Assembly: GCA_965247095.1 (NCBI GenBank)
Contig: OZ251997.1
Location: 3,104,001-3,168,000, forward strand
Direction of reading: 5' to 3'
DNA from: Candidatus Multivorans sp.
Lineage (GTDB): Bacteria > Acidobacteriota > Thermoanaerobaculia > Multivoradales > Multivoraceae
DNA: 64,000 nt
Below, piece by piece: positions 1 through 64,000 of this stretch. The notes below the pieces were generated by a model. It was not told the origin of the DNA, made no database searches, and saw nothing but the letters and a program-made list of their open reading frames with translations. Every line of letters begins with the position of its first letter. Within the stretch, counting starts at the first letter, position 1. Position numbers and translations under genes: made by a program.

Positions 1-673
1 CCAGCGTGTTCGCGGTGGCGCAGCCGAGATCGTCGTGGCAGTGCGCCGACCAGATGACGCGGTCGGCGCCGTCGGTGTGCTTCATCAGGTACCGGAACAG
101 GTCGGCGTACTCGACAGGCATGTCGTAGCCGACCGTGTCGGGGATGTTCAGGGTGGTGGCGCCCTCGGCGATGGCCAGCGAGAGAACCTCGACCACGAAG
201 TCCGGGTCGGAGCGGCTGCCGTCCTCGGGGCTGAACTCGATGTCGTCGCATAGCGACCGGGCGTGCGCGACCATGTGGCCGACCTGGCTCAGTACCTGCT
301 CGCGGGTCATGCCCAGCTTGCGATCCATGTGCAGGTCCGAGGTCGCGATGAAGGCGTGGATCCGCGGCTTTGCGGCATCGCGGACCCCCTGCCAGGCCTT
401 GTCGATGTCCTCGCGCCAGCAGCGGGCGAGCCCCGTGATGACCGGTCCGTCGCGGCCTCCGACCTCCCGCGCGATCCGCCGTACGCCCTCCAGGTCGTCC
501 GGGCTCGCGGCCGGGAAGCCGGCCTCCATGACGTCGATGCCGAGCACGGCGAGCTGGCGCGCCACCTCGAGTTTCTCGGCGCTCGTCATCGTTGCGCCCG
601 GCGACTGCTCGCCGTCGCGCAGCGTGGTGTCGAAGATCCGGACGTAGTCGCGGTTCGGCCCTGGTCCCGCCAT
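1..673 (-). CDS. leuA: 2-isopropylmalate synthase, N-terminal part (runs off window edge)
   Basis: Manual translation from ATG at 673 gives [30 protein letters not shown]...EAGFPAAS...[12 protein letters not shown]...NIPDTVGY...[16 protein letters not shown] (DRE-TIM motifs). Lies directly downstream of ilvC. Confidence 0.93.
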
Positions 674-675
674 CG

Positions 676-1677
676 CTACACCTCCTTGGCGTCGAGGAAC
701 GGCATCATCCGGCGCAGTTCCCGGCCGACCTCCTCGATCGGATGCGTCCTCTCCTTCGCTCGACGGGGATCGAAGCGGGGGCGGCCGTTCCGGTTCTCAG
801 CGATCCAGTCGCGGGCGTAGGTCCCGTCCTGGATGTCGCTCAGCACCTTGTCCATCACGGCGCGCACGTCCTTCGTGATCATCTGGTCGCCGGCGTGGTA
901 GCCGCCGTGCTCGGCGGTGTCGGAGACGCTGTACCACATGTAGCCGAGTCCGCCCTCGTACATCAGGTCGACGATCAGCTTCAGCTCGTGCAGGCACTCG
1001 AAGTAGGCGACTTCGGGCTGGTAACCGGCCGCCACCAGCTTCTCGAAGCCGGCGCGCACCAAGGCCGAGGCGCCGCCGCAGAGCACGATCTGCTCGCCGA
1101 AGAGGTCGGTCTCGGTCTCTTCTGCGAAGGTGGTTTCGATGACGCCGGCGCGCGTGCAGCCGATCCCCTTGGCGTAGGCCAGGGCGTCCGCCAGAGCGCT
1201 CCCCGTGGCGTCGTTCGCCACGGCAACGAGACCCGGCGTACCGGCGCCCTCGGTGAACACCTCCCGCACCCGGTGCCCGGGCGCCTTCGGCGCCACCAGG
1301 GACACGTCGACGTTCTGGGGCGCCTCGATCTGGCCGTAGCGGACGTTGAAGCCGTGCGCGAACATCAGGGTGTCGCCGGGCTCGAGGTTCGGTGCGATGT
1401 CCTGTTCGTACAGCTCCGCCTGGGCGGTGTCGGGGGCCAGGATCATGATCATCCGACTCCTGGCCGCGGCCTCGGCGTTGCCCAGCACCTCGAGGCCGTC
1501 GGCCTCGGCCTTGGCCTGGCTGCTGCTTCCCTCCCGCAGGCCGACGACGACGTCGACCCCGCTGTCGCGCAGGTTCAGGGCATGGGCGTGGCCCTGGCTG
1601 CCGTAGCCGATGACGGCGACGGTCCGGCCCTCGAGCCGGGAGAGATCCGCGTCGTCGTCGTAGTAGAGCTTTGCCAT
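676..1677 (-). CDS. ilvC: Ketol-acid reductoisomerase
   Basis: [53 protein letters not shown] motifs. Confidence 0.97.
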
Positions 1678-1773
1678 CTGAGTTGTTCCTCGTCTGTGTG
1701 ACCTGAGCCGAAGCGGCCGTCGGTAGTGTGGTTCCTGGCGGGGTTCTCGAATCTCGTTCTACGGCGCAAGCCG

Positions 1774-2319
1774 CTACAGCACGCTCCGTCTGGCCCTGGA
1801 CCCGCCTCGGTTCGGCTTGAAGCCCGCGTCCTTCAGGGTGTGGCCGCCGCGGCCCATGGCGATGACGCCGGTGCGAACCATCTCGACAATGCCGAACGAA
1901 CGGACGAGCTCGGTGAAGTGCTCGATCTTCTCCTCTTCGCCCGTGATCTCGACGACCAGGGACTCCGCGGCGACATCGATGATCCGGGCGCGGAAGATGT
2001 CGCAGAGCTGGATCACCTCCCGCCGGTTCGAGGAGTCGGCCCTGACTTTGACCAGGGCCATGTCACGGGCGACGGCGGGCTGGCCGTGGAGGTGGTCGAC
2101 GTGGACGACGTCGACCAGCTTGTAGAGGTTCTTCACCAGGCGGTCCGCCTCCGCGGCGTCCGACTCCATGACGATCGTCATCCGCGACACGTGGTCACGC
2201 TGGGTGCGTCCCACGGAGAGGCTGTCGATGTTGAAGCTGCGCCGCCGGAAGAGATTCGCCACACGGGCCAGGACGCCGGGGCGGTTCTCGACCAGAGCGG
2301 CCAGGATGTGCTTTGCCAT
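1774..2319 (-). CDS. ilvN: Acetolactate synthase small (regulatory) subunit
   Basis: ACT domain LVENRPGVLARVANLFRRRSFNIDSLSVG; C-terminal GIVEMVRTG. Confidence 0.96.
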   Translation of the reverse strand: MAKHILAALVENRPGVLARVANLFRRRSFNIDSLSVGRTQRDHVSRMTIVMESDAAEADRLVKNLYKLVDVVHVDHLHGQPAVARDMALVKVRADSSNRREVIQLCDIFRARIIDVAAESLVVEITGEEEKIEHFTELVRSFGIVEMVRTGVIAMGRGGHTLKDAGFKPNRGGSRARRSVL

Positions 2320-2331
2320 ATCGCAGTGCCC

Positions 2332-4242
2332 TCAGGACCCGAGCGCCTCAGACTCCGAACCGTGTCCGATGGCCACCGCGGCTGCCGGCGCCTCGGGCTC
2401 GGGCGCCTCGGGCTCGGGCGTCTCGACGGCCGCCGCTTGTTCGCGGCGCCTGCTCTCGAACTCCTCCGGCGTCGGCCGGCGGATCATGTCGTCGAGGTCG
2501 GCGCCCGACGGCACCATGGGATAGACGATCTCTTCCTTCTCGACGACGAACTCGATCAGGGTCGGACCGCCGGTCTGTGCCCGCGACGCAGCGACCGCTT
2601 CCTCGATCTTGCCGCGTTCAGTGACCCGGATCGCGGGGATGTCGTAGGCGGCCGCCAGCTTGCAGAAGTCGGGGTTGACCATGGGTGTCTGGTTGTACCG
2701 CTCGTCGTAGAAGAACTCCTGCCACTGGCGGACCATGCCGAGAAAGCCGTTGTTGATGATGGCGATGTGAACGTTCGCCTGCTCCTGGACGGCGGTGGCG
2801 AGTTCCATCATCGTCATCTGGAAACCGCCGTCGCCGATGATCGCCCAGACCTCCTGGTCGGGGCGGGCCATCTTGGCGCCGATCGCCGCCGGCAGCCCAA
2901 AGCCCATCGTGCCCAGGCCGCCGCTGGTGATCAGGCTGTGCGGCCGCTCGTGCTGGTAGTACTGCGCCTCCAGCATCTGGTGCTGGCCGACGTCGGTGAC
3001 GGTCACGGCGTTGCCATCAGTGAACTCGAACAGGTCCCGGATGACCTGGGCGCCGAGCAGCTTGCCCTCGGGGACCGCGGGGTGCTGGGGTTCGCTCGCC
3101 GGCCTCACGATCTCCCGCTGTTCGGCGCCCGCCCGCCACTCGGCGATCCGGTCGAGCCAGGCCTTGTCCCAGGGGCGCTCGGCCCCTTCCAGCAGTTGCC
3201 GCAACACCTCGCCGAGGTCGCCGACGATCCCCACGTCGACCCTGACGTTCTTGTTGATCTCCGATGGATCGATGTCGACGTGAATCTTGCGCGACTTCTG
3301 GGCGTAGGTCGCCAGGTTGCCGGTCACCCGGTCGTCGAACCGCATGCCGAGGGCGATCAGCAGGTCGGCGTGCTGGATGGCGTGATTGACCTCCGCGCCG
3401 CCGTGCATACCCATCATTCCCAGGCACAGCGGATGGTGTTCCGAGATGGCGCCCTTGCCGAGCAGGGTCAGGGCGACCGGGATCTGCGTGCGCTCGCAGA
3501 GTTCGTTGAGCTCCCGGTTGGCGCCCGCCATGGAGATCCCGTGTCCGGCCAGGATCAGCGGCCGCTTCGACTCGCGGATCAGCTCGAGGGCTCTGTCAAT
3601 CTGGTCGGCGCGGCCCTTGAGCGGCTGCGGGTAGCCGGGCAGGGTGATGGGTTCCTCGGAATAGACGAACTCGGTCGTCTGAACCTGCACGTCCTTCGGT
3701 ATGTCGACCAGGACCGGGCCGGGACGGCCGGTGCGGGCGATGTGGAACGCCTCGCGCATCACGTCGGCCAGCTCCTCGACGCTGGTGACCAGGTAGTTGT
3801 GCTTGGTGATCGGGATCGTGATGCCGGTGATGTCCGTCTCCTGGAACGCGTCCGTTCCGATGGCGCCGGTCGGCACCTGGCCGGTGATGCAGACGATCGG
3901 GGAAGAGTCCATCATCGCGGTGGCAATGCCGGTGACCAGGTTCGTGGCGCCGGGGCCGCTGGTCGCCATCGCGACGCCGACCTTGCCGGTGGCGCGGGCG
4001 TAGCCGTCCGCCATGTGGGACGCGCCCTGCTCGTGACGGGTCAGGACGTGGTGGAGCTGCGGGTACCTGGTCAGGGCGTCGTAGGTGGGCAGGATGGCCC
4101 CGCCCGGATAGCCGAAGACGATGTCGATCCCCTCGCGGAGCAGGCACTCGCAGACGATCTCGGCGCCGGTCAGGACGACTGCGTCCGTGCCCGTGCCTGT
4201 CTCTGTGTGTTCGCTGTCCGTTGCGGTCGTTTCTTCGGCCAT
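2332..4242 (-). CDS. ilvB: Acetolactate synthase large subunit, biosynthetic
   Basis: FGYPGGAILP, RHEQGASHMADGYARATG, TSGPGATN, TDVGQHQM, GDGGFQM...NNGFLGMVRQWQ (ThDP motif). Confidence 0.97.
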   Translation of the reverse strand: MAEETTATDSEHTETGTGTDAVVLTGAEIVCECLLREGIDIVFGYPGGAILPTYDALTRYPQLHHVLTRHEQGASHMADGYARATGKVGVAMATSGPGATNLVTGIATAMMDSSPIVCITGQVPTGAIGTDAFQETDITGITIPITKHNYLVTSVEELADVMREAFHIARTGRPGPVLVDIPKDVQVQTTEFVYSEEPITLPGYPQPLKGRADQIDRALELIRESKRPLILAGHGISMAGANRELNELCERTQIPVALTLLGKGAISEHHPLCLGMMGMHGGAEVNHAIQHADLLIALGMRFDDRVTGNLATYAQKSRKIHVDIDPSEINKNVRVDVGIVGDLGEVLRQLLEGAERPWDKAWLDRIAEWRAGAEQREIVRPASEPQHPAVPEGKLLGAQVIRDLFEFTDGNAVTVTDVGQHQMLEAQYYQHERPHSLITSGGLGTMGFGLPAAIGAKMARPDQEVWAIIGDGGFQMTMMELATAVQEQANVHIAIINNGFLGMVRQWQEFFYDERYNQTPMVNPDFCKLAAAYDIPAIRVTERGKIEEAVAASRAQTGGPTLIEFVVEKEEIVYPMVPSGADLDDMIRRPTPEEFESRRREQAAAVETPEPEAPEPEAPAAAVAIGHGSESEALGS

Positions 4243-4255
4243 CTTGACCTCCTCC

Positions 4256-5212
4256 TCAGCCCGCCGCCGGCTGTGCCGCCGCTGCCAATCGGGATACCGG
4301 AGTGAGCCAGTTGTGGCGGTCGGGGAGCCGGCCTTCCACCAGACCGAAGAACTCCTCCTGCAGGCGGTGCGTGATCGGGCCGCGGCAGCCGTTGCCGACC
4401 GGAATCTGGTCCACGGAGCGGACCGGGCTGACTTCGGCCGCGGTGCCGGTCATGAACAGTTCGTCGGCCAGGTACAACTCCTCGCGGCTGATCGGCTCGA
4501 AGCGCACGTCGAACTTCAGATCCTGGGCTATCGTGATCACCGAATCGCGGGTGATGCCGTTCAGAATCGAGTTGTGGCTCGGCGGCGTGTAGATCACGCC
4601 GTCCTTGATCAGGAACAGGTTCTCGCCGGGGCCCTCGCAGACCAGGCCGCGGTCGTCGAGCATGATGCCCTCGGCGTAGCCGTTCTGGCGCGCCTCGACG
4701 GAGACGAACTGGTTCGTGACGTACTGCCCGCCGATCTTCCCCAGGGGAGCGCCGGTGTTCGAGTTGAAGCGCCGCCAGGAGGAGACCGCGGCGTCGACGC
4801 CCTGTTCGATCGCCTCCTCGCCGAGGTAGCGCCCCCAGCGGACGGCGAAGATCGCGAGCTTCACTCCGCAGTCCGTGGGGTTGAGTCCCATGCTCTCGGC
4901 GCCGCGGTAGATCAGCGGCCGGATGTAGCAGGACTCCAGGCGGTTGCGCGCCACCGCCTCGAGGCACAACTCCTCGACCTGGTCCTGGACGTAGCCCGGA
5001 TCCATGCGCATGATCCGGCAACTGTCGAACAAACGCCGGATGTGGGCGCCGAGCCGGAAGACGGCCGTCACCTCGCCGGTGTCGTAGGCGCGGATGCCCT
5101 CGAAGACCGACGAGCCGTAGTGGAGGCCGTGGGTCGTGATGTGGACGTTCGCCTCGGCCCAGGGCGTCCACTGGCCCTCGAGCCAGATCCACTCGGATCG
5201 TTCAATCGTCAT
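4256..5212 (-). CDS. ilvE: Branched-chain amino acid aminotransferase
   Basis: LHYGSSVFEGIRAY, EGPGENLF, ILNGITR, ELFMTGTAAEV (class IV aminotransferase). Confidence 0.95.
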   Translation of the reverse strand: MTIERSEWIWLEGQWTPWAEANVHITTHGLHYGSSVFEGIRAYDTGEVTAVFRLGAHIRRLFDSCRIMRMDPGYVQDQVEELCLEAVARNRLESCYIRPLIYRGAESMGLNPTDCGVKLAIFAVRWGRYLGEEAIEQGVDAAVSSWRRFNSNTGAPLGKIGGQYVTNQFVSVEARQNGYAEGIMLDDRGLVCEGPGENLFLIKDGVIYTPPSHNSILNGITRDSVITIAQDLKFDVRFEPISREELYLADELFMTGTAAEVSPVRSVDQIPVGNGCRGPITHRLQEEFFGLVEGRLPDRHNWLTPVSRLAAAAQPAAG

Positions 5213-5286
5213 GCGGGTTGATCAGTCGTCGTATGGGTTGTTCAGTGGTCATGTGGTGTTTCATGGTGGATTCCGGGGGCCGAACT

Positions 5287-5315
5287 AAAAAAGCCCCCAG
5301 GCGGTGCTGGGGGCT
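5287..5315 (-). terminator. Intrinsic terminator of the ilv-leu attenuator
   Basis: Minus strand AGCCCCCAG-CACCGC-CTGGGGGCT followed by a T-run, located between the leader peptide and ilvE. Confidence 0.88.
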
Positions 5316-5345
5316 CTAGGTCGGTCAAGGTACCGGTTGGTGCGC

Positions 5346-5519
5346 CTAGTTAGCCCCCTGGACGGCAAGGACCAGAATCAGAACCAGTAGCAGCAGGCCG
5401 GCGGGAACGCCGAAGTCGGCGATCGATCGCGGCACCGCGCGGACGGCGACGACGGGCCGGGCGCTGTGGAGAGGCGCCCGCGCACTTCTCCGAAGCCATC
5501 CTGGCGCCAAGCGGGTCAT
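5346..5519 (-). CDS. ilv/leu operon leader peptide (57 aa; not in ORF track)
   Basis: MTRLAPGWLRRSARAPLHSARPVVAVRAVPRSIADFGVPAGLLLLVLILVLAVQGAN*, with a run of Leu/Val/Ile codons just upstream of the terminator. Start codon uncertain. Confidence 0.8.
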   Translation of the reverse strand: MTRLAPGWLRRSARAPLHSARPVVAVRAVPRSIADFGVPAGLLLLVLILVLAVQGAN

Positions 5520-5604
5520 GGCCGGTTCGAGTGTCCCATTTGGGTAGAGGGTTACTGCGGGTATGGGTTTCCGAGTGATCTACCGGATGGTAGGTCGTGC
5601 GGGG

Positions 5605-5634
5605 AGCGTAGGGGAGGACAGGAGCGGCTGTCAA
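5605..5634 (-). promoter_or_regulatory. Putative sigma70 promoter for the ilv leader/operon
   Basis: Minus strand TTGACA-N18-TACGCT upstream of the leader ORF. Confidence 0.55.
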
Positions 5635-5667
5635 GTGGACCGCGCGCCTGGCGCCGTCGAGGTGGCG

Positions 5668-7047
5668 CTATCCGACGGTGTCGCGGAAGATGCCGATGAT
5701 CTCGTCCGCTTCGTTCTCGGTGAGCGTCAGGATGGGACGGAACTCCACTCCACCATCCGTGTACCAGGCGGGCACGGTGAAGATGCCGGCCTCGAACAGC
5801 CTCGTGGTCATCTCCATCTTGCCCATCTCTTCGGAGAGGATGCCCATGCACAGTCCGTGCTGGTTCACCTTGTAGGGACCGCCGCGCAGGCCCTCGGCGA
5901 ACTGCTCGGCCAAGACGTTCACGTGCTCCAGGAAGCCGGGCGCCATGGTCAGGTCGCAGACCTTGGCGGTCGCCACGCAGCCGAGTTCGTTGCCGCCGAA
6001 GGTCGAGGAATGCGGTATCGCCGTGTCGAAGAACCACTCCTTGACCTCGGGGGCGAACAGTACGGCCGCGTTGGCGAGGATGCCGCCACCGAGACCCTTC
6101 GCGGTGGTCACGATGTCCGGGACGATGCCGTGGTGTTGCCAGAGCCAGAACTTTCCGGTCGCGCCCAGCCCCGTCTGGACCTCGTCGATGATCAACTTCG
6201 CACCGTGCTTCCGGCAGATGTCCATGACGGCCTGGAAGTAGCCGGGGTCGGGCACCGGGAAACCCGCCTGTGCCGGTGAGGACTCGATCATCACCGCCGA
6301 AGTCTCGTCATCGACGGCAGCGGCCATGGCGTCGACATCGTTGTACGGCACGAAGACAAAGTCGTCGAAGTCGAGCAGATAGCGCTCGTGGTTGTCGGCG
6401 CTGTCGCCGGCGGCCATCGCGAAGCAGGTGTGGCCATGGTAGGAAGCCTCGATCGAAACGAGCTTCGTACGCCGGGTCATGCCTCGAGTGGCGCGTATCG
6501 CGACCTCCGTTGACTCGGCGCCGCTGGCGGTGTAGGTGACCCCGGTAAGTGCGCCATCGGTGCTGGCAATCAGCTTCTCGGCCGCCTTCGCCTTGTAACC
6601 GGAAACCAGCAGCAGGTTCCCGATCTCGAGCTGGTGCAGCGCCTCCTTGACGGCCGCGATGATGTCCGGGTTGCGGTGGCCGAGGTTGTAGAGCGTGCCG
6701 TTGCGGTGGCAGTCCCAGTACCACTTCTTGGTGAAGGCGTCCTGGACGCGCGCGCCCTCGCGCTGGCCGAAGTGAAGCTCGGTGCCGAACGCTCTCATGA
6801 CGCCGACGTTTCCGGGGGACACGTGCTCCGCGAACGCAGTCTCCGTGGCCTCTGCCGAAGGGTAGGGTGGGTAACCCTCGGGGAAGTGTCGCGCTTCCAT
6901 GTCTGCTGGTCTCTGATCGTCAGATGCTCCCAGCGCACCTTCCGTACCTGGTGTGCAGCTCGCCAGAGCCGCGGCGCCGCCGGCGACCGCCATGGTCTTG
7001 ATGCAGTCGCGGCGATTGCTTGTCCTGGGCCTGCCCGCTTCGCTCAT
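5668..7047 (-). CDS. Class III PLP aminotransferase (putrescine/acetylornithine-like) with Tat-lipoprotein signal
   Basis: LIIDEVQTGLGATG, PDIVTTAKGLGGG (PLP Lys), HSSTFGGN; N-terminus SNRRDCIK-hydrophobic-ALASC. Confidence 0.85.
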   Translation of the reverse strand: MSEAGRPRTSNRRDCIKTMAVAGGAAALASCTPGTEGALGASDDQRPADMEARHFPEGYPPYPSAEATETAFAEHVSPGNVGVMRAFGTELHFGQREGARVQDAFTKKWYWDCHRNGTLYNLGHRNPDIIAAVKEALHQLEIGNLLLVSGYKAKAAEKLIASTDGALTGVTYTASGAESTEVAIRATRGMTRRTKLVSIEASYHGHTCFAMAAGDSADNHERYLLDFDDFVFVPYNDVDAMAAAVDDETSAVMIESSPAQAGFPVPDPGYFQAVMDICRKHGAKLIIDEVQTGLGATGKFWLWQHHGIVPDIVTTAKGLGGGILANAAVLFAPEVKEWFFDTAIPHSSTFGGNELGCVATAKVCDLTMAPGFLEHVNVLAEQFAEGLRGGPYKVNQHGLCMGILSEEMGKMEMTTRLFEAGIFTVPAWYTDGGVEFRPILTLTENEADEIIGIFRDTVG

Positions 7048-7307
7048 TCCAGGGATCTCCCTCTTTCGGAATCGTCGGCCAGTCTCCCTGTCAAGGGGAG
7101 CCGGCTTCTCGATGGTTGTGGTTCGTCGGCGACGCGCAAAGATTTGTTAAGCAAATTACATTTTCGCTCTCGGTGCTCCGCGCTCAGAGAGTATATGGTC
7201 TGCAATGACCTAGACAACAATCTGGCATCGGATGTTGGATCGACGAGTCGATGGCAGTTCATAAAGGTATAGAAAAGAACGACTTACCCGTAGATCGGAG
7301 GATCGGT

Positions 7308-10085
7308 ATGTCCAAGGTTCGATTCCTGGTTGCAGTCTCATTTCTCTTGCTGGCGGTGACGCCGGCCCTGGCCCAGAACGTCGGAACGGTGCGCGGAGAG
7401 GTTCGCGACACGAATGGCGACCCGCTGCCGGGAGTCCTGGTGGAGGTGACAGGGGACATCGTGCGTGGTGAGCGCGCGACGACCAGCGGGGCCACCGGGG
7501 AGTACCTGGTGACGGCTCTGCCGCCGGGCACTGTCACCGTAACGGGAACGCTCGAAGGGTTCGCGGACGAAACGGTCGAGGACGTGCGCATCTCGATCTC
7601 GGCGACCAGTACGGTGAATCTGGTGCTCCACCTCGTCGCGGCCGAGGACACGATCACGGTGACCTCGGAGCGGCCTTTCGTTGACGTGACGAGCAACGTC
7701 ATCAGCACGAACCTGCCGGAAGAATTCATCGACCCCCTGCCCACGAACCGCAACTTCCAGGACTACGCGGGATTCGCCAAGGGCATGAGCAACATGGGCC
7801 GCGACCAAACCTACGCGGAGTACCGCTACTCGGCCTACGGCGGCGGCATGGCCGCGAACTCCTGGAACGTTGACGGTCTCAATGCCTCTCTCCACGAGAA
7901 CAGCAACGTGTGGTGGTGGATCAACCCCGACACGATCGCCGAGATTCAGGTGCTGGGAGTGGGCGCCCCGGCCGAGTACGGAGGCATGTCGGGCGCGGCC
8001 ATCAATGTGGTCACGAAGTCCGGGACCAACGACCTGAACGGTCGCCTGAACTACTTCGGTCAGTACGCGGGCACGACGGCCGAGGGTCCCAAGGCGGCCG
8101 GGCTGGGTGGCGAGGAGACCGGTTTCTATCGAGACAGCTTCCAGAACTACACCCTGGCGCTCGGCGGCCCTCTTGAGCGGGACAAGCTGTGGTACTACGT
8201 GTCGCTCGAGTACAAGGAGGACGCGTTGGGGGAGCCGGGTCAGGTACGCGAGTTGATCCGGCCGGACAAATGGGAGCGCTACAACCTCAAGCTCGACTGG
8301 TCGCTCACTGAGTCGAATACCCTGACGTTCAGCGGCCAGTACGAGGACTACGACTGGCAGCAGACCGCGGATCCCTTCACGGACGAGGACGCGACGTCCC
8401 ACGAGTTCGGAGAAAAGCCCGGATGGAAGCTGGGCTGGCAGTCCGTGATCACGGACAGGACCTTCTTCGAGGTCAGCGTCGGCGCGTTCGAGAACTACGA
8501 CCGCGTCGCCTCGGTGACCGGAAGCATCGCCGCGCCGGTCATCGACTACACGGCGCCGGTGCCGACCACGGTCGGCGGGGTGAAATACCCCTACGACTAC
8601 CCGCCGGAAATGACCAGGGCGAGCGCGAAGTTGACGCACTTCGCGGACGACCTCGGAGGCAGCCACGAGTTCAAGTTCGGCGTCCAGTTCACCGACGCTT
8701 CGATCCAGACCGCCGCGATCTATCCCGGCGCCAGCGGCAAGTACTACTACAAGTTCGGGGCGAACTACTACATCTACGCTCGCCGACCCCACTACTACGG
8801 CAGCGACGCGACCGCGCTGGGGATCTTTGCGGACGACTCGTGGAGCGTCGGCGACAGGCTGACCCTGAACGTGGGCGTTCGCTACGACCAGGACAACGGC
8901 GACATCCCTGCCTTTCCTGAGCTCTTGCAGCACTTCGGCGGCGAGAACCAGGGCGTCAAGACTGGGAACGTGCATCCCGCCTACAAGGACGTCGTGGACT
9001 GGGAGACCATCTCTCCGCGCGTCGGGCTGGCCTACCAGGTCGGCGAGGGCTCGAAGCAGGGCGTGCTGCGGGTGTCCTACGGCAAGTACTTCGAGAGCAA
9101 CAACACGGCGATGTGGAACGGGCCGCATCCCAACCGGCCGGAGGCGAAGTTCGGCTTCAGCGCCAACCGGTACGGCCCCTTCACCTACTTCCGAACGGTC
9201 ACGGACGAGAACCTCGATCCGCCGGACCCGAACATGAAGCCCCCCGAGTTCGACCAGTACGCCGTGGGCTACGAGCAGCAGCTCAGCGACACCCTCACAA
9301 TCGGTGCGGAGCTAGTGATCAAGGAAGGCACGAACCTCATCGGTTGGCACATCCTCGATGACGGCGTTTATGAGAATGTGCCCTTCGTCAACCCGGAAAC
9401 TGGCGAGACGATGACGCTCTTCAGCATCATCGAGGAGCCGACGCGGCGCAAGGGCAACAGCCCAGGCCCTGGAGCGAACGCGCCGTCCGATGCGAGGTAC
9501 TACCAGGACTACGAGGGGTTCTTTGTGACCCTCAGAAAACGCCAGGTCGGCCGTTGGGGACTGAACAGTTCTCTCGGCTACTCGAAGTCGACGGGACGAA
9601 ACACCCGTCCTCTGAACCAGATCCAGGGTCAGCCTTTCTTCAGCAACCAGGAGGGCGCCGATCCGAATCATCATCTGAACGGGGACGGGCTCTACCAGGC
9701 CGACCGGAAGCTGATGTTCCTGGCCCAGGGGCATGTCGACCTGCCCTGGAATCTGAGGGCGGTCGGAGTGCTCAGGGTCCAGGACGGCCGGCCGTATACG
9801 GTCCATAGGCGCGTGCGCTTGAACCAGGGGTTGACCGAGATCGCTCTGCACCCGCACGAAGACGGCGTCCGGCTGCCCGGCAACACCTTCCTGGACCTCG
9901 GCCTCGGGCGCTCGTTCTCGCTCGGGAACGGCCGCGCGCTGGGGGTCGACCTGCAGGTCCAGAACGTACTCAACGACGATGGCTGGGACCAGTGGCAGCG
10001 CGGCGCTTATCGGAGCGGCAATCTCGTACCCCTGAACTTCCTGCTGCCGCGGCGGTTGACGCTGCGCCTGACCTTGGACTTCTGA
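7308..10085 (+). CDS. TonB-dependent receptor (Oar-like, carboxypeptidase-regulatory N-domain)
   Basis: Signal peptide, GTVRGEVRDTNGDPLPGV, GAPAEYGGMSGAAINVVTKSGTN, LTLNVGVRYD, C-terminal Phe. ATG at 7308 has a GGAGGA SD; the ORF track starts at 7251. Confidence 0.9.
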   Translation: MSKVRFLVAVSFLLLAVTPALAQNVGTVRGEVRDTNGDPLPGVLVEVTGDIVRGERATTSGATGEYLVTALPPGTVTVTGTLEGFADETVEDVRISISATSTVNLVLHLVAAEDTITVTSERPFVDVTSNVISTNLPEEFIDPLPTNRNFQDYAGFAKGMSNMGRDQTYAEYRYSAYGGGMAANSWNVDGLNASLHENSNVWWWINPDTIAEIQVLGVGAPAEYGGMSGAAINVVTKSGTNDLNGRLNYFGQYAGTTAEGPKAAGLGGEETGFYRDSFQNYTLALGGPLERDKLWYYVSLEYKEDALGEPGQVRELIRPDKWERYNLKLDWSLTESNTLTFSGQYEDYDWQQTADPFTDEDATSHEFGEKPGWKLGWQSVITDRTFFEVSVGAFENYDRVASVTGSIAAPVIDYTAPVPTTVGGVKYPYDYPPEMTRASAKLTHFADDLGGSHEFKFGVQFTDASIQTAAIYPGASGKYYYKFGANYYIYARRPHYYGSDATALGIFADDSWSVGDRLTLNVGVRYDQDNGDIPAFPELLQHFGGENQGVKTGNVHPAYKDVVDWETISPRVGLAYQVGEGSKQGVLRVSYGKYFESNNTAMWNGPHPNRPEAKFGFSANRYGPFTYFRTVTDENLDPPDPNMKPPEFDQYAVGYEQQLSDTLTIGAELVIKEGTNLIGWHILDDGVYENVPFVNPETGETMTLFSIIEEPTRRKGNSPGPGANAPSDARYYQDYEGFFVTLRKRQVGRWGLNSSLGYSKSTGRNTRPLNQIQGQPFFSNQEGADPNHHLNGDGLYQADRKLMFLAQGHVDLPWNLRAVGVLRVQDGRPYTVHRRVRLNQGLTEIALHPHEDGVRLPGNTFLDLGLGRSFSLGNGRALGVDLQVQNVLNDDGWDQWQRGAYRSGNLVPLNFLLPRRLTLRLTLDF

Positions 10086-10086
10086 C

Positions 10087-10293
10087 GTGATGCCGGAATC
10101 CACCGCGGTTGAGAAACCTGATCACAAGATCCCCCTCGATCGCCGTGCCCTCCTTGGGGCCGGCGTCGTGGGTGCCGCAGTGGAGACGATCGTGACGGAT
10201 CGGGGGCGGGTGCAGATCAAGATCTCGGGCAGTTTCTTCGTCGAAGACGGGCAGATCGTCGAGTGGTTTGAGCTGGTTGAGCCGCAGGGCTGA
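10087..10293 (+). pseudogene. Mini-gene or relic: Tat signal joined to the C-terminal strand pair of an NTF2/SnoaL/limonene-epoxide-hydrolase-like protein
   Basis: DRRALLGAGVVGAA followed almost immediately by ISGSFFVEDGQIVEWFE; only 68 aa. Confidence 0.5.
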
Positions 10294-10309
10294 GACCCTT
10301 GGGTCCGTG

Positions 10310-12127
10310 ATGCAGATCCGCGCCTGTACCCTCGGGGCGGTTCAAGCGGCGGTCTTCGTGCTCCTGTTTCTCGGTCCGCTATCCGTCCTTCTTGCGGATG
10401 GCGGTGACTGGCCCCAGTGGCGTGGTCCCGACCGGAACGGAGTCGCCCCGGCTGCTGGCAACGAGCAGCTTCAGGCGGCGCTCGAAGGGCCCCTTCCGGC
10501 CGCGTTGCACCAGGTTTGGAAGCTCGAAGTGGGTCTCGGGCAGTCCGCGCCGATCATTCACCGGGGCCGGCTCTACATCCACGCCCGGCAGGGTGAAGAA
10601 GAGGTCGTCCTCGCCCTCTCTCCGGACACGGGAGAGGAGATCTGGCGCTATGCCTACCCGGTCCCCTACAAGGAAGTGACGCACGCGGCGGCGTGGGGTC
10701 CAGGCCCCAAGTCGACACTGGTGGCGGAGGGGGACTCCATCTACAGCTTCGGGGTCACAGAGCGACTGCACGCCCTGGATGCCGAGTTTGGCGATGTCCT
10801 ATGGGACAAGAGCTACGACGACATCTACGAGCAGCCGTATCCGGAGTGCGGCGCCAGCGCCTCGCCCTTGATCGAAGGGGATCTCATCGTCGTGCCGATC
10901 GGCCAGACCTGGCCGGATCCTTCCCTCGTAAGTGTTGGAGCGTTGATCGCCTACAACCGGTACACGGGTGAAGAAGTGTGGCGGACCGAGGAGTTCCCGC
11001 CGAGCTACGCCTCGCCGATGGCGTTCACGATCGGTGGCGTCCGGCAGATCGTGACGCTGACCCAGAACAACGCGATCGGCGTCCGCGCCAGTGACGGCAA
11101 GCTCCTGTGGTCGAAGGAGATGCGCACGTTCATGGAGATGAACATCACGACGCCCGTGCTCTACGAGGACCGGATCCTGATCGGCGGCTACCATTGGGGG
11201 AACACGCTGCTCGGGGTTGAACCCCGGAGCGGATCGACTGATCAGCCTTGGCAGGTGAACAATGTCTGGGCGTCGAAGCGGCACGAGCTTTACATGGACT
11301 CGGCGGTGCTCGTCGACGACTACGTCTACTTTCGTTCCAACAAGAGGCTCGGGACACTCGTTTGCGTCGATGTCCGGACCGGGGAGCAGTGCTGGCGGGG
11401 CCCGCCCCAGGCGGCGCGGTACGCGACCTTCGTCGTGGTGGGAGATCGGCTTCTCGTGCTGACGGACAACGGCGACATCAAGGTGGTCGCGGCCGATCCG
11501 GCGGAGTACCGGGAGCTGGCGTCCTGGGAGGTCGCCGACACTCCCGTGTTTACCCACCTGACGGTCGCCGGGTCGCGGATGTACGTCAAGGACGCGGCGC
11601 ACCTGGTCGCGTTCGAGATCGCTGCCGACCGGGTCACGAAGGCGCCGGACCGCCCGGCCGAGACCGCCGTCGCGGATGCCTGGGCGCCGACGCCGGAGGA
11701 TGAGGCGGCGGCCCTCGAGGTGGCCGCCAACGTGCTCGACACGCAGAAGGAGGCGACGACCTGGGAACAGGTCGAAGAGCACCTGAGCTACTGGGCCGAC
11801 GACTTCAGCGACTACTCCGGCCAGATGAAGGCGGACTGGACGGAGATGTACCGGCGCAGGTTCGAGCAGATCGGCAGGATCGGCTCGCCGCTCGGGGCCG
11901 ACGTCAAGTCGATGTACGTCGAGTGGGCCGGTGAGGTGGCCATCGTGCGGGGCATCTTCATCGACTTTCGGCCCGCTCGGCAGGGCATCATGGAACGCCT
12001 CTTCTACCTGAGGAAGTACGGGGGCACATGGAAGATCACCGCCCTGGACGGCATACCGATCTGGGAGAGGTGGGGATCGAAGGGCGAACTCAAGGCCACC
12101 GAATTCAGTGCCGAGAGTCCGGAGTGA
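10310..12127 (+). CDS. Secreted PQQ-like/BamB-type beta-propeller protein with C-terminal NTF2-like domain
   Basis: Signal peptide, DWPQWRGPDRNG, repeated 'ALxxxTGEEIW/VW' blades, C-terminal 'LSYWADDF...LRKYGGTWKITALD'. Confidence 0.8.
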   Translation: MQIRACTLGAVQAAVFVLLFLGPLSVLLADGGDWPQWRGPDRNGVAPAAGNEQLQAALEGPLPAALHQVWKLEVGLGQSAPIIHRGRLYIHARQGEEEVVLALSPDTGEEIWRYAYPVPYKEVTHAAAWGPGPKSTLVAEGDSIYSFGVTERLHALDAEFGDVLWDKSYDDIYEQPYPECGASASPLIEGDLIVVPIGQTWPDPSLVSVGALIAYNRYTGEEVWRTEEFPPSYASPMAFTIGGVRQIVTLTQNNAIGVRASDGKLLWSKEMRTFMEMNITTPVLYEDRILIGGYHWGNTLLGVEPRSGSTDQPWQVNNVWASKRHELYMDSAVLVDDYVYFRSNKRLGTLVCVDVRTGEQCWRGPPQAARYATFVVVGDRLLVLTDNGDIKVVAADPAEYRELASWEVADTPVFTHLTVAGSRMYVKDAAHLVAFEIAADRVTKAPDRPAETAVADAWAPTPEDEAAALEVAANVLDTQKEATTWEQVEEHLSYWADDFSDYSGQMKADWTEMYRRRFEQIGRIGSPLGADVKSMYVEWAGEVAIVRGIFIDFRPARQGIMERLFYLRKYGGTWKITALDGIPIWERWGSKGELKATEFSAESPE

Positions 12128-12452
12128 GGAGCAGCCTGCCGATCTGGTCTGCTACTCGGTGACGCGTTCGAAACGCCGGTCGCCCCGGTAACGGGCGGCA
12201 AGGCGCTCTTCGCTTCAACTGGCCAGGCGATGGCCGGTGTCGATCCGTCGTTTCTTCTCTGCTTCCGTACAAACCGCGGGTTCGGCGGTCCTGCGAGTTT
12301 CACGCGAGAGAGAACCCCACAGGTCCCCGAATCGGAGATAGGATCGAGCGTTTACGCGCTCAGCGTGGCGGATCGGCCCCATGGGACTTAGCTCCAGCCC
12401 CGTTTCTGCGCGCGTTTCGCGCCTTTCACCGAAGCCAACTGGCGACTGTGTC

Positions 12453-15419
12453 GTGAAGCTGTTTCCCCGTCTTGAATTCCACCGCACCGGCATCGGACTG
12501 CTGCCGGATCCGCACGATCCAGAGCCGGGTTCGGCGGTGCATCTGGCCAACGTGGCGGGGTCGAAGCGGCCACTCACGTTCTGCAGTTGTTCGGCCGGGC
12601 GGCGCAGCGGCTGCCGCCATCTGAAGCAGCTCGAAGGCCAGATCCGGGAGTTCCACCGCGCCCTCGGCGGCAGTTGGTTCGACCTGTTTTCACGCAGCGG
12701 CTGGTTCCGGCTCGCTCAGACACTCTTCGAGGACAGCCTTCCTTCCGTTTCGGATTGCAGCGTTCTGCAGGAGCGGCCGGGCGGGCCGATCCGTCTGTTT
12801 TCGCCGGCTGGGGTGGAGGTTCTCTGCTACCTGGAGCAGTCTCCATCGGTGGTTCGCTTCCTCGAGCGGATCGGGAAGCTCTCGTCCGGCGCCTCGGTGG
12901 CGGATCGTTCGGGTCTCCTGGAGCGTCTCTCGACCTTCATGCGTACGCCAGAGGAGCAGCACCTGAACAAGGCCGGAATGCAGACGAACCGGCAGTTCTT
13001 CGAGCGGAGTCTCTGGTGCCGCATCGCCTACCACGCGTTGCGGGAGTATGGCGACATCCCCGGTGGCGCGCCTGACATGGCGGAGCTTGTCAAGGCCCGG
13101 ATCCGGCTCGAGCCCGCGGTCGACCTCCGTAGCGGCAGCGTGTTTCTAAAGGTCAGGGTCGATTCCGATGTCTCGGTTCGCTTTCACATTGCGGTGCCGC
13201 CGAGGCGGGTGGCCGACGTGCTCGCGCTGCTGGCGGATACGGGGCAGGACTCGGTTGCGCCGCTGCCGGCGGCGGACCTCTTCTACGTCGGGCCGGACAC
13301 GAGGATCGAAGAGAAGCGGAAGCTCGACGCCCTGCGCCTCGCCGCGGAGGGCGAGGAGATACTCGACGAACCCGGGCGGAAGCGCTTTCAGTACGGCGAC
13401 CTCGTGTTCCTCGAGGAACTGGGGATTCTCGTGCGGCGGTCGGAGCGGGGCGAGGGAAGGTGGCGCGAACCCAGGTCTCTGGACCTCGAGACCGCGGCCA
13501 TCGGTACGTTTCGCTCGGCGCCACCCACCCTGGAACCTGCGCCGACCCTGGCCGAGAACCCCCTGGCCAGCCTGGGCATTCTGACCGAGTTCGACTACAT
13601 CGAGATCGCGCCCGAGGGCGAAGACGAAGAGGACGACCTGCTGTCGATCCGCTACGGTTTCGGCAGCGGCGACGTGGGGCTGAACGAGCTGCTCGAAGCG
13701 AAACGGGCGGGCCAGCCCTATCTCGAGACGGCCTCCGGCTGGATCGATCTGAACGCGCCGGCGCTGCGCAATTTGGGCTCGCTGCCCGGTCGTGGGGAGC
13801 GTGCCGGGCGGGCCAGCGTCAAGGGCAACGGCGGCGCGGGCCGCGTGCGCCTTTCGTCGGCTGAACTGCTGCGGCTTCAGGCCTCGAGCGCGGCGCCGAT
13901 CCGGGTCGAGGGCGAGGGAAGCCGGACGGATTTCCTGCGCCGATTCCTGGCCTTGAGGCCCGCCGATCCACTGGTCGAGCCGGAGGGGTTGAAGAGCGTC
14001 CTCCGGCCGTACCAGAAGCTGGGCGTGGAGTGGCTCAAGTTCCTGTACGAGAACGGTCTGGCCGGCTTGCTGTGCGACGACATGGGGTTGGGGAAGACCC
14101 ACCAGGCGATGGCCCTGATGGTCCTTCTGCGCGAGCAGTTGGCTGTGGACCTGCCGATTCTGGTCGTCTGCCCGCGCACCGTGATCAGCCACTGGCGGAA
14201 CAAGCTGCGCGAGTACGCTCCGGGTTTGCGGCCGGTCTACTACCACGGACCTCACCGCAATCTGGAGGAATCGCTGGCCCAGGGCGACGTGGTGCTCACC
14301 TCGTACGGTGTGATGCGCAACGATGTCGAGCAGTTCGGCGAGCGACTGTGGGGCCTGATCGTGTTCGACGAAGTTCAGCAGATCAAGAACCGCAGCACGC
14401 AGGGCTATCGGGCCGCGGTGGCGCTTACGGCGCGCATGAAGATCGGGCTGACCGGCACGCCGATCGAGAACTCGCTGACCGAACTGAAGGGACTCTTCGA
14501 TCTCGTGCTGCCCGGCTATCTGGGCGGTGACGACAGCTACGTCGACTTCATAGGGCCGAACGAACTCGATGCCGACTCGTGGTACGCGGTCAACCTGCGG
14601 CGTCTGACCGCGCCCTTCGTCCTGCGCCGGGTGAAGAAGGCGGTTCTGGACGAACTGCCGGAGAAGATCGAGGATGTCCGCACCTGCCGCCTGAGCGAGG
14701 AGCAGTTCGGCATGTACCGGCAGACGATCGAGACGAAGGGCGCGGCGCTGATGAAGACGCTGCGGAGCGAACGGGGCTCGTTGCCCTACATCCACATCTT
14801 CGCCCTGCTGAACATGCTGAAGCAGATCTGCGATCATCCCGCCTTGGCGGTCGGTGACCTCGACCGCTACGAGAACTACGAGTCGGGGAAGTGGGATCTG
14901 TGCAAGGAGCTGCTGGAGGAGAGCTTCGACAGCGGCCAGAAGGTCGTCGTCTTCACCCAGTACCTGGGCATGATCGCGATCCTGGAGCGCCACCTGACGA
15001 AGCTCGGCATCGACTACGTCACCCTGACGGGTTCGACCCGCGAACGCGGCAAGGTCGTGGATCGGTTCAACAACGAAGACGAGTGCCGGGTGTTCCTGGG
15101 CAGCCTGAAGGCCGGGGGTACGGGGATCGACCTGGTTGGCGGTTCGGTCGTGATCCACTACGACCGCTGGTGGAACGCCGCTCGGGAGGATCAGGCGACC
15201 GACCGCCTCTACCGCATCGGCCAGAAGCGTGTCGTGCACGTGTTCAAGCTGATTACGGAGGAGACGCTGGAAGAACGGATCGCGGCGATCATCGACCGCA
15301 AGCGCCGGCTGATGGAGAGCGTGGTGCAGGAGGACGATCCGCGTCTGAACAAGATCTTCTCGCGCGAAGAACTGATCGAGCTGTTGCAGGGACCGGGGCT
15401 GGAAGATGCTTCGCCATGA
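12453..15419 (+). CDS. SWIM zinc-finger SNF2/SWI2-family ATPase/helicase
   Basis: FCSCSAGRRSGCRHL (SWIM), LRPYQ, LCDDMGLGKT, FDEVQQIKN, LTGTPIEN, SLKAGGTGIDL, WWNAAREDQATDRLYRIGQ. Start uncertain (12381 or GTG 12453). Confidence 0.9.
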   Translation: MKLFPRLEFHRTGIGLLPDPHDPEPGSAVHLANVAGSKRPLTFCSCSAGRRSGCRHLKQLEGQIREFHRALGGSWFDLFSRSGWFRLAQTLFEDSLPSVSDCSVLQERPGGPIRLFSPAGVEVLCYLEQSPSVVRFLERIGKLSSGASVADRSGLLERLSTFMRTPEEQHLNKAGMQTNRQFFERSLWCRIAYHALREYGDIPGGAPDMAELVKARIRLEPAVDLRSGSVFLKVRVDSDVSVRFHIAVPPRRVADVLALLADTGQDSVAPLPAADLFYVGPDTRIEEKRKLDALRLAAEGEEILDEPGRKRFQYGDLVFLEELGILVRRSERGEGRWREPRSLDLETAAIGTFRSAPPTLEPAPTLAENPLASLGILTEFDYIEIAPEGEDEEDDLLSIRYGFGSGDVGLNELLEAKRAGQPYLETASGWIDLNAPALRNLGSLPGRGERAGRASVKGNGGAGRVRLSSAELLRLQASSAAPIRVEGEGSRTDFLRRFLALRPADPLVEPEGLKSVLRPYQKLGVEWLKFLYENGLAGLLCDDMGLGKTHQAMALMVLLREQLAVDLPILVVCPRTVISHWRNKLREYAPGLRPVYYHGPHRNLEESLAQGDVVLTSYGVMRNDVEQFGERLWGLIVFDEVQQIKNRSTQGYRAAVALTARMKIGLTGTPIENSLTELKGLFDLVLPGYLGGDDSYVDFIGPNELDADSWYAVNLRRLTAPFVLRRVKKAVLDELPEKIEDVRTCRLSEEQFGMYRQTIETKGAALMKTLRSERGSLPYIHIFALLNMLKQICDHPALAVGDLDRYENYESGKWDLCKELLEESFDSGQKVVVFTQYLGMIAILERHLTKLGIDYVTLTGSTRERGKVVDRFNNEDECRVFLGSLKAGGTGIDLVGGSVVIHYDRWWNAAREDQATDRLYRIGQKRVVHVFKLITEETLEERIAAIIDRKRRLMESVVQEDDPRLNKIFSREELIELLQGPGLEDASP

Positions 15420-15448
15420 TGTGAGGATGGCGCATGTGAGGATGGCGC
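15419..15448 (+). repeat. Perfect 15-bp tandem duplication covering the cimA RBS
   Basis: ATGTGAGGATGGCGC x2 (15419-15433, 15434-15448). Confidence 0.9.
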
Positions 15449-15449
15449 C

Positions 15450-17015
15450 TTGACGACCTTCCGGATCGAGCTCTACGACACGACGCTGCGCGACGGCACG
15501 CAGCGCGAGAACATCTCGCTGTCTCTGGTCGACAAGGTGGCGATCGCCCGGCGCCTCGACGCCTTCGGCATCCCCTACATCGAGTGCGGCTGGCCGGGAT
15601 CGAACCCGAAGGACGCCGATTTCTTCGAGGCGATCCGCGAGGTCGAACTGAAACAGGCGAAGATCTGCGCGTTCGGCAGCACGCGGCGCAAGCACAGCGC
15701 GTGCGCCCACGACGGCAACGTCCAGGCGCTGGTCGCTGCGAAGACGCCCACCGTTACCCTGGTCGGCAAGAGCTGGGATCTGCATATCGAGAAGGTCCTC
15801 GAGACGAACGCCGAAGAGAACGAGGCGATGATCGGCGACACCGTCGGCTACTTGAAGGACCTCGGCCGCGAGGTGATCTACGACGCCGAGCACTTCTTCG
15901 ATGGCCTGGCCGGAAACCCGGAGTGCGCCCTCGGCACGCTGCGCGCGGCTGCTGCGGCGGGCGCCGACTACATCGTGCTCTGTGACACGAACGGCGGCAC
16001 TCTGCCGTGGCAGATCGAAGCGGGTGTCGATGCCGCGCGGGCCGAGCTCGGCCCGGACGTCCGGATCGGCATCCACACCCACGACGACGGCGGCTGCGGC
16101 GTCGCCAACTCGCTGGCGGCGGTGCGGGCCGGCGCGGTCATGGTGCAGGGCACGATCAACGGCTACGGCGAGCGGGTGGCGAACGCGAACCTGGTCACCA
16201 TCGTGCCGGACCTGCAGTGCAAGATGGGGTTCTCCTGCGTTCCCGACGAGAGCCTGCATGAGTTGACCGCGCTGTCGCGCTACGTCGCGGAGGTTGCCAA
16301 CATCACGCATGACGACCACCTGCCGTACGTCGGCCGGAGCGCCTTCGCCCACAAGGGCGGCATCCACGTCGCCGCGATGCTCAAGGAACCGACCAGCTAC
16401 CAGCACCTCGAGCCGGAGGTGGTGGGCAACGAGATGCGTACCGTGGTCTCCGAACTCGCCGGGCGGGGCAACATCGTCCACCTGGCTGAGAGCACCGGCG
16501 TCGGCGCCGATACGCCGTACGCGCGCGAGGTGCTGCACAAGGTCAAGGAACTTGAGAACCGCGGCTACAGCTTCGAGGCAGCCGCAGCCTCCGTCGAACT
16601 CATGCTGCGCCAGGCGGAGCCCGGGTATGAAGCGCCGTTCCGACTGATCGACTTCCTGACCGTCGTCGAACACCGCGATGGCCGCGGCCTGGTTGCCGAG
16701 GCGACGGTCAAGGTCGAGGTGCCGGGCGGCACGATCGCCCATACCGCCTCCGAGGGCAATGGCCCGGTCAACGCCCTGGCTCACGCCCTGCGCAAGGCCC
16801 TGGAGCCGCACTACCCGCAACTGGGCGAGATGCGGCTGGCCGACTACAAGGTCCGCATCCTGGACAGCGCCCACGGTACGGCCGCCATCACCCGGGTGTT
16901 GGTGGACTTCGTGGCCGGCGGCGACCGGTGGACCACGGTCGGCGCGGGGACCAACATCATCGAGGCGAGCTGGGAAGCTCTGTCCGACGCGATCGAGTAC
17001 GGGTTGACGAAGTAA
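15450..17015 (+). CDS. cimA: Citramalate synthase
   Basis: [58 protein letters not shown], LeuA-like regulatory domain ([16 protein letters not shown]). Confidence 0.9.
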
Positions 17016-17051
17016 CCGCGCCCGGCTCCGGCCGCGCGACGCGTCGTCCGG

Positions 17052-17535
17052 CTACTCGGGCTTGCGGGCGTGGAGGAAGTACATCGGCGTGAAGATGCCG
17101 AGCCGGCCCGCTTCCGCCATGGCCGCCGCGCAGAGGTTCAGGACGTTCGATACGCGCTCGTTCGACCTGGTACCCGTTGTTGTTCACGCCGAGGATGCTG
17201 GCGCCCGAGAACCGGGCAATCTCGCGTTGGGGCCCGCCCAGGCCGCAACCGAAGTCGGCGGCCAGCATTCCAGGCCTCAGACCCAGCCTGTGGGCCAGGT
17301 AGTGCTCGTGACGCGCGAGCGACGCAGCAAAGCTCTCTTTCGGCGCCCGGGGAGCGAAATGGAAAGATTGTCCCCAGCCGTACTCATAGAAATCGGTGAC
17401 GAGATCGTAGTAGGCCTTGGTGAAACTCGCGTTATCCTTTTTCTTGCGATACAAGTCCTCGTAGTACTGAAACTGGGAGACAACCTGATCGTTGTCAGCA
17501 GTATCCTGGAGGACGTTTGCCAGCTTGACGGCCAT
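17052..17535 (-). pseudogene. Sterol 24-C-methyltransferase (ERG6/SMT-like) relic with a large frameshifting internal deletion
   Basis: N-part [21 protein letters not shown]...RHEHYLA...[35 protein letters not shown]. After about 17155 another frame reads [33 protein letters not shown] (SMT C-terminus). Confidence 0.85.
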
Positions 17536-17622
17536 CGAATATCTTACGCTAGCGGCGGGTCGTGACGGTGTCAAACCGCGAGGCGCCCCCTTGAGCGCTG
17601 CCCGCCGGCCGCGGGTTTGCCG

Positions 17623-20546
<2,924 letters not shown>

Positions 20547-20550
<4 letters not shown>

Positions 20551-21500
20551 TGCTTGGTGAAGAGCCAGGCTACGTAGGGGCCGTAGGCCGCGAGCAGCAG
20601 GATGCCCCAGGTTCGTCCGATGCTGCGCCCGTGCCTCAGCATGTAGATGGCGAGAAACAGGAGCAGGCTGAAGACGAGCATCACGACGGCGTCCAGGCCT
20701 TCGGCAGCGAGAGTGGTGGTGAAGGGGCGGAGAATCGTGCCGGCGGGCAGCACGAGCAGGATGTTGAACACGTTCGAGCCGATGATGTTCCCCAGCACGA
20801 TGCCGTGGTGCTTGCGGTATGCCGCCACCAGGCAGGCAGCGAGCTCCGGGACACTGGTTCCGAAGGCGACGACGGTCAGGCCGATGACCCGCTCGCTGAC
20901 GCCGACCGCACTGGCCAGATCCTGTGCTGCCGGAACGAGGAGTCGGTCGGCGCCCAAGATCAGCAACGCCAGTCCCAACAGGGTACCCAGGACGGCCTTG
21001 AGTCGATTCACGCCGTGCGACTCTGGCGCGTCGACGTTGCCGGTGCGTACCAGAACGACGAGAAAGAACGCCATCAGTGCGAGCAGCACCGCGCCTTCGA
21101 AGCGCCCAAGGCGTCCGATGGCGGCGAAGATCAGCACGAGGAGTGACGTGGCGAGCAGGAAGGGCAACTCGCGGCGAACCAGGCGCACGGCCTGTCGCTC
21201 GCTGGCGTCGTCGTGGTTGTGGAGCGGAACCGCCAGCGCCGAGAGACCGAGGATGAGGCCGACGTTGGCGATGTTCGATCCGACGACGTTGCCGTAGATC
21301 AACCCGGGCGAATCGCGTAGCGCGGCGAAGACCACCGTCACCAGCTCCGGCGCCGAGGTGCCGAAGGCGACAACGGTCAGACCGATAACGGTCGGACTCA
21401 CCCGCAACACCGCGGCCAGACCGGTCACCGAGCGCACGAGGACCTCGCCGCCGGCCCAGAGCACGGCGATGCCGAGCACGATGAGGAGTACGGAGATCAA
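20547..21500 (-). CDS. Calcium/sodium antiporter (YrbG family)
   Basis: Two alpha repeats [19 protein letters not shown]...[20 protein letters not shown]; about 10 TM segments. Confidence 0.9.
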
Positions 21501-21522
21501 GAGCGGTCGGCGCCGTGGCGGA

Positions 21523-22974
21523 TCAGGGGAAGATCCCCGCGGTCTTGTAGGAGGCCGCGACCTTGTCGATGGCCAGGGCCATCGCCGCGGTGCGCAGGTC
21601 GACGCCGGGGCCCGCCTTCTTCTGGAACCTGCGCATGTGGTGATAGGCGGTGGCCATGGTCTCTTCGAGGCCGGAGTTCACGAGGTCGATCTCGTCCGCG
21701 CCCCGGGCCAGGATCTTGATCTCGCCGTCGCTGAAGCTGACGCCGGTGGCTGAACTCAACGCGTGCAGCAGATCGCGGCGCACGTCTTCCTCGAAGCGCT
21801 TCTGCATTCGCCCGAAGCGGACGTGGGAGAGGTTCTTGAGCCACTCGAAGTAGGACACGGTGACGCCGCCGGCGTTCAGGTAGACATCCGGAATCACCAG
21901 GATGCCGCGCTTGGCGGCGGCCATGCTCGCAAAGGAGGTCGTCGGTCCGTTCGCCGCTTCGGCCAGGATGCGGCAGGAGATGCGCCCGATGTTCTCCCTG
22001 GTGATCTGGTTCTCGAGCGCCGCCGGGATGAGGATGTCGCAGTCGAGTTCCAGCGCCTTGCGGCTGGGCTCGATGTTGGATGCGCCGGGGAAGTCGAGGA
22101 TCGACCCGGTCTCGCGGCGGTGTTCGACCACGTCGTCGACATCGAGTCCGTCCGTACACGCGATCGCCCCCTCGTACTCGGCGAGACCGACCAGGCGCGC
22201 TCCCGCGTCCTGCAGGTACTTCGCGGCGTGGTAGCCGACGTTGCCCAGCCCCTGGATCACCACGCGTTTGCCCGCGACGCCGGGTTCGAGCCCGAGCTTC
22301 GCCATGTCGTCCTCGAACGAACAGGCTTCGCGGATGCCGAAGAAGACGCCGAGCCCGGTGGCCTGGGTGCGGCCCTGGATGCCGCCGTGCTCGACCGGCT
22401 TGCCGGTGACGCAGGCGGCGACGTTGACCTCGCCGTGCTCGATCTGCGCGTAGGTGTCGGCGATCCAGGCCATTTCCTGCTCGCCGGTGCCGTAGTCCGG
22501 CGCCGGCACGTCCTTGCCGGGGCCGATGAAGGACTTGCGCTGCAGTTCGGCGGTGTAGCGGCGGGTCAGCCGTTCCAACTCGGCCTGGGAGTACTTGTAG
22601 CGGTTGATCCGGACGCCGCCCTTGGCGCCGCCGAAGGGGACGTCGACCAGGGCGCACTTGTAGGTCATCAGCGCCGACAGCGCCATGACCTCGTCTTCGT
22701 TGACGTTCATCGCGTAGCGGATGCCGCCCTTGGTCGGCAAGCGGTGGTGGCTGTGTTCCGCGCGCCAGGCGTCGATGACCTCGATCGACCCGTCGTCCCG
22801 CCGGAGTGGGAAGCTCATGCGGTAGACCGAGTTCACGCACTTCACCTGCTCCAGCAGCGTGGGGTCGTGATCCGTGTGCTTGGCCGCCTCGTCAAAGGAG
22901 GCGTTGACCTGCTCGAAGAAGGTCAGCCGCGGCGCCGCTTTCCGCTCCGTAGACCCGGTTGCCGTTGTCGTCAC
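21523..22974 (-). CDS. gdhA: Glutamate dehydrogenase (Glu/Leu/Phe/Val family)
   Basis: PTKGGIRY, VPFGGAKGG, DVPAPDYGT, IQGLGNVG, EAANGPTT, NAGGVTVSYFEWLKN. Confidence 0.92.
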   Translation of the reverse strand: MTTTATGSTERKAAPRLTFFEQVNASFDEAAKHTDHDPTLLEQVKCVNSVYRMSFPLRRDDGSIEVIDAWRAEHSHHRLPTKGGIRYAMNVNEDEVMALSALMTYKCALVDVPFGGAKGGVRINRYKYSQAELERLTRRYTAELQRKSFIGPGKDVPAPDYGTGEQEMAWIADTYAQIEHGEVNVAACVTGKPVEHGGIQGRTQATGLGVFFGIREACSFEDDMAKLGLEPGVAGKRVVIQGLGNVGYHAAKYLQDAGARLVGLAEYEGAIACTDGLDVDDVVEHRRETGSILDFPGASNIEPSRKALELDCDILIPAALENQITRENIGRISCRILAEAANGPTTSFASMAAAKRGILVIPDVYLNAGGVTVSYFEWLKNLSHVRFGRMQKRFEEDVRRDLLHALSSATGVSFSDGEIKILARGADEIDLVNSGLEETMATAYHHMRRFQKKAGPGVDLRTAAMALAIDKVAASYKTAGIFP

Positions 22975-23036
22975 TCCAAACTCCTCGTCAACGTTGTGCT
23001 TTCCCTGTAGAGGTCAACAGGGGCTAAGGGGTCAAC

Positions 23037-23990
23037 CTATGCCCGCTCGCCCGCGTCGTCAATCGGCCCGCCAGTCACCAGACGCGCCTCGACCGGGACG
23101 GCGGGATAGAGGTTGCCGCGATCGCCTGCCACGAAGGCGTAGACGCGGATCCCGGCCAGATGGGCGATGTCCAGCGCCAGACTGGACGGCGCTCCAACGG
23201 CGGCAATCAGTGGCACGCCGGCGACCGCCGCCTTCTGGACGATCTCGAAGCCGAGGCGTCCGCTGACCGCCAGGATCGTCGAGTCCAAGGGCAGCCGGCC
23301 GGCCTGAAGCGCCCGGCCGACGACCTTGTCGGCCGCGTTGTGGCGGCCGATGTCCTCGTAGAGCCACAGCAGCTCGGCGCGCTGGTCGTCGACTTCGAAC
23401 AGGGCGGCTGCGTGAACGCCGCCGGTGTCGTCGAACAGTTCCTGGCGACCCCTCATCGCGGCCGGCAGTTCCCGGACGAGCGAGCGTTCACGGTCCGGCG
23501 CCAGGTCGAGCGGCCGGATCGCCGGCAGCCGCACCCACAGGTCCTCGAGCGAGGGCTTGCCGCAGACGCCGCAGGCGCTCGTGACGCGGAACGCGCGTTC
23601 GCGCTTGCCGGCATCTTTCCGTTGGCCGGTCCGCCGGCGTCCTGCCGCCGAGAGCCGGATGTCGACGATCGAGCCGGGGACCAGGGTCGGCTCGTCGTCG
23701 GCCGGAACCGCTGGCTGCCCGTCGGAGCGGGTGGCGGCGCCGGCGGCGACGTCGGCCACGTCCGCGGCGTCTTCGATCCAACCCTCGGCGTACAGGTATC
23801 CCAGGGCCAGTTCCACCTCGGCGCCCGGGCTGCGCATGGTGATGACGAGGGGTTCTCCGTCGACCCGGATCTCCAGCGGCGCCTCGACCGCCACCAGGTC
23901 GCATCGCACATCGCCCTCGCCGCGCTCGACCAGGGCCTCACGGGCCGCGGCGCGTCCGGCCCCGTCAGCCGCCGGGCGGTCAGCCGCCAT
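23037..23990 (-). CDS. fdhD: Formate dehydrogenase accessory sulfurtransferase
   Basis: VAVEAPLEIRV, TMRSPG, TSACGVCGK, TGGVHAAALF, EDIGRHNAADKVVG, APSSLA. Confidence 0.93.
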   Translation of the reverse strand: MAADRPAADGAGRAAAREALVERGEGDVRCDLVAVEAPLEIRVDGEPLVITMRSPGAEVELALGYLYAEGWIEDAADVADVAAGAATRSDGQPAVPADDEPTLVPGSIVDIRLSAAGRRRTGQRKDAGKRERAFRVTSACGVCGKPSLEDLWVRLPAIRPLDLAPDRERSLVRELPAAMRGRQELFDDTGGVHAAALFEVDDQRAELLWLYEDIGRHNAADKVVGRALQAGRLPLDSTILAVSGRLGFEIVQKAAVAGVPLIAAVGAPSSLALDIAHLAGIRVYAFVAGDRGNLYPAVPVEARLVTGGPIDDAGERA

Positions 23991-26196
23991 GTGCGGCGCC
24001 CGCCCGTTCGATCCGCACCCGCACGCCGTATTCGGGCTCGCCCGAATCGGGGTCCAGCGACCAAGGCAGCAACTCCATGCACTCCGGCCAGTGCGCCTCG
24101 ACGTTGCCCGCCTTGATCGGTTGGAAGCGCGCCACCAGTTCGATCTGCGACACGGGAGACGAGACGACCACGCGGTCGCCGTCCGCGATCCCCCGGATAC
24201 GACCGTCCTCGGCGTTCATCAGCAGGTCGGAACGTTCGAGCCCTGTCAGGGCATCGCGCCCGTGATGGACCATCGAGTTGAACTGGCGGCCCCGGCGGGT
24301 CGAAAGAAAGAGCTCGCCATCCTCGAGACCGCGCTCCGCGGGCGGTTCGACGGCGTGGAAGCCGGCTCGGCCCGAGGGGGTCGCGAAGCGTCCATCCTCG
24401 AACAGGCGAGGACCGCCCCACTGGAACTGGTCGCCCTTCCGCTTCAGGTGCTCGATGCCGGCGTAGCGCGGTTCGGCGCGTGCGATCTCGTCGCGGATTG
24501 CTGCCGTGTCCGCGAAGTCGAGGGCGCCTCGCGGCTCGGGCCGGACCCTGGAGACGATCTCGCACAGCACCTCCCACTCCGGGCGGCATTCGCCCAGCCG
24601 CCGCGCCTCGGCGCCCCCGTAGTCGATCGGCGGCGAGTAGACGATCCGCCTCTCCGTCGTCGTCTCCGTCACGCCTCCGGGGATCTCGTAGCGGGTCGTC
24701 GCCGGCAGCAGAAGCACGGTGTCGCTCGGCTCGACCAGCATCGCGCCGTTGAGCACGATGTCCTGGTGGATCCGGAGCCTGGGCCGGTGCAGCGCACGCT
24801 CGATCCGTTCCCGGTCGGGCGTCGTTTCCAGGAAGTTGCCGCCGAGTAGCCAGAACGCGTCGATGTCTCCGGCCGCCGCCGCGGCGATCTGGCCGGTCGC
24901 GGCCAGTCCGGGACCGCGCGGGGGCTCGAAACCCCAGACACCGGCCCAACGGTCGAGCGTCTGCGCTTCGGTCACCGGCGCGCAGCCGACCTCGGAACCG
25001 CCCTGGACGCCGGAATGGCCGCGGATCGGAACCAGGCCCGCGCCGGGACGGCCCGGGAGGCCGCGCATCAGGCCGAGGTTGCAGATCGAGAGCACGGTGT
25101 CGACGCCGTGGCGGTGCTGGGTCAGCCCCATCGACCAGACCAGGATCGTCTTCGGCTTGGAGCAGAGAAGTGCCGCGAAACGCTCCATCTCGGCGCGCGA
25201 GGCGCCGCTCGAGCTCTCGAGCTCGGACCAGGCGGTTCCTCTCAGCGCCGCCTCGACCTCGGCGAAGCCCTCGGTGGAGCGTTCGACGAAACCGCGCGCG
25301 ACGCCTCCGGGCAGATCGAGCAGGGCCTTCATCGTGCCGTTCAGGAAGGCGAGGTCGCCGCCGGTGTCGACCGCGAACCAGTGCTGCGCCAGGTCGGTGC
25401 CGAACAGGGCGCTCGAAGGGACCGACGGCACCCAGTAGCGCTTGAGGCCGGGCTCGCGATACGGGTTGACGACCGCGATCTCGGCGCCCCGGCGGCGCGC
25501 GAAGTGGAGATACTTGATCGTCACCGGCTGGTTGTTCGGCACGTTCGAGCCGAAGAACACGATCAGGTCCGCGTCGAGCCAGTCGCGGTAGGAGTTGGTC
25601 GCGGCGCCGAATCCCAGCGCGCGATGCAACGCCACCGTGGAGGCGGCGTGGCAGAGGCGGGCAGCGGTGTCTACGTGGGGCGTACCGAGGAAGCGGGCGG
25701 CCTTCTGCGCCACGTAGTACGTCTCGTTGGGAATGCCGCGCGAGGTCAGGAAGAAGGCCGCCCGCGTGGGGTCGCGCTGCCGGACTTCCGCGAGCCTGGA
25801 CGCCGCGATGTCGGTCGCCTCGGGCCAGCCGATCCGCCGGAACCCTGGCTCTCCGGCCCGTCGCAGCATCGGGTGAGCGAGGCGTCCCAGACCGCGCAGC
25901 GCCGTCGAGCCGCGAGCGGCGAGAGCGTCGGCGTCGGCGAGGACGGCCGGGTCGAGGGCCGGCATCGTGTTCAGCCGCAGCAGATCGAGACGCACCATGC
26001 ACAGGTGGACTCCGTCCAGTGTCCAGTCGCGCAAACCCGAAGTGCCCAGCGCGCAGCCGTCGCAGACCCCGTCGCGCAGGATGCGCCACGCGTAGCCGGC
26101 CTCATCCCGGTTCCGCCACGCCACCTTCCCCATCTCCAGGAAGTGGTGCGGCTTGGTTTGCCCCAGGCCGAAGGGGATCCTGGAACCGGGGCTCAC
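23980..26196 (-). CDS. FdhF/YdeP-family molybdopterin oxidoreductase
   Basis: GVCDGCALG, AARLCHAAS (Cys ligand), PIRGHSGVQG, STRRGRQFNSM, SGEPEY. Confidence 0.9.
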   Translation of the reverse strand: MSPGSRIPFGLGQTKPHHFLEMGKVAWRNRDEAGYAWRILRDGVCDGCALGTSGLRDWTLDGVHLCMVRLDLLRLNTMPALDPAVLADADALAARGSTALRGLGRLAHPMLRRAGEPGFRRIGWPEATDIAASRLAEVRQRDPTRAAFFLTSRGIPNETYYVAQKAARFLGTPHVDTAARLCHAASTVALHRALGFGAATNSYRDWLDADLIVFFGSNVPNNQPVTIKYLHFARRRGAEIAVVNPYREPGLKRYWVPSVPSSALFGTDLAQHWFAVDTGGDLAFLNGTMKALLDLPGGVARGFVERSTEGFAEVEAALRGTAWSELESSSGASRAEMERFAALLCSKPKTILVWSMGLTQHRHGVDTVLSICNLGLMRGLPGRPGAGLVPIRGHSGVQGGSEVGCAPVTEAQTLDRWAGVWGFEPPRGPGLAATGQIAAAAAGDIDAFWLLGGNFLETTPDRERIERALHRPRLRIHQDIVLNGAMLVEPSDTVLLLPATTRYEIPGGVTETTTERRIVYSPPIDYGGAEARRLGECRPEWEVLCEIVSRVRPEPRGALDFADTAAIRDEIARAEPRYAGIEHLKRKGDQFQWGGPRLFEDGRFATPSGRAGFHAVEPPAERGLEDGELFLSTRRGRQFNSMVHHGRDALTGLERSDLLMNAEDGRIRGIADGDRVVVSSPVSQIELVARFQPIKAGNVEAHWPECMELLPWSLDPDSGEPEYGVRVRIERAGAAHGG

Positions 26197-26256
26197 GGGT
26201 CGATCATAGATGAGCGCTTTCGGTTTAGGCTCCGCCGATAGAGTCCAACGTGTCGA

Positions 26257-28083
26257 ATGGCGCTCAAGAACTTGCTCAAGCCACTGCTTTTTCTGCCTGC
26301 CGCGGCCACGCTCTCGGCGGTCATCCTGCTGGGCGTCTCACCGACGGCGGTGGCACAGGGCCGCCGCGCGGCTGCCGCGGCTGTTGAGACATCGCCTGCC
26401 TTCGGCCCGGAGAACTTCGCCGCCGCGGTCGATCCTCGAACCGACGGCTGGGACACCGAGGCGCTCAGCGAGCAGGCCGAGGCGCAGCTCAAGCGCGTCG
26501 CGGTGTGGCTTGTGGGCGGCGCGGCCGCGGTGTCGCCGGGTGCGTTGGATGAAGTGGTTGACGAGACGTTCGAGACCCGGGGCTTCGTCCCCGATGAGTT
26601 GATCGAGCGCTACTCCGGTCCGGCTTTCACCGTGACTACCGGCCACCCTGACCGCGCAGCCTATCGGGGCGGCGAGGGCTTCCTGGAGGCGCTTCGCGCG
26701 TTGGGCGAGCGCCTGGCTGGCAACGGACCGCCGCGGGCCGACTTCAAGCTCTTCACGATCGACGGAGGCGCGTCGGGCTTCACCACCCGCTCCTACTTCG
26801 AGGCGTCGGTCTCCGGTGCCGCGCGCCACCGCCAGTTGAACGCGGTCTGGACGACGACCTGGACGTTGGCTGAGGACGGCGCGGGCGAGCCGCTCCTGCG
26901 CACGGTCGAGGTCGGCGACTACGAGGAGACTTCCGCGGCCGGAGGGGCCCTGTTCGTCGACGTCACCGAAGCCGCCGTCGGTCACAACCCGAGCTACCGG
27001 GAACAACTGCTGCAGCCGCCGGACGCCTGGCTCAACCGGATCACCAAGGCGGCTGGCTACAACAAGACGGGATGGCAGGGCGTGTCCGTCGCCGACGTCA
27101 ACGGCGACGGACTGGACGACATCTTCCTGCCCGAGCAGGGCGGACTGCCGAACCGCCTCTACGTTCAGAAGCCGAACGGCACGTTCGACGACCGTTCGGC
27201 CGCGGCGGCGGTCGACTACCTGGAACGCGCCCTCGCCGGGCTGTTCGTCGATCTCGACAACGACGGCGACCCGGACCTGGTGCTCTCCAGCCGGCCGGCG
27301 GTCCTGGTGCTCGAGAACGACGGCGACGGCGGTTTCGCCCGGGTGCGCCACATCGCGGGCGACATTCCCGACAGCAACTCGCTGTCTGCGGCCGACTACG
27401 ACGGCGACGGCGACCTCGACCTCTACGTCTGCGCCTACCGCCGCGCCTACGACGAGCGCGGGGTGGCGAGCCCGGTGCCGTACCACGACGCGAACAACGG
27501 CGGCCGCAACGTGCTGCTGCGCAACGACGGCGGGTTCCGGTTCGTCGACGCGACGGCCGCGGCGGGGCTCGACCGCAACAACCGCCGCTTCAGTCTGGCG
27601 GCGTCCTGGGAGGACTACGACGGCGACGGCGACGCGGACCTCTACGTGGCGAACGACTACGGCCGCAACAACCTGTACCGCAACGGCGGCGGCTCGTTCG
27701 TCGACGTGGCGGGGGATGCCGGAGTCGAGGACATCTCCTCCGGCATGTCGGTGAGTTGGGCCGACTACAACCGCGACGGCCGCATGGATGTCTACGTCGG
27801 CAACATGTTCTCGGCCGCCGGCAACCGGATCACCTACCAGCGGAAGTTCGAGCGCGACCGGCAGCGCGCCGGTCCGCTGGCGGAGGTCCAGCGGATGGCG
27901 CGCGGCAACTCGCTGTTCGCGGGCACAGGCGGGGGAGGGTTCGTCGACCGGAGCGTCCAGGCCGACGTGACGATGGGCCGGTGGTCGTGGTCGTCGGTGT
28001 TCGCCGACATCAACAACGATGGCTGGGAGGATCTGGTCGTAGCCAACGGCAACCTGACCCAGATCCTCCCGGACGATCTGTGA
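26257..28083 (+). CDS. Secreted FG-GAP/VCBS-repeat (CRTAC1-like) protein, part upstream of an in-frame UGA (probable Sec codon; read-through to 30555 gives 1432 aa)
   Basis: Signal peptide; multiple DxDGDGxxDL repeats; ends ...ILPDDL-TGA and stays in frame with the downstream ORF. Confidence 0.85.
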   Translation: MALKNLLKPLLFLPAAATLSAVILLGVSPTAVAQGRRAAAAAVETSPAFGPENFAAAVDPRTDGWDTEALSEQAEAQLKRVAVWLVGGAAAVSPGALDEVVDETFETRGFVPDELIERYSGPAFTVTTGHPDRAAYRGGEGFLEALRALGERLAGNGPPRADFKLFTIDGGASGFTTRSYFEASVSGAARHRQLNAVWTTTWTLAEDGAGEPLLRTVEVGDYEETSAAGGALFVDVTEAAVGHNPSYREQLLQPPDAWLNRITKAAGYNKTGWQGVSVADVNGDGLDDIFLPEQGGLPNRLYVQKPNGTFDDRSAAAAVDYLERALAGLFVDLDNDGDPDLVLSSRPAVLVLENDGDGGFARVRHIAGDIPDSNSLSAADYDGDGDLDLYVCAYRRAYDERGVASPVPYHDANNGGRNVLLRNDGGFRFVDATAAAGLDRNNRRFSLAASWEDYDGDGDADLYVANDYGRNNLYRNGGGSFVDVAGDAGVEDISSGMSVSWADYNRDGRMDVYVGNMFSAAGNRITYQRKFERDRQRAGPLAEVQRMARGNSLFAGTGGGGFVDRSVQADVTMGRWSWSSVFADINNDGWEDLVVANGNLTQILPDDL

Positions 28084-28122
28084 AGCTTCTTCTGGCGGCA
28101 GGTCGTGCCGCGTGCGCCCAGA
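28081..28122 (+). promoter_or_regulatory. UGA plus putative bacterial SECIS hairpin
   Basis: TGA-AGCTTCTTCTG-GCGGCA[GGTCG]TGCCGC, with possible lower pairing TCTG(28091-94)/CAGA(28119-22). GCAGGUC apex matches the E. coli fdhF SECIS at nearly the same spacing. Confidence 0.7.
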
Positions 28123-30555
28123 GCCCTCGATGACGGCGCGCCCGATGACCGCTCGTTGGCGCCGTATCTCGAATCCCTGCGCGCGCTCCACGAGCGGCTG
28201 GACGAGGGGTTGTCCTTCAGCGGCAACGAACGGAACTGCGTCTTCCTGAACCCCGGCCGGGCGGGCGGCGCCTTCGCCAACGCCTCGGCGGTGAGCGGCC
28301 TGGACTTTCCGGACGACGGCCGCGGCGTCGCCTTCCTCGACCTGGAGGGCGACGGCGACCTGGATGTGGCGATCAGCAACCGAACCGCGCCCCGGCTGCG
28401 GCTGATGCGCAACGAGCTGCCCTCGGGCGACCGCTTCGTCGCGCTGCACCTCGAAGGCGACGGCACCGGCACCAACCGCGACGCGGTCGGCGCCCGGGTC
28501 GAGCTTGAGACGACAGAAGGCGCCTTGCGGCGCTCGGTGCGCGCCGGCGAGGGCTTCCTCTCCCAGTCCAGCCGCTGGCTGCACTTCGGCCTCGGCGACG
28601 CCGAACCGACGGGTACGGCGATCGTTCACTGGCCGGGCGCCGGCCGGGAGACGTTCGGCGGCATCGCGGCCGGCGGCCGCTACCGGATTGTCCAGGGCAG
28701 CGGCCGGGCGGCGCCGGCGCCGGTGCGCAGGCGGCAGTCAGCCCTCGAACCGGGCGAGCAGCAGCCCCCGGCGCCGACCACGGGCGCCCGGGTCGTGCTG
28801 GCGCCGCGGCCGCCTTCGCCGCAGCTCTCGATGCGACCCTTCGGCGCCGCGGAGACGCTGCCGATCGCGATCGGACGGGGTCGGCCGGTGCTGCTCAACA
28901 TCTGGGCGAGCTGGTGCGCTCCCTGCCGGTCAGAGCTGCTCGACCTGACGCGGGAGGAGGACGCGCTACGCGCCGCCGGGCTCGAGATCGCGGCGCTGTC
29001 GACCGACGGACTGGGCGACGTGCCGACCACGACCGAGGAGTCGGCCCGGAAGTTCATGGACGAGGTCGGCTTCCCGTTCTCTAGCGGGATGGCGACCGAA
29101 GAGACCCTCGACAAGGTCGAGATCGTCAAGCGCTCGCTGTTCGACCGCCGCTTCCCGCTGTCGCTGCCGTTCTCCATGCTGATCGACGGCGAGGGCCGGG
29201 TCGCCGTTCTCTACCGTGGCGGTGTGACCGCCGGCGATCTTCTGGCCGACCTCGAACTGCTCGACGCGCCGCGCTCCACGCTGCGGGCGGCCTCCGCGCC
29301 GATTGCCGGCCGCTGGTTCACCGAGCCGCCGGACGAGGTGTCGCTGGCCAGCTACGCGCGCTGGTTCGAGGATCGGTTCCCCGCGGAATCCGTGGACCTC
29401 CTGCAACGGTCGGTGGAGGTGGAACAGGCGCGGCTGGACGGCAGCCGGGCGGACGGCGGTGGGAGAGCCTCGTTCGAGCAGCGCGGTGCGCGGGACCGGC
29501 TGTTCAAGTCGCTCCAGCGGTTGGCGGTGATCGAGAGCCGGCGCGGAGACAACCGGGCCGCCGTCCGTCACGCGCGCGCCGCACTGGACCTCGAACCGGA
29601 CGATCCGGGTGCGCGGATGGCCTACCAGAACGCCCTGGTGGACGCCGGCGACGTGGACCAGGTACGTGCCGAGGCGGAGGCGGCGCTGGCCGCGGATCCC
29701 GGCAATGTCGCGGCGCGGGTGCGCTTGGCCGAACTCCTGGACAGCGAAGGGCTAACGGAGGCCGCGGCAGATGAACTCGGTCGCGCCGTGGAGCAGAGCC
29801 CCGACGACGTAGAACTCCGCTATCTCTACGGCCAGTTGCTCGGCAAGCTGGACCGGCTGCCTTTGGCGATGGAGCAGTTCGCTGCGGTCGTCGACCGCGA
29901 TCCGCGCCACGTCGAGGCGCACCGGATCCTGGCCGTCGCGGCGGTCCGCAGCGGCTACCCGGAGGCGGCTGGGGCCCACTACCGTGCGATCCTCGCGGTG
30001 GCGCCCAGGGATGTCGACGCTCTCTACGGCGCCGCCCAGGTTGCGGCGGGGTCGGGCCGTCTGGAGGAAGCGGTGGAGGGATACCGGTCGCTTCTGGAGC
30101 ACGACCCCAATCACGCTGCCGGCCGCCACGAACTCGGGTTGACTCTTCTGCGTAGCGGACCCGAGGGCGCTATGGAGGGCACGGATCACCTGCGGCGCGC
30201 GTACGTTGAGGACGAGCGCCTGCTCGCACGGGGCAACGACCTCGCCTGGACCCTGGCAACCGATCGCGACAGCCGCCGCCGGGACGGCCAGCTCGCTCTG
30301 ATCATCGCGCTCGAGCTGAACGCAGTCGCCGGCGGCGAAGAGCCGGCCCTGCTCGAGACCCTGGCCGCAGCCCAGGCCGAGACCGGCGACTTCGACGCTG
30401 CGGTGCGAACGATCGAGACCGCCCTGGAGGCCATCCGCGGCGCGTCGGGGCGGCGGCAGGCCGCGCCGGCGTACCGGGAGCGGCTGCTTGAGCTTCTGAA
30501 CCGGAGACTGGAGCAGTACCGGCAGGGCATTCCGGTGCGGTCGGGCCGGCCATGA
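28105..30555 (+). CDS. ASPIC/UnbV + TlpA-like thioredoxin + TPR protein (in-frame continuation of 26257-28083)
   Basis: SFSGNERN, DGRGVAFLDLEGDGDLD, NRDAVGARV, GEGFLSQSSRWLHFGLG (ASPIC/UnbV), LLNIWASWCAPC, TPR helices, NDLAWTLAT...LETLAAAQAETGDF. Confidence 0.85.
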   Translation: MPRAPRALDDGAPDDRSLAPYLESLRALHERLDEGLSFSGNERNCVFLNPGRAGGAFANASAVSGLDFPDDGRGVAFLDLEGDGDLDVAISNRTAPRLRLMRNELPSGDRFVALHLEGDGTGTNRDAVGARVELETTEGALRRSVRAGEGFLSQSSRWLHFGLGDAEPTGTAIVHWPGAGRETFGGIAAGGRYRIVQGSGRAAPAPVRRRQSALEPGEQQPPAPTTGARVVLAPRPPSPQLSMRPFGAAETLPIAIGRGRPVLLNIWASWCAPCRSELLDLTREEDALRAAGLEIAALSTDGLGDVPTTTEESARKFMDEVGFPFSSGMATEETLDKVEIVKRSLFDRRFPLSLPFSMLIDGEGRVAVLYRGGVTAGDLLADLELLDAPRSTLRAASAPIAGRWFTEPPDEVSLASYARWFEDRFPAESVDLLQRSVEVEQARLDGSRADGGGRASFEQRGARDRLFKSLQRLAVIESRRGDNRAAVRHARAALDLEPDDPGARMAYQNALVDAGDVDQVRAEAEAALAADPGNVAARVRLAELLDSEGLTEAAADELGRAVEQSPDDVELRYLYGQLLGKLDRLPLAMEQFAAVVDRDPRHVEAHRILAVAAVRSGYPEAAGAHYRAILAVAPRDVDALYGAAQVAAGSGRLEEAVEGYRSLLEHDPNHAAGRHELGLTLLRSGPEGAMEGTDHLRRAYVEDERLLARGNDLAWTLATDRDSRRRDGQLALIIALELNAVAGGEEPALLETLAAAQAETGDFDAAVRTIETALEAIRGASGRRQAAPAYRERLLELLNRRLEQYRQGIPVRSGRP

Positions 30556-30604
30556 ACCGCGCGCGGTACAGTCACGAAACCGGGCCACTACAGGAGTCAA
30601 GATC

Positions 30605-30850
30605 ATGAACTCGATCGACACACTGGCGACGTTTTTCGGCTGGTGTACGGCGGTCAATGTCGGATTGTTGCTCCTGGCCATGGTGGTTTTCAGTGTGTTT
30701 CGCGACATCTTCGCCACCATCACTGCGAAGATGTTCGGTGTGACCAAGGAAGAAGCGGCGGTAACCTTCTTCCGCGTGTTTCAGCAATATCGACTCGCAG
30801 TGGTGGTCCTGAATGTCGTTCCCTATATCGCCCTGAAGATGATGTCCTGA
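30605..30850 (+). CDS. Small membrane protein (DUF6868-like)
   Basis: GGAG SD; FFGWCTAVNVGLLLL...YRLAVVVLNVVPYIAL pattern. Confidence 0.7.
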   Translation: MNSIDTLATFFGWCTAVNVGLLLLAMVVFSVFRDIFATITAKMFGVTKEEAAVTFFRVFQQYRLAVVVLNVVPYIALKMMS

Positions 30851-30948
30851 TCCAGGCCTGCCAGCGCCACGTCACCCCCGACTCGTTCACGTCGATCGGC
30901 AGCACGACGCTGCCCGCGCGCTGCGCTTCGCGGACCAGGGCCGCCGGG

Positions 30949-31262
30949 ATTGCGAGTCGCCTGCTGGTCCTGTTCCCGATTGTCCTTCTAGTAGGCGGCG
31001 CGAACAGCGCGCAGGGTTGCGAACGCTACGGGGCGCCGTTCTTTCGAGGTACCGGCGGATTCGTGGCGAAGCCGGAAGGCGGTCACTCCCTGGAAGTCAG
31101 CATCGAGCGCGACGGCACGGCTGTACGAGAAACCCTGTTCCCGCGGTCCGACGGCTTGGTCGTCCAACTCTTGACCGATTCCCTGTGTGCCGGTGCGGAT
31201 GGTGATCCGGTGGAGTGTCAAGTTTCATTCACGGACATCGGGGATGACGGTTGGTACTGGGT
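30949..31262 (+). pseudogene. Fragment of a secreted protein truncated by an IS4 element
   Basis: Signal-peptide-like IASRLLVLFPIVLLVGGANSAQG followed by a globular segment running into the IS inverted repeat; no clear start codon. Confidence 0.4.
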
Positions 31263-31281
31263 CATTGCTGTCCCACAAACT

Positions 31282-32436
31282 TCAGAGTAGAGCGAGTTGA
31301 GTTCGCGTGTTGTTCGGGTCGGGTGGTCCGCTCGGAGGTTCGAAGAGGTCCAGCAGCGATCTTCGGTCGAACAGGTTGAGTTGCAGAAGGCGCAGGATCC
31401 GGCTCATGCTCCAGGACATCTTGTTGACGAACTTCAGGTAGGCGAGCAGGAGATGGACGCACACGGCGATCCAGATCTGCGTCATGACCGCGTTGGGCGA
31501 GGCGCCGACGAAACTCTTGATGCGCAGGTTCTGTTTGATCCACTTGAAGAAGAGCTCGACCTGCCAGCGCGCCTTGTAGATGTCCGCGATGGTCTTCGGG
31601 GCGAGGCTGAAGTTGTTGGTCAGGAACTTGTAGTGCCGGCCCGTCTCCGGGTCGCGATAGCCGACCCGACGCAACGGAATCGGGCACCGCTTGCGCCCCT
31701 TGACGCTGGTCAGCTCGATGGTCTGGTCCGACGTCACGCCCCGGCCGCGAGCGAACGAGCGCCGCTCCCGAACCGCGTACTTGACCTTGCGCTTCAGGCG
31801 GGTGACCAGGAAAACCCCTTGTGCATCAAGGTCCTTTAGCCATCCGAAGTCGAGGTACAGACGGTCCGCCGCCACGATGCTCCCCTTCGGAAGACGAAGC
31901 GACCGGGCCACCTCGAGGTCCGAGCCCTTGCCGTCGGTGACGTGCAGGAACGACGGCAGACAGCCCTCGTGGTCGAGACCCACGTGCAGCTTCAACGCAC
32001 CCTTGGTCTTGCGGTACCGCGCCCAGGGAAACACCTTCAGGCACAGGTCCACGTACGTGGCGTCGAGCGACAACAGCTTGTTCCGGAAACGGAACCCATG
32101 CCCCGGCGCCGCCGCCTGACAACGGCTCAGAAGGCGACCGAACAGCGCCTCGTACAGTTCGTGAGGCTGCTCTCTGTTCACCCGCGCCAGCGAAGATCGG
32201 GCTACCCGGCCAACGCCGAGATGGTACAGCTTGTGAGCCTGCGCATCCAGGTTCGACACGATGTCTCGCAGACTGCGCCGCCCGGAAAGCTGCGCCATCG
32301 CCATCGCTACGAACTGGCCCCAGCGGCTCATCGAGCGCAGCTTGCGTCCCCTGTGATGCCGCCGGGCCTCCCGCTCGAACTCATGTCTCGACACCAGCTT
32401 GAGGAACTGGCCAAGTACGGTACTATTGTGCGCCAT
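31282..32436 (-). CDS. IS4-family transposase (copy 1)
   Basis: MAHNSTVLGQ..., SLDATY, KLHVGLD, AADRLY, YKARWQVELFFKWIKQNL (YREK motif). Confidence 0.93.
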   Translation of the reverse strand: MAHNSTVLGQFLKLVSRHEFEREARRHHRGRKLRSMSRWGQFVAMAMAQLSGRRSLRDIVSNLDAQAHKLYHLGVGRVARSSLARVNREQPHELYEALFGRLLSRCQAAAPGHGFRFRNKLLSLDATYVDLCLKVFPWARYRKTKGALKLHVGLDHEGCLPSFLHVTDGKGSDLEVARSLRLPKGSIVAADRLYLDFGWLKDLDAQGVFLVTRLKRKVKYAVRERRSFARGRGVTSDQTIELTSVKGRKRCPIPLRRVGYRDPETGRHYKFLTNNFSLAPKTIADIYKARWQVELFFKWIKQNLRIKSFVGASPNAVMTQIWIAVCVHLLLAYLKFVNKMSWSMSRILRLLQLNLFDRRSLLDLFEPPSGPPDPNNTRTQLALL

Positions 32437-32506
32437 GGGTCTGGATCTCCTTGCCGTCATTGGCTTTGCTTGAACACCAATCATACGACAAGGCACGGTT
32501 CAGACC

Positions 32507-33782
32507 CAGTGCTGTCCCACAAACTTCAGCGCAGTGCGAGTTGAGTCTGTGCGTTTCTGGGATCAGGGGGTCCGCTCCGGGGTTCGAACAGGTCCAGGAG
32601 CGGTCTTCGCGCGAACAGGTTGAGTTGCAGGAGGCGCAGGATTTCGCTCATGGTCCAGGACATCTTGTTGACGAACTTCAGGTAGGCGAGCAGGAGATGC
32701 ACGCACATGGCGATCCAGATCTGGGTCATGACGGCATTGCGCGAAGTGCCGACGAAGCTCTTGATGCGCAGGTTCTGCTTGATCCACTTGAAGAAGGTCT
32801 CGATCTGCCAACGCTGCTTGTAGATGGCCGCGATGGTCTTCGGAGCGAGCCTGAAGTTGTTGGTGAGGAACGCGTAGAACTTCTTCGTGTCGGGGTCGCG
32901 ATAGCCGACTCGACGCAGCGGAATCGGACACCGGGCGCGGCCTCTGACGCTGGTCAACTCGATGATCTGGTCCGAGGTCACGCCCGTCCCAGGCGCGAAC
33001 GACCGCCGCTCTCGAACCGCGTACTTGATCTTGCGCTTCAGCCGAGTGACCAGGAAAACCCCTTGTGCATCAAGGGATTTCAGCCACTCGAAGTCGAGGT
33101 ACAGCCGGTCCGCAGCGACGATGCTTCCCTTCGGCAGACGAAGGGACCGCGCCACCTCAACGTCCGACCCCTTGCCGTCCGTGACTTGCAGGAACGCCGG
33201 CAGAAAGCCTTCGTGGTCCAGCCCCACGTGGAGCTTCAGCGCCCCCTTCGTCGTGCGGTACTGCGCCCACGGAAACAGCTCCAGGCACAGGTCCACGTAC
33301 GTCGCATCCAGCGAGAACAGCTTGTTGTGGAACCGGAACCCGTGCCCCGGCGCCGTCGTACGGCATCGCGCCAGCAAACGACCGAACAACGCCTCGTAGA
33401 GACCGGAGGGCTGCTTCTCGTTGACGCGCGCCAGCGACGACCGGGCCACCCGGCCCACGCCAAGGTGGTAGAGCTTGTGAGCCTGCGCGTCCAGGTTCGA
33501 CACGATGTCGCGCAGGCTGCACCGCCCGGAAAGCTGGGCCGTCGCCATCGCTACGAACTGGCTCCAGCGGCTCATCGAGCGCAGCTTGCGTCCCCTGTGG
33601 TGCCTTCCCGCCTCCCGCTCGAACTCATGTCTCGACACCAGCTTGAGGAACTGACCGAGTACGGTACCATTGTGCGCCATGGGTCTGGATCTCCTTGCCG
33701 TCATTGGCTTTGTGTGAAAACCAATCATACGACAGGGCACGATTCAGACCCATCCTGACCCTCCGTTTGTGGGACAGCACTG
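32507..33782 (-). mobile_element. IS4-family element (inner, nested copy)
   Basis: Perfect 18-bp IRs CAGTGCTGTCCCACAAAC / GTTTGTGGGACAGCACTG; 9-bp target duplication GTTCAGACC at 32498-32506 and 33783-33791. Confidence 0.92.
32526..33680 (-). CDS. IS4-family transposase (copy 2, diverged isoform)
   Basis: Same length and motifs as copy 1 (YKQRWQIETFFKWIKQNL) with many substitutions. Confidence 0.93.
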   Translation of the reverse strand: MAHNGTVLGQFLKLVSRHEFEREAGRHHRGRKLRSMSRWSQFVAMATAQLSGRCSLRDIVSNLDAQAHKLYHLGVGRVARSSLARVNEKQPSGLYEALFGRLLARCRTTAPGHGFRFHNKLFSLDATYVDLCLELFPWAQYRTTKGALKLHVGLDHEGFLPAFLQVTDGKGSDVEVARSLRLPKGSIVAADRLYLDFEWLKSLDAQGVFLVTRLKRKIKYAVRERRSFAPGTGVTSDQIIELTSVRGRARCPIPLRRVGYRDPDTKKFYAFLTNNFRLAPKTIAAIYKQRWQIETFFKWIKQNLRIKSFVGTSRNAVMTQIWIAMCVHLLLAYLKFVNKMSWTMSEILRLLQLNLFARRPLLDLFEPRSGPPDPRNAQTQLALR

Positions 33783-33823
33783 GTTCAGACCCATCCTTCC
33801 TCCCCGTTTGTGGGACAGCACTG

Positions 33824-34316
33824 AGTTTTCGTGGTGCCGGTCCGTGTTGCCAACCACCGCATCCAGGAGTAGGTATACAGCAAACAGCCGCTTCGTCGTC
33901 TGCAGGTCGCTCGCAGTCAGACGACTCAATAGACCGAGACACTCCCAAATGTTCGCCAGCGTGTGCCGCTTGTAACGAAACCCCGCACACGGATTGTAAG
34001 AGTCCACCGCGATCTCCATTAGCTGGTTGCCATGAACCAGCACCGTTCCAGGCGTCATGAAGGACCTAACGGCCACGCCCCTCTGCCCTTGAAACACGGC
34101 TAAGTCGGCCGTGGCGTGAAGGATTCCCAATGCTGCCGCAACTTCCGCAGCGATCTTCTCGGCCCAATGCTCGCCCGTGCCCTCTCGGGGATACTTGAAC
34201 AGCCACTCGACCTTGGTGCTCGGATCGCGATACCAAAACTTTCTCTTGGTTCCCATGCCCTCCTCGTCCAATACCCAAGCGGGCAGGACGGTGACCACGG
34301 GATAGGGGTCAGCCAT
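33824..34316 (-). pseudogene. HipA-like/CtkA-type kinase truncated by the IS
   Basis: GTKRKFWY, WLFKYPREGTGEHWAEKIAAE, LLDAVVGNTDRHHEN, then the IS inverted repeat. Confidence 0.8.
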
Positions 34317-36537
34317 TGTCTTCCACGACGACTCGCCGCGCAGCAGTACCCTGGCTGCCCAGCAGCGGCACCCGCTCCACCCCGCCGGAGGGCTCGAAGC
34401 CGAGGATCTGGCCGTAGAAGCTGAGTTCGGCTTCGAGGGCGCGGACGATGTTCTCGGCGCGGCGGAAGCCGTGCTGCTCGCCCGCAAAGAGGAGGTAGGC
34501 GACGGGGACGCCCTTGGCGCGCAGCGCCTCGACCATGGACTCGGCCTGGTTCGGCGGCACGATCCGGTCTTCCGCGCCCTGGAAGAAGATGACCGGGCAG
34601 GAGAAGCCGTCGCGGGTGCTGAGCGGCGAGCGCTCTTCGTAGAGATCGCTCCGCTCAGGGTACGGGCCGACCAGGCGGTCGAGGTAGCGCGACTCGAACT
34701 TGTGGGTGTCGCGGGCGAGGGCCGCGAGGTCGGCGACGCCGTAGTGGCTGGCGCCGGCGGCGAAGGTGTCCCGGAACGCGAGCGCGGCGAGGGTGGTGTA
34801 GCCGCCGGCGCTGCCGCCGCGGATCACGAGCTTCTGCTCGTCGACCTCGCCGCGGGCGGCTAGCCACTCGGCGGCGGCGGCGCAGTCCTCGACGTCGACG
34901 ATCCCCCAGCGGTCGCGCAGGGACTCGCGGTAGGCGCGGCCGTGGCCGGTGCTGCCGCCGTAGTTCACGTCGACCACCGCGAAGCCGCGCGAGGTCCAGT
35001 ACTGCACGCCGGGGTCGTAGGCATGCTCGGCGGCGGAGGTGGGGCCGCCGTGGCTCTTGACGATCAGGGGCGGCTTGGCGCCGGCCGGGGCCTGCTCGTC
35101 GTCGTTCTTCGGCGGGTAGAAGAAGGCGAAGGCGCGGCGGCCGCCGGCGGACGGGAAGTCGATCGGGCGGCCGGCCGAGAGGTAGCGGGGGTCCGGGGCC
35201 GGGCCGGTGGTGGCGAGGACTTCGAGTTCGGGGGCTTCGGGGTTGGTGGAGCGGGCGGCGGAGTCGGCGGCGGCGCCGGCCGCGCTGCCCGGCAGGCGGA
35301 GCCGGACGAGCTCGGCGTGCCGGTCCGGCGCGGCGCCGAGGAAGACGGCGGCGTTAGTGGGTGCGGCGCCTGCCCGCAGCCAGGAGATCGAGGTGTAGGG
35401 GGTGGGGATGGGGACGGGCGGAGGCGCGGCGTCGGTGGCGCCGGCGGGGAGGAAGAGGAGGCGCCAGGCGCCCTGGTCGCAGCAGGCGGCGACGATGCCC
35501 GAGGCGGTGTGGGCGTAGGTGGACATGCCGAAGAGCCAGGGGGGCATGCCGAACTCGGAGTCCCGGGGGTGGAGGGGGTGGATTCGAGGCGGAGGCCGGC
35601 GCTGCGCGCCGCATGCGGGCAGGATGCCCGCGTTCCCAGGGGCGGAGGATGCAGAGGCGGCGGTCCAGGCGGGGTCCAGGCGGTAGAGGTTCCACCAGCC
35701 GCTGCGGTCGGAGACGAAGGTGAGCCGGCCATGGGCGTCGAAGCCGGGTTGCTGGACCGCCTCGGGCGCGGCGGCGTCGCCGCCGGCGACGAGGCGTGGG
35801 GCAACCGGCAGCCCGCTCTCGTCGAGGTCGGCGAGCCGGAGCTCGGTGGCGTCCCAGGGCATGTCGGGGTGGTTCCAGCTCAGCCAGGCGAGCTTCGAGC
35901 CGTCGGGCGAGAGCCGGGGACTGCTGTAGAAATCGGCGCCCGAGACGAGTTCGGTGGGCGGCTGCGGGGCGGTGGACCGGTCGGGCTCGGGCGAGTCGGG
36001 TGCGGGCAGAGGAATCGCGACCAGGGCGGCGATCTCCTCGCCGCCCGCGGGGTCGGGACGCTCCTGGACGGCGATCAGGCGGCGGCGGTGCGGGTCGGGA
36101 GTGAGGTCGGCGTAGTGGGCGCCGTCGGCCGGGGTCAGGGGGATCGGCGGGCCGGCGCCTGCCACGAAGTAGACGCGCTGGTCCTGGAAGTTGACGAAGG
36201 CGTGGGGGAACTCGCGCGCGCCGCTTCGCGGCAGCGCGCCTGGTGCGGGCGAGACGCCCGCGTTCCCAGGGCAGAAGCAGAAGGCGCCGCCGCCGTACTC
36301 GTGGACGCGGCTGCGGACGTCGTAGCCGGCCTGCGTCAGTGTTTCGGTGGCGCCGTTCGGCCGGCGGCAGACGAGCACGTTGCGCCCGCCTTCGTCGGGG
36401 CGCCGCTCGATCCAGCAGACGCAGTCGCCGGCCGCGGCGATGTCGTCGATGCGGCGTGCTCCCTCGGCGACGCCGCGGGCCGAGATCGGCGACGTCCAGG
36501 CGCCGTAGGGGGTCGGCTCGCGGTGGCTCGGCCCCAC
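34309..36537 (-). CDS. S9 prolyl oligopeptidase / acylaminoacyl peptidase
   Basis: PYGAWTSPIS, RSRVHEYGGGA, HPDMPWD, HGGPTS, GGSAGGY, FQGAEDRIVPP, GEQHGFR. GTG start overlaps the upstream TAG. Confidence 0.9.
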   Translation of the reverse strand: MGPSHREPTPYGAWTSPISARGVAEGARRIDDIAAAGDCVCWIERRPDEGGRNVLVCRRPNGATETLTQAGYDVRSRVHEYGGGAFCFCPGNAGVSPAPGALPRSGAREFPHAFVNFQDQRVYFVAGAGPPIPLTPADGAHYADLTPDPHRRRLIAVQERPDPAGGEEIAALVAIPLPAPDSPEPDRSTAPQPPTELVSGADFYSSPRLSPDGSKLAWLSWNHPDMPWDATELRLADLDESGLPVAPRLVAGGDAAAPEAVQQPGFDAHGRLTFVSDRSGWWNLYRLDPAWTAASASSAPGNAGILPACGAQRRPPPRIHPLHPRDSEFGMPPWLFGMSTYAHTASGIVAACCDQGAWRLLFLPAGATDAAPPPVPIPTPYTSISWLRAGAAPTNAAVFLGAAPDRHAELVRLRLPGSAAGAAADSAARSTNPEAPELEVLATTGPAPDPRYLSAGRPIDFPSAGGRRAFAFFYPPKNDDEQAPAGAKPPLIVKSHGGPTSAAEHAYDPGVQYWTSRGFAVVDVNYGGSTGHGRAYRESLRDRWGIVDVEDCAAAAEWLAARGEVDEQKLVIRGGSAGGYTTLAALAFRDTFAAGASHYGVADLAALARDTHKFESRYLDRLVGPYPERSDLYEERSPLSTRDGFSCPVIFFQGAEDRIVPPNQAESMVEALRAKGVPVAYLLFAGEQHGFRRAENIVRALEAELSFYGQILGFEPSGGVERVPLLGSQGTAARRVVVEDNG
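35614..35640 (+). repeat. REP-like palindrome copy inside the S9 peptidase
   Basis: TGCGGGCAGGATGCCCGCGTTCCCAGG (encodes PGNAGILPA on the minus strand). Confidence 0.8.
36244..36270 (+). repeat. REP-like palindrome copy inside the S9 peptidase
   Basis: TGCGGGCGAGACGCCCGCGTTCCCAGG (encodes PGNAGVSPA). Confidence 0.85.
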
Positions 36538-38267
36538 TACTTCGGGCCGATGGCCCCGCTCGAGGACAGGATCGCGCCGGTGAGCGGGTCGTAGACGGCG
36601 ATGACGAAGGTGTGCTCCCGGCGGCGGAGTTGGAGGGATGTCTGGTAGGTGAAGTACTGGCCCGGCTGCGGTTCCTGGTTGCCGGCGATGCGGATCTTCT
36701 CCACCGGCGTTTCCGAGCGGCTGCCGTTCTCGTCCATCACCGTGACGCGGAACTCCAGCTCGTTCTGCCACACGCCGGCTACCGGAAGGAGCGCCACTTC
36801 GTCGAGCGGGATCGCGACCTCGACCGGCACAAGCATCTTCCCGCGTCCCCCGCGCTGCGGTTTGCCGAAGCGCACGCCGAGCGGTTTGGCGCTGGGCGGA
36901 TTGCCGAACAGCAGAGAGCCCTCGACCATCATCGTGACCTCGGCGCCGCGCGACATGTCCACATAGCCCTCGCGCGAGCGCACCCTGTACTCCGGGTAAC
37001 CCACCAGCCGCACGTCGATGTCGTGGACCTCGTCGTCCTCGCGCCGCTGCGGCTCGAAGCCGAGCCAGTAGTAGGAGCGGGTGTCCGCCACCACGTCGGC
37101 GAGCGCCGTGTCGCGTCGAGAGTTGATCATCGGCACGCCGCCGGTTGCGTGGGCCAGCAGTTGGAGGGTGCTGTGCTGGAGCAGCTCCCGTTCCTGGAAC
37201 GCGCCGGCGCCCCGGGACGGGTCGCCCGCTGAGTTGCCGTCGATTCCCGCCGACGCACCCAGGGAGAACTGCGGGCGGAATCCCGGCACGTCGACCGGGT
37301 AGAGGGTGTAGCCGATCAGGTTCGCGGCGGAGACGAGGGGGCCGTAGAGGTCGTCCTGGCTCATGAGCCGGGAGTCGGACGAGGCGCCGAGGCTCGCGGC
37401 GACTATGCCGCGATCGGCGATCGTGTAGAGCGCCGGCGATTCGGGCCAGCCGCCCGCAAGCAGGAGCATGACCTTGCGCCCCGGGCGGTTGGCGAAGCTG
37501 CGCAGGGTCGCCACGGCCGCGAGCACGGAGCGCTCCAACTGGCTCTCCAGGTTCGTCGCGTAGCGCAGCTCGGTGCCGCGCAGGCTGTTGCGCAGCACGT
37601 CCTCGGGCAGTTGGACGCCGCCCTCCTCGGCGAACCGGTTGGCGATCGCACGCAGGTTCGCCTGCTCAGTCCGTTCCTGGTCACTCGTGCGCAGCTCGCC
37701 GATGCGCATCAGGCCGAACGTCTTGCGGCGGCGGGCCTGCCGCAGCGCTTCCGACAACTGGCTCGGCGAGTTGGTCCAGGTGGTGAGCATGGCGACCGAC
37801 TTGCCGTCGAAGGCGACGGCCGCCACCCGGTCGGCCGGCCCAAGCTGCGTCAGATCGTCCTCCAGGCGATCGAGCACACGGTCCCGGTCGCGGCCGATGG
37901 AGAAGAAGTCGTCGATGAAGAGGAGGAAGCTCGTGCCCACCGGCGCGTTCGGGTCCAGGTTCGGCACGCCGGCGATGTCGGCGCCCGCCGTCTCCCTGGC
38001 CAGACCCTCCTCGATCTCCGTGAAGTAGTTGATCGGCGTCGGCTCGCCGTCGACCAGGAGTTCGAAGTCCGACGCCTTCAAACCGTGGATGCGGTTGCCC
38101 TGCTTGTCGGTGACCACGACCTCGATGTTCACGACCCGGACGTCGATCACCTCCGAGAACACGGCCGGGAGGTCGTCCTGCTGGGCCGGGACCGGGGCCG
38201 CGGCCGCAAGCAGCACCAGCGCGGCGACAATCCAGGGCACGTCGAATGTTCGTCTGGGCTTCGTCAT
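36537..38267 (-). CDS. Secreted VWA-domain protein (VWFA-related acidobacterial family)
   Basis: Signal peptide, FSEVIDVRVVNIEVVVTDKQGNRIHGL..DFEL, PGRKVMLLLAGG, LAHATGG, SYYWLGF, VRSREGY. Confidence 0.85.
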   Translation of the reverse strand: MTKPRRTFDVPWIVAALVLLAAAAPVPAQQDDLPAVFSEVIDVRVVNIEVVVTDKQGNRIHGLKASDFELLVDGEPTPINYFTEIEEGLARETAGADIAGVPNLDPNAPVGTSFLLFIDDFFSIGRDRDRVLDRLEDDLTQLGPADRVAAVAFDGKSVAMLTTWTNSPSQLSEALRQARRRKTFGLMRIGELRTSDQERTEQANLRAIANRFAEEGGVQLPEDVLRNSLRGTELRYATNLESQLERSVLAAVATLRSFANRPGRKVMLLLAGGWPESPALYTIADRGIVAASLGASSDSRLMSQDDLYGPLVSAANLIGYTLYPVDVPGFRPQFSLGASAGIDGNSAGDPSRGAGAFQERELLQHSTLQLLAHATGGVPMINSRRDTALADVVADTRSYYWLGFEPQRREDDEVHDIDVRLVGYPEYRVRSREGYVDMSRGAEVTMMVEGSLLFGNPPSAKPLGVRFGKPQRGGRGKMLVPVEVAIPLDEVALLPVAGVWQNELEFRVTVMDENGSRSETPVEKIRIAGNQEPQPGQYFTYQTSLQLRRREHTFVIAVYDPLTGAILSSSGAIGPK

Positions 38268-38458
38268 GGTCTCGGTTTCCAACTTGGTTACTTCTGGTTA
38301 GGTCAGCGGGGGAAGAAGACTATACGGACACGGCCATTGCCGGTGGCAAGGCCTGCTCGGGAGAACCCCGCCGGGCATGGCTCCATTCCGTCTCGGGGGT
38401 GGTCGGGGGTGGTCTGCAATCCTCGACTGCAACTGGAGCCTCGTGCCAACATCGGCAC

Positions 38459-39565
38459 ATGAAGGCCGGCGACATCATCTCGCGGTTCCGGGTCCACGGT
38501 GCGCTTCCCGGCCTGCCGGGCGAGCTGCCGTTGCCGCTGTACCGCGCCCAGGACATCGGCGCCCGGTCGTGGGTGCTGGTTCAGCGCTTCCCCGAGGATG
38601 CGCCGCACGCGGAGGTGGAAGCCGCCGCGGAACGCGCGGAGGCGCTGGCCGCGGCCAAGGGTGAAGAGGGACACGGCTTCCCGCGCCTGGTCGATCGGTC
38701 GTTCGATCCGCCGGCGCTCCTCGCCTGGTCCCTGGGCGGAGGCGAGACGATCCGCCAGCGACTCCAGCGCTCTCCGCTCAGCCCCGAGCAGGCCGCCGAC
38801 ACCGGCCTAGCGCTCGCCCGTGCACTGCGCGATGTGCACCGGGCCGGCGTGGTTCACGGCGGCCTGCGTCCGGCGAACGTCCAACTGCAGGACGGCGGCA
38901 GGCTCGGCCTGCTGGCGCCGTCGAGCCTGGGGCCGGTGACGCTGGCGGTGGCCAGCGAAGCCGCCGAATCGCCGAGCCTGTGGACCGCGGCCTACCTTTC
39001 GCCCGAGCAGATCGACGGGGCGGAGGCGGCGATCACCGGCGCCCCGGTGCAGTTCACGACCGCGGACGACGTGTGGACGTTGGGCGTGGTGCTCTATGAA
39101 CTTGCCACGGGGGAATTACCCTTCCTTGCCAACACCTACGCCGCGATGAGACGCGCCGTCGCCGTCCAGCCCGTGGACCTGGCCGCCACCCTTCCGGGCA
39201 GCGCGCCCGAGGCCTTCGAGGCGGTGTTCGCTGCCGCCCTCGACCGGGACGCGGACCGTCGCCGGGCCGCACTGGACGACGTGATCGGCCGGCTGCGCCA
39301 GGTCAAGGACGAGCTCTTCCCGCGCGTTCGGCCGGCGGTCGACAGCGTGGCCCGTACGCACGCACGCAAGACGGCAGCCGCCACCGATCGTTCCGCCGCC
39401 AGCCCGGCCGACCCCGAGTGGCAATCCGCGATCTCGCGGATCAGAGACCGACGCCGCCGCCTCGCCCGCGAGCGCGCGGCCCCGGCACTGTGGCGCGTGC
39501 TGACCGGTCCGCTGCTGGCGCTGCTGTTGACCGCTGCGGCGGTAGCAGCGTGGCTTTTGCTCTGA
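38459..39565 (+). CDS. Ser/Thr kinase-like protein with degenerate catalytic motifs and C-terminal TM
   Basis: VVHGGLRPANV, AYLSPEQ, DDVWTLGVVLYELATGELPF; no Gly-loop or DFG. Confidence 0.75.
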   Translation: MKAGDIISRFRVHGALPGLPGELPLPLYRAQDIGARSWVLVQRFPEDAPHAEVEAAAERAEALAAAKGEEGHGFPRLVDRSFDPPALLAWSLGGGETIRQRLQRSPLSPEQAADTGLALARALRDVHRAGVVHGGLRPANVQLQDGGRLGLLAPSSLGPVTLAVASEAAESPSLWTAAYLSPEQIDGAEAAITGAPVQFTTADDVWTLGVVLYELATGELPFLANTYAAMRRAVAVQPVDLAATLPGSAPEAFEAVFAAALDRDADRRRAALDDVIGRLRQVKDELFPRVRPAVDSVARTHARKTAAATDRSAASPADPEWQSAISRIRDRRRRLARERAAPALWRVLTGPLLALLLTAAAVAAWLLL

Positions 39566-39597
39566 GCCGCGACGAATCGGCCCCCGACACCAAAACA

Positions 39598-39621
39598 AAA
39601 GCGGGCCCGGAGGCCCGCTTT
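39598..39621. terminator. Bidirectional intrinsic terminator between convergent genes
   Basis: AAAGCGGGCC-CGGA-GGCCCGCTTT with an A-run on the left. Confidence 0.8.
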
Positions 39622-39645
39622 CAGAGAAGTCGCTTGACGCGACGG

Positions 39646-39990
39646 TCAGGCGGCTTCGGCGGCGCTGACAGTCACGGTGACCGTGCCGTCGTCGGCCTTC
39701 ATGGCCTCGCCCGTGACCTTGGCGGCCTTGCCGCCGAGACCCTCGAGGGTCTTGATCGCATCGGCGTCGGAGCCGCCGCGGTCGATCTTGACGACATCGT
39801 CGCCGACCAGGAGACCCATGTCGTTGCCCTTCTCCAGGCAGGTCACGGCGCAGCCGGCATGACCGGCGCCCTTCTGACCGTCCCCGAAGCAGACCATGTC
39901 GAGGACCTCGCCGGTCCAGGTGTCACCAGCCAGCGCCGGGGCGCCGACCATCAACGAAAGAGCCAGAACCGCAAATAGTGCCTTCTTCAT
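39646..39990 (-). CDS. Small secreted Cys/His-motif protein
   Basis: GGAGG SD, signal peptide, GEVLDMVC...HAGCAVTCLEKG. Confidence 0.8.
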   Translation of the reverse strand: MKKALFAVLALSLMVGAPALAGDTWTGEVLDMVCFGDGQKGAGHAGCAVTCLEKGNDMGLLVGDDVVKIDRGGSDADAIKTLEGLGGKAAKVTGEAMKADDGTVTVTVSAAEAA

Positions 39991-40081
39991 GCCAAATCCT
40001 CCAGTTGCCTCTCGTTGTTTCGAGGCGGGGGGTAGTTGTCAGTTGTGCTGGACAGGCTAGCACAGCAGAGAGGGGGCAAGG

Positions 40082-40123
40082 GGCTCGGGCTCGCCGCTTC
40101 GCGGCATCGCGCTTGATGCGGGC
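40082..40123 (+). repeat. 42-bp dispersed repeat upstream of ilvD (1 mismatch to 43727-43768), part of the REP-like composite
   Basis: GGCTCGGGCTCGCCGCTTCGCGGCATCGC(G/A)CTTGATGCGGGC. Confidence 0.85.
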
Positions 40124-40188
40124 CGGAAGGCCGGCGCCGCTTTGAACGGCCAGCCGAGGCCCAGCCCCCTATGCCATAGTCCGCGGCC

Positions 40189-41865
40189 ATGATCCAGTTG
40201 AACCGCTATTCCGCTCGCATCACTCAGGACAAGTCCCAGGGGGCGTCGCAGGCGATGCTCTACGGGGCCGGCCTGACGCCCGAGGACATGGCGAAGCCGC
40301 AGGTCGGGATCGCCAGCGTCTGGTACGAGGGCAACACTTGCAACATGCACCTCCTGGAGCTCGCCGCGGCGGCCAAGGAGGGCGTCGACGGGACGGGTTG
40401 CCTGGGCCTGCGGTTCAACACGGTCGGGGTCTCGGACGGCATCTCGATGGGTACGGACGGGATGAGCTACTCGCTCCAGTCGCGGGATCTGATCGCCGAC
40501 TCGATCGAGACGGTGATGGCGGCGCAGTGGTACGACGCGAACATCTCGATCCCCGGCTGCGACAAGAACATGCCCGGCTGCATGATGGCGATCGCGCGGC
40601 TCGACCGCCCGTCGCTCGTGATCTACGGCGGCACGATCCGGTCCGGCGAGTTTCGCGGCGCCAAGATCGACATCATCTCCGCCTTTCAGAGCTACGGCGA
40701 GGCGATCAGCGGCGCCCTGAGCGAGGAGGACCGCCAACGAATCGTCCGCCGCGCCTGCCCCGGCGCCGGCGCCTGCGGCGGCATGTACACCGCGAACACG
40801 ATGGCGGCGGCGATCGAGGCGCTCGGCATGTCCCTGCCCTACAGCTCGTCGACGCCCGCCGTAGCGGACGAGAAGCTGGAGGAATGCCGCCGCGCCGGCG
40901 CCGCGGTGAAGAACCTGCTCGAACGGGACATCCGGCCGAGCGCGATCATGACCCGCGCGGCGTTCGAGAACGCGATGGTGCTGATCACCGTGCTCGGCGG
41001 CTCGACGAACGCGGTTCTCCACCTGCTGGCGATCGCCCATTCGGCGTGCGTCGACCTTTCGATCGACGATTTCCAGAAGGTCAGCGACCGGATTCCCTTC
41101 CTGGCCGACCTGAAGCCATCGGGCCGTTACCTGATGGAGGACCTGCACGATGTCGGCGGCACCCCGGCCGTGCTGCGGATGCTGCTCGACCGGGGGCTGA
41201 TCGACGGCGACTGCCTGACCGTCACCGGCCGCACGCTGGCCGAGAACCTGGCCTCGCTGCCGGATCTCGCCGCGGGGCAGGATGTCGTGCTGCCCTTCGA
41301 CGAACCGATCAAGTCCACCGGCCACCTCCAGATCCTGCGCGGCAACCTGGCCCCCGAGGGCGCGGTGGCGAAGATCACCGGCAAGGAGGGTGAGCAGTTC
41401 GCCGGTCCGGCCCAGGTCTACGACTCGGAGGAGGCGATGGTCGAGGCGCTCGAGCGCGGCGAGATCCGCGCCGGTTCGGTGATCGTCATCCGCTTCGAGG
41501 GCCCGAAGGGCGGTCCGGGCATGCCCGAGATGCTCAAGCCGACCTCGGCGCTGATGGGCGCCGGCCTCGGCGACCAGGTGGCGCTGGTCACCGACGGCCG
41601 CTTCTCGGGGGGCTCCCACGGCTTCCTGATCGGCCACGTGGCGCCCGAGGCCCAGGAGGGCGGCCCGCTCGCCCTGGTGAGCGACGGCGACCGGATCGAG
41701 ATCGACGGCGTGCGCAACACGATCGACGTGGCGCTCGACGAGGCCGAGCTGGAGGCCCGAAGGAAAGCCTGGGAGGCGCCGCCGCTCAAGGCGAAGCGGG
41801 GCACGCTGCACCGCTACATCAAGACCGTGAGTTCCGCGTCGACCGGCTGCATCACCGACGGCTGA
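40189..41865 (+). CDS. ilvD: Dihydroxy-acid dehydratase
   Basis: [55 protein letters not shown]. Confidence 0.97.
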
Positions 41866-42883
41866 GCCCCTCCGTGACGCCGATGGCGCTTTCGAACGGG
41901 TACTGGACCCCCATCCGCCGGCGGACCTCGTCCATCAGTTCGAGCAGGGCGATCGATTCGGCGTGGGGCAGCAAGGGGCTCTCGAGTGCGCCTTCGCCCA
42001 GGAGACGTTCGACCTCCAGGGCCTGGTACTCGTAACCGTTGGCGAGGAAGGCGAACTCAGCGGTCGCAGCGCGGCGGGCGCCGCGGTGGAGCACTGCGCG
42101 CTGGGCGCGCCAGAACCGGGGGATCTCGATGCGGCCTTCGGTGCCCTCGATCACGGCGGTGTGATCGGTGTGGCGGCTGACGGAGCTTTCGAGGTGCGCC
42201 TCGGCGCCGGAGGGGAACCGCAGGGTCATGTTGCAGTGCTGGTCGACACCTGTCGGTGCGAGTTCCGCCTCGACCTCGAGTTCCGGGGCTTCGGGGCCGA
42301 TCACCGCCTGGCCGAAGACGAGTGTGGCGAGCGAGAGGGTGTAGCAGCCGATGTCGAGCATACTGCCGCCCGCGAGTTCGGGGGCGTAGAGCCGGCTCTT
42401 CGGATCGAACGGGGCCTCGAAACCGAAGGAGCAGGCGAGGCGCCGGGGTTCGCCGATCGCGCCCTCGGCCAGCCAGCGCGCGACGTGGCGGGTCGCCGGC
42501 AGAAAGCGGCTCCACATGGCCTCCATGAGCAGAACGCCGTGCTCCCGGGCGATGCGGCACATCGCACGGGCCTCCGAGGCGTTAACGGTGAGCGGCTTCT
42601 CGCACAGGACCGCCTTGCTCTGCCGGAGCGCCAGCGCCGCGTGCTCCAGATGGCCGGGATGGGGCGTGGCGACGTAGACGGCATCGACCGCCTCGCTACG
42701 CGCGAGCTCGCGGTAGGTCCCCGCCTCGGCGGCGGCGTAACCGCGCTCGGCATTGAAGGCGCGGGCGCGATCCGGGTCGCGGCTGCCGGTGGCGGTCACG
42801 TCGTGACCGTCCAGCGCATCGATGGCGGTGGCGAAGGAGCGCGCGATGGCGCCGGGACCGAGGATGCCCCAACGAACGGCCAC
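41852..42883 (-). CDS. Gfo/Idh/MocA-family oxidoreductase
   Basis: [47 protein letters not shown]; GTG start at 42883. Confidence 0.9.
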
Positions 42884-42885
42884 GG

Positions 42886-44973
42886 CTACACCTGCCCCCG
42901 CAGCGCCTGGAGGACCAGGTCCCGGGCGCGGCGCGGCTCGTAGATGAACACCCGGCGCACCTTCGGCCCGACCTGATAGCGGAACCGCGCGAGCCGCCCG
43001 GCGAGGCCGCTGTGCGGCCGCGCGACGGTCAGCGCGTAGTGCGCTCTCGAGCGGCCGGCGCCCTCCGCCAGGCGGCGCAGCTCGTCCGGGGACAGTTGGC
43101 TCCAGTTCACGCAGGGACCGAGGGGGGCGACCAGATCGCCGCCGTAGGGGCGGACGGATTCGACCTGGAAGCCGGTGCGGATCAGGCGACCCAGGTCGCG
43201 GGAACGGATGGCGTGGGCGCAATCGCCCGCGGTCGGTGGCAGCGGCAGCCGGTCGAATCGTCGGGCCGCGGCCGGGAGACGGCGGAAGGCCGCCGCGGCG
43301 GCGGCGCCGGCGCGGCCGTTCCACTGGTGCCGGGCCGGACCGACGTAGTCGTCCACGATCAGCCGGCCGCCGGGTTCGAGGGCCTCGAGCACGGCGATGA
43401 GGAGGCGCTCGAGCCGCAGGTGGGCGGAGAATCCGCCGATGCAGCAGACCGCCTGGTAGGCGGCCGGGGGGAGTGCGGGGCGGCGGGGGTCGAGGATGAG
43501 GCGCCGGATGGCGGCGGATGCGGGCGAGACGCCCGCGTTCCCAGGAGAGGCGGCGATGTCGACATGCGCGGCGAAGCCGGTGCGGAGGAACTCGGCGGCC
43601 CAGGTGTCGTCGCCGACGAGGAGGACGCGGTCGAAGGGGTCGGCGGGGGCGTGCTCGGCGATCCACTCGCCCGGGGCGGGGCCGGCGGCGGCGGCGCGGA
43701 CGGGGGCGGGGAGGCCCCATGCGGGCGGCTCGGGCTCGCCGCTTCGCGGCATCGCACTTGATGCGGGCGAGACGCCCGCGTTCCCAGGTCCGGATGCGGG
43801 CGAGGCGGACACGAGCCCAGGAGATGCGGGCGAAGCGGGCACGACCCCAGCGGTCCCGGGGCCGGGGCCGAGTTGTTCGAGGCGTTCTTCGACCTGCTCT
43901 CGCCACTGGAGGCGGAAGTACAGGGCGTGCTTGCGTTCGGAGCAGGTGCGGCAGGTGCCGCACGGGTTGCCGGTGCGCAGGCCGTCGGTGATCGAGGAAA
44001 GAAGCGGCGAGCGCTCGACTTCGGCGAGCGTCGTCTCGGGGTAGAGGCCGATCGGCTGCTCTTCCCAGAAGATGCACGGCGAGACGGCGCCGTTCGGCCG
44101 CACGACCACGGTGTGGCGGGGCCAGGCGCAACCGCCGACCGCGGTCCGGACGCGGCCGCGCAGGCGGCGGCGATCGTAGAGCCCGGCGCGCCAGCGCAGC
44201 AGGTGGCCGCGGAGCCCGATCGCGGCGCCGTCGTCGAAGTCGGGGTAGGAGACGAGCCGGAGGCCCCGGGCGGCCGCGTCTTCGGCGGCCGCGGCCAGCT
44301 CGGCCCGCAGGGCGCCCGGATCCTCACCGTCGAGGAGTTCGTCCTCGGCGGTGACGTGGGCGGTCGGCGCGACGAACCGGACGTCGAGCTCACTGGCGCC
44401 GACTTCTTCGGCGAAGCGCGGCAGATCGGCGAGGTCGGCGCGGTTCGTCTGCATCCACACGAAGATCAGCCGCAGGCGGGTGGCGGCGCCACGCCGCACG
44501 TCGTTCAGAAGATCGAGAGAGCGCATCAGCCGGGCGAACGTGGCGCCGACCCGGATCGTCTCGTAGGTCTCGGCGTGGGTGCCGTCCATCGACACGCCGA
44601 CCGTCTTGACCCCCGCCTCGCAGATCGCCTCCGCCTTGGGCGGGGTGAGCGGCAGCAGGTTGGTGGGGAACCAGAGGTCCGGAATGCCGTAGCTCCCCGC
44701 CTCGCGCATGATGTCGATGAACTTCGGGTGAACCAGGGGCTCGGCGGCGCATCCGAGAGCGACCCGGTGGGCGCGCGGGAAGAGGTCGGCCGCGACCTGG
44801 CCGAAGGTCTCGAGCGGCATCATGCCGGTGCGCGACAGGTTCCGGTCGAAGGGCAGGAACTGCAGCCGGTCGACCGCGGAGAAGTAGCACATCTTGCACT
44901 TCAGGTTGCAGCGCTCGGTGGTGTCGAGGATGACCTCGAGCGGTCGGCGACGGAAGGGGGAGGTGGGGGTCAC
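42886..44973 (-). CDS. Radical SAM/SPASM protein fused by a repeat-derived linker to a degenerate class I methyltransferase-like domain
   Basis: CNLKCKMC; SPASM-like C..P......PNG.VSPC...C.TC..C; C-terminal LEPGGRLIVDDYVGPARHQW. Confidence 0.8.
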   Translation of the reverse strand: MTPTSPFRRRPLEVILDTTERCNLKCKMCYFSAVDRLQFLPFDRNLSRTGMMPLETFGQVAADLFPRAHRVALGCAAEPLVHPKFIDIMREAGSYGIPDLWFPTNLLPLTPPKAEAICEAGVKTVGVSMDGTHAETYETIRVGATFARLMRSLDLLNDVRRGAATRLRLIFVWMQTNRADLADLPRFAEEVGASELDVRFVAPTAHVTAEDELLDGEDPGALRAELAAAAEDAAARGLRLVSYPDFDDGAAIGLRGHLLRWRAGLYDRRRLRGRVRTAVGGCAWPRHTVVVRPNGAVSPCIFWEEQPIGLYPETTLAEVERSPLLSSITDGLRTGNPCGTCRTCSERKHALYFRLQWREQVEERLEQLGPGPGTAGVVPASPASPGLVSASPASGPGNAGVSPASSAMPRSGEPEPPAWGLPAPVRAAAAGPAPGEWIAEHAPADPFDRVLLVGDDTWAAEFLRTGFAAHVDIAASPGNAGVSPASAAIRRLILDPRRPALPPAAYQAVCCIGGFSAHLRLERLLIAVLEALEPGGRLIVDDYVGPARHQWNGRAGAAAAAAFRRLPAAARRFDRLPLPPTAGDCAHAIRSRDLGRLIRTGFQVESVRPYGGDLVAPLGPCVNWSQLSPDELRRLAEGAGRSRAHYALTVARPHSGLAGRLARFRYQVGPKVRRVFIYEPRRARDLVLQALRGQV
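43519..43545 (+). repeat. REP-like palindrome copy inside the radical SAM fusion gene
   Basis: TGCGGGCGAGACGCCCGCGTTCCCAGG. Confidence 0.85.
43727..43851 (+). repeat. Composite REP-like array (one intact and two degenerate copies) forming the interdomain linker
   Basis: Intact copy at 43762-43788; degenerate TGCGGGCGA...CCCAG copies at 43795 and 43825. Confidence 0.8.
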
Positions 44974-44977
44974 GATG

Positions 44978-46213
44978 TCAGAGGCGGATTCCGCCTGCGG
45001 CGGATGCGGGCAAGATGCCCGCGTTCCCAGGGCCGGAGGGGGGAGCGGGCCACGACAGGGCCGCCAGCATTGCCGCGCACACGCCGCGGCCGGAACTCCT
45101 TTGGCGCCACACGGCGGCGATGCTAACCGGATCGCGCTCGCCACGGCGCCACGCGGCCTGCTCCGCCGCGATCGCATGGGCCAGGGGACCGGCACGGTGG
45201 GCGGATGAAACCCGGCCGTAGGCGCCGTCTTCGGACCAGCTCCGGAGGCTCGGAATGGGCGTGCCGACGATCGTCGCGCCCACGGAGAGCGCCTCGCAAC
45301 CGGCGTGGGGGGCGCCCTCCCAACGCGAGGAGAAGACGATGGAGCGGCTGCCGGCGAGCGCCTCGGCCAGCACCGGCGGGTGCTGAGGACCGCGGTAGAC
45401 GACCCCAGGGAACCGCCCGCACAGTTCCCGGAAGTGCTCTTCGCCGCCGGCGCCGAAGATGTGGACCGGTTGTTCCTCCTCGTCGCCGGCGGCGGCGAGA
45501 TAGCGGGTCAGCGCCGCAGCCAACAGAGGCGCGTTCTTCTGGGGGTCGTCCCAGCGGCCGACCGCCACCAGGCCGCGGCGCTCCCGTTCGAGGTCGGGAA
45601 ACTCGCAGAAGACCCTGTTGATCGCGAGCGGCGCCACGTGGACCCGTTCGGCGTGGTCGCCGGCGCCGGCCTTGCGCAGGAAGCGGCGGAAGTGGTCGCG
45701 CGACTCCGCGTTGCCCAGGATCAGCACGTCGGAGAACCTGGCGCTACGCAGGAACTCGGCGTCCTGCGGATCCCGGCGCTGGAACGAGCGCAGGTAGCGA
45801 AGCCCGAGCCTGGCCAACTGCCGGCGGCGCCGGCGCCGGTCGGAGGTTCCGGCATAGACCGTCCGTCTCATCGTCGCGAGCGGAAAGGCCCGCAACCCCA
45901 TCTGCCCGTCCGAGTCCCCCATGGCGATCGTGCGCACACCGATACCCACCAGCAACTCGAGCAGGCCGGACATCTGGTGGAAGGAGGGCAGGATCGCGAC
46001 GGTGACCTTGAGATCGAGCCAGAACTCCCGGTTCGCCAGCCCCTCGCCGAGCGGCGGGCAGAAGGTCGGCACGGGGAAGCCGTCGTCAGAGGACTGAGGG
46101 CAGACAACGAATGCCTCGTGGCCGAGCTCTTCCAGGCCGCGGATGTACTCCTCGAACCGGAACGAGCACTGGCTCAGGGGCGTGCCGTGGTTCCAGACAA
46201 CGGCGATCCGCAT
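44978..46213 (-). CDS. Glycosyltransferase family 4 (GT-B)
   Basis: MRIAVV, GLEELGHE, VGRWDDPQKN, SSRWEGAPHAGCEALSVG. Confidence 0.85.
   Translation of the reverse strand: MRIAVVWNHGTPLSQCSFRFEEYIRGLEELGHEAFVVCPQSSDDGFPVPTFCPPLGEGLANREFWLDLKVTVAILPSFHQMSGLLELLVGIGVRTIAMGDSDGQMGLRAFPLATMRRTVYAGTSDRRRRRRQLARLGLRYLRSFQRRDPQDAEFLRSARFSDVLILGNAESRDHFRRFLRKAGAGDHAERVHVAPLAINRVFCEFPDLERERRGLVAVGRWDDPQKNAPLLAAALTRYLAAAGDEEEQPVHIFGAGGEEHFRELCGRFPGVVYRGPQHPPVLAEALAGSRSIVFSSRWEGAPHAGCEALSVGATIVGTPIPSLRSWSEDGAYGRVSSAHRAGPLAHAIAAEQAAWRRGERDPVSIAAVWRQRSSGRGVCAAMLAALSWPAPPSGPGNAGILPASAAGGIRL
45005..45031 (+). repeat. REP-like palindrome copy in the glycosyltransferase C-terminus
   Basis: TGCGGGCAAGATGCCCGCGTTCCCAGG. 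Confidence 0.8.
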
Positions 46214-46268
46214 GATGCGCGACGCTACAGGACGGGAGCGGGGAGGGGAACGTGTCGCTGAGTGGGCT

Positions 46269-47866
46269 TCAGTCGCACCTGAAGGCCATGGTGTCGATCC
46301 CGGTCGCTGCCTTCTCACCCTGCCGGTTGTAGTGGCTCCAATAGTGCCCGTTGCCGTCTGTGACGTACAGATTGAAGGCCACGTCAGTGACCGGGCCCAC
46401 GAAGACCCAGCGGTGACCGTTGAGGTGGCATCCGTCGAGCACCTTGATCAGGACCTCCGCGTTGCCGCGGCTGAAGAACCAGAGCAGACCCGACTCGGAC
46501 GAGGCCCAGATGCCGGACTTCGCCTCACCGACCTCGCCAGCCGGCGTCTCGTAGCACATGTGCACCTCGTAGCCCCCGTCGAAAACGAGCGGCGTGGTCT
46601 CCGGACGGCAACTCGTATATCCAGGTCCCGTCGGCGGGTCGGGATACGGATCGCGCGGAACCGGATACAGATAGCGCACGGCGTCGCGGTCATCGCTGTT
46701 GAGCGCGGCGCCGCGGCCGTCGCCGTGGACCCTCGCGCGCATCAGCGCCTGGGCGGTCACGGCGTCACAGGAGCCGCTGGCGCGATCGCCGCAAGAGTGG
46801 GATATTCCCAACACATGGCCGAGCTCGTGGGCCATGACTTCCTCGTGGGCCTTGCGCGGATTCGAGTTCGAACTCACCCACTCCTGGTAGCCGTCCTGGG
46901 TGGTCACGTTCGACTCGACGATCGCGAGCGCCTCGTCCGATTCGTTGCCCGGAATCCTGTGCGGCGGGGCGGAGCCGTCGCAGTAGAAGAAGGTGTAGGT
47001 GATCGCGATCACGCCGCCACCGCCACGTTCGTAGGACCCTGGAATCTCGTCGAACGGATCCTCGTAGGAGATCGAGTTCACGCCGTCGACATCGTCGATC
47101 AGGAACTCCTTGCTCGATGTGCCCTCAAGGACCAGGTTCACACGGCTCTCGGGATCGTTGTTCCAGGCCCGGATGGCGGTGCGCACCTCGAACAGGCCGC
47201 CGCCGGGCACCCCCGGCTGACCGCTCGCCTGGACGGTCACGCCGACGCTCTCGCCGCGGTCGAACTCTCGCCACCGGATCGGCAGGCCGTCGTGGAGGCA
47301 CGACGCGGGACTCCGGGTCACCCGGAACGGCTCGGCGACCGCGAGGGGCCCGTCCGGCCAGCCGGCGTCGAAGTAGTCGGCCGGCCGCTCGACACCCGCC
47401 GCGCGGTCCGCGATCCAGCGGCGAAAACGGGCCGCGTCGCGCGGTCGGCGGCTTCGGGCTCGGAGCAGTACGCGTTCCCCCACCCGGACCTCGAAGAACA
47501 GGCCCAGGGCGAACTCGACCGGGCGGTAGGCATCGTCCACCGGATCGAGGAAGAGCAAGACCCGGTCCCCCTCGGCCAGCATGGGCAGGCCGAGGATCTT
47601 CATCGCCACGCCGTCCGGGCCTACGCCGCCCGGCTGGCGAACGAGGATCGTGCCGCCCGGCACGAAGCCCTTCAGCACCTCCGCGACCTCGACCGCGTAG
47701 TCCCGGACCGGCCGGCGTCCCGCGAATGCCGGCGTAACGGACCGAACCTCGCCGAACACGATCACCTGGGAACGCTCGACCATCGACTCGTCGGTCGGCA
47801 GGACGTAGACGATCGCCGCCGCCGGAGGCGCACAGATGGACACCGCGAGCAGCAGCGCAACTGGAA

Positions 47867-47879
<13 letters not shown>
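46269..47879 (-). CDS. Secreted metzincin (matrixin-like) metalloprotease with conserved C-terminal domain
   Basis: Signal peptide, AHELGHVLGISH, ALM turn, C-terminal LLWFFSRGNAEVLIKVLDGC..NGHRWVF. Confidence 0.8.
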
Positions 47880-49156
<1,277 letters not shown>

Positions 49157-49221
49157 CGGGGCGACTGTGATGCGATGCTCAGGGATCCGAACTCCAGCAG
49201 GGCGCTACAACGTGACGACTC

Positions 49222-51786
49222 TCAGGCCACCGGGGCAGAACACTCGAAGGCCTCGACATCCTGGATGGGCTGGAACGGCGTGCCGGCGGGGTTCTCGTAG
49301 GTCCTCTCCTCGCCGGTCTCGCTGTCGGTGACCGTCATCGTCACGGCGACGTCCGTGAGTCCGCCGGCGAACACCCAGCGGTGGCCGTTGAGCTCGCAGC
49401 CGTCGAGCACCTTGATCACCATCTCCACGTTGTTCGGACCGAAGAACCAGTAGAGGCCCGTATCCCGGGTGAGCGGCCAGGCCGTGGCGTCGCCGCTGCC
49501 GTCATCCGTTTCCCAACGGGCGCGGACCGCGAAGCGACCGCCCTCGAGGCAGAGGGTGAGGTCGTCGGCCTCGCAGGCGCCGCCTTCGTCCTGCGGCAGC
49601 GCGACCCGGCCGGGACGAAGCGCCCCGGTGAAGCGCTCGGCGAACCGGGACGTCCGGTTCGTGCCTCCGCGCACAGACTCCATCTCCCCGGGCAGCAGCA
49701 GGTACCGGCTCTGGCCGTACAGGTTCCGGCCCTGGGAGCAGACGGCGAAGGACTCATTGTCCTGAACCGGCCGGAAGGGAGTGCCCGGCGGGTTGTAGTA
49801 CGTCGCGGCGACTCCGGTTTCGGAGTCGATCACGGTCATGACGACCTTGACGTCGGTCAGGCCGCCGGCGTACACCCAGAAGCGCTCGTTGAACGCGCAC
49901 CCGTCCAGGACCTTGACCACGAGTTCGATGTTGTCCGGAGAGAAGAACCAGAAATCGCCGGTGTCGTTGGTCAACGGTTCGGCATCGCCCCGGTCGCTTT
50001 CCCTGCCGGTCTCCCACCGCACTTCGACCCGGAAGCGTCCGTCGTTCAGACACAGCGTGTCATCGTCCTCCACGCAGCCTTTGACCTCGGCGAAGGTCGT
50101 GGCGCCCGCTTCCGGCGTCGGTTCGGAGATGCCGCGGTTGTTCCGCGCCACGACCTGGTAGCCGCGGTAGGTCGCGGGCGGGATGTTCTGGATCACCACG
50201 GAGGTGCTGTTGCGCTCCAGGGTGGCGATGCGCTCGAAGTCGCTGTCGACCATCCGCTCGTAGATGTCGAAGGCTCTCTCGTCGCCGGAACGGTCCTGCC
50301 ACCGGAGTTCGAGTTCGTTCTGGCTGATCGCGGTGACGGTCAGATCGGTGGCCGCCGCCGGCCCCACCGGACCGACCGGACCGATCTCCGGGTAGAGAGC
50401 GCGCACCGCGTTCCGGTCGTCGGCGTTGAGCACGGCCCCATCGATCCGGCTTCCGACCCGCGCCCGCATGAGCGCCGTGCGCTTCAACTCCGTGTCGCAG
50501 GGACTGTTGGCCCCCTCGTCGCAACTGTGGCCGATACCCAGGACGTGGCCCAGCTCGTGGGCCATGATCTGGGCGTGGGCGAGGCCGGCATCCGGCACGA
50601 GGGCCAACCAATCCCGGTACCCGTCCTGGGTCGTGATGTTCGCCTCGACGAACTCGTAGGCCTCCACTCTCCCCAGGCCCGGGATCGGGTGCGGCGGGGC
50701 GGATGCACCGCAGAAGAAGTATCCGTACGTGATCGCAAGGACCCCGCCCACCGAGGGAAGGAACGAGCCGGGAATCTCGTCTAGGGAATCCTCGAAGCTG
50801 ATCCCGTTCTCGTTGTCCGAAGCGAGCGGGAGTTCGTCATCCGACAGGCCGCTGCGAACCAGGCGCGCCCGGCTTCTCGGGTCCTGGTTCCAGGCCCTCA
50901 TTCCAGCCAGGACCTGCGCATGACCGTTGCCTGGCGCGCCGGGCTGGCCCCGGCGCTGGACCACCAGCCCCACGCTCTGACCCCGGTCGAAGTTGCGCCA
51001 GCGAATGCGGGTACCCGGCTTTTCGCAGCCGCCGGGGGCCGAGATCAGACGGAAGTCCGAAATGACCGTGGCCAGGCCCTCCGGCAGGTCGGTCGCGAAG
51101 TAGTCGGGCGCGCGCTGATCCCCCGCCGCGCGGTCGGCGATCCAGCGGCGGAAGCGGACGGCGTCGCGCGGGACGGCGCCTTGCGCGCCTTGCCGAGCGG
51201 CCTGGTCGCCCGGCATCGGCAACACCAACTGCTCCGTCGAATCGCGCAACAGCAGCATCCGTTGGCCGGCCGGCACCTCGAAGAAGATCCCGAGCGCGAG
51301 TTCAACGCTGCGGTAGACGCCCTCGACCGGATCGAGGAAGAGCAGCGCCCGGTCTCCCTCGGCAAGTACCGGCGCACCGATCACCCGGCCGGCAAGGCCG
51401 CCCGGACCGAGGCCGCCGGCCTGCCGGACGACGATCGTGCTGCCGGGCACGAAGCCCTTCAGCACTTCCTCGACCTGGAACATGAGGTCGGTGGCGGGAG
51501 GTCCTCCAATGGGCGCCGGCTCCGTGGCCAGAACCTCGCCGAAGACGATGACCGGCGACCGCGTAACCATCGCCTGGTCGGTCGGCATGACGTAGACGGT
51601 CGCCGCCGCCGGCGCCGCCACGATCAGCAGGACGGCGAGCCCGGGCAGCAGCGCGAGAAGCCGCTTACTGGGCGGCAAGACGCTGCCGCGACGCATTCGT
51701 GAAGCCCATCCGGGCTGCCCGCTGGCAGTCCTGCCGCTCCGGCGGCCGGAGCGAAGAGACATGTCGATTAGACGATGGGTGAACAT
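49222..51786 (-). CDS. Secreted metzincin metalloprotease + FN3 + two copies of the conserved C-terminal domain
   Basis: AHELGHVLGIGH, FN3 (ELELRWQDRSGDE), 2x LCL..GRF.V...W...FWFF...N.E...KVLDGC. Start may be at 51696. Confidence 0.8.
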   Translation of the reverse strand: MFTHRLIDMSLRSGRRSGRTASGQPGWASRMRRGSVLPPSKRLLALLPGLAVLLIVAAPAAATVYVMPTDQAMVTRSPVIVFGEVLATEPAPIGGPPATDLMFQVEEVLKGFVPGSTIVVRQAGGLGPGGLAGRVIGAPVLAEGDRALLFLDPVEGVYRSVELALGIFFEVPAGQRMLLLRDSTEQLVLPMPGDQAARQGAQGAVPRDAVRFRRWIADRAAGDQRAPDYFATDLPEGLATVISDFRLISAPGGCEKPGTRIRWRNFDRGQSVGLVVQRRGQPGAPGNGHAQVLAGMRAWNQDPRSRARLVRSGLSDDELPLASDNENGISFEDSLDEIPGSFLPSVGGVLAITYGYFFCGASAPPHPIPGLGRVEAYEFVEANITTQDGYRDWLALVPDAGLAHAQIMAHELGHVLGIGHSCDEGANSPCDTELKRTALMRARVGSRIDGAVLNADDRNAVRALYPEIGPVGPVGPAAATDLTVTAISQNELELRWQDRSGDERAFDIYERMVDSDFERIATLERNSTSVVIQNIPPATYRGYQVVARNNRGISEPTPEAGATTFAEVKGCVEDDDTLCLNDGRFRVEVRWETGRESDRGDAEPLTNDTGDFWFFSPDNIELVVKVLDGCAFNERFWVYAGGLTDVKVVMTVIDSETGVAATYYNPPGTPFRPVQDNESFAVCSQGRNLYGQSRYLLLPGEMESVRGGTNRTSRFAERFTGALRPGRVALPQDEGGACEADDLTLCLEGGRFAVRARWETDDGSGDATAWPLTRDTGLYWFFGPNNVEMVIKVLDGCELNGHRWVFAGGLTDVAVTMTVTDSETGEERTYENPAGTPFQPIQDVEAFECSAPVA

Positions 51787-51926
51787 AGGTCAAACCCGCG
51801 CCCAGACCACGGAGCGCAGGGCGAAAGCCGCCGGATTCTAGCATTTTCACGTGTTTTACGGTGTTCTTGAGCGAGGAACACTGGTTTCAACGCGCGCCGG
51901 CGCGGCCGGATTCCGGCTCAGGACTG

Positions 51927-52595
51927 CTAGGACAGCAGCCGGGCGGCCCGAGCGGTCAGGTCGTCGAGCCTGGCGCCGAGTTCGAGCCGGGCCGCCTCCC
52001 GCTCGGCGTCGGTCGATCCGCGATCGAGCACCATCGGTTCCCCGACCGCGACCGCCACCCTGGTGAACGGGGCGCCGACGATCATGCGGTCCCAGCTCCT
52101 CAACCTCAGACCGCGGTCCGCGGCGAGGCCGGCGGGGACGATCGGCGCGCCGGACATGGCCGCCAGCACGATGCTCCCGGCTTTCGGCCTGCGCGCCGGC
52201 CCGCGCGGACCGTCGGGCGTGAGCAACAGGGTCGACCGATGCTTGACGAGCTCGCGGTAGAGGGAGAGCACCGCCTCGCGGCCGCCGCGGGAGGTCGAGC
52301 CGCGGGTGACGCGGATGCCCCAGGCCCGCGCGACCCGAGCAGCCAACTCACCGTCGTCGGAGTGGCTGGAGAGGATGGAAACCGGTCCACCGGCCGGCAG
52401 CAGGCGCCGGCGCACCAGCAGCAGGGAGAGCGCCAACTGCTCGTGCCAGCAGGCGAGCATGGCCGGCGGCTCGAGCGCGCGGTCGAGGTGCTCGGCGCCT
52501 TCGAGGCGGTGCAGGCGGTAGCTGGCGGTGAGGGTCTGGGAGAGGAGACGGACCAGGACCGCCGCCGCGGGCAGGGCGGCGCCGCGTATCTTCAA
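51927..52595 (-). CDS. DUF374 / LpxJ-like lysophospholipid acyltransferase
   Basis: ACWHEQL, SSHSDDGE, RGSTSRGG, TPDGPRGP, SWDRMIVGAPF. Confidence 0.88.
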   Translation of the reverse strand: MKIRGAALPAAAVLVRLLSQTLTASYRLHRLEGAEHLDRALEPPAMLACWHEQLALSLLLVRRRLLPAGGPVSILSSHSDDGELAARVARAWGIRVTRGSTSRGGREAVLSLYRELVKHRSTLLLTPDGPRGPARRPKAGSIVLAAMSGAPIVPAGLAADRGLRLRSWDRMIVGAPFTRVAVAVGEPMVLDRGSTDAEREAARLELGARLDDLTARAARLLS

Positions 52596-52822
52596 CCGAT
52601 GCCGGCGGCGTAGTTGAGCACATCGCCGACGGTCTCCATGGCGGCGGCGTCTTCGTCGCTGATCTCGATGTCGAGGGCCTCTTCGAGTTCGATCAGCAGT
52701 TCGAGCTGCTTGGGAGAGTCGATGCCGAGGTCGGCCACGAGGTCGAACTCGGGCCGCAGCTCGCCTTCGTCCCGGCCGCTGGCCCGTGCCAGTACCTTGC
52801 TCGCCGCTGCACGTGGATCCAT
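52592..52822 (-). CDS. Acyl carrier protein (dedicated paralog)
   Basis: DLGIDSPKQLELLIELEEALDIEISDE; acidic, 76 aa. Confidence 0.88.
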   Translation of the reverse strand: MDPRAAASKVLARASGRDEGELRPEFDLVADLGIDSPKQLELLIELEEALDIEISDEDAAAMETVGDVLNYAAGIG

Positions 52823-52874
52823 TGCTCCTCAGCTCCTGTGCCCAACCGTGGCTGCCAAGTCCGGCGAGGCCGGG

Positions 52875-54555
52875 TCAGAAGTCGGCCGCTAGTTCGCCGC
52901 GAAGGTACTGCTCGCGGAGGGACCGCCGCCGGACCTTGCCGCTGGTGGTGCGCGGAATCCTACCCCGGCGCACCAGGAGCAGATCGGCGAGCTGGATGCC
53001 CAGGGCGCGGCCGACGCTGCGGCCGACTTCGCTCCGCAGCAGGGCGGTGCTGCCGCGGTCGCCGCCGGTCTCCATCACCAGGATCGCCCGCTCGCCGTGC
53101 GGCGCGTCGACCGAGAAGGCGGCGGCGCGCTCGCGACCGCCGGCGCCGAGAACGGACTCGGCCACCCACTCGATCTCGTGCGGCATCACGTTCGAGCCGC
53201 CCAGGATGAGCAGCTCCTTGGTGCGGCCGGTGATGTGGACCTCGCCGGCAGCGCTCAGGAAGCCGAGGTCGCCGGTGTAGAGCCAGCCGTCGCGCAGCAC
53301 CTCGGCGGTCGCTTCCGGGTCGTTCCAGTACCCCAGCATCAGGGAGGGCGACCGCAGCCGGATCTCGCCCACTTCGCCCGCCGGCAGCGGGCGCCCGTCG
53401 GGCGCCGCGATCTCGATATCGGTGCGGTCCATCGGCGGGCCGTTCGACGTCACCTCCGGTCCGCCGCCGGACGGCGCCGCGGTGTGCAGGCCGTCGACGG
53501 TCTGGCTGATCGAGATGAGCAGCGTGTTCTCGGCCATGCCGTAGGCGGCGCGCAGGGCGCCCGGATCGAGGCCCGCGGCCTCGAAACGGCGGCTGAACTC
53601 GTGCATCGTGTCGGCGCGCACCATCTCCGAGCCGCTGCACACGTCACGCCAGCCGCTCAGATCGAGCGATGCCAGGCGATCGTCGCCGACCCGTTCGACG
53701 CACTGCCGGAAGGAGAAGTTGGGGGCCGCCGACATCGCGGTCTTCGTGCGCTTGAACTGCTCCAGCCATACCCAGGGCCGCGCCAGGAAGGCGCGCGGGT
53801 TGAGCATGATCAGGTCGGCGCCGGTAAGCAGAGAGCCGAGCAGGCAGCCTCCCAACCCCATGTCGTGGTAGAGCGGCAACCAGCCGACGAGGGCATCCAT
53901 CAGTTGTCCGCCGCGCGGAATCGCCACCGCTTCCATGCTGGCGCGGGCGCTCCAGGTCGCAGCAAAGTGGCCCACGACCACGGCCCTTTGGTGACCGGTC
54001 GAGCCGCTGGTCATCTGCAGGAAGGCCGGATCGTCGCCCCGCGGCGGCCGGCCGGCCGGTACCGGCGACGGACTCGTCGCGGCCAGGGCGGACTGCGAGA
54101 GCAGATTGGGACGCGACCCTCCGGCGGGCCCGACCGAGGCGATCTCCTGGACCTGATCGCTGACCGGGTCGGTGCAGACCATGTAGCGGGCGTCGAGCAA
54201 CTCGTTCACCGCGAGCGCCTTCTCGATCTGATTGCGGGGCGAGCCGAGCGTCCGCGGGGGCGCGACCGCCGCCGGCAGAGCGCCGAGGCGAACGGCGCCG
54301 AACCAGACCTGGAACCAGGGCCAGGAGGTCGGCAGGCACACCAGGATGCGGTCGCCGGGGCGGACGCCGAGGGTGATGAGACGACCCGCGGCAGCCTCGA
54401 TCTCGTCCAGCAGGAAAGGCCACGTGCGCCGGCCCTCCACCCGGCCGCGGCTGTCGATCAGCGTGATGCCGCGCTGCGGCCAAACTGACGCCGCTCGTTG
54501 AAGCGCCTCCAGCAGGGTCTCGGGGTGGTGCTCGCGGTTCGTTGCTGCGCCTGGA

Positions 54556-54563
<8 letters not shown>
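52875..54563 (-). CDS. Fatty acyl-AMP ligase (FAAL)
   Basis: AFLQMTSGSTG, WLPLYHDMGL, SAAPNF, AYGMAENTL, TGDLG, IPRTTSGKVRR. Confidence 0.85.
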
Positions 54564-58553
<3,990 letters not shown>

Positions 58554-58560
58554 GGCTGCC

Positions 58561-58758
58561 CTATCTGCAAGCAGCGGCAGCAAGGGGCAACCGCACCGCA
58601 TGGTCTCCGGCGCCCTCTCCTTGCCACGCAACGAGACCCTGAGCCTGCGAAGCCTGTCCCGTGACCTCGGCCGAATCGGCTTCTCGTGCGCAACGACCTC
58701 GCTCATTCTCCCTTGGAGCGCTGGATCTGAGGTTGCCTGGCTTGGGCGTGTCACTCAC
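58561..58758 (-). CDS. Putative 65-aa small protein
   Basis: Strong SD GGGAGGAGGT 5 nt before GTG; fills the ligA-regulator gap; no recognisable motif. Confidence 0.35.
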   Translation of the reverse strand: MSDTPKPGNLRSSAPRENERGRCAREADSAEVTGQASQAQGLVAWQGEGAGDHAVRLPLAAAACR

Positions 58759-58883
58759 GGTTGACCTCCTCCCGTTTCCCCGGGGACCGGCTGACGACCG
58801 GGGCCGGCGGCGCGGTCCGACTCTACCCGCAGGCGCGCCGACACCGGCGGAATGGCAGCGGCGCCGGTGACTCGTTGGCCGGA

Positions 58884-58910
58884 TGCGGGCGAGACGCCCG
58901 CGGTCCCAGG
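58884..58910 (+). repeat. REP-like palindrome copy (intergenic)
   Basis: TGCGGGCGAGACGCCCGCGGTCCCAGG. Confidence 0.85.
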
Positions 58911-58961
58911 ACCGGATCCCAGAACCACGCCGACCTGCGGCGAATGCCTGTAGCAACTAGT

Positions 58962-60361
<1,400 letters not shown>

Positions 60362-60365
<4 letters not shown>

Positions 60366-61078
60366 CCGCGCTGTCGGTGAACATCGACCACGTCGCCACC
60401 GTGCGGCAGGCGCGCCTGGTGGGCTATCCGGACCCGGTCGAGGCGGCGCGGCTCGCCGAGGAGGCGGGAGCGTTCGGCATCACGGTGCATCTCCGCCAGG
60501 ACCGCCGCCACATCCAGGATCAGGACGTCGTCCTTCTCCGGCAGACGGTCGGCGGCCGGCTCAACCTCGAGATCGCGTCGGAAGAACCGATGCTGGAATT
60601 CGCCGAGCGCGTCGGCCCGCATCAGGTCACGCTGGTTCCGGAGCGCCCGGACGAGGTCACCACCGAGGGCGGCCTCGACCTGATCGGACGCGGCGACCAG
60701 GTGCGGAGCGCCGCGAAGCGTCTCGTCGCCGCCGGCATCCGGGTCTCCGTCTTCGTCGATCCGGCTCTCGACCAGATCGCGGCGCTCGACGACCAGGACG
60801 ACGTCACCGGCTTCGAGTTGAACACCGACGCCTACACCCGGGCCTCGGGCGCCGTTACTGTCGCCGAGTTCGCGAAGATCGAGGACGCCGCCGAGCGCGG
60901 CCTGGCCGCGGGCCGGGAGGCGTACGCCGGACATGGCCTGACCGTGGCCAATGTCGGCCCGGTGGCGACACTCGCCGGCATCAGCGAACTGAACGTCGGC
61001 CACTCGATCGTCTCGCGGGCGGTGCTGATCGGCATGACCGCTGCGGTGAGGGAGATGTTGGCGGCGATGCGGGCCTAG
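60362..61078 (+). CDS. pdxJ: Pyridoxine 5'-phosphate synthase
   Basis: LSVNIDHVATVRQAR, GITVHLRQDRRHI, VTLVPE, AGHGL, ELNVGHSIVSRA. Confidence 0.95.
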
Positions 61079-61100
61079 GAGACTGCGCGGCAGAACGACC

Positions 61101-61139
61101 GGAGGCCGGCGCTTCGCGCCGGATGCCCGCGTTCCCAGG
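61101..61139 (+). repeat. Partial REP-like composite (similar to 35591-35640)
   Basis: GGAGGCCGGCGCTTCGCGCCGGATGCCCGCGTTCCCAGG. Confidence 0.7.
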
Positions 61140-61223
61140 TCAGATCGTTCTACCGCGAAGCTTTGCATGGAACAAGCCATGTTTCCTGTGCGTCAGCGCG
61201 GCGCGGACGCCGCGACTCGACTC

Positions 61224-62591
61224 CTAGCCGAGTTCGGCCTCGATGACGCTGGCGATGCGGTCGCAAAGGTCCTCGATCTGTTGCTGGTCGGGGCCCTCGA
61301 TCATCACTCGGGCGAGCGGCTCGGTGCCGCTGTAGCGCAACAGGACGCGGCCGGAGGATCCGAGTTCCCGTTCCGCGGAGGCGACTGCGTCGGATAGAGC
61401 GGGCACGGTCGCAAGCGGCAGCTTCTCGCGCACGGCGACGTTGCGCAGGGTCTGCGGAAAGCGCTGGAAGCCGGCCGCCAGATCGGCGAGCGAGCGGCCG
61501 GATGAGGAGACGATCCCGGCCGCGGCGGCGGCGGTGAGCAGGCCGTCGCCCGTGGTCGCGAGGTTCAGGTCGAGCAGGTGGCCGGATTGCTCGCCGCCGA
61601 GCCGGATTCCCTCGCGGCGCATCGTCGCGGCGACCTCGCGGTCGCCGATGCCGCAGCGCAGCACCTCGACGCCGTGGCGCTCCAGCGCGCGCTCCAGCCC
61701 CATGTTCGACATCGTCGTCGCGACGATCCGCCGGCCGGGAAGTTCGTCCCGGGCCGCGAGGTGGGACGCCCAGACGTACAGCAGAACGTCGCCGTCGCAG
61801 ATGTGGCCGAGGTGATCGGAGAGGATGGCCCGATCCGCGTCGCCGTCGAGGGCCGCGCCGAGGTCGCTGCCGGTCTCGCGGGTGAAGGCGACAATCCGGT
61901 CGGTGCAGGTCGAACCGCAGTCCCGGTTGATGTTGCGGCCGTCGGGACGGTCGCAGGTGACGCGGCAGTCCGCCCCCAGAGCTCGGAACAGCCGTCCGGC
62001 GTGCGGCGCCGCGGCGCCGTTCGCGGCGTCGATGGCCACCCGAACGCCGTCGAGAGGACGGCCTCCCGGCAGCGAGGCCCACAGGTGATCCAGGTACCGG
62101 TCCGCGAGGCCGGCTTCTTCCGCGAGTCCAGCGGCCTGGCCGTGATCCTCCCACGGGACGCCCGCGTCCGCGCCGCCCGCGATCCGGTCTTCGATCGCCC
62201 GCTCGACCGAGGGGTCGACCTTGAAGCCGTCGGCCCCGATCAACTTGACGCCGTTGTCCGCGGAGGGATTGTGGCTGGCGGAGACGACGATGCCGCCCAT
62301 CGCGCCCAGTTCGGTGACCAGGAAGGCGACCGCGGGCGTGGGCACGATGCCGGCCGAACGCACATCGGCGCCCGCGGCGCGAACGGCGGCTGCAAGCCAG
62401 CCGGCAATCTCCTCCCGGCTGTCGCGGGTGTCGCCGCCGAGAATCAGAAGCGGCCGCGAGCCTGCCGGCGGCGCCGGCGGCAGGCTGAGGCGGGCAAACC
62501 AGTAACCGACCGCCTGGACGGTCGACCGGTCGAGCGGCGGCGTTCCGAAGACGGCCCGCATGCCGTCGGTGCCGAAGAGTCCCGCGCTCAA
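61224..62591 (-). CDS. glmM: Phosphoglucosamine mutase
   Basis: FGTDGMR, VSASHNP, DGDADR, GGEQSGH, RYSGTEP. Confidence 0.95.
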   Translation of the reverse strand: MSAGLFGTDGMRAVFGTPPLDRSTVQAVGYWFARLSLPPAPPAGSRPLLILGGDTRDSREEIAGWLAAAVRAAGADVRSAGIVPTPAVAFLVTELGAMGGIVVSASHNPSADNGVKLIGADGFKVDPSVERAIEDRIAGGADAGVPWEDHGQAAGLAEEAGLADRYLDHLWASLPGGRPLDGVRVAIDAANGAAAPHAGRLFRALGADCRVTCDRPDGRNINRDCGSTCTDRIVAFTRETGSDLGAALDGDADRAILSDHLGHICDGDVLLYVWASHLAARDELPGRRIVATTMSNMGLERALERHGVEVLRCGIGDREVAATMRREGIRLGGEQSGHLLDLNLATTGDGLLTAAAAAGIVSSSGRSLADLAAGFQRFPQTLRNVAVREKLPLATVPALSDAVASAERELGSSGRVLLRYSGTEPLARVMIEGPDQQQIEDLCDRIASVIEAELG

Positions 62592-63343
62592 GAACCTGCG
62601 CCGGACTGCGGCTGGCGTCCCTGGGTCATCGGCACTTCCACCCTCACGAAGGTTGGGAATTCGACCACGACGTGTTCGCTCTCGAAGCGCACGCGCGCCT
62701 GTTCTTCGACGAATCCGAGACCACGGCCATCGATGTCGATCGGCCCCGCCAGCGCATACCCCAACCTGTTGACCTCCGAGCGCGACCCCCGGACCGTGGC
62801 CAGGCGCGGCTCGATCCGCACATTGCCGTAGTCGACGCTGAAGCCGCCGATCGGTTCGCCTCTCCAGTCGACCTGTACCGGCACCTGAACCGAGATCTCC
62901 TCGTCGAGGGTCAGGGTCAACTGCTCGGGCGTGAGCGACACCACCTCGATGCCCTCCGCGTCCTCGGGGAGCACGACATTCTCCGTACTCAGAATGACGT
63001 CGACCTGTCGCGGGCCGCCGTACGTCGCGCCGCCGAAGAGGTTCTCTCCGAGCGGCACCCGGACCCGGATCTGATCCCGGTTCAGGGAGGCGATCGCGTC
63101 CTCGCTGCCCCGGATCAGAACGAAGAGCTCCTCCCTGGGATCTTCGGGCGAGCCGAGGATCGGCGAACCCAGGACCACCATCTGGTCGTGATCCTCCGTC
63201 GTGACCCGCGCCGGAACACTGTCCTCGACCGGCGGCACGGTCATCTCCTCCAGGCGGGGACAGAAGGAGGCCGGCAGCCAGATGCCGACCGCGATCGAGA
63301 CGGCAAGAGCCCGAAAGGCCCAGCGGTTGCGGCTCTCGTTCAT
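62588..63343 (-). CDS. cdaR: CdaR/YbbR-like regulator
   Basis: N-terminal TM, YbbR-like repeats (IRGSE, IEPRLATVRGS); lies between cdaA and glmM. Confidence 0.75.
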   Translation of the reverse strand: MNESRNRWAFRALAVSIAVGIWLPASFCPRLEEMTVPPVEDSVPARVTTEDHDQMVVLGSPILGSPEDPREELFVLIRGSEDAIASLNRDQIRVRVPLGENLFGGATYGGPRQVDVILSTENVVLPEDAEGIEVVSLTPEQLTLTLDEEISVQVPVQVDWRGEPIGGFSVDYGNVRIEPRLATVRGSRSEVNRLGYALAGPIDIDGRGLGFVEEQARVRFESEHVVVEFPTFVRVEVPMTQGRQPQSGAGS

Positions 63344-64000
63344 CAGCCCCCCTGAGCCAGCAGCAACTCGAAGAGTCGGTTGCGCAGTTCCCGCATGGTC
63401 AGATCGCCGCTCAGGCGACCCTCATGCGCGATCGAAACTCTGCCGTTCTCCTCCGAGACGACGACCACCACGGCGTCGTTCACCTCGGTGATGCCGATCG
63501 CAGCCCGGTGCCGCGTGCCGTGCTCGATCGAGACGCTGGCGCTGGTGGTCAGGGGCAGGAAGCACGCGGCGGCGGCGACCCGATCCTTCTGCACGATCAC
63601 GGCGCCGTCGTGGAGCGGCGTGCCGCGGGCGAAGATCGTCAGCAGCAGGTCGTAGGAGATCGAGGCGTCGAGCACGATGCCGTTCTCCACGTAGTCCCGC
63701 AGGCCGTCCACCCGTTCGATGACGATCAGGGCGCCCAGCCGTCGCAGGGACAGCGCCTGCGCCGCGAGCACGATCTCGTGGATCCCGGACTCCGGCGTCT
63801 GATCGCTCATCAGGCGCAGCAACGGGTTGCGACCGACCCGGCCGAGGGCGCTTCGGATCTGGTTCTGGAACAGGACCACGATGACCACCGGCAGCACGGG
63901 CAGCAGGTAGTTCAGCGAAGCCTCCAGCGTACGCAGCCTCACGGCCGCGGCGATCCACGCCGCTCCCAGCAGGACCAGGATGCCGAGCACGATCCGCATG
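63343..64000 (-). CDS. cdaA: Diadenylate cyclase CdaA (5' end outside window)
   Basis: TM helices, VLFQNQIRSAL, GALIVIER, TPLHDGAV, GTRHRAAIG, VSEENG. Confidence 0.93.
   Translation of the reverse strand, partial: MRIVLGILVLLGAAWIAAAVRLRTLEASLNYLLPVLPVVIVVLFQNQIRSALGRVGRNPLLRLMSDQTPESGIHEIVLAAQALSLRRLGALIVIERVDGLRDYVENGIVLDASISYDLLLTIFARGTPLHDGAVIVQKDRVAAAACFLPLTTSASVSIEHGTRHRAAIGITEVNDAVVVVVSEENGRVSIAHEGRLSGDLTMRELRNRLFELLLAQGG

What the first reader, a model, noticed from the sequence alone, without database searches (positions are those of the whole stretch)
26257..30555. Candidate new selenoprotein: exported FG-GAP/ASPIC-UnbV/thioredoxin/TPR protein with in-frame UGA and SECIS-like hairpin
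Seen: the ORFs 26257-28083 and 28105-30555 are in the same frame, separated only by TGA at 28081 (…ILPDDL-*-SFFWRQVVPRAP…). The break falls inside the run of FG-GAP repeats, which continue after it (DLEGDGDLD). The only alternative start (GTG 28105) lacks a good SD and overlaps a hairpin. That hairpin, GCGGCA-GGUCG-UGCCGC, starts 11 nt after the UGA. Its GCAGGUC apex begins 14 nt after UGA, versus 15 nt for the same GCAGGUC in the E. coli fdhF SECIS (established knowledge). Inference: UGA is decoded as selenocysteine, giving a 1432-aa signal-peptide protein with Sec609 in a propeller loop and a WCAPC thioredoxin domain downstream that could recycle it. I know of no described selenoprotein of the CRTAC1/ASPIC-UnbV type. 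The gene is divergent from an FdhF/YdeP-fdhD pair across only 60 bp.
Basis: partly seen in the sequence, partly recalled or inferred. Interest (0 to 1): 0.92.

Follow-up and report, generated by a model that had tools for sequence, protein, structure and literature searches.

The report
New exported propeller selenoprotein family
The in-frame stop codon is almost certainly read as selenocysteine, so two genes annotated separately are one large exported protein of a widespread selenoprotein family absent from the catalogues I could check.

Summary
TGA at 28081-28083 joins two ORFs into one 1432-aa gene (26257-30555).

The selenocysteine reading is strongly supported:
- The genome has selA, selB, selD and tRNA-Sec.
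- The TGA sits at the same column (D-x-U-S/T-x-F-W-R-Q/H-V-V) in all 24 same-genus genomes. It is also there in 59 of 96 family-bearing genomes of a 401-genome phylum sample, and in 79 records labelled Acidobacteriota, Planctomycetota, Verrucomicrobiota or Latescibacterota.
- A hairpin after the UGA meets the published bacterial SECIS model. One stem pair takes all four Watson-Crick forms in TGA forms. Non-TGA homologs pair no better than shuffled controls.
- Six non-TGA homologs have Cys at the column, but most have N, A, S or D.

Public annotation splits the gene and names the second half a 'tetratricopeptide repeat protein'. A 2026 catalogue of 119 selenoprotein families and NCBIfam 20.0 hold no such family.

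The fold is a CRTAC1-like FG-GAP propeller, then an ASPIC/UnbV domain, a ResA/TlpA-like WCAPC thioredoxin domain and TPRs. In the model Sec609 begins an alpha-helix.

A Sec-to-CxxC redox relay is plausible: 121 of 125 Sec forms keep CxxC. It is unproven, because the association is not significant once shared ancestry is allowed for.

The parts
26257..30555 (+). Whole selenoprotein gene: 1432 codons plus the TGA stop, read through the internal UGA.
   Evidence: ORFs, translation. Non-TGA homologs of 1017-1450 aa are continuous across the site.
26257..26361 (+). Predicted N-terminal export signal: residues 1-35, MALKNLLKPLLFLPAAATLSAVILLGVSPTAVA|QG.
   Evidence: Read from the sequence. This is inference, because no signal-peptide predictor was available. 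Model residues 1-14 (protein residues 36-49), just after the predicted cleavage site, have pLDDT below 50. Homologs also start with hydrophobic or lipobox-like N-termini.
27049..28440 (+). FG-GAP beta-propeller (about residues 265-728), interrupted by the Sec-bearing helical insertion.
   Evidence: Pfam FG-GAP_3 1.2e-40 and FG-GAP 1.3e-25. AlphaFold2 model with pLDDT 90.7. Foldseek best hit is murine CRTAC1, 9etn_A, E 4.8e-26.
28081..28083 (+). UGA codon read as selenocysteine (Sec609).
   Evidence: The same column is TGA in 24 of 24 same-genus genomes, in 40 of 40 further loci and in 79 of 80 pattern hits.
28094..28112 (+). SECIS-like hairpin: stem 28095-28100 pairs with 28106-28111, apical loop GGUCG at 28101-28105. 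The outer pair 28094/28112 forms in other family members but not here.
   Evidence: -11.6 kcal/mol, 0 of 200 shuffles as good. (86.3% of cells paired; pair 24-34 is CG32 GC24 GU7 UA5 AU2). (non-TGA forms 51.1%, same as shuffled). Model criteria from PMC13188914 section 5.
28105..28107 (+). GTG (Val617) that gene callers take as the start of a separate 816-aa 'tetratricopeptide repeat protein'. This is an annotation artefact.
   Evidence: In, 59 of 120 database hits are C-terminal ORFs, and the 12 printed begin MPRAP or VPRAP.
28081..28206 (+). Subfamily-specific helix-loop-helix insertion (residues 609-650). In the model Sec609 is the first residue of the first helix.
   Evidence: DSSP strand 569-572, helix 574-584, helix 596-614 in model numbering (+35). 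Paralogs in the same genome are gapped here.
28483..28683 (+). ASPIC/UnbV domain (residues 743-809).
   Evidence: Pfam PF07593, 2.6e-14, 53.3 bits against a cut-off of 23.4.
28876..29208 (+). ResA/TlpA-like thioredoxin-fold domain (residues 874-984) with W-C887-A-P-C890 at 28915-28926.
   Evidence: Pfam AhpC-TSA 33.5 bits against a cut-off of 26. Foldseek hits to ResA 2f9s (E 1.5e-9, TMt 0.84), TlpA and CcmG. Motif position.
29509..30159 (+). C-terminal TPR array (residues about 1085-1301).
   Evidence: Pfam TPR_19, TPR_14, TPR_17, TPR_2 and others. It is absent from the short Sec form L090 (962 aa).

Best explanation
UGA 28081-28083 is decoded as selenocysteine by the cell's SelA/SelB/SelD/tRNA-Sec system. 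A SECIS hairpin directs this. Its 5' arm and loop are written in the conserved peptide W-R-Q-V, and its 3' arm in V plus an NCG codon.

The product is one exported 1432-aa protein: an N-terminal domain, a CRTAC1-like FG-GAP propeller, an ASPIC/UnbV domain, a ResA/TlpA-like thioredoxin domain (WC887APC890) and TPRs. It belongs to a widespread selenoprotein family that public annotation splits in two.

Shown by comparison: the conserved UGA, a hairpin specific to UGA forms, the Sec machinery, Cys homologs and the fold.

Inferred (about 45%): Sec609 begins an alpha-helix in a subfamily-specific insertion and is the attacking redox nucleophile of an extracytoplasmic oxidoreductase. Its oxidised form (selenenic acid or selenenylsulfide) would be resolved in cis by the fused CxxC domain. 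That domain would in turn be re-reduced as other ResA/TlpA-type domains are. The substrate is unknown. When selenium is scarce, a truncated 608-aa product is expected.
For: 1. Machinery in the window's genome: SelA 6.5e-104, tRNA-Sec, SelB wing domain 3.3e-19, SelD 4.1e-77.

2. Conservation of the UGA.
- 24 of 24 same-genus genomes have it inside the ortholog, at the same column.
- In a 401-genome phylum sample, 96 genomes have the family. By my count of the listing, 59 of these carry at least one TGA form.
- 40 of 40 further fetched loci have TGA at the column.
79 of the 80 loci read are true homologs: Acidobacteriota 35, Planctomycetota 27, Verrucomicrobiota 13, Latescibacterota 2, unplaced 2.

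3. All 59 TGA-form genomes show Sec machinery. 55 have a strong SelA hit. The other four have tRNA-Sec (68-76 bits against a gathering score of 47) and SelB.

4. Hairpin.
- In 73 distinct TGA forms, 86.3% of cells pair against 78.9% in shuffles (0 of 500 shuffles reach it).
- Pair 24-34 is CG32, GC24, GU7, UA5, AU2, other 3. Here the Arg wobble base covaries with the first base of the codon after V-V.
- In 26 non-TGA forms, 51.1% pair against 51.2% shuffled, and that same pair is unpaired in 16 of 26.
- All 79 pattern-scan homologs have 5-7 of 7 pairs in one of two registers.
- The hairpin meets the published bSECIS constraints: 5-nt loop beginning GG or CG then U, 6-7 bp stem, 17 nt between UGA and loop, -11.6 kcal/mol.

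5. The codons just after the UGA are translated.
- There are no indels across 145 distinct sequences.
- Ser is written as AGC, AGT and TCG, and Phe as TTC and TTT.
- The same peptide SFFWRQVV is continuous in non-TGA homologs.

6. Cys homologs: 4 of 61 full-length database proteins, including the two closest at 55% identity, and 2 genome loci.

7. Fold and redox context.
- Model pLDDT 90.7, pTM 0.92, with Sec609 as the first residue of helix 574-584 in model numbering.
- Foldseek hits to CRTAC1 and to ResA/TlpA.
- CxxC is present in 121 of 125 distinct Sec forms, against 10 of 74 non-Sec, non-Cys forms.
- Sec609, C887 and C890 are the only Cys-type columns near-universal in Sec forms (97-100%) and far rarer in non-Sec forms; C661 is Sec-form-only but present in just 34%.
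Against: - There is no experimental evidence. No RNA-library contig bridges the UGA, and no proteomics or labelling was possible.
- Most non-Sec homologs do not have Cys: 57 of 61 database proteins carry N19, A12, S12, D7, G2, E2, H2 or Y1. That is unusual for a catalytic Sec.
- The 5' arm and loop of the hairpin are fixed by the conserved peptide WRQV. Independent support for the structure therefore rests mainly on the 3' arm and on one strongly covarying pair.
- One non-TGA form (L059, Glu) still has a perfect hairpin.
- A 66-nt stretch around the site folds no better than shuffles.
- Four TGA-form genomes gave no strong SelA hit.
- Against the relay specifically: on a 208-row tree, only about 3 of 10 independent contrasts show CxxC changing together with the site. 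None go the other way and about 7 show no change. The sign-test p is about 0.25.
- Four Sec forms lack CxxC: L156, L166, L181 and L189.
Confidence: 0.9

Rival explanations
1. The TGA is a true stop and there are two genes. A 608-aa exported propeller fragment ends at 28083, and a separate 816-aa protein starts at GTG 28105. This is how public annotation reads it.
For: Gene callers in public sources make this call: 59 of 120 database hits are ORFs of about 800-860 aa, and the 12 printed begin MPRAP or VPRAP. The second Val codon is GTG in 134 of 145 distinct TGA forms, so a start codon is usually available.
Against: - The seven codons between the TGA and the GTG keep frame without indels in 145 distinct sequences across four phyla.
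- They show amino-acid-level conservation, including a Ser AGY/TCG switch.
- They encode the same SFFWRQV found in continuous non-TGA homologs.
- 9 of 145 have GTC, GTA or GCG at that codon, which are not start codons.
- The downstream piece would lack any export signal, although it holds propeller blades, an ASPIC domain and a ResA/TlpA-type domain, which is extracytoplasmic in its solved relatives.
- The split would cut a confidently modelled single propeller.
Confidence: 0.03
2. The UGA is read through without selenocysteine, for example by near-cognate Trp, Cys or Arg insertion. Alternatively it mainly serves as a leaky stop that sets the ratio of a truncated to a full-length isoform, and the hairpin merely stimulates read-through.
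For: The aligned residue in most homologs is not Cys and is variable, so chemistry at this position may not be essential. Four TGA-form genomes lacked a strong SelA hit.
Against: - All 59 TGA-form genomes have Sec machinery, counting tRNA-Sec and SelB in the four exceptions.
- The hairpin fits the SelB-type bSECIS model in spacing and in its G-U loop. It shares GCAGGUC with E. coli fdhF one nucleotide nearer the UGA.
- The closest non-TGA relatives have Cys.
- UGA is retained over very long divergence, which argues that the inserted residue matters.
Confidence: 0.05
3. The TGA is a sequencing or assembly error, or a recent pseudogene.
For: None found.
Against: The same TGA is present in more than 140 distinct sequences from independent assemblies. 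Both halves remain under purifying selection at 85-95% amino-acid identity within the genus. Contigs of other DNA runs cross the site (X5 record 17, X9 record 25).
Confidence: 0.01

Closest known systems
E. coli formate dehydrogenase H (fdhF) Sec-UGA and SECIS
   Same: An in-frame UGA is followed by a short hairpin inside the coding region. The heptamer GCAGGUC is identical, with G-G-U opening the apical loop. It starts 15 nt after the UGA in fdhF and 14 nt here. The same genes are needed: selA, selB, selC and selD.
   Different: The protein family is unrelated. The loop is 5 nt rather than 4, and there is no obvious bulged U. The hairpin here is written in a peptide motif (WRQVV) that is itself conserved in non-Sec homologs. 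SelB binding was not tested.
CRTAC1 / ASPIC-UnbV FG-GAP propeller proteins (murine CRTAC1, PDB 9etn)
   Same: FG-GAP repeats and an UnbV_ASPIC domain score above the Pfam cut-offs. CRTAC1 is the best structural match to the model: E 4.8e-26, TMt 0.73.
   Different: This subfamily has an extra helix-loop-helix insertion carrying the Sec, which paralogs in the same genome lack. It also has an N-terminal domain, a fused thioredoxin-like domain and TPRs. None of my four paired literature searches found a paper that describes CRTAC1, ASPIC or FG-GAP proteins as selenoproteins.
ResA / TlpA / CcmG extracytoplasmic thioredoxin-fold reductases
   Same: The fold matches (2f9s E 1.5e-9, TMt 0.84; 1jfu; 1kng). 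The motif is W-C-x-P-C. The location is exported.
   Different: Here it is one domain of a 1432-aa protein and not a free membrane-anchored reductase. Its partner is proposed to be the Sec in the same chain, which is untested.
[quoted passage not shown]
   Same: These are thioredoxin-fold selenoproteins of a similar domain type.
   Different: In those families the Sec lies inside the thioredoxin motif. Here the motif is all-Cys (WCAPC) and the Sec lies 278 residues upstream in the propeller. NF041054 scores 28.9 bits against a cut-off of 300.
Glutathione peroxidase / peroxiredoxin-type redox centres (recalled from general knowledge)
   Same: A Sec or Cys placed after a beta-strand at the start of an alpha-helix. 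The model shows this geometry for Sec609.
   Different: There is no sequence or fold relation. No peroxidase activity has been shown, and there is no conserved nearby resolving Cys other than the distant CxxC.

Membership tests
Bacterial selenoprotein (SelB/SECIS-decoded UGA) | In-frame UGA conserved at one column among orthologs and distant homologs. | tested here: met
   24 of 24 same-genus genomes, 40 of 40 further loci, 79 of 80 pattern hits.
Bacterial selenoprotein (SelB/SECIS-decoded UGA) | bSECIS hairpin just downstream: 3-9 nt loop with G in its first two positions, 4-16 bp stem, 16-37 nt from the UGA, MFE at or below -7.5 kcal/mol (PMC13188914, section 5). | tested here: met
   -11.6 kcal/mol; 17 nt spacing, loop GGUCG, 6 bp stem. 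Covariation is specific to TGA forms.
Bacterial selenoprotein (SelB/SECIS-decoded UGA) | The genome encodes selA, selB, selD and tRNA-Sec. | tested here: met
   Also true of all 59 TGA-form genomes in the phylum sample.
Bacterial selenoprotein (SelB/SECIS-decoded UGA) | Homologs with Cys aligned to the Sec. | tested here: met
   P0009, P0012, P0070 and P0080; L121 and L122. Most homologs, however, have N, A, S or D.
Bacterial selenoprotein (SelB/SECIS-decoded UGA) | Selenium is physically incorporated into the protein. | not testable with these tools
   This needs 75Se labelling or mass spectrometry.
CRTAC1 / ASPIC-UnbV FG-GAP propeller family | FG-GAP repeats plus an UnbV_ASPIC domain above the curated cut-offs, and a matching fold. 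| tested here: met
   (138.3, 89.2 and 53.3 bits). (9etn_A, E 4.8e-26).
TlpA/ResA-like thioredoxin-fold domain | Thioredoxin fold with a CxxC active-site motif. | tested here: met
   AhpC-TSA 33.5 bits against a cut-off of 26; ResA, TlpA, CcmG; C887, C890.
Any of the 119 catalogued prokaryotic selenoprotein families, or an NCBIfam selenoprotein model | A match to a listed family or model at its cut-off, with Sec in the family's motif. | tested here: not met
   I read Table 1 of PMC13188914: it has no FG-GAP, ASPIC or CRTAC1 entry. In NCBIfam 20.0 no model reaches its cut-off.

The most novel reading that the evidence does not exclude
This may be the first selenoprotein family built on a beta-propeller (CRTAC1-like) scaffold. 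It may also be a case where a Sec site was born at a position that is not Cys in most of the family.

The conserved peptide F-W-R-Q-V-V already spells the 5' arm and the G-U loop of a SelB-type hairpin (UGG CGN CAG GUN GUN). A single downstream NCG codon complementary to the Arg wobble base would then complete a SECIS and let a UGA two to three codons upstream be read as Sec.

The family would then show how coding sequence can be pre-adapted for new Sec sites. It would also give an exported selenol centre working with a fused thioredoxin domain on an unknown extracellular substrate.
Probability: 0.3. Interest if true: 0.8.

Novelty: new member of a known kind. Interest (0 to 1): 0.7.

Why it matters
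If confirmed, this adds a large multi-domain exported family to the bacterial selenoproteome. It occurs in at least four labelled phyla (Acidobacteriota, Planctomycetota, Verrucomicrobiota, Latescibacterota) that are mostly known from environmental genomes.

It corrects a systematic annotation error. In the databases searched the gene appears as two ORFs, the second named 'tetratricopeptide repeat protein'.

It places selenium chemistry in a protein class, the CRTAC1/ASPIC FG-GAP propellers, whose bacterial members have, to my knowledge, no known function. That gives a handle for working out what the class does.

The hairpin is written in a conserved peptide, with a clean Arg-wobble to next-codon covariation. 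This makes it a compact natural test case for how SECIS elements and protein sequence co-evolve.

Tried and rejected
**Structure and complex**
- Complex prediction. I used the Cys-form homolog P0009, residues 60-885 against 900-1060, each with a 48-row alignment. The verdict was 'no answer' (score 0.02, mark 0.32). It is neither for nor against docking of the thioredoxin domain on the propeller.
- Model coordinates are not exposed, so I could not measure the distance from Sec609 to C887/C890.

**Reads** (only contigs were available)
- RNA-library contigs cover 27696-28063 (X15), and 27618-28037 and 28180-28295 (X16). None bridges the UGA. The tool warns that presence in an RNA library does not show transcription.
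- DNA contigs of two other studies cross the site (X5 record 17, X9 record 25).
- I draw no claim about habitat or expression from this.

**RNA searches**
- Rfam scan of 27900-28300 at E up to 10 gave only a chance miRNA match at 15.2 bits. I know of no bacterial SECIS model in Rfam, so this says nothing.
- Folding 66 nt around the site was no better than shuffles. The 20-nt hairpin alone is.

**Searches that failed or were closed**
- The search for related loci with alignment A3 failed because no stretch was conserved enough. I used a DNA pattern scan instead.

**First attempts replaced**
- Taking the longest TGA-read-through ORF per locus was useless in this G+C-rich DNA. I replaced it with local alignment to the site.

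**Tests that weakened or redirected an idea**
- Sec-CxxC coupling by independent contrasts gave about 3 the same way, 0 opposite and 7 unchanged out of 10, p about 0.25. The raw 121 of 125 against 10 of 74 largely reflects one deep split in the tree.
- Paralogs in the window's own genome (about 30% identity) are gapped at the Sec segment, so they could not serve as Cys/Sec comparators.

**Literature**
- Searches for selenoprotein or selenocysteine with FG-GAP, ASPIC, CRTAC1 or VCBS found nothing relevant.
- Word searches of the main text of BSepDB (PMC13326102), deep-Sep (PMC12013277), the 2022 review (PMC9312934) and the GOS paper (PMC2398784) found none of these words.
- I read Table 1 and the SECIS section of the 2026 review PMC13188914.
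- Supplements are closed. The candidate lists of those papers, and S9 Table of PMC4807772 (Planctomycetes selenoprotein candidates; passages seen), could contain this family without my seeing it.

**Rejected**
- Sequencing error or pseudogene, and a genome-wide TGA reassignment. The gene's own stop is TGA, and paralogs show no in-frame TGAs.

Full report
**1. Observation**

The window has TGA at 28081-28083 in frame between ORF 26257-28083 (608 aa) and ORF 28105-30555 (816 aa). Reading it through gives a 1432-residue protein with U609 in ...NGNLTQILPDDL-U-SFFWRQVVPRAP....

Pfam finds these domains:
- FG-GAP repeats on both sides of the break (FG-GAP_3, 1.2e-40);
- UnbV_ASPIC at residues 743-809;
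- an AhpC-TSA/thioredoxin-like domain at 874-984;
- TPRs at about 1085-1301.

The hairpin GCGGCA-GGUCG-UGCCGC lies at 28095-28111. The GTG at 28105 that would start the second ORF sits in its 3' arm. I read E. coli K-12 fdhF from its record.

**2. Is the genome able to insert Sec?**

Yes. The single-contig 4.62-Mb genome has:
- SelA (6.5e-104);
- a tRNA-Sec with anticodon TCA;
- a SelB winged-helix domain in a 724-aa frame;
- SelD (4.1e-77).

**3. Is the TGA conserved?**

A six-frame search that reads through stops found the ortholog with exactly one internal TGA in all 24 same-genus genomes, at 85-95% identity. It also found TGA forms at 38-60% identity in other families of the order.

Aligning each locus to the site shows the TGA at one column, D-L-U-S-F-F-W-R-Q-V-V.

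In a 401-genome sample of the phylum, 96 genomes have the family at E <= 1e-8. By my count of the listing, 59 carry at least one TGA form and 37 carry only non-TGA forms. All 40 further TGA forms that I fetched have the TGA at the same column: D-[TLYF]-U-[ST]-x-[FL]-W-R-[QH]-V-V.

A DNA pattern for the TGA form was scanned over one genome per species. Of the 80 loci read, 79 are real homologs and one (L151) is a chance hit. By record title they are Acidobacteriota 35, Planctomycetota 27, Verrucomicrobiota 13, Latescibacterota 2 and unplaced 2.

The closest relatives of the window's protein carry labels such as Holophagales bacterium, Acidobacteria bacterium and Candidatus Multivorans sp..

**4. 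Co-occurrence with the machinery**

SelA is common in this phylum sample (312 of 401 genomes), so the test is weak. Of the 59 TGA-form genomes, 55 have a strong SelA hit. The other four (G120, G265, G290, G350) all have tRNA-Sec above the Rfam gathering score and a SelB wing domain. No TGA form was found in a genome without Sec machinery.

**5. The hairpin**

I aligned 51 nt, starting 6 nt before the TGA, from 73 distinct TGA forms without gaps. I counted a 7-bp helix, columns 20-26 with 32-38, around a 5-nt loop.
- 86.3% of cells pair, against 78.9% in column shuffles. None of 500 shuffles reaches this.
- Shifted registers give 28-74%.
- Pair 24-34 takes the forms CG 32, GC 24, GU 7, UA 5, AU 2 and unpaired 3.

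Column 24 is the wobble base of the Arg codon. Column 34 is the first base of the codon after V-V, which is accordingly Pro, Ala, Ser or Thr written NCG. A synonymous site therefore covaries with an amino-acid choice.

The same helix counted on 26 non-TGA homologs pairs in 51.1% of cells, no better than shuffles at 51.2%. Pair 24-34 is unpaired in 16 of those 26.

In the independent pattern-scan set the pattern fixed the 5' arm but left columns 33-38 free. All 79 homologs there have 5-7 of 7 pairs. For a 'PDYU[TP]FFWRQVVADAE' subgroup this needs a register with a 3-nt loop.

The element meets the consensus bSECIS model quoted in the 2026 review: loop 3-9 nt with G in its first two positions, stem 4-16 bp, 16-37 nt from the UGA, MFE <= -7.5 kcal/mol. 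Here the values are loop GGUCG, 6 bp, 17 nt and -11.6 kcal/mol, with 0 of 200 shuffles as good.

Caveats:
- The 5' arm and loop are also fixed by the conserved peptide WRQV.
- One non-TGA form (L059) keeps a perfect hairpin.
- A 66-nt context folds no better than shuffles.

**6. Are the codons after the UGA translated?**

Across 145 distinct TGA forms the seven codons between the UGA and the usual GTG have no indels. Ser or Thr follows the UGA, written AGC 97, AGT 38, TCG 3 and ACN 5. The third codon is TTC or TTT, or Leu.

The same peptide is continuous in non-TGA homologs. Nine of the 145 have no start codon at the 'GTG' position.

The downstream piece would have no export signal. The AlphaFold2 model (57-row alignment, pLDDT 90.7, pTM 0.92) folds both halves into one propeller. 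The split-gene reading found in public annotation is therefore very unlikely. That annotation accounts for 59 of 120 database hits: C-terminal ORFs of about 800-860 aa, of which the 12 printed begin MPRAP or VPRAP, often named 'tetratricopeptide repeat protein'.

**7. What stands at the column in non-TGA homologs?**

Among the 61 full-length database proteins that cover the site the residues are N 19, A 12, S 12, D 7, C 4, G 2, E 2, H 2 and Y 1. The two closest to the window's protein (55% identity) have Cys: DLCSFFWRQVV. Two distant genome loci also have Cys.

Sec/Cys pairs therefore exist, but the position is mostly not Cys. Paralogs in the same genome lack the whole segment. It is a subfamily-specific insertion.

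**8. Structure and likely mechanism**

Foldseek places the model nearest to murine CRTAC1 (9etn_A, E 4.8e-26, TMt 0.73). It places the C-terminal domain nearest to ResA, TlpA, CcmG and DsbE.

In the model Sec609 (model residue 574) is the first residue of an alpha-helix that directly follows a beta-strand. A second helix completes the insertion. From general knowledge, this is the usual setting of reactive Cys or Sec residues.

CxxC at the thioredoxin position is present in 121 of 125 distinct Sec forms. It is present in 3 of 4 Cys forms. Only 10 of 74 other forms have it. Sec609, C887 and C890 are the only Cys-type columns near-universal in Sec forms and far rarer in the others; C661 is confined to Sec forms but occurs in only 34% of them.

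Architecture is conserved in Sec forms from other phyla. A short 962-aa form lacks only the TPRs.

I therefore propose an extracytoplasmic oxidoreductase in which Sec609 attacks a substrate held by the propeller and is recycled by the fused CxxC domain.

This step is inferred, not shown:
- On a 208-row tree, with the site and the motif masked, the site state changes at least 12 times and CxxC at least 8 times.
- Only about 3 of 10 independent contrasts co-vary, none go the opposite way, and p is about 0.25.
- The raw association mostly reflects one deep split between a Sec-plus-CxxC clade and an N/A/S/D clade without CxxC.
- Four Sec forms lack CxxC.

**9. Is it known?**

Table 1 of the 2026 review lists 119 prokaryotic selenoprotein families and subfamilies. 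None is an FG-GAP, ASPIC or CRTAC1 protein.

NCBIfam 20.0 has no model that reaches its cut-off on this protein. The only selenoprotein model touched (NF041054, WAxxUGC) scores 28.9 bits against a cut-off of 300, and on the thioredoxin domain only.

Paired-term full-text searches and word searches in four other selenoproteome papers found nothing. Supplementary candidate lists could not be read.

On this evidence it is a new family of a known kind, decoded by the standard mechanism.

**10. Verdict**

- Genuine Sec codon and single 1432-aa gene: about 0.9.
- Redox relay with the fused thioredoxin domain: about 0.45.
- New to the literature and the curated models I could search: likely, with the caveat about supplements.
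- Counts include unpublished genomes (G088 and G189 in both, G063). No conclusion depends on them.

Noticed in passing
window 23037-26196 (- strand): A molybdopterin oxidoreductase (738 aa; Molybdopterin 1e-28, Molydop_binding 2.1e-9) lies divergent across 60 bp. FdhD/NarQ (4.5e-53) follows it at 23037-23990. The oxidoreductase frame has no internal stop, so it is not itself a Sec form.
   Followed up: partly
window 31282-32496 (- strand): A DDE transposase (DUF4372 3.4e-29 plus DDE_Tnp_1 3.7e-28) lies about 0.7 kb downstream of the selenoprotein gene.
   Followed up: no
genome G000:C1:1850014-1850931 (locus L003): The SelD match lies in an 854-aa open frame, much longer than the 311-position SelD model. 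This suggests a fusion or an extended protein.
   Followed up: no
window 28076-28109: In contigs of two other DNA runs the summed depth jumps to 521 and 241 over this 34-nt bin, against about 40 beside it. Many contigs end there. The UGA-plus-hairpin segment is probably shared at nucleotide level by many genes or organisms in those samples and breaks assemblies.
   Followed up: no
loci L156, L166, L181 (Planctomycetota) and L189 (Akkermansiaceae label): These Sec forms keep the UGA and the hairpin but have lost the CxxC of the thioredoxin-like domain (for example VIVWNSAEPNA, or CPVS). They are natural counter-examples to an obligatory Sec-CxxC relay.
   Followed up: partly
locus L059 (G125), site column: This non-TGA homolog has Glu at the Sec column but still carries a perfect GCGCCA-GGUCG-UGGCGC hairpin. 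It may be a recent loss of Sec.
   Followed up: no
genomes G093, G201, G033, G112, G127 and others: Several genomes carry two to four separate TGA-form paralogs, in long (about 1300-1450 aa) and short (about 950-1000 aa) versions. The family has diversified as a selenoprotein.
   Followed up: partly
loci L077, L082, L144, L159, L163, L196: A subgroup with the motif PD[YF]-U-[TP]-FFWRQVVADAE uses a shifted hairpin, GGCGACA-GGU-UGUCGCC, with a 3-nt loop instead of the 5-nt-loop register.
   Followed up: partly
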